Source: Curvularia clavata (taxonomy: Eukaryota). From it: 64,000 bases of DNA. A program made the translations under genes and the position numbers. The stretch is taken from contig CP089275.1 of NCBI GenBank assembly GCA_023920165.1, positions 2,170,001 to 2,234,000 of the forward strand, written 5' to 3'. The notes beneath the pieces are model-generated. The model saw nothing but the letters and a program-made list of their open reading frames with translations. It did not search any database and was not told where the DNA came from. This document shows, piece by piece, positions 1 through 64,000 of this stretch (its first letter is position 1; each line of letters opens with the position of its first letter).

Positions 1-2986
1 GCTGCGTCCAGTCGTTGTACTGCATCTCTGGATCGACTGGAGGACCCTGCTGTTGCGGAGGCAGCTCCAGGCCAGAAGGATCCAAGCTCAGATTTTCGGA
101 TGGTGCGGATTGCCACCAGAGATTTTGCATGTCGACGATTGGAGGACCCTGATCAAAAGTCGTCATGAAAGGGTTTCCAAACGAAAAGGCCATGGAAGGG
201 TCGTGTTGAACAGGAAAGGGATAGACGGGGTTAGAAAATTGCTCGCTGAGAAACGGAGGTGCAAACGTCTGTGACGAATCTTCAGGGTAAACAGGTATTT
301 CCCAGGGCTCTGGTTGTGATGGGAAGGTGAACTGTTGTTGGTGCTCCGATGGCCGCGGTTGCGGAGGCTGATTGTGGTCGTCGTCCATCAGCTCGTGCAC
401 CTGATCGCGCAAGCCAGAAGCAGATGTATTGAGAATCTTGTAAACCACATCATGTGCCCGGGAGGCAACAGGGTCATTAAATCGCATGGCGCGAAGCCAG
501 CTCATCAGCTTCTTGATACAGGACAAGATTTCTGACTTATCCTCTTTCGTGTTTTGGCCTTCGTAAGCCATTTCCAGTAAAAGCACAGCCATACTTTGCA
601 TGACTTTGGCATTTGTTGTTAGCAAGATTCAATCTTGATTGCAATTGACAAGACTCACTGATATGGACAATGTTCCACCAAGGGCCCCGAGAGTAGATCA
701 GGGTCGTGTCTGGTTGCTCAGGAAACAACGCCGTCATCCGTCTAGCTGCGTAAACACATGCTTCGGCCATCTTGGCATTAAAATGGGCCGAGCGACTACT
801 CTCGGATGCGATTCGTCGCTCAATTCTACAGAGACAAGGCCGTGTGATCAGAATCCTGGTGCTCCAATAGTAGATCCTGAACAAGAAGCGTTCACGATCG
901 AAATCAGGTGGCTGATCCCAATTGCTTGAACGAAGATCATCGAACGGCAAAGCTGTCTTCGACCATTCTTCGAGTTCGCTGAGAAGCTCCGTGATTCTAG
1001 TTTGAACATGCTATAGTTATAACCTGTTAGCAAAGCCAAGGCTAATCATATGTGAGGGCGAGTGACTACGCAATGCGATCCTAGACTTACCTCCCAAGAT
1101 CTTGCCGCTGTTCGCGGAGAATATAAGCTAAGGAGAACCTTTTGTGAGATGAGATTCAGTTTGATGTACGCGACTAGATTAACATTCTCCTCGGTACTTT
1201 TGTCGGACTGAGAAGTACCACTCCTTGCACTCGAATGCGGTGAACTATAATTTGTACGAACACGGGATGTTCGCCTCGGTTCGTTGGTGTCATTGCTCGG
1301 CGATCCAGGCGTGGATTTTGGCATGGCTACCGTACAATCCGCATCGCCAATGACTGGAGGGCGACCCGTGAGAGATGATGCCAAGCACTCTATGGCATGC
1401 AAACACCACCATATTCTCACCAATGGCTCTTTTTTGGTTTCGTTGAGTGAGGCGTTCTCGTTGCGTAGGTGAAGTCCGAGGGCTAAGGCGAGCCTAATTG
1501 AAATCCCGATCATGATCCAAGCTCTGCTTACATGACCAATCGCGACGAAGTAAAAGGCAAGGGCGCCAGTCTATAGTTTGATGATTAGCTTCCTGTGAGA
1601 AAACGTTGGGAATACAAATGGCCTACGGCTTGGACTCTATCTATGGTGGGTGCCGTAATGAACACAAGGGGGTCATTTAGGCGCAGAAGATGCACTGCAC
1701 GGGTCATGTAGATCAAGTGGTCTCTTTCGTCTCCTCTCCATGGAGCTCTAATGAGCTGAGAGTATTTTGCACCGATTGCAAAGAGCAGGTTCATGGTGAT
1801 GCGCCATTGTGTGGGAACTTCGTACGGGTGTTGGTGCTTTGCCGATTGGATATAACGGCGGAACTGATCTTCGAAATTGTCGGACATGAGTGGAAAGGTA
1901 TTATGGACAGTCTCAAGATAGCAGTTGAAGAGATGCTCAGCAACTCCTGGGTCCGGTAATTCGTAAGGGTCGACCGCAATATCGATCTCAATATCGTCAC
2001 TGTCTAGGTAAAAGGTCGCGTCGGTTGTGTGGTGCATCGAGCCTTGTTTGCTATTCTGTCTGCGTTCATGCATAGCCTCGATTCGTTCATTGACGGCCCC
2101 TAAACTTGCACCAGGAGGACCATGTCGCTGTTGGTCAGGATTGGTACTTCCACGTTCGGCTTGGCGTTGAATGCTTCTCAGCCACTGTACCTCAGAGTTC
2201 TGGCCTATGTAGCCAGTCTCTCTTGCCTCACGGTTGCGCATCAAATCCTCGTCTAGGATATCAAGATCTTCGTTTGAACCGACTGATGCAGTAACGAAAG
2301 CCTCGCCATGGTTGGCCTTGTTCTCTCCCGAATATTGTTCGCGTGGTCTTTTACCTAATGCCTTTACGGACGGAACAGAATCTAGAGATACAAGGTCATC
2401 CTCTACCTATTTGGAAAAAAATCTAATTGTCAGCGGTGCTTCTTCACGTGGTATTGTGGATACATGTGATGCAGTCATTTGGACGTACGTTCTGCAAAAC
2501 TTCACCAATGGCTTTCTTGTCTTCATCGTCGGCGCGCTCCTCCAGCATCTTCAGGAGACTGACAAGATCGTGGTTCAGTCGCATTGCCCTGAGCGATCAG
2601 CATGAAGCTATGCGATAGCAGTGTTTCGAAAACATACTCTGCAAGTCGATCGCGTCGTGCAGAATCGTAAATACAAACCAAGTTGCCCCTCTCGCAAGAG
2701 GTACAACGCGGCGTGTCTCCCGAACATCGAACTTCTGTATCCGGTATCAGTAGGCTGAATCAATGCTGAGAGGGCCATGACATACTCCGTTTGCGGCAGG
2801 CTTTGCATGCTCTTGCTCTACAAATACGCATCAGCTTGGAGACCACCATGGGGTATGTATTACTGACACACGCTCCTCTCTCTCAACTTTCTCCTGCTTT
2901 TCCTTTCCGGGGCGCGGTGGTAGCTTTGGTATCGCAATCTTTCTGCCATGTTCAGGATGGGACGACTGGTGCGGGTTTCCTTGCAT
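1..2986 (-). CDS. Zn(II)2Cys6 transcription factor with fungal-specific TF (middle homology) domain; multi-exon, 3' end runs off the window
   Basis: Manual splicing from ATG 2986 (MQGNPHQ..KIAIPKL..) across GT-AG introns gives RVARACKACRKRKVRCSGDTPRCTSCERGNLVC. ORF fragments 1585-2244, 1046-1513 (IGISIRLALALGLH..RIWW) and 537-950 (ILITRPCLC..GPWW) are typical MHR-region segments. About 7 introns. Confidence 0.88.
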
Positions 2987-4024
2987 CACGAAAGCTGGCG
3001 GGTATTGGAGTACATCAAAGAATACACACTACTAGTTCAAATGTGGCTCGCGTGCTGCCGCTTTGATGTCTAACTTGGCTTAGGCTCCGCGGAATGCGCG
3101 AAGTGAGACGAATATTCGGGAAGATGAACGTGCGAGGAGGAGACGGACGTGGGGTGTAATGGCTTGAGTAGGAAGGGGGGAGGGAAAAACGGACTGCGTA
3201 ATTTTTCACTATGCCTGATATATCCCCTCAGACAAACAACGTGTCTGCTGGAGATGGCTGGTGTACGAGGGCAGTCGATGCGTTGATACTGTTGAGGCTG
3301 GTCAAAAGGGTGTCCAGTCTGAGAGATGAATGATAGGCGGGAGAAAGTTCCGGTCTTGGTCCACCTAGTTATTCAGGCGGCGGCACCTGTCAGCCCGTTT
3401 TCTTTGGGAAAGAAGGCATGACTAATATGCATGGCGAATTCAATATCAACTTGCTCTAATTCCATACCAGTAACTATTATTTGCACGCGCAGTCTGCGGT
3501 TTTTGATCCGGTTTGGCTCCGTTGGGATCGCGATCGAGATGTTTCGTGGATGTTGCCACGAAAAAGGGCCGTGATACCCCATCCCCCACACGGATGAAGT
3601 GCTCCAAAAAACGAACGAGTAGATGAGAATGCATATAGCAGCATGGCATCAAGATTCTATAGAGTCTTTGAGTCAGTTTTGGGCCATTGCAAAAACAGCC
3701 TGACGGTAATTTTACCATCAGTACATGCGCATACGTCATACTGACGACTAAGCCACCAGCTACCTCTCCCGTCCAACCACCAAGCATCTGCAGGTCCGCG
3801 TCAGACCCCTTCGTATAAGGTTGTATCATTGTCTGATAGAAATGTTTGGAAGTTTGTTTTGGATGACCAGGTGACCTGATTCCCACAGCATGCACGTTGC
3901 CTTCTAGAGAAACATCCACTAGTCCATCATCAACGGCTAGCGTGTGCGCCTGATACAGACATCCCGTCTGCCCATGTCGTTACTATGCAACACATCTGCC
4001 AAGTCACCCCGTCGCCCTGTATAG

Positions 4025-5416
4025 ATGCCAGCGAGAACGATAGCATGCGCAACCTGCCGAAAGAAACGCATCAGATGCGACGCGACACTTCCACAGTGCC
4101 TCATGTGCATTCAGGCCGGTCGAAAATGCCCCGGACTGCAAAAGGGCCCGTTGATAGTGGATATGACGGGCATCGCCAAACATGGCATGCGGAAGCGCCA
4201 GCCAAAACCGTCAGCCAAGAGAATCGTTATGCCTGTTTGGCCTTGGATCAATTCTGCTGACAAGTTCTTACCCACCATCTCCCAGCGTTTTGTGGTGACA
4301 GAGGCCTTTTACGCCCGCTTTCTGGCATATTTCACATCTGAGGGCGAGAGCAAAGACATTCAAAACCGACGAACCTGGCTACATAGCCTGCCGATTCTGT
4401 ACACGGATGGCACCAATGATGCTTTGGTATTGGCTGTTCAAGGCACGGCGTCTGCGTACTGCGCTGTCGAGATTGGCAACCTCGCCCTAGTCCAGCACTC
4501 GTGGCAGGTGTATGGAGAAGCTCTGCGAAAGCACACCGGCTTGATTTCCCGTTCGACAACCAAGCATGAGGTTACGGTCCACATGGTATCCACGAGCGTA
4601 CTGTTTAGCTTCTTTGAAGCTATGCAAGCCACGAGTGCAGACGCGTACTGTGCTCACATTTATGGTGCTGTGAGAATGCTTCAGATTACCAAACCGAAAC
4701 AGTGTTCACAGGGCGTCCTGTGTCAGATCTTCTACCATCTGCGAACCCAACTGGCATTTATCAACTTGGCAAGCACTGGCAGGGGGGCGTCGGTTCAGGT
4801 ACAACAGATTTTATATGGGGCACTGGAATACAATCGCCTTCCCATGTTCCAGAGGGTGATGAACCACACATCGTCACTGGTGGAAATGTACGTAAAGCGG
4901 AGGAATGGCGAAACACAGCAGTCTTTTCCTCGTACAGCTTACGCCATGATCAAGGCCGAGCTCGAGTCACTTTGGCACGAATATCAAGAGGAAGCCGCGA
5001 ACATGGGTACACCGGTTCTTCGGGCAGATGGAAACCATGGAGCTTTCCAATTTCGCGATGCTTTCACCGCCCTTACCGTGGCGTATTTCAGCGCAGCATC
5101 TATCCTACTCGACACTGCGGGATTCCACCTCACGAATTCCTCCTTAGGTTTGGCGGATTACTACGCGACCATCCTACAAGCTTCGCGACATCTACAATCA
5201 GATCGTATCGCTCTTGCATACATGCGCATGGCAGTGCCCCTACTCCTAGTGGCACTGCACTCACCTGGACTCAGCCAACGGGAGCAAGCTGCTGGATGCT
5301 TCAAGCACTGGACGAACGGATCCATGTCCGGCATTAGCGCACTTGCGTTAGAAGCGATAGGTCACCATCACGCAATAGCAAATCATGAGTTGTATCCAGC
5401 AAGCCCATCAGCATAA
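4025..5416 (+). CDS. Zn(II)2Cys6 transcription factor, intronless, 463 aa
   Basis: N-terminal CATCRKKRIRCDATLPQCLMCIQAGRKC binuclear cluster in an uninterrupted ORF. Confidence 0.88.
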   Translation: MPARTIACATCRKKRIRCDATLPQCLMCIQAGRKCPGLQKGPLIVDMTGIAKHGMRKRQPKPSAKRIVMPVWPWINSADKFLPTISQRFVVTEAFYARFLAYFTSEGESKDIQNRRTWLHSLPILYTDGTNDALVLAVQGTASAYCAVEIGNLALVQHSWQVYGEALRKHTGLISRSTTKHEVTVHMVSTSVLFSFFEAMQATSADAYCAHIYGAVRMLQITKPKQCSQGVLCQIFYHLRTQLAFINLASTGRGASVQVQQILYGALEYNRLPMFQRVMNHTSSLVEMYVKRRNGETQQSFPRTAYAMIKAELESLWHEYQEEAANMGTPVLRADGNHGAFQFRDAFTALTVAYFSAASILLDTAGFHLTNSSLGLADYYATILQASRHLQSDRIALAYMRMAVPLLLVALHSPGLSQREQAAGCFKHWTNGSMSGISALALEAIGHHHAIANHELYPASPSA

Positions 5417-6440
5417 AACTCCTCCTTAACTTCTGCATCAACCACCACCACCAACATCTCGATCAGAAATACAACGCTGTACATAGTCGGAGTTCTCATA
5501 ATGCTGATCTACAGATAAGCTAGCCTACCCAGTTCAGTCCCCACACATCACGCCACCAAACCACATGGAGCCTAGCCTACCAAGCCCCTCTGCGCGATGC
5601 GCCCTACAAAACACCGATCTTCAAGTGCGTCTTTTCTCCTCAAGTGGCCCCAACTGATACACATCCGCCATATTACGTTGCCTTCAGTTCTGGCGATGCA
5701 CAGCTATAAACCCGATCTCCGCCCATTGTGCTCCTCACACAGGCTCCACTTTGTCTGTGAAAAGGAAACATGTACATACAGAACTCTGTTCGTATACGGA
5801 TAACACGGCGCGTGTTTGCTGGGTAAAAGACGGGATAATACGAATGTGCTATTGGCTAGGCTCTTGGATCCGAGGACGATGAGGGGCCGGGGCCGGGGCC
5901 TTAGGACATTTGTTGGAAGAGGGGATGGTAAAATTCAAGTCTCCGATTGTGCAAGAAATGTGCCAAGAACAAGGTTCTAGCATGCTTTTTTTTTTTTTGC
6001 AAGTTAAACAAACGATGCAAATAATACATAGGCAGACATGAGCGGTGAACTTGAGCCTCAGGCATCCAGTTGGGTAAGAGAGTCACCAAGAATAAGACCG
6101 GACAGGTCATTTCCAAGCTAGATGAAGAAAAGACGAGCAAGATTGAGTAAACACAAATACCTTTGATATCTCAAATTGTGGTAGCAAGTACAATAGTTAC
6201 AAACACGGAAAGGTCAAGAACGAAGAGACAGGAAAAGTCTATTTATTCCAAGACCTTATTTCAGCATGCTGCGTCGTGATAGCTATCGAAAGCAAAAAAA
6301 AAAAAAAAAAAGGCAAAACCAGGCAAGCACAAACATGATACTACATACATATCGCATCCTTAGCATTGTAAGCAAGCTACACTTGCTCTTCCATTTCTCT
6401 CCTAATTCCTACAAGTATACCAGACCCTACACGTACACAC

Positions 6441-9400
6441 CTATGTCTTCTGCATGCCCTCAACAAACTCAAGCGCCGCCTCTCTCTCCACAACATCAAT
6501 ACTACTCGTCTTATTCGAATAACTAACACCATAGCACCGATCCGCCACGTGCACCATTTCTGGCCTGAAGGTTGTGCAAATAAACTGGCCGCCGCCATCT
6601 CCCTTTTGGCCTCCATGACCACTAAGGCGCTGTAGCATCTGCGCGACAGCAGTGCGGTACTGGGCATCGAGGTTGGCATCGATTTCGTCAAAGAGGTAAA
6701 AAGGTGCTGGGTCGCACTTTTGGATGGCAAAGATGAGGGCAAGAGCGCAGAGGGATTTCTGACCGCCGGAGAGTTGGCCAATTTTTTGCTGCTCGTCGTG
6801 CTTGCTGTTGAAGGAAACGGCGATGCTGACACCAGTGTATTCTTCCACTTTGCTCTTCTTGCCTTGGGTCTCTTGGCCTTCGTCGTCGTCATCGTCATCG
6901 TCGGATGCGTTGCCACGCGCGTCGCGGTCGGATTTGCGGTTGATGATTAGACGCCCGCGACCAACGGGCACAAGCTGTTGGAAGACTTCTCCAAAAGCGG
7001 CGGCCACTTGCTTGAAAGTACGGGCAATGGCCTCATCTTTGCGCTGATCAAGCACTTCAATGAGATTCTCAATCGATTTGCGCGACGTGTCGAGTTCGGC
7101 ACGACGTTCGGTCAGGGTACGGCGTTGACGTGTAAAGTTTTCATACTGTTCGAAGGCCTTCTTGTTGACGTGTGCGAAGCTCTTCAGAGCTTGATTGACC
7201 TTTGTGAGCTCTTTGGTAACCTTTGGAAACGGTCAGTATTTGATATTGATCTTTCACGTGGGAGATATTGGGAGCTTACCTTCATGGTATCCCATTTGGT
7301 GTATTTCCGATTGACGTCTTCTGGTAGAGTACCCAAATCTCTGATGTCCCGCTTTACTTCGGCTAGTCGATCTGTGAGGCGGCTGCGATCCGAGTCCTTC
7401 TTAGACATGGCCTGCTCTTGCTTGGCCATTGTCTTTGCAAGTTGCCGATTGTTGGCCTCTTTTTCGTTTCTCGCATTCTCTAGCTCGCTCAGTTGCGCCC
7501 GGATATCTTCAATCTGAGCATCGGTCTCCTGTATTTGGTGGTCAAGGTTGGCAATAATCCGGTTGATATCGTCCAATGCCCGTTCACACTCCCGTAATCT
7601 CGTCGACTGACTGGTTGATCCACCAGCGCCGCCTTGCTGTGCCTGGATGTTGTCGAGCTCGGGGTGCAGGTTTTCGTTTAGATCAAGCTCAGCTTCGACC
7701 TTTTGGGTTTCTAGGGTAGTTCGTTCCTGTTTAACTCGTGCGAATTGCCGCTTCAGATCTTGTACCGTACTTCGCAAACTCGCTAGCATCTGCTCCTCAT
7801 CATTCGATAACGCTTTCTCAAACTTGGAAGCTATCTCAGCCTCCCAATCACTCTGTTGGGCACCGAGTTGGTTGATGGCCGATTGAAGTGTCGCGGCGGT
7901 CATTTGCTTCCTTGCTAGCGTATCTTGAATATCTCGTAGTGACCTCTGCTTAGCCCGCAGATCTTCTCTCATTGGCGCGTAGCTGTTCTCGCCCTTGTCC
8001 TTCTCGTGCTCACGTCGGCGAACTTCACTCAAAGCTGCAGTGAGTTGCTGTCGCTTCTGCTCGAGTTCTGCCGCAATGTTGCGTTTGCGTTGCTGTAACT
8101 CATCGTATTGTGTGCGCATCTCAGCAAGCATTTGATACGCACGGATCTTGGACTTCGTCGGATCGTGGTAACCTCCCCGGTATTGGCCCTTTCGTGAGGC
8201 GTTGTCTCCGTCCAGCGTGTATGCGCGAACATTGTATTGCTTTGCATTCTTCTTGCAAGCAGCCAGATCGGGGCAGACAACAATCTTACCAAAGACATGC
8301 TTGAATGCTTCCTCGAATCTTTCTTCATACTTTAGCTTTGGCAAAAGCGGTTGCATGTCTCCAGTGGCTGGGAGATTCAGGTCATGGGTCCTGATGCGGT
8401 TGAGAGGAATGAAGGTAACGCGTCCACCCTTGTCCTTGATGAGTCTGTCGATAAGTTTACTCGAGACTTCGTCATTGTCTACGACGACATTGAAGAGAGC
8501 ACCCTCTGCTGCAGCTTCGGTGACTGCTCTGTAGTCACTACTGACATCGAGCAGATCCGCAATGGTTCCGTGCACACCCTCCAGCTCGCCTTCTTTTTGA
8601 TATCGACGGAGCGACTCTAAACCACGGCTTGTACCATGGTCAAGGAGTCGGGAGAAGGAGCTCTCTGCTTTGCGAAGTTCTGCCTGGGCGTTTGTGAGTT
8701 GTGTGTTAACCCTGTTCTCCTCTCTGTAAAGGCTTGTTTGCTCATCGTGGACAGCCTTGTACGCGTCCTTGGCTTGCTCGACCTTGGCAGCAAGATCAAT
8801 GCTGGCATCGCCTTCGCTCTCGATGGTTGACCTGAGTGTGGCAATCTCGCTCTCAATGCGCTCAATGTCGCTTTGGAGTTGAGCAATCTCCTCGGTGGTC
8901 TGCATGAGAACAGCCTTGCGGCGGCTGAGATCGCCGTTGGCCTGCTCTATTTGGGCTCGCAAAGCGTCATCCCGCTGTCGCTTGGTAGTGTAGAAAGCCG
9001 TACGACCCTGCTTCTCCTCTAGTCGCTTTTGTTGGCCTTCGGCTTCCAAGAGTTGTGCTCGAACGGCCTCCTCTTCTTCCTTCTTTGCATTGTATTGGGG
9101 CAGCAATTGATTGAGCTCAGCTTCGCGTGCTCGTATCTGTTGCTGGAGCGATTTGATTTGGGTGTCGCGTGACCTTTTCGTTTTCTGGGCGGCTGACTGG
9201 TTATCCTGCAGTGCCTTGAGCTCAAGCTCAATCTTGGCCTTTTCCAGAGTTGCTGACTTGCGCTCCTGCTCAGACTGTACGCGGTCCTCCCTCAGGACGT
9301 CCAGATCACCTCTCCGCTTGTTGATGTCTGTGTCAATCTGTGCAATCTCAGCTTCCGTCTGCACAAACGCTGCCTCGTTGGTCTCTTTCGTCTCGCGGCC

Positions 9401-10147
9401 TTGGTTCTCGAGATGATCGATGTTCTCAATCAGGGCCTCAAGATCGGCCTCTTCGCGCGACTTGAGCGTGTACATCAAGGAGCGGCGTTCCTTGTCGTTT
9501 CGACTCCATGCTTCCAACTCTTCTTTTTCGCCCTCCAACTCGTCCAAGCGCTCGTTAATGGTGGCAACGACTCCATCGATATTGGCGCATTTGCTGTCGG
9601 TATCGGCGAGTAACTTCAGACTGTTGGCGCGTCGCTCTTCGTATACGTTGGAGCCGGAAATCTCTTTGAGAAGCTTAAGTCGCTCCGAGTCCTTCATGTT
9701 GGTAAGTGCCGTGACACGGCCTTGGGGAACAATGTAATATGGGTTTGATCGCGAGAAACCGGCGGATTCGAGGATCTGCATAACTTCTGATTTGGTAGCA
9801 TTCTTGCGGTTGACCGAGTATTCGTCCTTCTTTGCACCGATTGTCCGGCGCAGGTAGAACTCAGGTTTTCCTGTCTGGAAGCGATCCTCTGTGTTGTCGA
9901 AGCAAACCTCGACGTAGGCAGACATGACGGCCGAACCAGAACCCTCGTGCAGCAGCGCCTGACGCTCTTCACGACCGAGATTGTGGTAGTCGTCACCTAG
10001 AACGAAGCGCACGGCGGCGAAGAAGTTACTCTTTCCGGAGCCATTGCGTCCAACAACGACATTGCAGTTGGGCGAAAAGGGCTCGATTTGCATCTGCTCC
10101 TTGTAGCTCTTGAAGCCCTGGATGGTGATTTGTTTGATGTAACCCAT
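6441..10147 (-). CDS. SMC3: Cohesin subunit SMC3 (SudA)
   Basis: Walker [10 protein letters not shown], acetylation-site motif GAKKDEY, hinge GRVTFIPLN, signature LSGGQKS, Walker [13 protein letters not shown]. One intron 7221-7279 (GTAAGC..CTGAC..AAG). Confidence 0.97.
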
Positions 10148-13054
10148 GACGGCGGTTGGTCGCGGCTACGGCACGAGCGAGTCAATAGATGAAGGTCTGC
10201 GGTCGCGTGTATTCGTATGTGCGATCGCGATGGTGCTCTTCAGCACATGGTGGGGCTGTCGTGGTGTTGAACGTGGATGAGCATCCGTCCAAGCACTGTT
10301 GCGCCGACGACGCGGTGCGCGTCGCGCTTCCCGCCAAGATATGATCGACTACACTAGTACATTTTGGGCGTTTGCACGTTCACGACAACAGCGTTAGCGA
10401 GCGCAGACGGCTTTGTTGCAGACCATGCATCAGTTCGATTTGCACATTGTAACCCTGGGTCTTGATTTCTTTCCGTTAGGGCGTTGGAAAAGCTATAGTG
10501 AGGGCTTGGGCCGTCACTGTAGTGGCACATTCGGGAAGAAAGACTTTTGTGCCATAATTTAATCCTGGACACTCATTGACTAAGTAACGAAAATGCGGTA
10601 TGTGGTGAGGTGAAACCCCAAGCAACACGGCCGCAGGGTTTGCGATGTTAGCCTAATGTGAAACGGACAAGGTTGGGGAACAAGCAACGACCCTTTGTGT
10701 TGAAGCACGCCATAGACTTGCAGACAGGTCAGGGTAGCATTCCTGCAGGCATTTGAATATCTGACTGCGACGCTGGATACTCGCCTAGAAGCCAAGGGCA
10801 TGCATATGCCTATCCTTGTAGATTTCACTCCACTTGGGGACTAGACATAGGCATTGCAGCGCCGTGGCGAAAATAGTCACACGCAGTTGGAGGAACAGGG
10901 CATTTTCAATAGAAAGCACTTTCCAAACACTATTTGGGACAGTCAAGTAGCAGAGAGAGACTGAGATTTGGAGTCGTTGCCACCGGAGCGATACGCCGCT
11001 CAAATGTGTTCAGAGCAGATGTGTGCAGACATAGACCAGTATGTGCTGGGGCGGCGGGGAAAGAACGGGCTACGGAGCTACTTCGGAGGTATTGCACATG
11101 TAGAATGCTGCTGACTTGGTTGGTGGACAACCTGGCCGGGGGCCAAAGGATGGGGGACTTTTCTGGTATATAATAGCGGTATGACCGGCTTTTCCTTGAC
11201 GGGTGTGACGGCATGATGGGCTCAACGTATATGTGTTTATGCTTATTGTCATGGCATGCTGGCCGGGTCAGCGACGTGTCAGCTGCAGGCGGAGTCGACA
11301 TGGTTGTGGAATGCGCACATGAGAGTGGGGTTGCCGTTTTGCTTTGGCGCGAGCTCATGCCTATCGTGGCCCTTGTTGGGCGCTGGCGCAACGTGCGATG
11401 ATGCAACGCGGACAGGGAGGCGCCCAGCCAGCAAGGGCCGCGATCGGATTTGCAAGCAAAAAGATGGGATTTTGCCAACTTTCCCATCTTTGGGGGCGAC
11501 TTTTCGATGTTTTCGATCCGCCCCTCTCGATCTCGCCACCTGGGCGACCATCAAGTTTGACCTCGGCTGTCTAGCATGGCTCACAGGCTAGCACATAGCG
11601 GCATATAATAATGGGCAATTCCGCTTAATATGAGTGCGCCTCTTGACTACACAGCTACGCGTGGCCGGTATTCTGCCTAGATTTATTGTGCGAGAAGCGC
11701 TACTGGCCGAGTGAAGAGTCGACAACGGGTGTATGAAGGGGCGTGTCGAGGAGAGGGTCATCATGTACACGGCACGCATGCCATGTCGACCAATGTCGCC
11801 CGAGTAACAGCATGAGCGGAACGCCTCATGGCAAGCAGGGCGCGTTACTGTGTATAGAGCAGCGTACCGTGGCAGAGGGCGGTTTTGTGGAGGAATAGCG
11901 CGGTGCAACCCCTCCATAGTGCGCCATGCAAGGTGGACCGGCTGGTTTCCAACGAAGCACGAAGCGCGTGCCGTGTTTCGACGTGCCGTGACTTGACCAG
12001 TGGTTGCTGGTTGCAGTGAAGGGGGCCCATCTTGCCTGTGCCTGGTACAAGTGAGATTGGTGGCGTGTAACCTAGGGTAGCGACGCGTCGTGAGCCAGAT
12101 GCGGAGACGGGTAGGGAAGGTCGAAAGCCATGTCAGTATCGGTGCCCATGTCGCCATGGCATGGCCCATCAGCTGATAGGCCGAGGGTCACGGCGACGAG
12201 GCCGAGCCATTGCGGAGCCCGGGCCAGTGGTGGGGAGGCCACGGCTTGGATAGAGTTCAAGCTGGTCGTCCAGCCAGACATGTGCTCCGCGGAGCATGGC
12301 CTCGTCGCAACAGCAGCCGGTGGGGTGCGATGGAAGATGCGACGGGGCTGGTGAGGGTGGTGAGGGTGGTGGTGAGGCCGGAGACGAGCAGCAGCGCGCA
12401 CAAGGCAGAGAAGGCAGAGCAGCCACAGGAGCCACGAGCAAGGTTTGTGCGTGCTGGAAACACAGCCCGGCTCCGTTGCGTTGCAGCAGGCGGAGAGATG
12501 AGGCGAAAAGCCATGGCGAGAGCATCGAGATTTGGCCGTGGGCTGCAACGCCGATGAGCGTCGCCATCGTCGATCGACGAGGGGCGCTACGTCACTCGGC
12601 GCACGGGCGCCCAATCATGCCCCGGCCCGCCGGAAATAGCGCTAGTGCCCCTGCAATCGCTTTCGCAAGTTCCGCATGTTACGAAAGCGCCCAATTGTCC
12701 CATTTGCAAAATCCCATATCTCTGCCTCGCCCCGGCCCCGTTGCCCTTCTCCCTCGCGGCTGCACCCTTTGTCTGTTTACCCTTACGTACCCGTGCTTGC
12801 TGGTCCATTGCATTGCGGCCTTTGCTTCCGCCTCCCCCACGGCCTACTTTACCGACATCATACCCAGCGCCCCTTCCTTCCACGACTACTGCCGCCTGCT
12901 GCTACCACACATATAACTACCTCTCCTTCCACCCCAAACTACCCCTCCATCTGCTCCCCCTCTCTCTTCACACTCCCACTACCACTCTCTCAATTGCCTT
13001 GCTCCACACGGCAACAACACACCAAGACACACACTGCCCGGCCCTGCCCCCGCC

Positions 13055-14071
13055 ATGACGGAGATTCAACAGCAGCCCCAGCTCGACTGGGCCGGCGATG
13101 CCTTCAGTGCCCTGCATCCCTCAGCCATGAGCCACCACCACCATCCCCACCCACACGACAAATGGAACACGCCCTTCAGCAATCCCGCATCCATGTCCAC
13201 ACAAGCCTTCTCCATCCCTCCTTCCCTTCTAACTCACGCCACCCTGGAGCGATATGGCCAAGTCACGCCGCCTGAGGAGTTTTCCCCCACTCATCCCCTG
13301 CGCAGTGAGCGCGAGGGCTCTATTCCTGTTGAGCAGCTCCGCAATGAGACCACCTTGTGGCCCAAGAAAGAATCCAGTCCCGTGCAAATGACCCCGCCTG
13401 ACGAGTCCTCTCCCAACCGACGCCGCACAAGCAGGCAGTCGCTTACCAATCACGACACTGCACCACTACCAAGCGCTCCTGCACCACCCCAGCAACAACA
13501 CGTCGATCCCAACCCGCAGCCTCCGAAGCGCAAGCGGGGTCGGCCCAAATCTCAGCCCCAAATGGTAGAGGCCTATACCGCAGACGGCTATCCCTTTCAA
13601 GTCTCATCAGCTCGCCAAAACCACCTGGAAAAGAATCGCGTCGCTGCACACAAGTGCAGACAACGCAAGAAAGAGTACATTAACGGCCTCGAAGGCCGCG
13701 CCCGCGAATTCTCCGCCAAGAACAAAATGCTCAAGGAGAATGTTGCCCTGCTGCGCGAGGAGGTACTCAGTCTCAAGAACGAAGTGTTACGCCACGCTGG
13801 CTGTGGCTTCTGGGCTGTCGACGAGTACCTCGCCCGATGTGCCGGCGGCCTTCTCGGCATGGAAGTTCCACCCTCAGACATGTGCCATTCGGTATCACGC
13901 CAGAAAAGTATCCACCAAAGCCCCACCATGCCCGTCTCTCATCTCAACGGTCAACAAGCCCGCGAACCTAGCATGGCATCATCCATGGCCTCGGTAGACA
14001 CGGATGACATGGGTGGACTCGAGCTGCTCAAGGACTTCACCGACGAAGACATGGATGACATGGCCATGTAG
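13055..14071 (+). CDS. ATF/CREB-type bZIP transcription factor (AtfB/Atf21-like)
   Basis: Basic region HLEKNRVAAHKCRQRKKE, then a leucine zipper ending LLREEVLSLKNEVLRHAGC. Intronless, 338 aa. Confidence 0.9.
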   Translation: MTEIQQQPQLDWAGDAFSALHPSAMSHHHHPHPHDKWNTPFSNPASMSTQAFSIPPSLLTHATLERYGQVTPPEEFSPTHPLRSEREGSIPVEQLRNETTLWPKKESSPVQMTPPDESSPNRRRTSRQSLTNHDTAPLPSAPAPPQQQHVDPNPQPPKRKRGRPKSQPQMVEAYTADGYPFQVSSARQNHLEKNRVAAHKCRQRKKEYINGLEGRAREFSAKNKMLKENVALLREEVLSLKNEVLRHAGCGFWAVDEYLARCAGGLLGMEVPPSDMCHSVSRQKSIHQSPTMPVSHLNGQQAREPSMASSMASVDTDDMGGLELLKDFTDEDMDDMAM

Positions 14072-14595
14072 AAAACCCGTTGGCTATCTTGCCACACAGA
14101 GTTTCTGCCTTTGACACATCCTTCCACGTCCGCCTTGACTTTCCTTTTTGGTACCCGACCACTCTAACCATGGCTACGGTTTCTACTTTTCTCTCAACCA
14201 TCTTACGATACCCCCAGGTTTTGCTTAGCACGAAGCAACCTAAAAAGCTGTATTTTATTTTCCTTTCTTGACTTGCTTTGTAAGTTTTTCTACATATGTA
14301 TGCGGTAATGGCCGATCACGGTTAGGGAGACCCCCGCAGCAGCACCAACGAACTGATGAACTGGCGTTTGTGCAACCGGCTGAGACGGGCGTTTTACGAT
14401 TGCGTCTATAGTGATATGATTAGCATGCCAAAGAAAAGGTTGATGATGGTCATCATTGTCACTTTTCCCCAAATAGTTACAATAGCACATAGGCTAGACG
14501 TACATTCAACAACCATATTCATGTATCTCTTCCACAATACTGCAGCCTCCAACATGCCGACCCAATAAACCCTCAATTTGTACCACTAGCTAATA

Positions 14596-16990
14596 ACGTC
14601 CATCCCTAAGTCACGAGACGCACCCCGTCGCGAGACGAACACCAGGTACTTTGAGATCAAGAAATCATAATCTTCCAAGCGCGTCTGAATAATCTACAAT
14701 CTTCTATTAATAGCTTCTTAGCCTTCTTTAGCCTACTTCTATACTTTAAAATACAAAAATTACGTTGTCGTTGACGCATACACGCCGTGCGCAGTCAAGC
14801 CTTGAATTATGTCCAAATCTAAGCCCATGCTATACAGCATGACGCTTGACGCCTAGGAGTCTGTTAAGGTGATGAACTAACTTATCTAGGCTTCCGCATG
14901 TCCATATAGGTATATAAAGTCACCACCAGCCTTGTGGCGGTTGTCGCACGCTTGTTCATGCCCGATTGCCACCCTGGTCGGTACTTGAGATCGAAGTAGC
15001 TTCCTGATGCGGCTAGTACAGGTTGTGCCTTGCACGTATAATACAGATAGCGTGTAATTTACTTCCAGCCACTAATATGACTACTGTGGCTGTACTGACT
15101 GCTGACGCTGTTGCAAGTAAGCATATCCCTAAATAACATAACTAAATACTCCGTATTGTCATCACTAACTATCCTAACCTAATACATTCGTGCAACCGGC
15201 GCTATTCCCTGGACATTGCTCACTCTTGCCGTCTTGCTCTTTGGCACTGATGGGCCAGCCTCTGCTTCTACCTCAGTACTCTTTCGCTTTCTGCCATGTC
15301 TTACTATACTTGTGGACGCCGTGGCTTCTGCTGTCTCCTGCGCAGGGTTCTTGCTCTTCCGACCGCGCTTCCCTTTGGCTTTAGCCTTAGCTTCTTTGGC
15401 TGCCGCCTTTTCCGCTCGCTTCAGCCGTTTATCTTGAAGGTGCTCATAGCTAAACACCTGCCCGGACCCCTTCTCAAGTATATCGGCTCTGGTTGATCGT
15501 CGAGACTTGGCTTCGTTGTTGACCGCCATCAAGAGTTGGATATGGTTTTGCTGTAGAGCGCTCTTAGTCAAAGATAACTGGGTAGCTTTCGCGAGTTTTA
15601 GTAAGTGTTGCTGCAGGTTCTGCTTGGTTATCTCGTCAAGAGTATGAGCGTCCTTTTTTAAGATAAGGTTTTGCAACAACATAAGACCGTCTACTGATAC
15701 TGGTGTTATAGGCGTTTGTAGCACTGCATCCTCTTGACGAGGCGTTTCGTCGCTTACCACGAGAGTCGGTTCGGCTAGAGGTTTGGGCATAGTCCTCAGC
15801 ACTCTATCTGGATTGAGCGGGAACAAACCACTTGTAGCAAAACTAGCCTTGATGTTCTTAACTGTGAATGCTCGCTCCCTGGCCGGCTTGTATAGACAGG
15901 TAAAATGCTCCTTGCCGATAGCGTTGACGCCGCCTCGCTCTAATCGTTCGACCTGTTCACGGTAGGCTGTCTTCAGTGGGCCAAATACAGCAACGTCGCA
16001 AGGCTGAAGCTTGTGAGACGTATGAGAGGGCAGACGACACAAGATGATGCTGTTTGCAAAACAGTACTCTAAGATCTCAAGCGTCTCATGTGTCCCGAAG
16101 CCGTCAAGGATTAGTACAGACCGACCGCGGGTAGCGACAAAGGCGAGCGAGGGAATATGCTTGATTCGTACGGGCCGTCCGAGATCTGACATGTGTAAGA
16201 TGAACTTGACGAGCGCGCTCTCTTCCCATGGCGTCAGGTACTGCTGGCTCTGTGCCTTGTCCTGCATCGAAGGCCGGCTATGAGCGCGATGATGGAGGGT
16301 ACTGTGAGCGACTCCGCCGTGGTCTGCCAAGGTATGGTATGATCTACGCACGCCAGGAGGGACGCCTTGTGCTAACACTTGCCTTGCCTTATCCATGGTG
16401 GTTAGTAACAGTCTATAGTGCAAATGATGTCTCGTTACTTGGAGGGGTCGTGAGGCATGGGGACAACAAAGGACTCGTTCTCGTTCCAAGACCTATAACG
16501 CGCGCCACACTTATTTTTAGATATATAGAGCAATATGGAATAGCGCAAGAATACAATATAGTATTATGTTATTATTTTAATACAATTAAACGCATCTCGC
16601 CACCTAGGGATGCTTCTGTGCGTATCCTGCTCCGTACGGAGAAACTGCCGGCATCCACCATCTCGACAACTAAGCAGTGCTAAACTCTGGGATAACTATC
16701 TTTCGCGCTTGCGCTGCTTCTATAGATATCTGGATATATAATAGAGATGTAGAGTCGTATTTGGACAGGGGTAAAGCAGTAGAGAGGGGGCGAACCGTCT
16801 TCAGGAAAAGATCAGCGATATGTTCAAGTTCATAGGGATCTTATTCGGAAGATGTCCTGCTAGAGCAGCAATTGTATAGATTTGTATATATTCACTACAA
16901 CTTTATTGATTTGCGCGTTCGATTTTCCGAAGGCCCGAAGTGCAAACCCGTCTCGCCTCGGGGTGCGTCCCGGGTCTCAGGGATGGACAT
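14596..16990 (-). mobile_element. Fot1/pogo-family (Tc1-mariner) DNA transposon, internally deleted
   Basis: Imperfect ~40-bp TIRs (left ACGTCCATCCCTAAGTCACGAGACGCACCCCGTCGCGAGA; right reverse-complement ATGTCCATCCCTGAGACCCGGGACGCACCCCGAGGCGAGA). Flanked by TA at 14594-14595 and 16991-16992. Encloses a transposase ORF. Confidence 0.88.
15179..16396 (-). pseudogene. Truncated pogo/Fot1 transposase (N-terminal HTH fused in frame to the C-terminal half of the DDE domain)
   Basis: HTH/CENP-B-like start (..STLHHR..QQYLTPWEESALVKFI..) joins directly to VLILDGFGTH..LPSHTSHKLQPCD (D35D). The NMDETG segment carrying the first catalytic Asp is absent. Confidence 0.85.
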
Positions 16991-19280
16991 TACTCTACAT
17001 CTACCGGTCAACGCCAGGAAGCCGATGCCAGCTAGTCCCCACGTAGTTGCAGCAACCCAAGCAAGCAATCACCCAGCCAGAACCACCAGCCAGGCCGTGT
17101 TCAACAACCCCTAATCCTCTTTTCCCTTAACCCCACATGCACACACGCACGCCCAAGCTTCCGCCTCCCCTAACCCCTCTTGCCCTCCTTCGGGCGCGAC
17201 CCTTTATTTTTGACGTTTGACAGCCCCTAATGACGCACCAACGTCCTGACCTCCTATTGGTCTACGGAGCACACGTCCGGCCCAGGGTGTCATGTAAGAG
17301 GATCCGAGTGGTGGGGGGCGCCGCACCAATAGCCACACTCGCGTTGGTATGAATTGCGTATGTAGCCATGCGAGACAGGGTGTGTTTGATCTATGCGTTT
17401 GATGGAATAAACGTACAGGAAACTGCCGTGGTGTTATGTCATGTGCGAGGGCATCAAGGTTCTGATAGCAAGGTGGACAATGGACGCGTATGCAGGGTAG
17501 GTGTTTCTAGCTAGAGGAGGGGAAGATGGTAGGATAAGCGATGGGGAAGAGGAGGTAGGTGTGGCGGGAGGACCAAACATTGTTGCTTTTTGTGGTGTTG
17601 AGTGGTCTTATACTTTTGCTTCTTGCTTTGCGTGGACACAAGTTTTGGTCAAATTGTACCTCGGAATAATTATTCCACATGCCCTTCGCAAGATGCTTCG
17701 CTTCATCCTCATTGCGCATTCTTTTTTTTTTTTGGAGGTTCTCTGCTCAGGGAAGCCACATAGACGTCATTGTGTAGATTGCGCACCCCAAGACATGTGA
17801 GTTGACTTGAACTTACGCCCCTCTGTTTCATACATCATATTCTACAGGAGCAGAGTGGATCGCTGCATGTTAACGGCTTGGAAAGTGACACTCGTCGCTC
17901 TCTCGATCCCAATCTATGAAATCTCAATAGCTACGGGTCAGTATGCCGTTGGCTTGATCGGACTGCTTTGATGATGAAGCTCCGCTGGATTGAATCCTTT
18001 TCAAACACAGTCGATCAACACTCCCCCACTTTAAAAAAGACATGAGCCGCTGTCCCTAGCCCCTCGCTCTAAATGCAGATGCGTTCATCAGACCCCACTC
18101 GGAGATATTGGACGCTGGTGACTAGAATGACGGAAACAAGTGGAAAGAGGTAAACGAGACCTGGAATATGACGTACATTAGGTACTGGGATTGCGACTTG
18201 ATCGCCAGGGTAAAGCAAAGCCGCAGCCTGTCACGCTGCCTCTTAACCAAACGTGTGGTACGAGACCAGGTGGATGGATGGGGGCCGGTACGTAACGCTG
18301 AGCTGAGAGAGGGTGCGGCACAGAGGACTCATCCAACCTGGAGCATCTAGTGTAATCACTGGGCTTTTTCAAATTGCAGTTCCCAGCTCTTTCCCCTCTT
18401 CGAGTGTGATCAATCGCATGCACACGTGCTCTAGCCAAGTACCGTGGTTCTCCCCTAACAACCTTGGAAGCGCAGATCTTGAGTTGGAACCAGGGCTCGT
18501 GGTCGTCGACAGTAGCGTTGCCGTTGCGAAGTCCGCGGAAAAGGCCCATTTTATCATTGTACCCGCTCCCTAGCCATTCTTCTGGAGCTCCACTTTGGCC
18601 TAGCCGGCATGCAAGTCACGTCCAGCTCCCACGAGCGCGTGTGTGTAACGCCAAAGGAAAAAACTGGGGCTCAACGTCCAGAATTGGACCGCGAAAGAGG
18701 AGACGAGAAAAAAGCAGTGAAAATGAAAATAAGGGAAACGTTGGGTCCCCGCAAATCCAAGCAAGGAGGCGTCGCATGATAGGCCACGGAAAGCATCGCC
18801 TAAGCAGAAGCGATTTTGGCGGCTGCATAAAGGACAATTCACACTGTGCCATGTTTACCCAAAGGGAAATTCCCTTCTCAGTGTGCCTAGTCACAGCACT
18901 GGCACCGCAAACCTTCAGAACCCGATGCTGCGTGCAACAAAGCCGCTTGGTTCGCTGAGCCTCGACCAGTCTTCTACGGCGCAACTCGGTCTATCTATTG
19001 TTTTTTTCCTATTTCCAACCGGGAAACCCGCCCGCATGGTCTGTGGCTTGGGTCCAAACACGCGGCCGTGCCGTGCGTGTGAAATGTGCTCTACAAGTAG
19101 GTTGTACCCTGAAATAAATACAAGTGGAGAGCGTTGGTGTAAGAAAACAAAGTCGAACAGGAGAGAGTTGATGTAACGGCCGGTGGGCTATCAGACGATA
19201 TGATGTCATATGCTCACCACCAAAGCCAAACATACGCAAAAGGAAATAACGGGAAGGAGCGCCACAAGGCTGCCCACGTA

Positions 19281-19376
19281 CTCGTCCCACTGCATGGGAC
19301 TAGGCCCAATGCAGCAGTACTAAGTGTCCCACTTAGTCCTGTACAGCTCAACGCAAATCCCTAGCTCAACGCAAAA
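19281..19376. repeat. Left 96-bp terminal inverted repeat
   Basis: Exact reverse complement of 21121-21216. Contains two copies of AGCTCAACGCAAA. Confidence 0.95.
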
Positions 19377-19421
19377 CCATCACCTGCCCACCTTCTAAAA
19401 ACGCTGAATCACGTCAACATA

Positions 19422-21062
19422 ATGGCCTTTCGATACGGTAACGTGCTTGACATTGAAGATCGCATTAAAGATGCTCTTGACGCCCTCGGCAATGGAGAGA
19501 TCGCATCAGTGGCTGAGGCAGCGCGTCAATATAATGTCCCGTACAATCGACTGTACGCGCGTTCCCGCGGGCGATAGAGCAAGATGGACCGCCCTGGGGT
19601 AAATCGAAGGCTTAATCTAGCGCAGGACGAAGCTCTGAAGACTTACATACGACGCTGCGATCGTTTAGAGATGCCTGCCCTTGTTCCTTAAGTTATTGGC
19701 GCTGCGCAGCGTATCTTAGATATGGAAGATCTGTCAGGGAAGGCCCCACGCCTAGGCCGCAACTGGATTTCGCGATGGCTAAGGGACAACCCTGACTATC
19801 GAAGAAAGAAGCAGAAGAAGCAGGAGCTTAATCGTGTGGCTGCTAATACAGTAGGCAACTACGAAGCTCATTTCAAGCGTCTTAAACGCGTTATTGACGA
19901 CTACGCGATCTAGCAAGGCGACACCTACAATATGGACGAAACAGGCTTCCGTTTAGGCGTCGGTGGCAGCCAGTGGGTTATTACGACAGGTATTGACGCT
20001 GTACAATCAGGCAGCGATACAAATCGAGACTTCTGTACAGCAATTGAGACAATTTCCGGCGATGGAGTAGTCCTACCACCTTTCCTAGTCCTCAAGGGAA
20101 GCGCGCACCTAGAAAAGTGGTATAAAAACACCTCACTACCTGCTTCCTACGCCGTAACAGTTAGTGAAACTGGATACAATAACGACGAGCTCTCACTAGG
20201 CTGGCTAGAGCACTTCGACAGCTGGAGCAGGCGTCGCCAAACAGGCTTGTGGAGGTTGCTAATATTTGATGGATTTGGTTCACACTGCACAAAGGAATTC
20301 CTTGATTACTGCGACGCGCAGAGTATTGTGTGTTTCACGCTACTGCCTCATACTTCTCACAACCTACAGCCTCTTGACGTCGCTGTATTTCAATCATACA
20401 AAAAGCTCCATCGAAACGCTGTTGAAATAGCGACGCGGGAAGGCTGTGTTGACTATAATAAAGTTGAATTCCTGAACGGGCTACATCGCGTACGATAACA
20501 AGCCTTTAAACAATCGACAATCCGTACAGCCTGGGAGCTGGTAGGAATCTGGCCCTGGGACCCAGAGAGAGTGCTGTACAAGGTCTATCACCCTTCTCGA
20601 GATGAAACACCTCCACAAAGCTCGCTTGTCTTAACACCTACGCCAACAATATCTAGAACATTTGTCGAGTTTACAATTAAGACGAGAGAACAGTGTGAGG
20701 ATGGTACAATTACAATTAAGCGTGTTTTAAAGCTCACAAAGGCTTCTGTTATTAGTGGGCACGCGCAGGCCCTAGCAGAGCAAGAACTATCAATGATGAC
20801 AGTAGCTGCGCGCGCGCGTGCAGCTCGTCAAACTCCATCAACAAGGCAAGTATAGAAGGGAGGGATCTTGACTGCGCGAGAAGCGCGATCAAAAGTAGAC
20901 CAAAGGGCGAAAGCTGAGGCGTTGAGGGCGTTCAAAGCAGCTCAGCGATCAGCCAGGAAGAATACTATAGATCGAACTAAGTCTTAGTCGTCGCGCGCGG
21001 GGCCCTCTCAGCCCTCACAGATAATATTCTGTAACTACACCTACGAGAGTTTTGAGTCGTAG
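19422..21062 (+). pseudogene. DD35D transposase pseudogene with multiple in-frame stops
   Basis: Single frame from ATG 19422 containing an HTH, NMDETGF, LLIFDGFGSH and HTSHNLQPLD. Stops at 19575 (TAG), 19689 (TAA), 19911 (TAG), 20496 (TAA), 20853 (TAG) and ~20985 (TAG). No frameshifts. Original 3' end uncertain. Confidence 0.92.
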
Positions 21063-21120
21063 ATACTATATCTTACAAGATTGCTGAATAAATCAATCCT
21101 AGGTGCTATTGTTTTGTAAT

Positions 21121-21216
21121 TTTTGCGTTGAGCTAGGGATTTGCGTTGAGCTGTACAGGACTAAGTGGGACACTTAGTACTGCTGCATTGGGCCTAGTCC
21201 CATGCAGTGGGACGAG
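21121..21216. repeat. Right 96-bp terminal inverted repeat
   Basis: Exact reverse complement of 19281-19376. Confidence 0.95.
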
Positions 21217-22180
21217 TACTGCAAGTATTCGGGACCCGTTGGGTAGGTGGAAAAGCCGCAACGGTTTCGATAGAGCATGTTGGCAATGCTGCAGATTGGG
21301 AAGGGAGGGGCCGCGGGAGCACGAGCGGGGGGAATGCGGTTTGGGGGGGCTTGACTATCACAACGTGCGGCTGTTTGCGCCGCAGCCAATCGCAGGATGC
21401 TTTGCTTCCATGGCGATCATACACGGATGTGCACAGCGGTCTTGGGTACCGTACCCCTCTATACACAGTGAGATCGAGAAAGAGCACGTATGCAATGGCT
21501 GAGAAGAGCAACATGTCCGGTGCAATTGTATCTCAACTTCTACAGTAAGCGTAGTGTATCTTCTGCTGTAAGGGTACGGATAGGTGTCCTGGAAATCGGA
21601 TCAGCGCCAGACGCCTCATAGCCGCAAATCCCCACACTCCATCTTCTACGCGAAACACTATGATGTAGTTCTTCGCGACGAGTTTCTTAATAAAGAAGGG
21701 TAATCGTCATCTTCCCTCAGCTTGCTCGCACCTAGTATCCGAATATCCGCTTTCACATGAAAAAGAAACAAAGGTCTCTCGCTGTACCTTCCAACCCATC
21801 TACATGCCCAAGTCACATGATAGCTGGATTATATAACATGGCAAAGTAGTGAAACGTCGATATCTGACTCTACAAGGTTCAAGCCACAGAGCGTGTACAC
21901 CCAATGAGCTTACTGAGGACGGCGGTCCGACGCCAAACATGGAACATTCCACCATACCGTCCTAATGGAGTAAGTTTGAGCAAACTGTTGATGATAGTGG
22001 GGATTTTAGCCGGTGCGTTAACCAAACGGCCTTGCTATTCGTTTTGTGGTGAGTGTCGTGAATCTCTCAAAACAGATGTATGGGAATGTGCTACTTTGGG
22101 TTCGTGATTGGGGGCTGCGCAACATATGTGAAAAGGTTCATGTTCATCTGTGTATTTTCCATACTAAACACCAACACCGT

Positions 22181-23710
22181 CTATGCAGATATGGGCGTCT
22201 TGAAGACGAGTGCGACATGGTCATCGCCAGCTGTGACAACCGCCTCTCCGTCTCCTTGCACAAACGCCATGATGCCGCCTCCCTCACCACCACCCCGATG
22301 TCCCCGCCATTCGCCCACGAGCCCCTTGCCAGCTGCTGCAGTTCCACCTCGTGCATCCCACCGCCTCACAACACCGTCGTAACCCACGCTGGTCAACAGC
22401 CATCCTCCTGGCCCTTCCCTAGCGACAAACTCAAGCTTGACCACAGCTTGCGGTGACTCGTCGTCTGCATGGGCATCTTCTATCCGCCTTCGGACAGCAA
22501 AACGATGTGCGGTGTCGAATAAGGTAATAGAGCCGTCGACGTTGCCGGCAGCCATGAGGGTCAGCGGTGCAGCTGAGAAGCTCAAACATTCAACGTTGTC
22601 GCTTCCAGCCTGCAGACTGGCCAGAATTTGTCCAGCCTGGCCAGCTGATGATGCGCCACCCTTAGCACCAGCCTGCTTGCCACCTCCAGTCTTGTTCTTC
22701 GCACCTCCTCCACCAGCCGAGGTTGACGCTCCAGCGAGAGAAAGTCGGGGCAGACCGACAATGCGAATCTGACCTTCAGGACCACCCACGGCAACGAATG
22801 TGCCTGATGGCGCAATGCCCACAGAGTAGAGACCACCCTCAACACGGAAGCGTTCATCGTTGCCCGTCATGCCAACTACGGCCTGCGAGTCGGTTGTTGC
22901 AGTCAGACCTTGTGCTGCTGCCTCACCAAACACGTCCCAGACGTACAGGCTAGAGTCCTCAGAGATGGTCGCAAGAAATGTGCCGTCAGAGGACCACGCA
23001 CCCCCTGTACAAGACTCAGTGTGAAGGTAATATGCTTGCAGGACCTGTAGCTCGTTGCCCTTCTCTGTGCTAATCTGATACACCCAGACTGAGCCATCGT
23101 TGGCGCCGAGCGCGATAACATTGGGGTGGTCGGGTGAAGGGTTTGAAATAAGCCAGTTGATCTCCTCCACCTCCTGTGCTTCAGCCAGGAATTTCCATTT
23201 CTTGCCATCAGGTACACCCTGCCACACGCGTAGCTTGCCGTCCAGTCCAGCAGTTGCTACAAATTGACCCTTGGGCAGAGTAAAAGTAACAGCGTTGACC
23301 GAGTCGCTGTGTCCATCCAGTGTGAATATGCTCTTCAATCCTTCGCGCTCAGTGGGTTGGCCGTCGCTGCTCGGTTGTACTGCTGCAGCTGGTGATGCGT
23401 CGACAATGTAGCCCACGTCGTCGCCACCTCCTGTCGCAATGATTTCGCGATGTACGGGATGTTGCGCTATGCAGAAGATGCTGTCTTTGTGCTGGTCGAA
23501 GTGCGCAACCGAGTCGTTTTGTAGGTTGATTTCCATCTCGGTCTCCTGGCGGCCGTCATCATCATCGTCATCCGAGTCCATGGGCACATCGCCGTCATCC
23601 TCCAGAATCTCTTCTGCCTCATCAGCATCTAGTGTGTTGTCCACATCGTGTACGTCAATATCCTCCTCGTCGTGCTGGGGTTGATTCGAAGTGGGGTTGG
23701 GGATAGCCAT
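22181..23710 (-). CDS. SQT1: WD40 60S ribosome assembly chaperone Sqt1 (AAMP family)
   Basis: Acidic N-terminus, EINLQNDSVAHFDQHKDSIF, IATGGGDD and several GH..WD-type repeats. Intronless, 509 aa. Confidence 0.88.
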   Translation of the reverse strand: MAIPNPTSNQPQHDEEDIDVHDVDNTLDADEAEEILEDDGDVPMDSDDDDDDGRQETEMEINLQNDSVAHFDQHKDSIFCIAQHPVHREIIATGGGDDVGYIVDASPAAAVQPSSDGQPTEREGLKSIFTLDGHSDSVNAVTFTLPKGQFVATAGLDGKLRVWQGVPDGKKWKFLAEAQEVEEINWLISNPSPDHPNVIALGANDGSVWVYQISTEKGNELQVLQAYYLHTESCTGGAWSSDGTFLATISEDSSLYVWDVFGEAAAQGLTATTDSQAVVGMTGNDERFRVEGGLYSVGIAPSGTFVAVGGPEGQIRIVGLPRLSLAGASTSAGGGGAKNKTGGGKQAGAKGGASSAGQAGQILASLQAGSDNVECLSFSAAPLTLMAAGNVDGSITLFDTAHRFAVRRRIEDAHADDESPQAVVKLEFVAREGPGGWLLTSVGYDGVVRRWDARGGTAAAGKGLVGEWRGHRGGGEGGGIMAFVQGDGEAVVTAGDDHVALVFKTPISA

Positions 23711-24134
23711 TTTACAGGCTTTTCGCTTTCAATTGATGTGATGTAGTGTGGTGCAAGGTATTCTGTGCTCTCTGTGCTCTGATACCTGCACGATTATATA
23801 CTGTATGAGTCTTCGTCGTGTGTTGCTTAGAAATGTCAATTTGCGCCTTGGACGGCGAACTTTTTTGTCAGGGTTCTTGTCGGAGGGGCACAACGCCGAC
23901 CCCACACACGTCATTTGTAATCCACAATGAGGCTGAGCTGCAGCGTCAAGGACACTGCTGTTCTCTGACACCAAAAACTGGAATACTGTACAAGGCCCAC
24001 AGTGTATGCCCGTTTTGTGACATTCGGAAGCGTGTGCATACAAGCTATGGTGTCATTTTGCAATACCGCTATTATCTCTCGACTCTAGTACGGCTGTATG
24101 GAGAGAGAACTCTTCTTTTCAGATGGAACAAGAA

Positions 24135-25335
24135 CTACCCGTCAGTGCCCCTTCCAAGCTTCTCTAAGAGTCTTGCAAGACGCTCATCTACTATGATGGA
24201 TTCGTTGCGCAATCTGGCAGCTTCCCGGAAGACCTGGACGAGTTCCTCCTGAATCGATATGATCTGTGCGGCGCCGCCTTGCTGCCCTTGTCCTGGAGCC
24301 GGTCCTTCAAGCGTATCTATAGATACACCTGGTTCGGTAGCTGAATTTGATGCCATCTCATAGGAGGAAGTACTCTGGACTGTTGAGTGCTGCTCATCAC
24401 CCCTTGCGCTCTCATCATCCCTGTTTTGAAACCCTCTCTTGCGTATCGCCCAGAAAGACCGACTCGTAACTGTCTCCCCGACCAAATCTTCTTCACTGAC
24501 GTAGCTCTTGTCAGCCACAACAATACTAGACAGTGCAAAGACCAAGTAGCATACCATCAACCCAACTATGTAGGTGATGAAGACTGCTTCGCTACTTTTT
24601 GTCCCTGCGACCTCGTCAAGATTTCGTGTCCAAACGAAGCCAAAATATATACCCAACCCTACTAGGAAGGAGTTGATCGAACTATCGAGAAGGATGTTGG
24701 GGGCTGAGACCGTCAGAACGGAAGCAGATGAAAGAAAGTTTTCATGGCTCATTTGCGTAGCTGCGTTGGTACTAAGATCGAGATGTAAGGCCATTCGCGA
24801 GCGGTTTCTAGCATTCGCTATGTTCTTACCGCGGATCCAAGTGCGTACATCCTCAGCGTTGAGACATCTTCCTAAATGGCAGTATTGTTTCGTAGCATAG
24901 TACACAGCGATGAGTGATGACACAAGGCTGAAAGTGAAAGCTCCTCGGGCAACCCAAGGTGTTCGACTTAGGTCGTCTAGAGAGAGCGCTGTGATTGCAA
25001 TCTGGGCCACAATAGTACTCTATCGTGGAGTTAGCTGTTGTTTTTTCGATACTAGATGAAAATTCTGTTGTGCTTACTGCGACAGCTATGATGCTACACT
25101 CGTCCTGCGCTGCTCTTTTGAAGTTCATGGCATCCATGTCGTTGTTACTTCGTAAGATCTGTACCTGAACACGCCAGATACTACGATTTTCGAATAAACA
25201 CAATGACCATCCGACGACTCCGTAGTGTCGAGTGAAGAAAAGGACGCTTGTGAGGAGGCGATACGTTTGCCGTGCGACTGAAGTTGCACCATCGACAATA
25301 CCAATTATCGCTGACGCCACTGACAGGGCATCCAT
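24135..25335 (-). CDS. Hypothetical multi-pass membrane protein
   Basis: Two exons joined across an intron at ~25021-25076 (GTAAGC..GCTAAC..TAG), giving IIAVASTIVAQIAITALSL. About 4 hydrophobic segments. N-terminus MDALSVASAIIGIV. Confidence 0.7.
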
Positions 25336-25787
25336 GGTTGCAATAACAGGAGCAGGACGGCGTGCGAATTAAGGCGAACACCCGTTACCGGGAAGACTCA
25401 AGGAGGAAGAACGACTACAAAACTCTGTCCTGACTGAGGTCAAGCAAGGCTGAGGCTGACCATCTGCGTTTTGGTCTGTGCGTTCCTGGGATCTGGGATG
25501 CAAGGCAGTGCAGCCAGACCTGAGTTTTCGGCTAAGAGTGCATCGTTTCATGTAGAAAACGAATAGAGTCAACGCTAACGATAAAGATCAGAAAAGCATC
25601 ACAAAAACCGACACCCGTAATGTGAGCATACACCCCATGGTTCAGCTATATCAACTACACGCTATTACTCGGAATTTCATACTCACATCAATGTAGTATG
25701 CTTCCCTATATGTCATATTGCCAAACATATACAAAACATCCATACACACCCATATCATCGCAACCGCTGCCCTGCACATTCCCCTCC

Positions 25788-28003
25788 CTACGAACTCCCA
25801 ATTCCCTGTCCCACAGGACAATTCGGCACATTTTCCTGCCACGCGATCTTCGCATACGCCGGCAGATAGCTATTGGTAGTAAACTTCTCATCTATGTAGT
25901 ACGAGACCTGGCTCAATGAGAACTTCCCACCAACATCAGGCTGGTTTAGAGCATTGACAATGTAACTCGCGATAAAATCGAGGAACACAAGATCGACCTT
26001 CTCGGGCATGGATCCGTCAAGCGGGAAAGAGGCATTTGCTTGGAGGTCGTTGGGCTGTGAATAATTTGGAATGGGGGAATGCACGGTATCATCGCCGTCA
26101 GTACCAAAGTCGTCTTTCGTGGTGTAGCCTGGTGTAGGAGAGGTAGATTGGCGGCGGATGAGACGACCGCCTTGCTTGGAGCGCCGAACTTGTCCCTCAT
26201 AGTGGTGAGTGAGAGGCGGGTCGATGCAGGTATCGCGATCAGCAAGAATCGGGCTGAAACCAAAGTCGGCTACTTCAAGGTCCCGCTTCTTCTTTTGAAA
26301 AGGACCCGCGTTCAGAATGTCAATGACTTTCGACGCCTGCCTGTAGGGGACATCTGGGATATACTGAAAAGCGTCTTTGAACGGAGAAACTATGAAGGAG
26401 TCGTCGTACGTGAAGGGACCTTTGGCGAGATCAAAACGAACACTGCCAGTGTTGATTATGATGAGTCGAGGGATGTCTTTACGTGTTTCATTCACCACAA
26501 CCGTAGCTAGAGCGGTTTGGAGAAGCTTGAATATGTTGCCCTCGGCCAAGAATGGCTTGCAGTACTGGCAGTATGTCTCTGGTGCACAGCCGTAGAGGTC
26601 AGTCAGGTTGAGCTTGGCCCGGTCGGAAGTGATCTCGGATGTAACCTTGAGACCTCCGGAGGTGTTAAATGAAGTGTAGGGCTGGCTTCCTTCGGCATGG
26701 TACGCGAATGTGTTCCGGTTCCAATCAAGATATCTCCGTGCATAGCGCATCGAAGACTTCAAGGTACTCGCAGGGGTAGTCTGTTTACTTGATTGCACAA
26801 CTGCGGCGCGGGAAGGGTTGGGTACACCTTTGGGATTCTGCTTGGCTTTGCAACTAGACGACTTAATACCAGACATTGCAAGCCAGCCGAGAGTCTCGCA
26901 GTAGCGGCCTAAGCTTTCGTCAGAAGTATGCAATCAGGAATGTTTGAAACACGTACCAGACTCGAGGCCAGTGGCCTTGTCATCGTAGACGGTGAAGTCT
27001 CGAATGTGGGTATGGCCTCCAAAGAACTGAATCGGTACATCAGGCTTGATGCTACGAATGGCCTTGAATACAGTTCCCATGGTGCTACTGGACACGTTGG
27101 TTCGTACAGGATTGTGACCGGCTACCACAAACAGATCGATTGGCTTGGTGAAGTTGACGGCCTGCTGGAACCATGGTTCTTTGACCATGTCAGCAGCTTT
27201 GATGACCTTGGAAACGTTGCTGTTTCCTGTAAAGTCAAAGAGCACGCCAAATGCCATGATACGAAGACCTTGATATGTTAGTTCGTCACCCATGATTGAA
27301 TTCTGAGACATACCTTGCTCTGTAGTGAAATAGCGGTATTGGGCCCCAATGTACTCGTACTTGCCCGTGGCCGGGTTGAGAATTTGAACATTGCTGGTCA
27401 TATACTTGTCTCCATAAACTTTGGAGAAATTGCTGAACGTCTCATACGCGATCTCGGTCACATAAAGCTCGTGGTTTCCAATGGTCAACAAATCGTAATC
27501 CACATTCTCAAAAATTGCATTCGAAATGTTGCCGTTGGGTGTGGTCGCATCGCTGAGCCCAGCGCCATCATGGAGGTCCTATACCGGGTCAGTAAGGTCA
27601 TTGCTCTCTCCTCGTACGTACGACCCTACTCGTCCCCAGGGTCCCGATGGCAGACACTAACCCCTGTATCGACTAGAAGCAAATCGACACCAAGTTTGCG
27701 AGCTTTCTGTCTCATGTGCTTTGTGAAGCTAACGAAATCACCCCAGTCAGCACCATAATTCTGTTCCTTGATGTGTCCTTCAAGCCATCCATGGGTGTCA
27801 GTGGTGTGTAAAAAGTTAATCTGCCCCCATTCCAGTGGCCCTTTCGGAGTCGTGGTCGGCTGTTGTGCGTCGGGTTGCATTCGCCGAACATTTCTGGTCA
27901 GAACAACATCATCTTTTAGCGGCCCATAGCAGCTGTGGTCCCCCTCACAAGCCGAAGCGGAGGCGACCAGTGCCGCAATCACACCATATGTTAGAGATCG
28001 CAT
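25788..28003 (-). CDS. Secreted calcineurin-like metallophosphoesterase / 5'-nucleotidase-like protein (YHR202W-type)
   Basis: Signal peptide [18 protein letters not shown]; motifs [39 protein letters not shown] and INTGSVRFD. 3 GT-AG introns. Confidence 0.88.
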
Positions 28004-28709
28004 TGTTGGGAGTGCCTGAAATGCAGGTACCGTACGTATGCCAGGCAACGTAAATGACATATTATATGTCTCCGAAGGTAAGGCATACGCGTGCATACTA
28101 GTCCAGACGTGTACATGCTAGCCCAGCCGGGTGCCTCCGCGTCAGATGGAGGCGCATGTTGGGGCTGCAGGATCAGACTGCACGTGTGGCTCTTATTGGT
28201 AAAGAAGATAAGCTTTTGACAAGGTCTTGGACAAATCTCCAAGCCGAGGACCAGGAAAGCTTGATCGGGTGATTCTCCTTCCTTTTGGGTAACAAGCGTG
28301 TCGACTAGCGTTCCGTGGACCGGCCTTTCTCTCGCCTCTCCGATGGCTGCCCTGGATCTCCTTCTGCATCGCGGCAAGAATCGTTGCCACCGGCTCGAAT
28401 CCTAGTCTGCATATTATGATAGCGTGTATTTGATACAGCTAAGGAGATTAGTCGCTTCTCGCACGGGGATTTTTACTCCAAAGGTGATGCATACATACAT
28501 GTTGCTAAAAGCCCTCTAAATTTTGGCGTCTTTCCAATTCTCGACTTTTGCTGGCGATATTCCAATTTGATCATGTCATAATCCATGGTTATTCCTCAAC
28601 GGTCACAGCCAGAGTGCAATTTAACCCCGAGAATCCAGCTCCTTTCTAGATGCCATCTAGGTACACCCCCTTGAAGAAACACTCAGCAACTAGATTCAGC
28701 ATGTAAAGT

Positions 28710-30448
28710 CTACAATCTAGCCCTCGCTTCATCCCTGACAACAAGGCCAAACTTGCCACTCTTCTCCTTATCCCTCAACACTCGCCTCAAAATCTTTCCA
28801 GACGGACTCTTTGGGATCTCATTGATAAACTCAACTTCCTTAACCCACTTATACCTTACCTTCTTCTCCTTCACATACGCAATTATCTCTTTACCTACTG
28901 CCGTACTCTCCTCCGTACCAGGCTTGAGCACCACATACGCCTTGGGAAGCTCCCCTGAGTAATCGTCTTTGATGCTCATGACAGCGACATCCTCCACTTT
29001 GGGGTGCCCGAGAAGCAAGTCTTCGAGCTCAGCTGGCGCGACACCAATGCCCTTAACTTTGATGAGCTCTTTGATACGGTCGGAGATGTAGATCATGCCT
29101 TCTTTGTCGATGGACCCCCGGTCGCCCGTATGCAAAAAACCGTCTGCGTCGAATGTCTCACGGGTGGCCTTTTCGTTGTTGAGGTACCCCATTACGACCT
29201 GGGGTCCCCGAGCAAGCACTTCACCATCTTCGCCAATGCCGCCTTCCGTGCCATCGTCCTTGATGATCTTCACTTCGGTAGAAGCTACAATCGCACCACC
29301 GGAGTGGGCGTACTTGTACGAGTACTTTTCAGGCGGATGAGCGGTGATGCAGGAGCATGATTCGGTCATTCCGTAGCCTTGCTTGAACCCCGTATTGGGA
29401 AATTTCTTCTGCAACTGGTGGATAATCTCTTCTGACAGCGGAGCTGCGCCAGAAGAAAAGCGAGTGACATGGCTAAGGTCATATTTGTCTACCAGCGGGT
29501 CGCGAACTAGTCTGATGATGATTGGCGGCACCAGTAGAAGCTCCGTCAGCTTGTACTCGACGATGATGTCTAGCATCTTCTCCATGGTGAACTGCGGAAG
29601 CATGACAACTTCGGCGTTCAGGAGAATGGGCAGATGCATCTGATGAACCAATCCCGTGATGTGGAAAAGCGGAAGGACGGCCATTATCTTTTTGTGTGTC
29701 TCTGGTGTTATCTGCTGGATCTGGAGACATTGCGCTATAACGTTCTGGTGGCTGATCATAACGGCTTTTGGCAGTCCAGTCGTTCCAGATGAGAAGGAAA
29801 GAAAGCCACAGATATCTTTGTTCTTCTTTCCAGGAGCAAGCTTGAACGCGGGCGTTTGTCCGGAGTAGCCATATGATTCTCCTATGCGAATCAAATCCTG
29901 GACTGTAGTATAGCCTGGTAGTTCGCCCTCCAGTAAAAAGACATTTGATTGTGGTATCCCCGCGGCTTTTGCGCTCGCCGATGCGATTTCCATGCTTCCT
30001 GGTGTAGTCATCAGGAACTTTGCATCCGCCGTCTTGAGCGCAAACGTCATCTCCTCAACGTTATAGGCTGGACTTGCGCCGCTGATTTTCGCACCTACAC
30101 GGAGCCCCGCAAACATTGCTACGGGGTACCATACTGTATTCTGGCTGAAAAGCGCTACTGTCTCGCCTTCTTTGAGACCGTATTTCTTGACCAAAGCCGT
30201 GGAGATGTATGTAGAAAACTTCTTTACATCGGCCCAGTTCACACGCTCTTTGGTGATGGCATTCTGGAAGCCGGCAAGTTCGCTTGCAGGGTACTTATTA
30301 ATCGGTGAATAAGGTGAATCAAAAAGCCAATCCCAGTCAGTCAAGTCGGTTGGTACTACATTCGTTAGCAAATAATGTACTACCAAGCACATGCTCAGTC
30401 GGGGTACACACAGTCAATGGGCGGTTGCTTTGACTTGAAGATTACCAT
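28710..30448 (-). CDS. Peroxisomal 4-coumarate/phenylacetyl-CoA ligase-like adenylate-forming enzyme
   Basis: FSSGTTGLPK AMP-binding motif, QGYGMTE, FLHTGD, DRIKELIKVKG and PKSPSGKILRR. C-terminal ARL is a PTS1 variant. First exon MVIFKSKQPPID at 30448, intron ~30356-30411. Confidence 0.92.
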
Positions 30449-30633
30449 CTTGATACGAGGTTTACTCCAGGTATTCACAATGATATCCCCAGGTCAAGGT
30501 AACAGGTCAAGAAACAAGAGCAGAAACTATACAGCTTGAACACGAACGATGCAAAGGAATGATTGGGTTTCGAGACCAAGTATTAATAGACGAGCAGCCC
30601 CTCTAAGCCTAATAGGCAAACAGAAGCAATCAT

Positions 30634-30639
30634 CCTCGG
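30634..30639. promoter_or_regulatory. Candidate FarA/FarB site (CCTCGG) in the ligase/dehydrogenase divergent promoter
   Basis: Matches the CCTCGG core. A 6-mer match could be chance. Confidence 0.35.
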
Positions 30640-30960
30640 CGCAACCTATCTCCATCGGATATGCAGTCCTCGATTCGATGCAAGAGCGGGGATAAGGTAT
30701 ACCGCAAGGCGGGGTTGGATGAGCTACCCGAGTCACCCGAAAGCAGTCAAGATCGCCATCCCCACTAAACCTTCCCAGATAACACATACACAGATGCATG
30801 CATGTATGTAAGAGCTGCCTCATTGCCACACGGTAGATCCCTTCTCAATAAAACCTCGTTTTTCATCCTGAAATCACCTGATCGAGCTCCTCACTAATAA
30901 AGAGTACTTTGCCTTTCTCTCAGCATATTAAAACCATACCAAAACTCATCTACCCTTAAA

Positions 30961-31947
30961 ATGTCTGAACCAGGAGTATCTGAACAAGACCCCATCATAA
31001 GAGTTCAGTCCAACAAAGACATTCGCATAACTCTCATCGGCACCGGAACCATCGGCCTCTCCTTCGCCGCCTACCATCTGACGCACCTACTCAGCCCCTC
31101 GCAACTGACCATCTACGACACCCGCCCGGACCTAGATCAGTATATATCCCAACACCTCTCTAGCTTCTTTTCCGATGAACCCGCCCAAGCAGCGCTAGAC
31201 AACATCCGCATCGCGACTTCTCTTTCCGAAGCCGTTGCAGAAGCCCACATTATCCAGGAATCTGGCCCGGAAAATCTAGCCTTCAAGCGACAGCTTTGGG
31301 CGGAAGTTGAGCAGCATGCGCCAGAGCATTCTTTATTCTGGAGTAGTACGTCTGGCATCCCCGCGTCCCAGCAAGCGCAGGATATGAAGGATAAGTCGAG
31401 GTTACTGGTTGTGCACCCATACAATCCACCTCATATACTACGACTACTAGAGCTTGTGCCATCACCGCATACAGCGGAGGAAGTTATCAAGAGGACGCAG
31501 GCGTTCTGGGTGGAGCGAGGAAGAGTACCGGTGCACATTAAGAAAGAGACGACAGGGTTTGTGGCGAATAGATTAGCATTTGCTCTGCTACGGGAAGCTG
31601 TGCATCTTGTCAATGAAGATGTGGTTTCGGTTGAAGAACTGGATAGCATCGTGGAGAGCAGTATGGGGCCGCGGTGGGCGGTTGCGGGGCCGTTCAAGAG
31701 TTATCATGCTGGAGGCGGGGAGGCGGGACTAGAGGGGTTCTTCAAGAACATTGGAGGAACGGTGCAAGATTGTTGGAGGGATTCGGGGACGCCAAAGGTT
31801 GGGGAGGAATGGGAAAGAAAGATTTTCGCGCAAGCGCAGGATGCGTATGGACATGTTGATACTAGTGAGCGAGACAGAATAACAAGAAGGGTTTTGGAAG
31901 TCATCAGAGAGGAGAAAGAAGGGGGCGCTCGAGATTCCAGAAAATGA
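30961..31947 (+). CDS. 3-hydroxyacyl-CoA dehydrogenase family protein (lambda-crystallin/carnitine dehydrogenase-like)
   Basis: Rossmann motif IGTGTIG, QESGPE, SSTSG, HPYNPP, GFVANRL and MGPRWAVAGP. Confidence 0.9.
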   Translation: MSEPGVSEQDPIIRVQSNKDIRITLIGTGTIGLSFAAYHLTHLLSPSQLTIYDTRPDLDQYISQHLSSFFSDEPAQAALDNIRIATSLSEAVAEAHIIQESGPENLAFKRQLWAEVEQHAPEHSLFWSSTSGIPASQQAQDMKDKSRLLVVHPYNPPHILRLLELVPSPHTAEEVIKRTQAFWVERGRVPVHIKKETTGFVANRLAFALLREAVHLVNEDVVSVEELDSIVESSMGPRWAVAGPFKSYHAGGGEAGLEGFFKNIGGTVQDCWRDSGTPKVGEEWERKIFAQAQDAYGHVDTSERDRITRRVLEVIREEKEGGARDSRK

Positions 31948-32026
31948 TTCAACAAACACAACCGTCTATGCATACTATGATATAGTCAACAATCTTAGAG
32001 CTCTAGCGCTATGCCCTTTGTATTCT

Positions 32027-34110
32027 TTACACGACCAGGTACAAACTCGTGATCAAACTAGGCCCAATAAACAAACCAAACCAAAATATGACGTTACCTA
32101 GTGTATCTCTTCCCTTCATGAACTTCGTCTTGCTGAATGCCGCGAGGGGAATTTGCGTGAGCTGGAATGCAAAGAGGTATCCTCTAACTTTCTTGAAAAG
32201 ACAGAACATAAGGATCTCGTGCACGATAGCGCTCAGTAGGAAAGTAAAGAAAGTCGCCTGCATCTTGGACAGATGGAAGAAGGAAATAGATGAGTGGTAG
32301 ACATGTCGAAGCAAGAAGTTATGAACAGGTCGATTCCAGTCGCGGGCATACTGGTCAAACGAGACCGAGTTCCACCATGGGCCGTAGAAACCTCGGTCGG
32401 CAAACCGTGTGACTTCAGCCAGCACATTGAGAAGGCATTCCCAGATGACATACCAACTCAGAAGTTGCTCGAGAAGCATGGGAAATAGCATGTCGGACAC
32501 TGATAAGATGAGTCAGAAAGAATACATTCGGTATGTTGCAAAAATACTTACCAACCCACGGAAATTCCTTCCATCGTTGGTCAAATGACATTCCAGCTTC
32601 CTTCTGTCGCACAGTCTCTACGACCACCGGATAGATGTAAGCTTGCGAGATGATGATCATGATCCAGATAACGCCCAGTGTAGCCGCTGACTTCTCAGCA
32701 ACGTACCACCAGTTGATGCGTTCGTGGCGGGGATACTCTAGATCATAGACGAGCGTAGGGAAACACGCCCACTCCATGAAATTGTAGAAATTCAGGTTGT
32801 TGGGATAGACATTGTCCGATGTTGTGCATTTTCCACGCAAGTCTTCGCTTAGTATTGTAATCTCAGTGTTCAAGACACGTCGGAACGACTCAATCTGCTC
32901 CGGGTCGAGTTGTTTTCCGGTAGCGATGGCCTGACCAATAGATGTAATTTCGGATTCTTCTTCGAAGACGTTTGTGGAATGCTTGGGTCCTATGCCCCCT
33001 CGATAGGTGAGATTACCTTCATTGAGTTTTTCAGTATCGGTTGCAACTGATGTCTCTTGATACAGTGACTCAGTAGGGCCCTCATGAGCTTTCATATTAT
33101 CAAGATTGTGTAACATGGCTTGCAGAAGATTCCGCCGCCTGTAAACCCGCGACACTGCATTCAGTTAGTTCGAGTTACACATTGCAGGGGTACAACATAC
33201 GATAGCCGTTGTAGAACGCATAAGCATGCTGCTTCATCAGCAACACAAAGACATGTAGAACGATGAATACCGTATGCGTCCAAGGCCAATCGCGCCAAAA
33301 GGTGACCCAAATGATGGTGCAAGTGAAGAAAGCCTGCCACAGCGACTGTATGATCCACCCCGAACCATTCCAGGTCAAGTAGTCCTTTGCAATAGCCTTT
33401 TGAAGGAAGAAACCAAAGCTGGTCGCTCCACACATGGCCACGTCTGTTGTCAACATGACGAAGAGATCCTTGTCCACCATCAAATGCAAGATCTCCGCAT
33501 CTCCAAATACAGAGCCTTTGGTCCGGTAGTTCCCTGCTGCTATGCGTACAAGCAACAAGGCCATGGCAATCCAGAACAGACTGAAGAATCCATGGAAAGG
33601 AGACTGGGAAGCGGTTGCATTTTGGCGATCGAACGTTGTGTATTGTTGTGTGAAAACAAGATCTCTTGGCTTGCCCTTGGATCTCTTGTTGAGCTTCTCG
33701 GCTTCCCGCCGTAGCCCAGATTGCAATGCTTCCTGGAACACGGGATCTTTGGCAGTGAATTTGTACTCGCCCTTGCGTACATCCTGCTCGAGTACAACTT
33801 CAATGCTCTTCCGGCGATTTCCGCGCTTTTCGTTCAAGAGCGACTCTGAGCCGCTATCATCCGAAGGTATAGCCGTCGTGCTGCGGCTTCGCGATTCCGC
33901 CACAGGCTCCTCGTTACGCTTCCTTGACCTAAGGACGCCATCAACGTCTAAGGCGCTTGATGAAGTGTTTGGGTTCCATGAGTCCTCGCGGTTGATGGGT
34001 GGCCGCGTCGAGAGGCCTCGGAGCGCGTGTGACATTGCTGATCTCCCGTTGGTTGAAGATAGCAGATCAGCGGTATCGTGTTTCCAGTCAGGCGTATGAC
34101 CGTTCCCCAT
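32027..34110 (-). CDS. Sterol O-acyltransferase (ARE1/ARE2, MBOAT family)
   Basis: FHGFFSLFW, LLMKQHAYAFYNGY, FPTLVYDLEYP, AEVTRFADRGFYGPWWNS, WNRPVHNFLLRHVY and SAIVHE (catalytic His). 2 introns. Confidence 0.93.
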
Positions 34111-35195
34111 TGCGCGTTATGCCGTTAAGAAGAGTTGTGATGAATGCCGCAATGTTCACTTGCTGATGAGAGATGTCGGGGTGCTTGTTGTTGGCCGCTG
34201 AAATAGAGCAGTAATGTAGGTGCATGTTTCCCTGGAACGGGACCATCGGAACGGAGGCGTCGCAAGTCCGGCTCGATCGAAACAAACCAGTAAGACGGAG
34301 TGTGCGGAAGCGTCAGCTCAGCAAAGTATATATCTTGACTGCTGACAGTTCAGTGTCCGGACGAACCGATACATCTTCAAAGAGCGCCACGAGTTTGTTC
34401 TCCACCCAAAATGGACATGATGTCATGTTGCGTCCTGCGCAACAGCCGGCAGCCATCGTGCATGCGCATCGGTTCCTGCAGTAAGTCACGTCACGTGCGC
34501 TCACGTGCATTCCGAGCTACTCCCATCGCAGGGGCTGTACCCTGATCTTCGTATTTCACTGCACTCTGATCCTTTTCAGTATGTGAATCTTACTGCTACT
34601 CGTGTAATCTACACACGGCTTCTACCCGTGACACCGCCCCCACCCACCACTCTGTCCGCGGCTGGGTCCTGAAGGGCGGGCGTCTAGACCATCACCTCAA
34701 GCGCCACATTCAACACGTCAACTCCGCTGCTTGTTCGCAAAGCCAATCGAGGATACAGTTTATGAAGGCATAATGCATCCACGGCACCTATGCTTGCACT
34801 GCCGATGACTGTAATTGTACAGTGGCCAAGGCGTACCTCAGGCTTCCTGCTCCTACTGCTGCTGCGGCATCTCGCTTCTGCCTTAACCTAGCAGATTCAA
34901 TCAGGCGCCCAGCGACAGCCTATTTTGATCTCTTGGCTCCGCCTTTGATGCTTTGTGATTCGCTGTGCAGATGAAGAAACGAAAAGGCTGCTGCAAGCCC
35001 ACCGGCCGCAGCATGAATCAGATGCTCAGCTGCGCAAACTAAGGAATGTTCAAAAGGCTGCTGTTGGCGTCGCTTTTTAGTATTCAAGCCTTGCGACCAA
35101 ACTTGCTCTCTTGTCCTCTCTCTGTGAAGTAATTTCACCCTTGGTGACTCTGTCGTTTTCCCTTGACCAAGTTACTATATCGTTCGTCATTCATT

Positions 35196-36282
35196 ATGGC
35201 ACCAAGACGCAGCAGCGGTGGTGGCTACCATGGTGGTAGCAGCTCAAATACTTGCCCAGGCGCATTCTCCTACTGGACCAGCCAAGCCAATCTTGCCTAC
35301 TACATCCTCTTCCTCATCATGTACATTGGAATCTCCTTTGGCCTGTGTATCGTTCGCAAGCGAAGCGGCCCAGGCAAGAGGTTGATTGGAGTAGTCTACA
35401 TATTCGCGTTGCTATTCGCAATCATGTAAGTCTATCCTCTATTCCCTACATTTACTCCAGCCCACTAATATTTTGAAATCAGTTCCCTCGCTCTTGACCT
35501 AGTAAACCTAGTCCTGAGCGAATGTGAAGTATCCCTTCCCACGGACTACGACAACGTCTCCATCGCCTCAACAGTTCTCTACCACCTCAGCTGCCTGGGC
35601 CTCCTCTTCGTCGTCCTCTACAAACTCAACTCCATGCTTCGCAGTAGACTCGGTTCTGTCGTGACAACCGTCCGAGTCATTCTCCTCGCCATCTTCGGTA
35701 TTATGGCTGCGGTGTACATCGCCTATATCGCACTAAGCGGCTACCTCTGGTCCAACGACTTGTACTACTACCGCAACGAAGCCGATGGCCTCGTAGACTC
35801 GACGCAGAAACTCTCAATGGCCGTGCGCTCGCTCTATTTGATCTGCGTATTGGTATCCACTGTCCTCGCCATCACCACAGTTTCCTCTCTTCGACGAGCC
35901 CATATCTCCGGCGGTGTAAGTCTCCCTTCGCCTTCCCCTTTCCTACCTCCTCAAACCCCGTGACTAACCCCTACCCTAGGATCTACTTGGCTGGATCATC
36001 ACCCTTCACTTGTTCATGATCATCTGGGCCGTTCTCGCCGTCGTCATCCCGGCGCTAACCACCTACTCCAAGCTTGATGTCTCCCCTGTTACCAGTTTTG
36101 CTCTCGCTTACATCCTGACTTTTTTCCAAGCCCTTAGCTTCATTGCCCTCCTGGCAATCGCAAAGCACGCTTCCTGGGGACAGGATGCGGCTGCTATGCA
36201 CCACCAACCGCAGGTGTATGCGCCGGTCCAAACGGCGTATGACCCCCACTATCAGTCCGAGTTTGTGGGACATGCTAAGTAG
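35196..36282 (+). CDS. Hypothetical 7-TM-like integral membrane protein
   Basis: Three exons (~35196-35425, 35482-35914, 35980-36282) with GTAAGT donors and CTAAY branch points. Repeated hydrophobic helices. Confidence 0.75.
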
Positions 36283-36776
36283 GTGGGATCTTGGGAGAGG
36301 AAGATGTGCAGTGTTGTATGAGTGTTGGAAAATTCTCTTTTTTTTTGGTCATGTCATGTCATGTTGTGTATGTTTGGAGCTTTAAAGTTATACCCCTTAT
36401 ACCCCCTTAACGAAGACGACGAGGCGTATACTAGACAGCAGTAATATCGATGGAGCTATTCATGATATATATTTCAAAATAAATTCCGTATTTCTTGAAC
36501 CACACCGTTTTGTTATTGTGATGTGTTCTCGTTTCTCACTATGAAGATTCCATCCTGATAGGAACGTGAAGGTCAAAATTGGTATCTTTGCAGGAGCAGG
36601 ACACAAACAATATCGAAAGGCGCAATGTATCAATAGAAGCAGACAACATGGTGATGACGATTGATGATGGTGATGTAAAATCTATCTATAATTTTATACA
36701 ACCTAGTAACATGTACCGTTGCATCGTCCGAGAAACTCCATACAAAAGACTCCCCGTCTCCAATCTAAAGGAGAGT

Positions 36777-38821
36777 CTAGTCCACTTTGATGGATCTGTA
36801 GATCTTGAGTGTGAACATCCAGCTTGCAAAGAAGCCAATTGTACCTAGGTATTCTATTAGCTCACTATTCCTTTTCAGATAAACAAAAGTGTGTACTTAC
36901 CAGTAAGAATGAACACCAGCGCACTCAGCAAAGCCGAGTATCCAAGGTAGACGACTCCACTAGTCCAACTAGTCCAGCTCACATCCTTGATCCAGTACAG
37001 CAGGCAGCTAGCAAACACGTAGAACGCACTGGCACCAGCCGTGAAGAAAGATCTCCACTGCCAGTGGTAGTTTTCTGCACACAAAAGGAAGTAGATCATG
37101 AGTACCGTAACCGCTGCTGAAGTGATAATCATGAGTCCAAAGCAGAGGAAGAGGAAACCAAACATGTAGTAGACTTTTGAGAACCAGATCGAGTTCATGA
37201 TGAAGTAGAGTTCAACAAAGATGGCGCCAAAGGGAAGAACACCGGCCAAGGCCATGGATGGGAGCGGTCGCAGGTAGCCTCCCGCTGGTGGAATTTGACG
37301 TGGGATCTGGTTCGTGCGAACAGGGGGTTCAATGGCGGCTTGCTTGAAGCCGATCCAAGAGCCCGCAAGACTCAGCGGGACTGAGATGACGAACCAGATG
37401 ATGACGACGACAAGCATGGTGGTGAATGGTACAGCTCCTGATGCGCCTCTACCCCAAACAAACAGGTTCATGAGGAAGAAGACACCAAAGACGATTGCTG
37501 GTAAAGCGACTGGGGTGTAGAAGAAGCAGAGTTTCCAGGATTCTCCATGGAAGAACTTGTGGACGCGTGCAGCAGTGTAGCCGCCAAAGAAGCCGAAGAG
37601 TGTGTAGAAGATGATGATGACGGTTCCGAGAGCACCCCGGTTGCTGGGCGAGAGGAAGCCGAGAAGTGCGAAGACTATCATGCATGTCAGTAAAAAGGGC
37701 CCGCATAAAGACTCGATGTACTTACCTATAGTTAGTGCTGTCATAGCAAAGAGCTGGGCGCCGTTGCCGAGCAAGACTGACAGAAGCAGCGGATTCTTCG
37801 GAGGCCTGAACACATCGCCATGGACCAATTTCCAACCAGAGTCATCGGCAGTATCATCTGCATCTCCTGTCTCGCCAAAGTCTTCGAGCGCAAACTGATC
37901 TAGGCGGTTGTATCGCGCAATATCCTTCTTTAGAGTACGCACGAGGATGGTGCTGACCATGCCAACGAGAAACACGACAATTACCGCGGAGTTGATGAGG
38001 GAGAACCAATGGATCTTAGGGTCGTAGACGTGGAGGTATTTGTCCCAGCGAGTTGCAAAGGGAGTCGGGCTGCTCCGCCAGTACACGCCATAGGTAAAAA
38101 CAACCAGGTTGTCGTCGTCGTCCTTGTCCTTCAGAACAACCGGTGTCTGTCCATTGCACGTAGCCTCGGAATCGCCTTGTCTCTTCGATTCAGCCATTGA
38201 GTACGGGTCCACCAGCACGCCAACAACACGGTAGTTACCCGGCGAAGCCTCGTGGTAGTCAATGACGATGTCATAGTGATTGTTAAGCATGGGCTTCTCG
38301 TCATCTACCAAGCCCAATGCGAAGCCAGGCTGGTAGAAGATCTGGTCTGAGCCAGGCTCCCGCAATGACTGTGCCGCTGGCAGCCCGTCAATTAGCCAGT
38401 TGAGGTCATAGCCCTGGTATATCCTGTCGTTTACAAAGGCCGCATCTGGGCCTGGGTATGGTGCTTCGCAAAGAAACTTGCATGACTCGTTGACGCCCAT
38501 TTTCAGTTCAAAAGGACTTGTTTGTATGCGGTCGCCGAACAGTATGCTTCCCAAGCTTTCACGGATTTCCTTTGGCCCATCTTTTTCGCGGCAAAAGTGA
38601 AAGGGCGGGTAGTAGTAATCGAAGGAGAAGACGGATCGTATTTTCGGATCGTTTTGCGAGTCGGCCGGGGTAAGGCGATTGACGTAGAGCGGTACGGCAT
38701 CTCCGGTTTTGTAAGTTGTCGGCGCGGTTCCTGGAAAGTAGAAGGCCGACGCTGGCGAGGGTGCGATGGCTAGCAAGGACGCCAGCAAGGCGCCTGAGGT
38801 GGACAATGCAGGCCGCCGCAT
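36777..38821 (-). CDS. EMP70: Transmembrane 9 superfamily / nonaspanin (EMP70/TMN)
   Basis: Signal peptide, AFYFPG, IHWFSLINS, GWKLVHGDVFRPP, PVRTNQIPRQIP and C-terminal IYRSIKVD (KxD motif). 2 introns. Confidence 0.93.
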
Positions 38822-39500
38822 TGTGTGTGCTTGGCTGCGCACTCAGCAAAGGCGTGCAACAGCTGGTCGTGATTGTTACGACTTGAGAAGATGGGCGGGA
38901 TGGCGAAACGTAGCGTTTGCCGCAACAATGCCACCAGTAGTCAAAGAAGAAGGTCCGGGAATGCGGGGAGGATTTCTAGAAACGCGGACTGTCCATGGCA
39001 GCCAGGCGACGAGTATGCGGAGAGTTGGGGAGTAATGGCAATGTGGTGTTATCTCAGCTACGCCGGCTGCGCCATGCTCCACGGTTACGTGGGAGCAGCC
39101 TAGGAAAGCTACGCGCGGGCCACGCCATAGGCCATCTCAGCAGACAGGGGTTCTCCAACGTCACGGTAGATTGCGGTAGCATAAATCCATGTTCGCATTC
39201 ACATGCCCCGCTTGGCTTCCGCACAGCGTCTGAGAATGCCGGTAAGCAGGGTGCACAGATATCGAGGGCCTTGGAAATCTGACTGGATGCGTCCTGTGTT
39301 TCCAGGAGCTGAATTGTTCGCGCTGTATATACATCAATCATGATGTCCCCTACGCCAAGGCGAGGCCGACGTTTTGCACTTTTCCACCCCTAGCAGCAAG
39401 GGCACAATGGGCTGCCCAAATCCCGCAAACACGCTCTGATATCGACTGTAACAAAATAAGAATAGGAAATGATCTTGGGTATCTACCCCTTCCCCCCTCT

Positions 39501-40687
39501 TCAAACAAGTCCATCGTAGAGAGACAAGGCCGAGACAATGGTCTCGTCGCGCTTGGATCCCTCCTTGAATTCGGCCATGTCTAAGCTACCGTTCTCGTCC
39601 TTGTCCATCATCCTGAAGATCTTCTTGACGCGCTTCTCGGGGGTGTCTTCATCCTCGGGGAGCTTGACCATGGAGCCAACCTGCATGCGTTAGCGACAAG
39701 TTGGTACTAGCACCCGTTTGTGCTTACCATTTTGTAGATGGCCTCTACAATGGCCAGCATCTCCTCGTAGCTTATCTTGCCGTCCCCGTCAATATCGTAC
39801 AGCTGGAACGCCCAATCAAGCTTATCCTCCATCTTGCCACGGCTAGTGACGCTGAGTGCGCAGATGAATTCCTTAAAGTCGATGGTGCCTGACTTGTCTG
39901 CATCGAAGACGTTGAAGACATAGTCTGCAAATGACGACGGATCGCCAAACGGGAAGAATTGCTTGTAGATTTTCTGGAACTCCTCCTTGGTGAGCATGCC
40001 CGATGGGCAATCCTTTAGGAAGCCTAGATGGATACACTCAGCCACAGGCCGTCTCGACGCAGTAGAATCTGTGCGCACCTTTGTACCATTGCTGTAGTTC
40101 CTTCTTGTCGAAGTGTGTCGCTTTCTGCAGATCGGCCAGCTCCTGCTGGGACAGTTTACTCTGGCTGCAATATCGCACAATCAGCTGCTGCTTCTGTATG
40201 TCCAAACACGCGATGCGGCAGTATAGTCGCAGGGTCTCGTCAAGCTCGCGCACGGCGTTGGCCAAGGCAACTCTCTGCATGTCCCTGTAGTGTGCACGTC
40301 CAGTCTCGCCTAGGCGGGGTGCGTGAGGGTCATGGCGACGCGCAAACTTCAAGGGCGGATGGGCGTGTTCAAGCAAGGGTATCCCGCATGGTTGCAAAGG
40401 CGTTGACGGCGCAGACTGTGGTTGCGCATGCATGTCGCTGCGGTTGTGGGGATCGGGTTGCGGTTGCATGCTCACGCGGGCTGGATTCGAGAGCGACATG
40501 GAGGCGCAAACACTGGGACCTGAGTCGAGAAGCCATGCTGAGGCCGCGGGCCAGTGGAGCGCTTTCACCTGAGGTGCGTGGATTCGAGGCAAAGGGCAAG
40601 AGACATCTGGCGTGAAGGGGCAGGCGCAGAGGCCCCGCACTCGTCAAGCAGTGAGGAAAGAGAAAAGCCGACTTACGATTTACCCAT
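39501..40687 (-). CDS. FRQ1: Neuronal calcium sensor-1 / frequenin homolog
   Basis: Spliced [41 protein letters not shown] with EF-hands [24 protein letters not shown] and [12 protein letters not shown]; ends LSLYDGLV. 11-nt first exon 40677-40687; 3 introns. Confidence 0.96.
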
Positions 40688-41392
40688 GGCTGGACGAGGG
40701 CTGGAGTAGCGTGAGTGGGGATGTGTAGAGAGGCGCGGAATACGTAGGCAAGGGAAGAAGCGGCGGCTAGGCAGTGGTAAGGTGTTGGTAGGCGGAGCAG
40801 CACCAGAGTATTGTCGCTGATAGTAGTGGCGGGCCAATCGATGGCGGGGCTCCAGCGATGCTCGTGCAGGCAAGGGGCTGGGGCTCTTGGAGACGTGACC
40901 CAATCTAGATGTCAAGTCGAGGTAGTATGCGAGTACTCGGTTGTACAGTGTAGCGGACAGCGGAGGGAGAGGAGGATATATGACGCACGAGGGCAGGACG
41001 GCAGCGGAGCTTCAGGGCCACTGCCGTGACAGCGCGGGTCCAGACGGTCTGTCTGCCCTGCCCTACCACAAAAATAGCGGCGACTCGGACGACGAGGGCG
41101 GCCGTTCGTCATCTCCCGCCCTCGCATGCACATGCACATCTCGCGTGCAAACCCCCCCACGGGTCTGGAAAAGCCCATGTACCTGTGAAGACTTGGGCTG
41201 AGCACAGCTGGCCATTCAGCTCTCCGCATCAAGCGCTCCATTGCAGCCCTATGCCCCCATCCGCCACGTCCGTTTCCGTCACGTGCGTGCGCGTGGCTCC
41301 TCTCCTAGCGCGCCAAATAGTACTTGTACATGTTTTACCCCATTGCAACCACGCCAGCCAGCTTGTTGCACCACCGAGCCTGCCCGCACGCC

Positions 41393-42302
41393 ATGGACGA
41401 CATTCTCAACGAGCACTTCAACAGAGTCGAGAAGGCCTTGACCACTCTGGTCGACTCAATCGCCGCCTACAACCCAGCTACCCAGGCCGCAGTCGATCTC
41501 GTGGCCGCTGACGACCAGCTGAGCGAGGGTCTCGACCAGCGTACGCCAACAACTCTCGTCTTCTTACCCCGGTCAGGCTTGTTAACACGTTGCAGTCGCC
41601 AAACACCAAGCAAACCACGCCCGCATCCAGACCCTACGCGCAGACGCAAACGCCCTTGAGGAGCAGCTTAAGACTTCAGTCAAGAAGCTTGCTCAACTTC
41701 GTCGCGAGCTGTTCACGACCCCCGCGACGACATTTCCACCAGATTCGCGTGCCGTTCCCTTTGACGAGCTGCTACAGTACGCGACCAACATTTCAAGATA
41801 CACTGTACCACCAACCTATCGCGAGCCTGTCCCTACCACAGACAAGGACGACGACGAGGCGGGTTCGAGTGGGGCCCCCACTAATGGCGTAAACACGCCT
41901 GCCGTTGTGCCGGAGACCATGGATCTGGTCAATGGGGGCTCCGAAGCGCACAAGGGAGGTCAAGACGCCGACGGACCTGCACCTGATATTACTGCCGAAG
42001 AGGACGAGTGGCTGAAGAAACTCAAGGCCAGCAATCTAGCTTGGTATCCTTGGCCAAGCACAGAAAAGATTCGCAACGGCATTCTCTACCGCCTCTCATA
42101 CTGGCGGGAGAAGGGCAACAACCTCGACGAGTTCAATATACCCGCTTATTTAGAAGAGCAAAGAAAGAAAGCTTTAGGCCAAGAGGAGAACTTGGGAGAA
42201 GCTCCGGCAGAACCAGTAGAAGAGCAACCTCATCGTGAGGCCGCAAGGCCAACCAGGCCGCTCAGTGCGTTCACGGGTCTTGACGACATGGACGAGATGT
42301 GA
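41393..42302 (+). CDS. MED4: Mediator subunit 4
   Basis: MDDILNEHFNRVEKALTTLVDSIAAYNP.., PFDELLQYATNISRYTVPPTYR and WYPWPSTEKIRNG. Intron ~41540-41595. Confidence 0.85.
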
Positions 42303-42736
42303 GTTCTGTGTGCAGCGCATCACCATAATACATGTCTCGTAGCCGAAGCCAGAGAATACAGCAAAATCTCGCTAGAATTCAGTAAAGCATATCATATGTG
42401 GTTTTCACTTCCCATTTTCAACTCCCCTGTAGCTTGGTCATGGGTGAGTGCGTATCTATCAACATATAGGATATAATGACATCTTACGTGGCGGGGACTG
42501 TTTTTCTAGCCTTTACTTCATACAGTGGTAGAAGTGTATTACAAGCATACAACTAGATCAGTATCAACGTGTAGACTTCATCATCTCAAAGCTCCACAGC
42601 TGCGCAGATGCTCCCTGTAGCTTTAGCCGAATACGGTTAGCACCTAAATTTTCGGGGCAGCCGTGCTCAACTTTTCTCAACTTGACGACGCGACATAAAC
42701 TTTCAACAAACACATACACGAACAATTAACGGCAAA

Positions 42737-45700
42737 ATGGGTAGCAAGGCACGAAAGAGGGAGCGCGACGCGGACCAAGGGGAAAGGGTCGACGAGGCTC
42801 CTGCAAAACGACCCCGACAAAGCATTGACAGCCAGGTGAACCTCTCAAAGCTATACGTGGATCTGGCCGCAGAGGAAGATGGCGTTCGTCTGGAGGCCGC
42901 CAAACAAATCATTATGAGATTCTCGCCCGAGAACAAACCAGCTGCGAAGGAGGTGGAAGAAGCCCTAGTGCGACTAATCAAAGGCCTATGCAGTCAGCGC
43001 AAAGCAGCCAGGGTCGGATTTTCACTTACCCTAACCGAGTTTTTGCGCCAAATCTTTGGAGACAAGAAGAGCGAGATTGAAGATCTGCAGCTTGATGTAG
43101 CATCCATCATCAAAATGGTAGAAGATAAGACGAAACCCAAAGGCAACGTACCCGGAAAGGTAAGAATACAGCCGAGAAGACGCATATTCTCAATATTAAT
43201 GCGTTTAGGAACGACGAGATCACACAATTGGAAAGTTGTTCGGTTTCAAAGCCATTATGCAGTCATCCATTCTCATTGAGCCTGAAGTATCCTTGGATTG
43301 CTGGAACAATCTGCTGGACCGAGTGTATAAGATGGCACGCGACATTCCTTGGCTACGCGAAGAATGCGGCATGGTTCTAGTTGAAGCGGTGAGGAGCCTG
43401 AACGGTCAGTCAAAGTACCAGAAGTGTGTCGAGGAGTTACTTGAGCGCCTCAGCTCATTCCAGCTCATTTCTACTCCTGAAGGTGTAGCTGTGTGGCTCA
43501 CAATAAAGGACAGCTATCCAGACGCACTTCCAGAAGGTGTCTGGCACGCCAAGGATCCGCTGTCCAAGAAAGAGCGCTCTCGTTTGGCAAAGATCTTGAA
43601 AGAGGATTTCAACAAAAACGAGTCAGAAGATGGCAGGAAAGAAGCCGCAAAAACTGGAACAACAAATCCTAATCCGTCGTTTACTTGGGACCTGGCGTTT
43701 GCAGAGATTATACGCAGAGATATAGCAGCAAAAGAAGACGCCAACAACAGACCAGAATTCCCGCAGTTTTGGATTGATACTGTAGACGGTGAGTTAAAAG
43801 TGGAAACCGACTATCGCTTGTCTGTAGGGCTAATGGGATGCAGGCAATCTCTTCTCTTCTGCTGCGTCTCATGAACGCAAAGCCTGGGGTTTCAAGCTGC
43901 TAAGTAGCATGGTTACTCGTGTGCCTGATTGGGCTGTGCCTGCGCTTTTCAGTCCTAATCTCATGCGAACCCTCATCAACCAGAGCAAGAAAGAAGACAG
44001 ATTCCTTCACTCGGCCGCATTAGCAGCGTTGAATTCAGTCCAAGCCCGGGTTGAGCAGGAAGACGGAGCTGCTCTGTCCATCTTTTCCGCGCTAACGTCA
44101 AAGCATGGTAGCATTGAATTTGACCGCATCACCAAGACGAAGACCCTTGAGCAAATCCTGTTGGCAGCCGACGACAAGAGCTTGATGAAGATCATACGCC
44201 ATCTCAGGTCTCTAATTCTACGTCCAGAGAGCGAGGATCAGGTGGTCGCTGATAGTCGTCGCCAAGCCATAGCAGACTTGTTACTGAATGCTGTAAAAGT
44301 CTACAAGCGCTACGAGAAATTCAACGAAAAGGTCTTCAAAAAAGAGGCTACTTATCGCAAAGAGGGGCGGCCTCTGGAGGAGAGAAAGTCTAATTGGCTC
44401 CGAGAAGCCCTGGAGACGTTGGTAGAATTCGCCTACTTCGTCCCTGCTCAAAATGCAGAGACTAAGAAAATGCCACTTCCTCCTATCAGCGATCGTAGCC
44501 GGACAACATTCCAGGAACGTCTATCCTCATGTTTGACCAAACTACTTGACGTAAAGCTTGGCAATCGCGCAGACGTTGCGCTGCTGGTCATTGACATGAT
44601 CAAAGCTAAGAGTGGCAAGTCTTCGAAATTGGAACTTTCTTTGAAAGCAGACCCATCGATTCTGGGCACCATCAAACAAGCTTCAAAGACTCTTGCCAGC
44701 ATTTCTGATGCTGTATGTACAATTGCTACTTCTATTGTTCATTTGACTAACTTGAAACTACAGGGCTCAGTAGCTGGCAACGAAATGGCAGCCCAAGGCT
44801 TTATGCTCTTGTACTCGCTGACGCTTCTCCAAGTCTACAATGGTGAGGGCGATGCTGTCATGATGCTTGACGACCTTGATGCTTCATACGAAGCCTTTAA
44901 ATCATCGCGGAAGACCTCTTCAAAGAAGCAAAAGTCTTCAGCGTCCGACGGTCAAAATGCCTTTGTGGAAATTGTGCTCTCCTTCTCAGGAAACACGCGC
45001 ACATTGTTCCGTCGCATAGGAGAGGAGGCTTTCTCTATATTTGCTTCGGAGATTAGTGCTGAAGGACTCCAATCGCTCACTGACATACTGGATACCGAAG
45101 AGAACCTGGAGGGTCAGAGGGAGCTGTTCAACCAGGGCGACGAAGATGTGGAGGAGGACGGATCAAGCGACGACGATGATGACGATGAAGAGGACTCTGA
45201 TGTAGAGATGATCGATGGACAAGGATCCAACGACGCCTCTGAATCGGACTCCAACGGCAGCGAAAGCGACAGCGATGGAAGCAGCGACGACGAAGACAGC
45301 GGAGACGATGCAGAGTTGATGCAATTTGACAACATGCTAGCCATGACTCTTCAAACATCCAAGCCGAATATCAATGGCGATGCTGCAGAAGAGACTTCAG
45401 ATGAGTCGGACATGGACGATGAACAGATGATGGCACTGGACCCACACCTAAGCAAGATTTTCAAAGAGAGAAGCAAAACAACAAGCAAGAAGAAGGAGCG
45501 AGAGGACGCTAAGCAGAATGTGGTTCAGTTCAAGTCGAGGGTTCTTGATCTGCTTGCCATATACATGGAGAAGCAGTACTCGAATCCGCTCACACTCAAC
45601 GTTCTACTCCCAATGCTTCGCCGCACTCGCGCAAATGCAAACAAGCAGATTGCCGACAAAGCAGCCAAGACGCTTAAGACCTTTTTCGATACACGCACGA

Positions 45701-46002
45701 AGCACAAAGCTCCTCTGCCAAAGCCAGAGGACACAGAGCCTGTATGGGAGCTACTAAAGGGTATCCATGAAGAAGCAAAGCTGGGAAATGGGGCCAAGGT
45801 TCATGCAGATGCCTGTGGTTCCGCCAGCCTGCATGTTGTCAAGGTACTTGTTGGCATGGACAAGGCAAACTATGCTGGCGTAGTGGATATATATGCGGAG
45901 ACACAAAAGCAATGGTTCGCGGACAAGAAGTCCCCTCTCCAGCCTGTGCTGTTTACGCAGTTCCAAAATTGGTCCGTCAACGCGCGACAGCAGGGAAAAT
46001 GA
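42737..46002 (+). CDS. POL5: Pol5/MYBBP1A (DNA polymerase phi family) rRNA-biogenesis factor
   Basis: RLIKGLCSQRKAARVGFSLTLTE, SHERKAWGF, FSPNLMRTLINQ, an acidic tract with MDDEQMMALD, and FKSRVLDLL. Introns ~43160-43208, 43788-43843 and 44713-44763. Confidence 0.9.
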
Positions 46003-46388
46003 GATGAATGCTGGCATGCGTCTGGCAGTGTATTAGAACAGTGTATATGATGAATTGATACTTCAACATTTGGAATAGTCGCTATCTACTGGTAAGAGTA
46101 TTAGAGGAGATTGTTAGTGCAATGGAAGTTCACCGTGTAGAACAGTCCCTCCCCAATCACATGGAGCCGGTACCTAGGTATTGCATCCGTCCCTTCATGC
46201 TGTCTACAGAATACATACTGGGTGTGTCATGTCAGTGGCAAGGCCCCCACTTAGCTCTGCCCCGCGGCGGGGACCTTTGGTAGCACTAGCCTAGCTGCCT
46301 CCCATGTCGTACCAAACATTTCCAAGGCTCATCAAACTCTCGGGCGGTCCACACTATTTCCTTTTTCACACACAGCTCGCACTCTGAA

Positions 46389-49006
46389 ATGGCTTGCAAA
46401 CACGTCAACTCGCCTGGTTGGTCCTCTTCCCAGCCCGTCCAAGAAGGCAAACACGTAGCAAAAGATCTAAGGTGGCGTGGGCCTGAGTGGTTCGCCCTCC
46501 TCCGCCTTGGATATCATTGTTATGTAGCTTTGGCTCGCATAAAGACTGTGCTAACACATTGTAGAGCTACGGCCCCCAGGCCCTACGCAGTCAGTCTATC
46601 GGGAAGACTGTACCCAGTGCTTCGACTCGATCGACGACCCAACCGGCTTAGACGTGTGCCTTTACTGCTTCAACGGGGGCTGCACAAGCGATCGAAACCA
46701 TGCTCTGCTCCACGTATCCTCTACAACCCACCCGCTCGTCCTCAACATAAAGCGTACGCGAAAGCGGGTTCAGCGCGATGAGCCGCCCCAGAAGATGACC
46801 AAGCTTGCTGTCGCAGCTGAAACCGAATCCGACCGCTACGATACTACAACCCAAATCAAATGCTACGAGTGTAAGATAGATGACGTTGACAGAAGCTCTG
46901 GAAAGCTTCCAGAACTCGTTGACGCAGTCCTCAAGGCGAACACATTTGCCAAACAGCAAGAGGTCAAGGCATGGGAGCAAGAGCTAACAGCTTGCGAGCA
47001 TACACTGTGTCTAGAGCAGAACACGGCACGGCAAATCGAGTCGGAAACGCTAGGTCACTGCTCAGAGTGCGATCTGAAGGAGAACCTATGGCTCTGTCTG
47101 TCATGCGGTAATTTAGGCTGCGGTCGCCAGCAGTTTGGCGGTGTTGGTGGCAACTCACACGGTGTTGGACACACCAAGTCAACTGGCCATCCTGTCGCCG
47201 TCAAGCTTGGGTCCCTCACTGCCGATGGTACAGCCGATATCTATTGCTACGCTTGCGACGAAGAGCGCATTGATCCGGAGCTACCGGACCACTTGGCGCA
47301 CTGGGGCATCAACATCAAGGACAGGGTCAAGACGGAGAAGAGTCTCACTGAAATGCAGGTCGAGCAGAACCTTCGATGGGACTTTGCAATGGTCACCGAG
47401 GACGGCAAAGAGCTACAACCATTGTTTGGGCCAGAATTGACGGGCTTGAAAAACTTGGGCAACAGCTGCTATCTGAACAGCACATTACAGGCACTGTTCG
47501 CTATGCCGGAATTCAAGGAGCGATATTATTTGCCAGATCAAGCACCGCCTAATGCAGCGCTTCCTGCAGAAGATTTGGAAACTCAACTGCGCAAAATCGC
47601 CGATGGAATGATCTCGGGTCGCTATTCGAAGCCCGACACCGATGTTATTACCAACGAGTACAGTTCGGAAATCCCGCACCAACGCGGTCTTGTGCCTGCA
47701 ATGCTGAAGCACTTGATCGGTCGGGGTCATGCCGAGTTCTCGACGATGCGACAACAAGACGCCTTCGAACTACTCCTGCACATGTTCAAGCTTATATCTC
47801 GGTCGCAGCATACCGCACCGCACAAGAACCCTGTAGATGCGTTCCGATTCGCTATGGAACAGCGGTTACAGTGTGTTGGTTGTAAACGTGTGCGGTATAG
47901 GACAGACGAACAAGAGAATATTACGATTCCTGTCCCTGTTCGTAGAATACCAAGAGAGTCCCAAATGGACGTCACAAATGATAGCGGCAAAAACGAAGAG
48001 AAGGAAGAGTTTGAGGCGGTTTCACTAAAGGAATGTCTTGACATATTCACAGGCGAAGAACTGGTCGAGCTTACTTGTAGTGCCTGCGGTAGCAAGGACG
48101 GGTTCACCAAGAGGAACATGTTCAAGACCTTCCCCGCAGTATTGGCAGTAAACGCGTGGCGTTTTAAGGTGGTTAACTGGGTGCCTACCAAGCTGGATGT
48201 ACCTGTCATTGTGGACGACGAGCCACTTTCACTCGATGCCTACAAATCCAAGGGATTAAGCGAAGGTGAAGAACTCCTCCCGGACGATGTTGAGATGGGA
48301 GCAGCCGGAGGATCGTCAGGCAAATGGGTTCCCAATGAGGCAGCACTATCGATGCTCGAAGCCATGGGCTTCCCCAGGGTCAGGTGTGAGAAGGCGCTAC
48401 ATGCCACTGGAAACGAAGATCCTGAAGCAGCATCAAATTGGCTGTTCTCGCATATGGAGGATCCTGACATTGACGATCCTGTTGACTTCAATGCTGGATC
48501 TGGTGGAAGCGCAGCCGCTGCATCCACGATTGACCCCGAGAAGATTGAGAATCTGGGTGCTATGGGCTTCAGTGCCCCCCAGGCACGACAGGCCCTCAAG
48601 GAGACGGGTGGCGATATGGAGCGTGCTGTCGATTGGTTATTCAACCATCCGGATGCAGCCGGTGACTTTGACGAAGGCGGTAGCTCTGATGCACCGGCCG
48701 ATACGACAGAAAAGGTGTTGGCGGGTAGCGATAAGCTGCCTGCGAGCTTTCAGCTGCACTCGATCGTGTGTCATAAGGGAAGCTCAATCCATGCTGGGTA
48801 CGTAGAGTCCAGAAACATCTCCACTAATTCACGTGACCAGCCATTCGCTAATACTTTACAGCCACTATGTCGCGTTCGTTCGCAAGCAGTTGCCAGATGA
48901 GAAGTCAGCATCATGGGTTTTGTTCAACGACGAGAAGGTTGCCAAGGCTGCAGATGTGGAGGAGATGAAGAAGTTTGCCTATGTGTATTTCTTCAGGCGT
49001 TTGTAA
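46389..49006 (+). CDS. UBP14: Ubiquitin C-terminal hydrolase 14 (USP5/isopeptidase T)
   Basis: ZnF-UBP (NLWLCLSCGNLGCGR), Cys box GLKNLGNSCY, QQDAFE, two UBA domains (AMGF) and His box HKGSSIHAGHY spliced across an intron at ~48798-48861. First intron ~46417-46564. Confidence 0.95.
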
Positions 49007-49191
49007 GACAGAGGGTCTAGGTCGTGCATCAGACTAGCTAGCATAGCGGACACGGAGTTGTCCTGGATTGCATTCACAATCATGGCACGGCGAAAAGGAG
49101 CGAGACTTGAGAGAAGCACGGTTCCATGTTTCATGTCGCGATACTGTAGAGCGAAGAGCGTCGATGTGAAAATATGATGGTACAAGTTTCC

Positions 49192-49200
49192 ATCTGATAA
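49192..49200 (+). promoter_or_regulatory. Candidate SreA (iron-responsive GATA repressor) site ATCTGATAA upstream of ISU1
   Basis: Exact match to the ATCWGATAA consensus, about 245 bp upstream of the ISU1 ATG. Confidence 0.55.
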
Positions 49201-49442
49201 GGGCCCTCGATTCCACGGACTGCGCGGAAGCTTTTGGCTGTTGATCCATGCGGTAGGTGTGGGGTAGTTAGCGCACAGATTACGTCGCCGATCACGCTTT
49301 TCCGTACATTACTTCAATTGCCCGTCGCCCATCGAACATCTCCGCCACACCTACACACACATACCAACACTCGCCTGCTACCAACACAAAGGACGAATAC
49401 ACGCCTCTATACGAACAATCCGCGCATATCGAGATCGGCATC

Positions 49443-50233
49443 ATGTTTAGGAGAGTCGCAGCAGCTGTGCCTGCCCAAGCCGGACGAGTACTTGCAACCG
49501 CCGCCAGGCCCAGCATCGCGTCGCCCATCCGCACAGCAGCTCCTGCAGTATCGACAATCGGACAGCGACAATACCACGAGAAAGATAAGTCACTCTTCAT
49601 CTGCCTGGCTTGATGGTGCATTTAGTGGCGATATCGGACATGTCGACCTTCGGACATGTCGACCTATCATTGCGCTAATTTCCTCCGAGCCGAAAGTGTA
49701 TGAGAACACTCAGCTAACATGCGCAGCACTGCTCGATCATTACAATAGGCCACGAAATGTCGGCTCAATGTCAAAGACTGACAGCGACGTCGGCACCGGT
49801 CTAGTCGGCGCACCCGCATGTGGCGATGTCATGAAGCTTCAGATCCGAGTCGACCCCAACAACAACACCATCAGCGATGTCAAGTTCAAGACTTTTGGTT
49901 GCGGTAGCGCGATTGCCAGTTCGAGTTATCTGACCGAGCTGGTACGGGGGATGACATTGGAAGATGCGGCGCGGATCAAGAACACAGAGATTGCAAAGGA
50001 GCTTTGCCTGCCACCTGTAAAGCGTGAGTACCTCCTCGATACAGGAATCATGCTCGATTGAACAATACTGACTGGTTGCAGTGCACTGCTCTATGCTTGC
50101 TGAAGATGCCATCAAGTCCGCCATCTCCAACTACTACACCAAGAACCCCAAGGCACGGCAAACAGACCTCGGCGGCAAGTCAGCGCCATTGCCCAAGGTC
50201 GAGGTCGAGACTGTGTCCTCTGCGGCGGCCTAG
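49443..50233 (+). CDS. ISU1: Mitochondrial Fe-S cluster scaffold Isu1/IscU
   Basis: Arg/Ala-rich presequence, YHEK(V)LDHYNRPRNVGS, GLVGAPACGDVMKLQI, FKTFGCGSAIASSS and LPPVKLHCSMLAEDAI. Exons 49443-49584, 49730-50023 and 50081-50233. Confidence 0.95.
49585..49729 (+). other. Putative non-canonical AT-AC intron (U2-type signals) in ISU1
   Basis: Starts ATAAGT, has branch point GCTAAC at 49713-49718 and ends GCAGCAC. Removal gives AAA G|TG CTC GAT CAT = K-V-L-D-H. Confidence 0.8.
49634..49665 (+). repeat. Perfect 16-bp tandem duplication TCGGACATGTCGACCT x2
   Basis: Read directly: 49634-49649 and 49650-49665. Confidence 0.95.
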
Positions 50234-50906
50234 AAAAGATGTTTACTGTAAATTGACACCGAAAGCATGGAGGGGAACGGGTGGGGATGAAGCAGTCTGA
50301 TATTTCCCAGTATCAGTCTTTCGCTACTCGATGTATCGATTGAGACAGGCGTTTGTGCGTTGGAATCGTGGGCTTCCTGTACAGATCGGCTAAAAGAAAT
50401 ACCTAAATCTATTATCGCAATGAATAAAAACACTTGAAATTCGAGATCTCATAGCGGGGCCCAATTGTGCAGAATGTGATTTAAATGGGAGGGGAAAACG
50501 TTGTTTGTAGATGTTATAAACGACGAAGCTACTTGTAGAGGCTTTACGTGCCAGTGCGCAAATCGGCTTGGAATCGCCCTTGTGAGCTGAGTATCACGCC
50601 ATGTAGGTGCTCCAGATAAGATCGTCCATCTGGTCCTGCATATGTGAGAGTGGCGTGCGGACCTATGACACGTGTTTCCAGGCCGCGGACCGAATGACTC
50701 CATGCTCCTTTTGATGAGAATTCTTCTGGGATGTCGAGGTAGTTTTGATCCTCATCTCAAGGCTTACACCCTGTCAGCGAAATGAGCGCGTGTCTGCCAA
50801 TGACGCTGCAGATCCGACTTCAAGTATTCGCGACCTCGGTCCCTTAACTTGTCGACAACCCCAGGTTGCCATCGCTTCATAACAAACTACTGCACATACC
50901 CCAATC

Positions 50907-52092
50907 ATGGCAACGACACAAGAAGAAAGCTCAGGGTCCGCCATACGCTTCAAGCGCCGCAAAACCGCTTACCCGAAGCGTGTCGCTGCTGAAGAAGATG
51001 CATCCACAGTCTCGACCTCACAACCTCCAGATGCCAGCAATGCGCAACACGCGCCGTCGCCAGCAAACGAAGCCAACGACGCTGAAGAGTCGGTTCCCAA
51101 CCTAAAAGAAATACTCCGCAATCGAAAGCGCCCACGAGATCGCCTCAAGGAAAGCGCGCGCAAGACAGACAGTCCACGGACGGAGTTGGTCCACACAGAC
51201 GACACACCACGGGCAGATCAGTACACAGGACGCTTTGTCGCACAAACAGGCCAAGTGGTCGATCGCGACGACAAACAGATGTAAATGGACCCCACACAAC
51301 AGTCGAAAGAACATATGATTGGGACAAGTACAGTCGCTGATGTGCTAGGTCGGAATACGTAGAAGCCCGCATGGCTGAAAAGAACCATCGTCAATACGGC
51401 TGGCCCATACCAACACACCTCCAGGCCGCTGTCGCTGCAATAGCACCCGATCTAAAAAATACTTTCGTCTCGTCGCGAAGCGCGGCGCATGCGCAACCGG
51501 AACCAGAGAACGCTGTGGATAAGGAACATAGCGAGCGATTGGCAGCGGGCCAGGGCAAGCTACAGGAAGTTGATCTTGGGCCTGAAGCTACGGCGCGCAT
51601 AGAACAGGCCTGGAAGCAGCTGGACAAGGGGGAGCCAGAAGTATCAACCACTAAAACGAGAAAAGATAGGTACGGCTATGCGTGGCGCAAGCCGCGGGCG
51701 GGCGGAAAGACAGAGGAAGATCGGAAGCGCGATCAAATGGTTGAGGCAGTTCTTAGTGAGGCGAAACGTACGTCTATCTCTACTTCTTCTTGTTCTCTCG
51801 TACTAACACACACCCAGTCGACTACTTCGATGCGCCTACTCCGTCCAATCCCCCTCCCAATGCAAACGACGCAAATACAAATGCCGACGACGCACTCGTC
51901 GAGCAGTTCCGCACAGAGTACCTTGAATATATGGAGGCAAGGCGCCAACACCAAGCAGCGAGAAAAACAACACCCTCGACGGCGAAAGGTGCGGCGCCCT
52001 CGATCTCAGGTCCGAAAATGGGAGGGAGTAAGAGTGCGAGGGCAAGAATGCATAAGTTGCAACAAGAAGAGATGGCAAAGAAGAAGAGATGA
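50907..52092 (+). CDS. HCA59/C9orf78 (Tls1)-like splicing-associated protein
   Basis: AIRFKRRK, RFVAQTGQVVDRDDKQMSEYVEARM, GKLQEVDLGPEA and GPKMGGSKSARARM. Introns ~51281-51348 and ~51768-51817. Confidence 0.78.
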
Positions 52093-52340
52093 GACTGAGG
52101 AGGTTTTATTTGGAGACCAGTATCTTCGTATGGATGATGGTAGTGTATGGTATCTAGATATTATATACGTGCAAGCAAATAGGAAACGGAAAGATATCAA
52201 AAGCGCCGTGACTCCGGTCTTTCCTCCCCCTTTGTGTATCATGGTGTGGGTCCTCCCAACGGGACCTGATCCCTGGACCAGAAACGCCTCCCCCTCTTCT
52301 TAATATAAGGACATAACAGTATACACAGCCCACGCCACAC

Positions 52341-54550
52341 TTACACCTTTCTACCCCCGCCCGCCACCTTCTTCCCTCCTCCAGCACCACTACCACCACT
52401 AGGTGTAATCTTAATCGGCACCCCGTCCGCCGTAATCAACGTACTACTACTCCCTTGTTTCTGCGCCTGCTTCTGCGCCTCTTCAACGTCTTGCTTGTCA
52501 ATTTTGATTTTGATGCCGTTATTCAGTGTCAGTGTACTTGTCTTCTTCGCCTGCTCGACTTGAGACTGGGGTACTTTGATCATCACGCCCGAGGCGGTCA
52601 TGACTTCTTTCATTGGGCCGTTGGATGCTTGCTGCTTGACCTGTTTTGCTGAGGCTGCGGTGGCACGGGCGTGGGCTGCGGTGCCGGGTTTGAGGGATGA
52701 AGAGGCTTGGGGTTTTTTGGTCGATGCTGCGGCGGTGGACATGTTGACTGCACTTTGGGCTTTGCGTAGTGGCGGCTTGGTGGTGGCATTGGTGGGTGTC
52801 TGCATAGTTTTTGTCGGGGGCATGCTGGGCATGTTGGAGTTTGCGCGTCTTATCATGCCGTTTGGCATCACAGCGCCGCTGGAGATTGCGGTCTCTTTGA
52901 CTAATTTTGCGAGATTCTCTTGTGTCAGGCGTTGAACTTGGGACATTTCGGCTGGGTCGGCGGCGGCTTGCTCAGCGCCCATTTTGGCGGCGCCTTCGAT
53001 CATCTTTTCGAGCTGTTCTGGGCTAGGTAGCCCTTTTATATCGCCGCCACCCTGACCTAGTAGAGTCTTCATGTGGTTTTCGAAGAATTCCTTGCCACCG
53101 GGTATGGGTATGTCTTCAGGGGAGGCCCCATAGGCTACTGTCAGGGCCATCATGATGGAAGTTATCGGGGCAAAGATCTTGACGAATTCATTCCAGTTTC
53201 CGCTTTTGACTTCTGTCTCAATCTGCACTGCTGGTCGGGGAACAGTTCGGATAGTCTTGTTTCCATTGCTCCGGCTACTCTCGCTCCTGGCATCCATGTC
53301 CAGATGGTTCTTCCAAAAGTCTTCGGCAGGAAAACGGTTGTTGCGATTGAAGTACTCGAGCATGTAGTCTTTCTCTCGCCATCGGTTCCTTAGCCAGACC
53401 TCGAACGCGTGTGTGTTCTCGTAAGGTATGTCGGCGAGGCGGAAGCGTCGCCAGTGCATGTTTACCGATTTGGGGGGCCGACCTTCGAAGAAGGAGGAGC
53501 GGAGTGTAAAGATGTCCTGTCCGTATTGGCCTGGTGGTATACCTTCATATGCAATAGTGCAGTCATAAAGCCATTCTGTTGTATCCTTCAGCTCATTAAG
53601 ACAGAACTTTAGGCCTGTGCTACGAGGAAGTAGCTGGTGTTTCATATCCTGCAATCCGTTTTTTTCCGCCCACTTTTTGCTCTTTTCACGCGTAGTCGGA
53701 GACAGGTTAGTTCCTTCAGGAAATATGATGAGCCACATGGGGTCGTCCTTCTTGTTTAGCTTGGCGAGGTGTTTCTTAAAAGTCCTTTCGTCCTGCTCCC
53801 ATTTTCTCGACAAGAAGATGAAGTTGTAAAACTGTGCGCCCCACCCGATAATGGGAATGTTCTTCAATGACTCCTTTAGGATGATATAGATGAAGCCGTG
53901 CATGTTGTTCGTGTAGGCGATCCACCATAGGTACAGCCAGTCAGTGTAGAGTTGATGGTTCGCCATGAGGACCATACGGTCGGCAAAGTTGCATTGCAGA
54001 GAGCCATCTTTGCGCTTGATGAGTTGACCGACCATGGTGGAGTCGCCAGATACACGGACGACAGTTGGGGCCCACCATTGGGTCAAACAGGTGATGAGGA
54101 TGGCGAAGCATTCTTTGGTGTAGGCCATGTAGCCATCATAGAATTGAGGGTCGATGAGCTTCAAGGGCGCACCCAAGAATTGCGAAGCGCTTATGCTGCG
54201 AGCTGTCAGCTACGTTGTACTCCAAGAGTAACAATATACCGGCATGCTTACGCTAATACTCCAGATAAGAAGGTCGAGGCCAATGTGAATGCTCTCTCTG
54301 CCTGCGTCAACTCGCCGTACCGTGGCGGCCCCGCTGGATGTGCCTCAACATTGTCTTTGGAGATTCGCAGGCCAGCACCGAGGTCATCCTTCTTCTTCCT
54401 CTTCACAGATTCCGGAACCGGTCTTCTGGCTGCTGATTGGCCCGCTGGAGCAGCTGTCGAGGGCTTGGTCGCAGGCGGCTTGGGCGCGACTTTGGGCTTC
54501 TTGCCAGCGACTGTCGGCTTCTTCGTGGCTGCTGGCATCTTGGATGGCAT
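52341..54550 (-). CDS. Lysophospholipid acyltransferase (LCLAT1/Cst26-like, PlsC domain plus Acyltransf_C)
   Basis: ANHQLYTDW (HxxxxD), FIFLSRKW, IFPEGT, LLPRSTG and LYDCTIAY. One intron ~54194-54252. Confidence 0.88.
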
Positions 54551-55040
54551 CGAAAACGCGCAAACACTGAATGTTCAAGCGTCAAAACATGAAGCCTCCA
54601 CGCCCAGTAACGGGCTACCCGCGACGTCAGTGCAGGGCCAACGGCTGGAGATCAGGACGGCTTCTCCACTTGGGTCTCGCGATACCCTGGTCTGTGAGCC
54701 GTGGTATGACGTCGACGTGTGGCGCTGTGCCACACAGTCCGTCAAAGCAAGATATCGGACCATCGCTATGCCCGCTTTGTTTGGTTCAGTAGCTTCCTCA
54801 CTAAAACTATGCTGGCTCCACAGTACTAGATATCCCTCTCTCTCGACAGCATCGCCTACGTTTCCTGCCATAGTCATCATTCATATTTGGGTTTAGTGGT
54901 AAGTAACCCTTGACAGCTCCTATCCTTGCGCAGTACTCCAAGTCTATCTTAAGAGACAAGCGAGCAACTTTTATCGTCCATCTGTTATGGTATTAAACTG
55001 ACACGTTCTCATCAGAACCATATTCAACACACCTACCACA

Positions 55041-55656
55041 ATGCCTACCGCCTCAGCAGCATCTGCGCCCGTCCAGCGCACCGCCAACAAGACGAACGCT
55101 TCCAAGAATGTAAAGAAGGCTGGCACAAATGCAACCAAGAAGCCTCAAGTCAACGGTGCAGTCAATGGAGCCGCCAACGGAGCATCGCAACCGCACATGT
55201 CCCCCTACACCATCATGGCCTCTCGAATCGCCAACCGAGTCGCCGAAATGGCCGAAAACATGACCTTTGTCGAACGCGAAAAGTAAGGCCCTTCACACAG
55301 GATTATCTTCCAACTCGTTTCACTGACACAGCGTCTCCAACAGGCCTCAACCCCAGCTCCAAAACGGCTCGTCATCAGGTCAATCCAACTCTGGCCGCAA
55401 GCCTCCTCGGAAACTCGAATTGCGCATCCCCAACAGCGGCGCCTCGCCCACAAACATCACCTTCAGCGCACCGTTCCTTGACAACACGCTATCCAAACTA
55501 CTGTCGCTGCAGAATCGCATGTTGACGGTTAGCAACGACATTGCCGCATGCGAAGATGTGGATGAAAAGACGAAGCAAGAACAGTTTGCTCAGAGTGCCG
55601 AGTTGAGCCGCATTATTGCGTTGATTTGCGCAGAGAAGGCTCGGCAGGGAGCTTGA
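55041..55656 (+). CDS. Hypothetical protein
   Basis: Two exons joined by a GTAAGG..CTGAC..CAG intron at ~55283-55331. ACAATG start context. Confidence 0.6.
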
Positions 55657-56480
55657 TTGTATGTGCTTTTTTGGACCATGTGTGACAACAATCGTTGATT
55701 CACCGCGTATGCATTCTCTTTTTTCTGAATTTGTTTATTAGCTTTGAGTTGTGGGCGTTAGGTGGAGATACATATGGAAAGAAATATTGTCTGTTCAAAC
55801 CCCACAGGGAGCATACAGTCTGTACGAATATAACGAGATGACATATAATAAGAAATATCCAAGATGTACTCTATCCAAAGTCCTAGAGTTGCGACTGTGA
55901 CACCCTCAACCCTATCGCGCACAGCTACAAGCCACACCAAGGACCCTGAATACACAACATCCTCCTCACCACTCCTTTTTTTTCCCCTTTGCAATGGAAA
56001 TGCGTGCCCATTTGCCACATGATACCGCCAGTCCTCGGGCTAGAAACCTGTATCGAGACGATCGACATGCGCCAAGCTGCTTTAGGTCCTTTCATCGGTG
56101 GTAAATCGTACGTCATACCCACATGAACGGCGGGGTCGGTGCTATCCCAACCCCCTGGCCTCGCGAAACAGGTTCAACAAGCTGTCAAAGGTGGCGTTGC
56201 GCCCCCGCGTCTCCGATCGGCAAAGCAAGCAGGGTCTTGGTCTTTCTCTCCGATCTTTTGCTGAAGTTCTGGACCCGTGTGAGAAGATAACTAGCTTTTC
56301 TTACATACGACGACCCTACTACCGGATTCTAAACTTGTACTGCACTCTGCCCGTGTAGGAAGTTAGACATATATTGGAACCTCGTTTTCGTATTACGTTT
56401 TGACGTTTATTGCTCTGCAAGCTCAAAGTTGAGGGAATTGATCCTCAGCAATTCGATCCCTTGTTTTTTACATCCAAAGA

Positions 56481-57415
56481 ATGACGAGCTTCATTTCGAA
56501 CATCATCTGGAACTCTGTCGAGGGTTTCGTGGATGCTGGGAAGAAGACGGCGGGCGAATATGGCGGCAACGCGTTGATCAAAGCAGGAGACATGATCGAG
56601 AATAGTGGTAGGAGTCTGGGAACCGGTAAGTTTAATCTTCTGCTTTTCTCAAAGTCTCATGTAGAATGCTACTTTTGACTTAGCAATGCTAACAGTGTCG
56701 TCAACTAGGCATAGAGAAGAAAGCGACAAGCTATGGCAGCTCCATTACAGGCCAAACTTACAAGCCCTCGGGTAAGGCGCTGCCCTCAACCGCCCGTAAG
56801 CCAGCAATCAAGCGCTCAAATTCAACGCCCGCAAGTACGAAAGGACCAACCAGTGGGTTGCCCTTGGGCGCAAAGAAGTATACCGGAGGCAACCAGGTAC
56901 AAGGCGCGGTTGGCGGAGCCAAAAAGGCAGTCGGAGGCGTCAACAAAACCGTTGGCGGTATCACAGGCAATGCCTCGAAAGTCACCGGAGGTGTCGTAGG
57001 CCGCGCAAACAGCACAGTCGGCACATTATCATCCACCGCCGCAAAAGGTCCGGATAGCGTTGTAGGTGGCGGACGCAAAGCCATCAACGGAGCCACGAAA
57101 TCCATTCCGCCGTTCAAAGGACCCTCTTCAACACCTAGTCTGAACAAGAACCTTCCAAAGCCCTTCCAAGACACCAACGGTGTGCCTAAGCCTGCGTATC
57201 CTACTGAGAAAAAGACGGCTGTGAAACCTGGGCAGCCGAAACCATTTACACCGCCCGTTGAGAGTAAGAAACTTGATCCGAAGAAACCTTATCCGGGTAC
57301 GAATACACTGCCGGGAACAAGTCGTACACCGGTGCAGCAACAGAAGTATAAGCCGTTGCCCAGACTTGGCCCGCAAATTGGCCAGGGACAGACCATGAAG
57401 CATATCGCCATATGA
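56481..57415 (+). CDS. Hypothetical Gly/Lys/Pro-rich protein
   Basis: Exon 1 MTSFISNIIWNSVEGFVDAG.., intron ~56626-56708 (GTAAGT..GCTAAC..TAG), exon 2 open to TGA at 57415. Confidence 0.72.
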
Positions 57416-57983
57416 GTTGAGGAAAGTCCACTTCGTTGTCGTTGTTATGCATACAGGTAATGCATGTGTAAGACTAGGTTCGAATAGGAATGAGCAACCG
57501 TGTATTAGTATGACATGACATTATATCAGTAACGGAACTTTGTTTGTTAGTTATGCGTGTGCTTGATAACACATCAACAGCTATCCCCGAGTTAACAGCG
57601 TCGATAAATTGATAGGCCACGTAACCTTATCCTGCAAGTGCAACTCAAAGGTCATATATCCGTTCAGACGGTGCTCGTCATATGCATGGGTAGCTGGGAT
57701 TCTTTACCTTCGGCCAAACTACGGTGTGCGCGGGGTGACTTCCACTGGGTAACATTGCTCATCACTGTCGATCGTCCCACAAGACCCCACATCCCTTACC
57801 TCAACCAGTAGACCCATGCACCCATCATGGACGGCGTGATGCACCCAAGATGATCTCGGCATTGGATGAAGCTTCCGGGGAGGAAAGCTTAAGTTTCTTA
57901 TAGATTCTCTCTCGTCCCCTAAGCAGTTTGCGCCTTGTATTATTTTCCTTTTGGTCCCTTGCCTTGGATGCGTACGACTCACC

Positions 57984-59612
57984 ATGCAGTTGTTCTCCAC
58001 AAGAAAAGACGACAACAATACGAGTCGTGATGAAGAAAAGACCAACGCAGTAGCCGCGGAGGATGCAGGTGGCTCTACGGACGGGCCAAAGACAGAAGAA
58101 ATCGACCCAATCATTGCGAAGCGTGTGCGACGGAAACTGGATACGCATGTTGTTCCGCTGCTGGGAGCGCTGTATCTTCTTGCTTTTCTCGACAGATCCA
58201 ACATTGGGTAATACACAACAGACCAGCAACTTACTTGAAGGCTTTTACTTATGCAAATACAGCAATGCGCGCATCGCGGGTATGGAAGAGGACCTTCACC
58301 TCAGTAGTCAGGAGTATCAGTGGCTCTTGACAATCTTCTACATCTCCTACATTGTCTTTGGCTTCCTCATCATTATGTGGAAAGCTGTGCCTCCACACTG
58401 CTGGGCTGCAGGATGCGTTTTCATGTGGGGATTGGTCTCGAGTGCGCAAGCTGGAGCCAATTCGTGGGCAGGAATGATGGTGCTGCGCTTTCTTATGGGA
58501 GTTGCAGAAATCGCTTTTGGACCGGGCGTACCGTTTCTGCTGTCATTCTTCTATCTCAGAGATGAGCTCGGTCTGAGATGCGGACTGTTTCTGTCGGCAG
58601 CACCGCTCGCGAATACCTTTTCGGGGGCACTGGCGTACGGCATAACCAGCGGCAATCCTGTGTTCGCAAAGTGGCGGGTACTGTTTCTCGCAGAGGGGCT
58701 TCCGACGATTGCGATGTCTGTTGTAACATGGTTCTTTTTGCCAGATAGCCCCGAGAAGGCGCGATTTCTGACTGAAGAGGAAAAGGCCGTTGCCAAAGCC
58801 CGCGGTGTTGTACAAGCGGGCGCAGGCACTCGTATTGGGAAAATCCAGTGGAAGGAGATGCTGGAGGCATCACTAGACCTGAAATGCTGGGTCCTAGGTG
58901 TAAGTGCAGCAAATGGACTATGCTATTCGGCTTAGTGACAGATTCCTAGGTCATGTATTTTTCCGGCAACGTAGCATTCTCGTCACTGCCGGTATTTTTG
59001 CCCACTATTCTCACTGAGATGGGGTTCTCTCACGTCAACGCACAAGGACTTACAGCTCCGCCCTTCTTCCTTTCTTTCCTTGTTGTCATTGTCACTTGCT
59101 ACATTGCTGACCGCACACAACAGCGTGGCATTATGATTGCTATACTGACGGCAATTGGTGGTGCTGGTTATGTGATTTTGGCCACGACGAAGACTGTGGC
59201 GGCAAGATACTTTGGTGTTTTCCTGGCAGCTGCTGGCATCTTCCCAGCTATTGGCAATATTCTGCCGTGGATCACAAACAACCAAGGAACAGACACTCGG
59301 AGAGGTACTGGCATCATGATTGCCAATCTCATTGGGCAATGCGGACCGGTGCTTGGGACTCGGCTGTATCCGAAATCTGAGGCGCCCCTGTATGTAAAGG
59401 GACAGTCGACGTGTGCAGGATTCATGTTTCTGTTTTGCTTGCTCACTGTCGTGCTGAGGACTCTGCTAGCTCGGGAGAACAAGAAGATGGATCAAAAATA
59501 CGGGACTTTGGCGCAGCAGAAGGCAGCCATGCAGGAAGCTGCACTGCGTGGCGAGGCAGTACATCAGGTCGCGATCGAGAACTACGGGCCCATGTATCGA
59601 TATGTGCTGTAG
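57984..59612 (+). CDS. MFS transporter, anion:cation symporter family (Tna1/Dal5-like)
   Basis: RRKLDTHVVPLL, FLDRSNIGNARIAG, LRFLMGVAE, WRVLFLAEGLPT, FFLPDSPEKARFLTEEEK and NNQGTDTRRGTG. Introns ~58208-58262 and ~58900-58949. Confidence 0.92.
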
Positions 59613-60214
59613 GTAGAGCTGCGAGTGGCAGGCCAAAGATGGTTGCACAGAATTGGGAGTCGCGATGCTTGTGTAATAATCGCTATACGAATGACTCGTG
59701 ATGTATGGGATGACAGCCGACGACACTGAGGATCCAATCAGCTCCAAGGGTGAAGCAGTAGCCCGGCTGCGCCTGCCGTATCCATCCCGGCCCATCCGAA
59801 ACAGGAAAGAGCGCACGCGACGTCTGCTAGTTGTAAGCAGCTGCACCTCCATGGCCAAATTCAAGAAAATGCCATGCGCTGAGAGCGGAAAACTAGATAC
59901 GCATACTGGCCAAGCGACGGGCGCATCCAAGCATGCGTACTGGGCTCGCTGAGCGCAATCGGTTCCCACATGCGAACTGCCAAAAGGTTGGGGCAGCTAG
60001 GCCGACGCCTAGACGCATGCATCCGAGCATTGGCCTCCAATAACGTCACTGGCACATTCTACTTGTACTAGGTATTCATCACGTCGTCGCTTGTCGCTCG
60101 TCTCGTCGCCCGTCGCTCGCCCTCTTCTGTGCCTCCTCCTCCGTACGCCTGCGTGTCTGCATCCTAGTGGCCCGCTGCTGCATATCCGCCCCAGCACTCC
60201 ACTCTAGCTTCGCG

Positions 60215-62891
60215 ATGCCGTCGAATTCGTCTGCTCGGCCTGGGCCCGACGCTGCGAATCCCCATCATGCCTCGTACGCGACAGCTGCAGCATCGGATCC
60301 CGTTTCACGTCCCGAGCAAGAGGGTACATCCACTTCTGCCCCACCCAAAAAGAAGAAGACTCATCGCGGCGGCAAGAAGAGGCGCAACCGTCGTCAGTCC
60401 TTTGCTGCGGGAGCCGATCTGCCACAGGCTGACTCGATGGACGAGCGTCCCACCCTCGCCAACGTCGCCAGCCATGGCCAGCCCCGGGGCAGCAGCAGCT
60501 TCTACCGCACCCACGGTAACCTCAGCAACACCAGCCTCGAGAGCGAGGCCCTCCTCGACCATCGTGAGCAGCCCACCATACGAACGCGCCGCCCCAGCGT
60601 CCCCATAACGTCCATGTACCCGCCGCCCCAGAGAGGCCAGTCCAGCACAAACTCTCAGCGTCTGCAAGTCACCAAGCCAGGAAACTCGCAAGGCCTGTCG
60701 CGCCTCTCGCATACCCCCGAGGAGCTGCGCGATAGCGACGCCGCCGAAGATGCCGACGACGACGATGCCAATGACAGAACCCCCTTGATGAGCTCTTCCC
60801 ACCGCGACATCCGCTCAGGCGCAAGCTATGGCTCAAACAGCGCCAACACACGTAGCAGGAGCGGCACGTCGCTGTCTGGTCACAAGCATACGGCTATGCC
60901 TGAACACCGGCCCGATCTCTTCACTCAACACCATTACTCTGCCACCAACCTCGACGACTACGATGTTAACAACCCTCCGTCGGTGCCCACCAGCCCGACC
61001 TTTGAGCCACACTCCGGCCTAGACGATGTCATGCTCCCGACAGACCTGGACCGCATGTCGGATCCTGGGAGACCCACCAGCAGGAATCGCGATACCTTGA
61101 TCAACATTGATGGAGAGGAACATGGAGGCTCGCCTCCTACCGCCGGCGACTTGAGGCGTCGCATGACCACTACGGCACTTGAAGATGTCTGCTTCCCACA
61201 CGAAGCCATGTCCGAGATTGGACACGAGGATTACATGAACGCTCCCACGACTGGTGAGCCTACGAGCCGTCGGAGGCGCCGTCGCTGGCCCGATCTCGAC
61301 GTACTCCAGGCCTGGGCAAACCAAGAGAAGGAGCAGCGGACCATGGAAGGCATGCGTATGCGCAAGGTGAGCGAACCGCTCATGGTTGAAGGTCGCCTGC
61401 GTCCCAAACGACGCGTTTGGCACCGCGAGGCGAGCGATGCGCCCTTTCGATTCACTTATTTCAACGAAACATTCGACAACACTATTCATAGTCAGAGCAT
61501 CAGCGAACTGTTACAACCCGGTCAAAATTTCAGGAATTTGTTTGTCCCAGACCCCCCAATCCTCGACGATACCAGCTCCAGTTCGGATACCGAGGATGAT
61601 ATGCTGCACTCGGGCACCAATGGATACATTTCGCGAGCAACGACACGATCGGCCTCGAAAGTAGACGGCAAGCAATCTTCTGGAGAACAGACACGCTCCA
61701 CCACACCGCGCCCAGCAGCAGATACCCCCAAGCCCGAGGAGGAGAAGCCGAAGCGTTATGGCCCGCGGCCTGCGTGGTGGTTGGACGTCATGTCACCTAC
61801 TGAGACTGAGATGAAGGTCATTTCCAAGACGTTTGGAATCCACCCATTGACATCAGAGGATATCATGATGCAGGAACAACGCGAGAAGGTTGAGCTCTTC
61901 AAGCACTACTACTTTATCAACTACCGGACGTTTGAGCAGGACGAGAACAGTGAAGACTACCTGGATCCCGTCAATCTGTACGTTGTGGTGTTTCGAGAAG
62001 GTGTAATAAGCTTCCACTTCTCTTTGACACCACACCCTGCCAACGTCCGTCGTCGGATTCGCCAACTCTCAGACTACCTGGTCCTGTCGCCTGATTGGAT
62101 TTCGTATGCCATAATCGACGATGTCACTGACGCGTATGCGCCTATGATTCAAAAGATTGAGGAAGAGGTCGACGATATTGATGAAGCCATTCTTCGTCTC
62201 CACTCGAGCGATGAGGAGCAGGAGGCAGAGAAGGAGAAGAGTCATAGTTACAACAACCCGCATTACAAGGAGCCACCTGAGGTCAAGTCACAACAAGACA
62301 CTGGCCGGGATATGCTGCGTCGGGTTGGCGAATGCCGAAAGAAGGTGATGAGTCTGTACCGTCTGTTGGGCAACAAGGCCGACGTCATCAAGGGCTTTGC
62401 CAAGAGATGCAACGAGCAGTGGGACATTGCACCTCGCAACGAAATTGGCATGTATCTGGGGGATATCCAAGATCACATTGTTACCATGACTGGTAACTTG
62501 AGTCACTATGAAAAGTGAGTTTGATTAATTTTGTGTGTTGGGGCAGGCAACTAACTAGGAACTAGTCTCCTCTCTCGAGCTCACAGCAACTACCTGGCGC
62601 AGATCAACATTAGGATGAATGAGCGCCAGGAGAAGACTTCTGACATTCTGGGGAAGCTGACCGTGCTCGGTACTATTGTGCTGCCAATGAATGTTGTGAC
62701 GGGTATCTGGGGCATGAACTGGTAAGTTGTGGAATCTATCCAAGGGCCAAGATGACATGCTTACGCGAACTAGCCTTGTACCCGGGCAAGATGTGCAAAA
62801 TCTTAACTGGTTCTGGTCGATTACCGGAGGGCTGATTACGTTTGGACTGCTTTGCTACTTTATCGCAAAGAGGGTATATGGTATCGTTTGA
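60215..62891 (+). CDS. CorA-family Mg2+ transporter (Alr1/Mnr2-like)
   Basis: WWLDV..FGIHPLTSEDI..REKVELF, YLGDIQDHI and LPMNVVTGIWGMN (GMN motif), followed by two C-terminal TM segments. Introns ~62514-62565 and ~62722-62773. Confidence 0.92.
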
Positions 62892-64000
62892 ACAGCATTA
62901 AGTAGGCAGGGAAAAGATAGTAATCAATCAATAGTTCTTATCTTTGCTTTATGGAAAGAAAGTATTATAATAAACCACTGTTTAGATTTGAAATAAAAAA
63001 AAAAGAGGTTATAGTATTGGTATTAGACTTGTCTGGCATTAATGTTACTTATAGTTCTAAGTTTCTGTTCTTCTCATATTCGACTTGATTTTATTCTTAT
63101 TTTTCACGAGTGGCTCACTTGCGGTGATTGGCCTATCAAAAGAGTGTGTCCAAAAAAAAATCTCTACAAAGAGATAGCAGCGGCAGGCCCAGGCTTTGTA
63201 AGAGATCATGTTCCAGCATGTGCAGGGTCACGATATGGCTCAGCCTGTTGAGTGGGGCCCTGGTTAGCCCACCCCACGTCTGTACATGCACAGCCTCTAG
63301 TACCATCGGACTTAAAAAAAAATAGTCGCCTGATGTCTCTTCAGCATGCTGCCTGGACCCTAGACAGAAGCAAAAACAGAGTTGATGCATGTAGCTAGCA
63401 GGGTGACGCTAGAAAGGTTGGGTAGCCTCACTCTTGGGCTACAGCCCAGCTGGGTTTTACGAGCGAAGAAACGGGCTCTTTCTTTCTCTTTGTCGTCACG
63501 TCCTTGGGTTACTTTGTTGCAGGCAACGGGGCTGGGGCATCGAGGCGCAGTACGGGGCCATGTGTGCGGCGGAGACATGGCGCAATGTCCGGTGAGGTCG
63601 TAAGTCGACAGGCAACCAGTTCGCATCTGCACACTGCCTCTGCCGGCGCCGTAGTGTACATGTGTATGCGCCGGCATTGTACGCTGCACGCCAGTCGGCG
63701 GGCCTGGCTGGATTCGAGACTCGTGCGCCTTCGTGCCCAAGCCGACGTCTGATTGCATGCATCTGTTGAGGCCTGGCGGACAGTCCGCATGACGTCAGCC
63801 CGGCGCGCCCTTCCACCATCTGGGCAGTCGAGAAGCCAACCTTGTCTTCTGACGCGGTCCGCTCTCCAGGCCACTTGACGTCTTCTGCCTTGCTCTCTCG
63901 TCCGCTCCCTCTCCCGCTCCCTCTTTTCCTCTCTTATTACCCCGTCTGCCTCTGCTGCCCGCCAAACGTGCCAGCATCGCACACTCCCCATAGTTTGCCA

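What the first reader, a model, noticed from the sequence alone, without database searches (positions are those of the whole stretch)
49585..49729. ISU1 first intron appears to be an AT-AC intron with major-spliceosome (U2-type) signals
Seen in sequence: exon 1 ends ..TAC CAC GAG AAA G and is followed by ATAAGT, the consensus GTAAGT with G+1 replaced by A. A standard GCTAAC branch point lies 11 nt before ..GCAGCAC|TGCTCGATCAT. Splicing AT..AC gives YHEKVLDHY, the typical Isu1/IscU sequence. The nearest GT (49589) paired with the CAG at 49724-49726 shifts the frame. AT-AG splicing would give YHEKALLDHY, with an extra residue. Established: the U12 donor consensus is ATATCCTT, which is absent here, and Pezizomycotina are generally considered to lack the minor spliceosome. 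Paired G1A/terminal-C changes are known to rescue U2 splicing in yeast mutants. Inference: this is a natural U2-type AT-AC intron in a core Fe-S gene that gene callers would mis-model. Retention gives DKSLFICLA-stop, so inefficient splicing could limit Isu1 levels.
Basis: partly seen in the sequence, partly recalled or inferred. Interest (0 to 1): 0.9.

Follow-up and report, generated by a model that had tools for sequence, protein, structure and literature searches.

The report
Natural AT-AC intron in fungal ISU1
The first intron of this fungus's iron-sulfur scaffold gene ISU1 really is cut out at the rare AT and AC ends, apparently by the ordinary spliceosome; many related fungi share it, and public genome annotations often get it wrong.

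Summary
Confirmed. ISU1 (IscU scaffold; ATG 49443, stop 50233) has a first intron at 49585-49729 with AT..AC ends. RNA contigs of two root metatranscriptomes join 49584 to 49730 exactly. A 60-nt junction contig of a third run does the same. Unspliced contigs of two runs carry A49585 and C49729, so this is not an assembly error.

Apart from +1A, the donor (AAG|ATAAGT) and branch site (CTAAC, 11 nt before exon 2) are ordinary U2-type. U12 signals are absent. Dikarya are reported to lack the minor spliceosome (PMC10639083, PMC2846911). This genome could not be scanned.

I fetched 49 metagenome loci with a pattern blind to intron ends. Of 35 fungal ISU1 genes, 33 have AT..AC at the same site, 2 have GT..AG, and none is mixed. 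That is 24 of 26 distinct introns, window included. They include Pleosporales, Aureobasidium-like and Eurotiales-like fungi.

43 of 275 database protein models read into the intron (YHEKD...). Among them are Bipolaris, Alternaria, Parastagonospora, Botryosphaeria, Coccidioides and Blastomyces.

Verdict: an old, conserved type II (U2-dependent) AT-AC intron. The kind is known but very rare, and here it is widely mis-modelled. Regulation by retention is only hinted. My ten paper searches found no mention of it.

The parts
49443..49584 (+). ISU1 exon 1 (coding part): mitochondrial presequence up to ...YHEK plus the first base (G) of the Val codon; phase 1
   Evidence: RNA contigs start at 49356 (X14) and 49362 (X15).
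49585..49729 (+). Intron 1, 145 nt, AT..AC termini, removed exactly in RNA
   Evidence: joint 49584^49730 in X14, X15 and X8; the join gives an intact 195-aa ORF.
49585..49590 (+). 5' splice site ATAAGT, preceded by exon AAG. U2-type consensus except A at +1.
   Evidence: in 24 distinct orthologous AT-AC introns, +1 A 24/24, +2 T 24/24, +3 A 23/24, +5 G 24/24, +6 T 24/24.
49714..49718 (+). Branch-site motif CTAAC (branch A presumably 49717), inside the conserved block GAAC.C.CAGCTAACAT
   Evidence: The branch nucleotide itself is inferred, not mapped.
49724..49726 (+). CAG that is skipped as a 3' splice site. Gene callers use it in orthologues, which gives (S/P/A)LLDHY.
   Evidence: no joint to 49727; model junctions.
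49728..49729 (+). Terminal AC of intron 1 (3' splice site)
   Evidence: AC is invariant in 24/24 distinct AT-starting introns.
49730..50023 (+). ISU1 exon 2, NifU_N core (GAPACGD, FGCGSA, LPPVK)
50024..50081 (+). Intron 2, 58 nt, canonical GTGAGT..CTGAC..CAG
   Evidence: joint 50023^50082 GT..AG in X14, X15 and X8
50082..50233 (+). ISU1 exon 3 (coding part), stop TAG 50231-50233
50015..50072 (-). Intron of an antisense transcript: GTCAGT..TACTCAC..AG on the minus strand, seen as CT..AC on the plus strand. It mirrors sense intron 2.
   Evidence: X4 joint 50012^50071 'CT..AC (cut +2)', minus-strand reading

Best explanation
Intron 1 of the mitochondrial Fe-S scaffold gene ISU1 is a natural type II (U2-dependent) AT-AC intron.

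Shown: it is removed exactly between 49584 and 49730, giving the universal YHxK-V-LDHY junction. The A at +1 and the C at the last position are real. They are conserved together in orthologues.

Inferred mechanism: U1 pairs with AAG|AUAAGU with a single mismatch at +1, and U2 pairs with the CUAAC branch site. The first catalytic step tolerates A at +1. The second step needs the non-Watson-Crick contact between the first and last intron bases, and A+1 with C-last replaces the usual G with G. That is why the CAG three bases upstream is passed over and the AC, at a fixed 11 nt after CTAAC, is used.

Inferred reason for persistence: going back to GT-AG needs two changes. Each single change (AT-AG or GT-AC) would cripple splicing of an essential gene. 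The state is therefore locked in and has lasted at least since the common ancestor of the Dothideomycetes and Eurotiomycetes lineages that carry it.

Ab initio gene callers cannot model it, so they read into the intron.
For: - RNA junction AT..AC in X14, X15 and (30+30 nt) X8. Unspliced contigs confirm A49585 and C49729.
- The join gives an intact 195-aa ORF, 96.9% identical to a transcript-derived protein, P0018.
- The donor and branch site match the U2-type signals of intron 2 of the same genes. For intron 2: 23 distinct introns, 13 GTGAGT and 4 GTAAGT donors, CTRAY branch sites, branch to 3' end mostly 10-14 nt.
- One search used a pattern that leaves the intron's terminal bases free. In its 49 loci, 35 have exon 1 in reach. 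Of these, 33 are AT..AC at the same site, 2 are GT..AG and 0 are mixed. Counted as distinct introns with the window included, that is 24 AT..AC and 2 GT..AG of 26.
- AT-AC loci match P. nodorum (L048, 98.6%), Paraphaeosphaeria (L049, 96.6%), Aureobasidium-like proteins (L021/L022, 100% to P0265) and Thermoascus, Eurotiales (L005, 87.6% including the presequence).
- Proteins on contigs of about 1 kb, taken to be transcripts, equal the AT-AC splice product of L005, L048 and L021/22. P0099, on a 3.8-kb contig, equals that of L001.
- 43 of 275 database models read YH.KD... into the intron, which is G|AT read as Asp.
- Papers: passages of PMC10639083 and PMC2846911 report no minor spliceosome in Dikarya. 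Section 20 of PMC1557818, read in full, says a first-base G-to-A change is rescued by a last-base G-to-C change in yeast and human U2-type introns.
Against: - snRNP dependence was not tested. No whole genome is held, so the absence of U11/U12/U4atac/U6atac in this organism rests on literature about the group.
- The branch-to-3' spacing (12 nt in 19 of 24) also fits the U12 optimum, though it also fits ordinary introns of these fungi.
- My search pattern required CTAAC within 3-25 nt of exon 2. CTAAC invariance is therefore imposed, and orthologues with CTGAC, which may be enriched for GT-AG, were not sampled. 33 of 35 is not a prevalence estimate.
- The taxonomy of metagenome loci is inferred from protein similarity.
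- The two-hit lock is an argument, not a measurement. Two GT-AG loci show that the switch does happen.
Confidence: 0.88

Rival explanations
1. It is a U12-type (minor spliceosome) AT-AC intron.
For: The termini are AT-AC. The branch A lies 12 nt from the 3' end in 19 of 24 distinct introns, within the range recalled for U12 introns. The intron is in phase 1.
Against: The donor is ATAAGT or a variant (ATAGGT, ATATGT, ATACGT, ATGAGT). It never has the U12 motif ATATCC. The branch region is CAGCTAAC, not TCCTTAAC. Dikarya are reported to lack minor snRNAs and minor introns. The same spacing is found in the canonical intron 2.
Confidence: 0.03
2. It is an artefact: an assembly error, a strain-specific mutation, or the real mRNA uses another GT/GC-AG pair.
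For: None was found. Before checking, a G-to-A miscall was conceivable.
Against: A49585 and C49729 are in contigs of two other runs. The AT..AC joint is in three runs from three studies. 23 further distinct orthologous introns have AT..AC. Other joins shift the frame or add a residue that no protein in the set has: 0 of 275 proteins read YH.K followed by anything other than V or a D read-through.
Confidence: 0.01
3. The AT-AC state is kept because it is useful. A slow second step makes intron 1 a valve. Retained transcripts stop after nine codons and are degraded, which sets the Isu1 dose. This would come on top of U2-type splicing.
For: - L021, a 1083-nt contig of an Aureobasidium-like fungus, has intron 2 removed exactly but intron 1 retained.
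- X8 has an unspliced intron-1 contig (word depth 85) beside the spliced junction contig (237), and none for intron 2.
- Intron 1 is about twice as long as intron 2 (94-164 nt against a median of 57.5).
- It carries conserved inner blocks: GAAC.C.CAG before CTAAC, GTGGC in 10 of 10 Pleosporales-type introns, and a 24-pair hairpin with 3 compensatory pairs in 5 Aureobasidium-like introns.
- Rescue of A+1 by C-last is described as less efficient.
Against: Contig depths do not measure expression. The X8 unspliced contig may come from the antisense transcript seen in X4. L021 could be a genome that lost intron 2. There are no data under different iron conditions. Conservation is equally explained by the two-hit lock.
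Confidence: 0.2

Closest known systems
Type II (U2-dependent) AT-AC introns of vertebrate sodium-channel genes SCN4A/SCN5A, and of TAF2 (human and Drosophila); Sheth et al. 2006, PMC1557818, section 20 read
   Same: AT-AC termini with an otherwise U2-type donor. The borders are conserved in orthologues over long times. They are very rare: 15 in human, 6 in mouse, 3 in fly, 0 in worm and 0 in Arabidopsis in that survey.
   Different: For SCN4A/5A, U2 dependence was shown by experiment. Here it is inferred. The present case is in a fungal lineage without a minor spliceosome, in a short intron with a CTAAC branch site 11 nt from the 3' end, and in a single-copy essential Fe-S gene.
Yeast and human U2-type introns with a first-base G-to-A mutation rescued by a last-base G-to-C mutation. 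Cited in PMC1557818 section 20; the original papers (Parker and Siliciano 1993 and others) are recalled, not read.
   Same: The same pair of changes, A at +1 with C at the last position. This explains why the upstream CAG is skipped.
   Different: Those are laboratory double mutants that splice less well. Here the pair is natural and fixed, and its product is the only junction seen in the RNA contigs.
AT-AC junctions counted in transcriptome surveys of Dikarya: F. graminearum, 2 genes (PMC3577648, passages and supplement file 4); A. niger and others, 0.03% (PMC4084796, passages); Ganoderma lingzhi, 13 (PMC11590231, passages); xylanase genes of filamentous fungi 'hypothesized' (PMC1557818)
   Same: They show that the major spliceosome of Dikarya removes a handful of AT-AC introns, and that missing them breaks gene models.
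   Different: None of the passages I read names ISU1 or reports conservation across classes. I could not establish whether FGSG_08743 or FGSG_10073 is the ISU1 orthologue (one search found nothing).
U12-type AT-AC introns
   Same: The terminal dinucleotides, and a short fixed distance from branch site to 3' end.
   Different: The donor and branch-site motifs are not U12-type. The host group lacks the minor spliceosome according to PMC10639083 and PMC2846911.

Membership tests
Type II (U2-dependent) AT-AC intron | AT at the 5' end and AC at the 3' end are actually used in RNA | tested here: met
   joint 49584^49730 in X14, X15 and (30+30 nt) X8
Type II (U2-dependent) AT-AC intron | 5' splice site fits the U2-type consensus except position +1 | tested here: met
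   AAG|ATAAGT. +2 T, +5 G and +6 T in 24/24 distinct orthologous introns. Compare intron 2 donors GTGAGT/GTAAGT. No position weight matrix score was computed.
Type II (U2-dependent) AT-AC intron | No U12-type donor (ATATCC) or branch-site (TCCTTAAC) motif | tested here: met
   Read directly from the sequences. The U12 motifs themselves are recalled consensus.
Type II (U2-dependent) AT-AC intron | Splicing depends on U1/U2/U4/U6 and not on U11/U12/U4atac/U6atac | not testable with these tools
   No whole genome is held. There is no snRNA in the 64-kb window. The literature reports that Dikarya lack the minor spliceosome.
Type II (U2-dependent) AT-AC intron | Borders conserved in orthologues | tested here: met
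   33 of 35 loci, or 24 of 26 distinct introns, with no mixed ends. Read-through signatures in 43 of 275 protein models.
U12-type intron | Donor /RTATCCTT and branch site TCCTTAAC 10-15 nt from the 3' end | tested here: not met
   The donor and branch sequences differ. Only the spacing (12 nt) fits.
U12-type intron | Minor snRNAs present in the genome | not testable with these tools
   no genome is held. Searches report absence in the group.
IscU/Isu1 Fe-S scaffold (Pfam NifU_N) | NifU_N domain above the curated cut-off, with the cysteine motifs and LPPVK | tested here: met
   133.2 bits against a cut-off of 22. The motifs are visible. 100% identity of exon 2 to Bipolaris Isu1 models.

The most novel reading that the evidence does not exclude
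The ISU1 intron is an ancient intron that was U12-type AT-AC in early fungi. It survived the loss of the minor spliceosome in Dikarya by drifting to U2-type signals while keeping its AT-AC ends. Those ends are now locked in by the two-hit barrier and perhaps used as a slow-splicing valve on Isu1 dose. It would then be a living fossil of U12-to-U2 conversion. From recall, untested: the intron sits at the same place as the exon 1/2 boundary of human ISCU.
Probability: 0.1. Interest if true: 0.75.

Novelty: new member of a known kind. Interest (0 to 1): 0.55.

Why it matters
U2-type AT-AC introns are among the rarest intron classes. This one is a natural, fixed version of the classic first-base and last-base suppressor pair, sitting in an essential, single-copy gene.

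It is shared by Dothideomycetes and Eurotiomycetes. These include crop pathogens (Bipolaris, Alternaria, Parastagonospora, Botryosphaeria) and human pathogens (Coccidioides, Blastomyces).

It gives a clean system for asking how the major spliceosome picks an AC 3' site past a nearby CAG, and how long a two-hit lock can hold.

On the practical side, at least 43 public protein models of Isu1 carry invented residues at the most conserved N-terminal motif. Some 15 more lose that motif or the start of the protein. Annotation pipelines should allow AT-AC at this site.

Tried and rejected
- Whole-genome scan for minor snRNAs: no genome is held.
- Rfam on the window (gathering threshold) and on 49300-50400 (E up to 1): 0 matches. 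There is no snRNA in the window and no snoRNA or other known RNA in the intron.
- Earlier notes of this scan: nothing on this genome or on fungal AT-AC introns.
- Paper searches:
  - 'AT-AC' + 'ISU1': 0 papers.
  - 'AT-AC' + 'Pezizomycotina', 'Aspergillus' or 'nodorum': only generic counts, or polyketide synthase domain strings such as KS-AT-ACP.
  - 'ISCU' + 'U12-type': 1 paper, seen in the listing only, about pseudoexons. This gives no support for a U12 intron in ISCU.
  - 'AT-AC' + 'xylanase': only Sheth 2006 and one unrelated paper.
- The two F. graminearum AT-AC genes could not be identified.
- Intron folding: z-scores against shuffles are mostly between +1.6 and -2.1. Only the Aureobasidium-like group reaches -3.2 to -3.6 (L013, L029, L030; L021 -1.3, L022 -1.9).
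- No consensus structure for 10 Pleosporales-type introns.
- The X8 unspliced contig as proof of sense-strand retention: ambiguous, because an antisense transcript exists.
- Pairing of the GAAC block with U2 snRNA: considered but not tested, since I hold no U2 sequence from a tool.
- L031 and L037 end in ..GCAGCAC and ..GTAGCAC, but their exon 1 was not found, so they are left out of the counts.

Full report
**What is there.** The + strand of 49443-50233 carries a three-exon gene for the mitochondrial Fe-S scaffold Isu1/IscU.
- Exon 1 is 49443-49584, exon 2 is 49730-50023, and exon 3 is 50082-50233.
- Exon 2 is Pfam NifU_N (E 7.5e-39). It is 100% identical to the Isu1 models of four Bipolaris species. 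The window therefore comes from a Bipolaris-like member of the Pleosporales.
- Intron 2 (50024-50081, 58 nt) is canonical: GTGAGT..CTGAC..CAG.
- Intron 1 (49585-49729, 145 nt) begins ATAAGT and ends GCAC. 11 nt separate CTAAC from exon 2.

**Is it spliced there?** Yes.
- I laid contigs of four public runs on 49300-50400. Two root metatranscriptomes from different studies (X14, X15) each hold one contig that joins 49584 to 49730. The tool reports 'skips 145, AT..AC' with no ambiguity in the cut, with 92 and 223 nt on the shorter side.
- A third run (X8, another organism label) holds a 60-nt junction contig with the same joint.
- The same three runs join 50023 to 50082 (GT..AG).
- Unspliced contigs of X4 (49300-50012) and X8 (49555-49759) match the window without a single difference. 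A49585 and C49729 are therefore real bases and not assembly errors.
- The three best DNA holders (X1-X3) may be the source of the assembly. I did not lay them.
- One search tested the four models. The AT-AC join gives an intact 195-aa protein (YHEKVLDHY), 96.9% identical to a transcript-derived protein. AT-AG would add a residue (YHEKALLDHY). GT49589 joined to the CAG shifts the frame, with a stop at codon 56. Retention stops at codon 57 (DKSLFICLA-stop).

**Which spliceosome?**
- Everything except the two terminal bases is U2-type. The exon ends AAG, and the intron has T at +2 and GT at +5/+6. The branch site is the fungal CTAAC.
- Intron 2 of the same genes serves as a lineage-matched set of ordinary introns. 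Its 23 distinct introns have a median length of 57.5 nt, GTGAGT or GTAAGT donors, CTRAY branch sites, and mostly 10-14 nt from branch to 3' end. The short branch-to-3' distance of intron 1 is therefore normal for these fungi and is not a U12 trait.
- The U12 donor motif is absent.
- Passages of two papers state that Ascomycota, Basidiomycota and Dikarya lack minor snRNAs and minor introns (PMC2846911; PMC10639083).
- I could not scan this organism's genome, because none is held. The 64-kb window holds no Rfam family at all. U2 dependence is therefore strongly indicated but not demonstrated.

**Conservation at the DNA level.** I scanned the metagenome contigs with a pattern made of CTAAC, a gap of 3-25 nt, and the degenerate coding sequence of the start of exon 2. 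The pattern leaves the intron's last bases and its whole 5' end free. It returned 49 loci, which break down as follows.
- 12 are intronless, with an ATG a few codons upstream. These are bacterial-type iscU or similar.
- 2 fungal loci (L031, L037) end in ..GCAGCAC and ..GTAGCAC, but exon 1 was not found.
- 35 have the YHxK exon 1 upstream. Of these, 33 have G|AT....AC|T at exactly the same site and 2 (L025, L034) have GT....AG.

With the window included there are 26 distinct introns: 24 AT-AC, 2 GT-AG, and none with mixed ends.
- The donors are ATAAGT (17), ATATGT (4), ATACGT (2) and ATAGGT (1), plus one ATGAGT.
- The last six bases vary (CAGCAC, TAGCAC, AGATAC, TTGCAC, TCTTAC, GATTAC, CCTCAC, CTTTAC), but AC never does. 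The upstream CAG is therefore not needed.
- Caveat: CTAAC and its nearness to exon 2 were imposed by my pattern. Orthologues with other branch sites were not sampled, so 33 of 35 is not a prevalence.

**Who carries it?** This is judged by similarity of the conceptual exon 1+2 products to named proteins.
- L048 matches Parastagonospora nodorum (98.6%) and L049 matches Paraphaeosphaeria (96.6%).
- L043 matches Lentithecium (93.8%). Its public model is correct, so a correct model does not imply GT-AG.
- L013/21/22/29/30 are Aureobasidium-like.
- L005/19/46 match Thermoascus thermophilus (87.6%, including the fast-evolving presequence), which is Eurotiales.
- The two GT-AG loci sit nearest to Dothideomycetidae proteins (Delphinella, Elsinoe, 83-85%).
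- Proteins predicted on contigs of about 0.94-0.97 kb equal the AT-AC splice products of L005, L048 and L021/22. I take these contigs to be transcripts. P0099, on a 3.8-kb contig, equals that of L001. The junction is therefore used in those lineages too.

**Protein models as a second, independent witness.** I classified the 275 database proteins returned by three searches by their junction.
- 198 are correct. 41 read YH.KD... into the intron, where G|AT is read as Asp.
- Two Blastomyces models (YHEKDM...) do the same, giving 43 in all.
- 22 lack the YHxK motif upstream. About 15 of them are truncated or mis-joined models. The rest are bacterial-type proteins or motif variants.
- 12 more lack the LDHY..PRN motif that my classifier searches for: 11 and 1, the latter in fact correct.
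- None reads the AT-AG form.
- Named read-through models come from these groups:
  - Pleosporales: Bipolaris (4 species), Exserohilum, Alternaria, Stagonosporopsis, Didymella, Macroventuria, Cucurbitaria, Neocucurbitaria, Decorospora, Ophiobolus, Dothidotthia, Aaosphaeria, Clathrospora, Amniculicola, Lophiostoma and P. nodorum (a second annotation).
  - Botryosphaeriales: Botryosphaeria, Phyllosticta and Saccharata.
  - Others: Glonium, Aureobasidium, and Coccidioides immitis plus two Blastomyces species (Onygenales).
- Many of these models end in (S/P/A)LLDHY. That is what results when a caller uses the CAG 3 nt before the true AC.
- All the Xylariales and Apiospora models, both Botrytis models, and the Cudoniella, Tricladium, Ascodesmis and Cladosporium models are correct. 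Some carry ab initio style locus names. This suggests, as inference only, that those lineages have a canonical intron or none.

**How it most likely works.**
- Shown: the junction, the reality of both terminal bases, and their joint conservation.
- Inferred: U1 and U2 recognise the otherwise consensus donor and branch site. A at +1 passes the first step. The second step needs the contact between the first and last bases, which A with C can provide in place of G with G.
- Sheth et al. 2006 (PMC1557818, section 20 read) state that a first-base G-to-A change is rescued, less efficiently, by a last-base G-to-C change in yeast and human U2-type introns. They list type II AT-AC introns as proven for SCN4A and SCN5A, conserved in TAF2, and 'hypothesized' for xylanase genes of filamentous fungi.
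- The fixed spacing would help the spliceosome pick the AC. It is 11 nt after CTAAC in 19 of 24 introns, with AT directly after CTAAC in the same 19.
- The state is stable because reverting needs two hits in an essential gene. The two GT-AG loci show the barrier is crossed now and then.

**Hints of something more.**
- Intron 1 is long for these genes: 94-164 nt against about 58.
- It has conserved inner blocks. GAAC.C.CAG stands in front of CTAAC, with 18-23 of 24 introns agreeing at each position. GTGGC is found in 10 of 10 Pleosporales-type introns.
- The five Aureobasidium-like introns share a 24-pair hairpin with 3 compensatory pairs. Across all introns, folding energies are mostly unremarkable.
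- L021, a 1083-nt contig, has intron 2 removed exactly but keeps intron 1. It is either a partly spliced mRNA or a genome that lost intron 2.
- X8 holds an unspliced intron-1 contig beside the spliced one, and none for intron 2. That contig may come from an antisense RNA.
- These points keep a regulatory reading alive (about 0.2) but do not establish it.

**Novelty.**
- The kind is known: type II AT-AC introns, and AT-AC junction counts in surveys of Dikarya (PMC3577648, PMC4084796, PMC11590231 and PMC7072748, passages read).
- ISU1 is not named in anything I could search. 'AT-AC' with 'ISU1' gave 0 papers, and the other searches gave nothing specific. Papers outside the held library, and supplements I did not open, could still hold it.
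- I rate it a new member of a known kind. Its added interest comes from its depth (Dothideomycetes plus Eurotiomycetes; several hundred million years by recall) and from the scale of the mis-annotation.

Noticed in passing
window 50015-50072, minus strand: The X4 contig (3724 nt, covering about 46628-50407) keeps intron 1 but skips 58 nt with ends CT..AC. On the minus strand this is a canonical GTCAGT..TACTCAC..AG intron. An antisense transcript therefore runs across ISU1. Its intron mirrors sense intron 2: the sense branch site read backwards is the antisense donor, and the sense donor read backwards is the antisense branch site. PMC7072748 explains fungal CT-AC junctions in the same way.
   Followed up: partly
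L021:226-341 (intron 1) and L021 around 635 (exon 2/3 join): A metagenome-collection contig of 1083 nt from an Aureobasidium-like fungus has intron 2 removed exactly while the AT-AC intron 1 is retained. It is either a partly spliced mRNA or a genome that lost intron 2.
   Followed up: partly
L013:485-600, L021:226-341, L022:485-600, L029:351-466, L030:351-466: The Aureobasidium-like AT-AC introns share a central hairpin of 24 predicted pairs. 3 of the pairs keep pairing through changes on both sides (5 sequences). Folding z-scores are -3.2 to -3.6 for three of them. The hairpin may bring the donor and branch site together.
   Followed up: partly
window 49701-49720 and the same place in 23 distinct loci: The block GAAC.C.CAGCTAACAT in front of and just after the branch site is conserved in AT-AC introns whose remaining sequence cannot be aligned. 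It is missing in the two GT-AG introns. Its function is unknown. Extended pairing with U2 snRNA was considered but not tested.
   Followed up: no
window 49627-49634 (GTGGCGAT) and the aligned place in L001, L003, L006, L007, L009, L011, L018, L024, L048: GTGGC is invariant in the middle of 10 of 10 Pleosporales-type introns, although no consensus structure was found.
   Followed up: no
window 50346: Contigs of X14, X4 and X8 carry two extra A after 50346 in the 3' untranslated region. X15 does not. This is a length polymorphism between strains.
   Followed up: no
window 49785-49835: An 829-nt contig of X14 at high depth matches only these 51 nt, with 3 differences, and then runs on unlike the window. 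It is most likely the conserved GAPACGD-coding stretch of another organism's iscU.
   Followed up: no
window about 46290-49006, plus strand: The upstream neighbour is a long ORF with zinc-finger, ubiquitin-hydrolase and UBA-like stretches. This is a UBP14-type deubiquitinase by eye, with no family search run. It ends about 440 nt before the ISU1 start codon.
   Followed up: no
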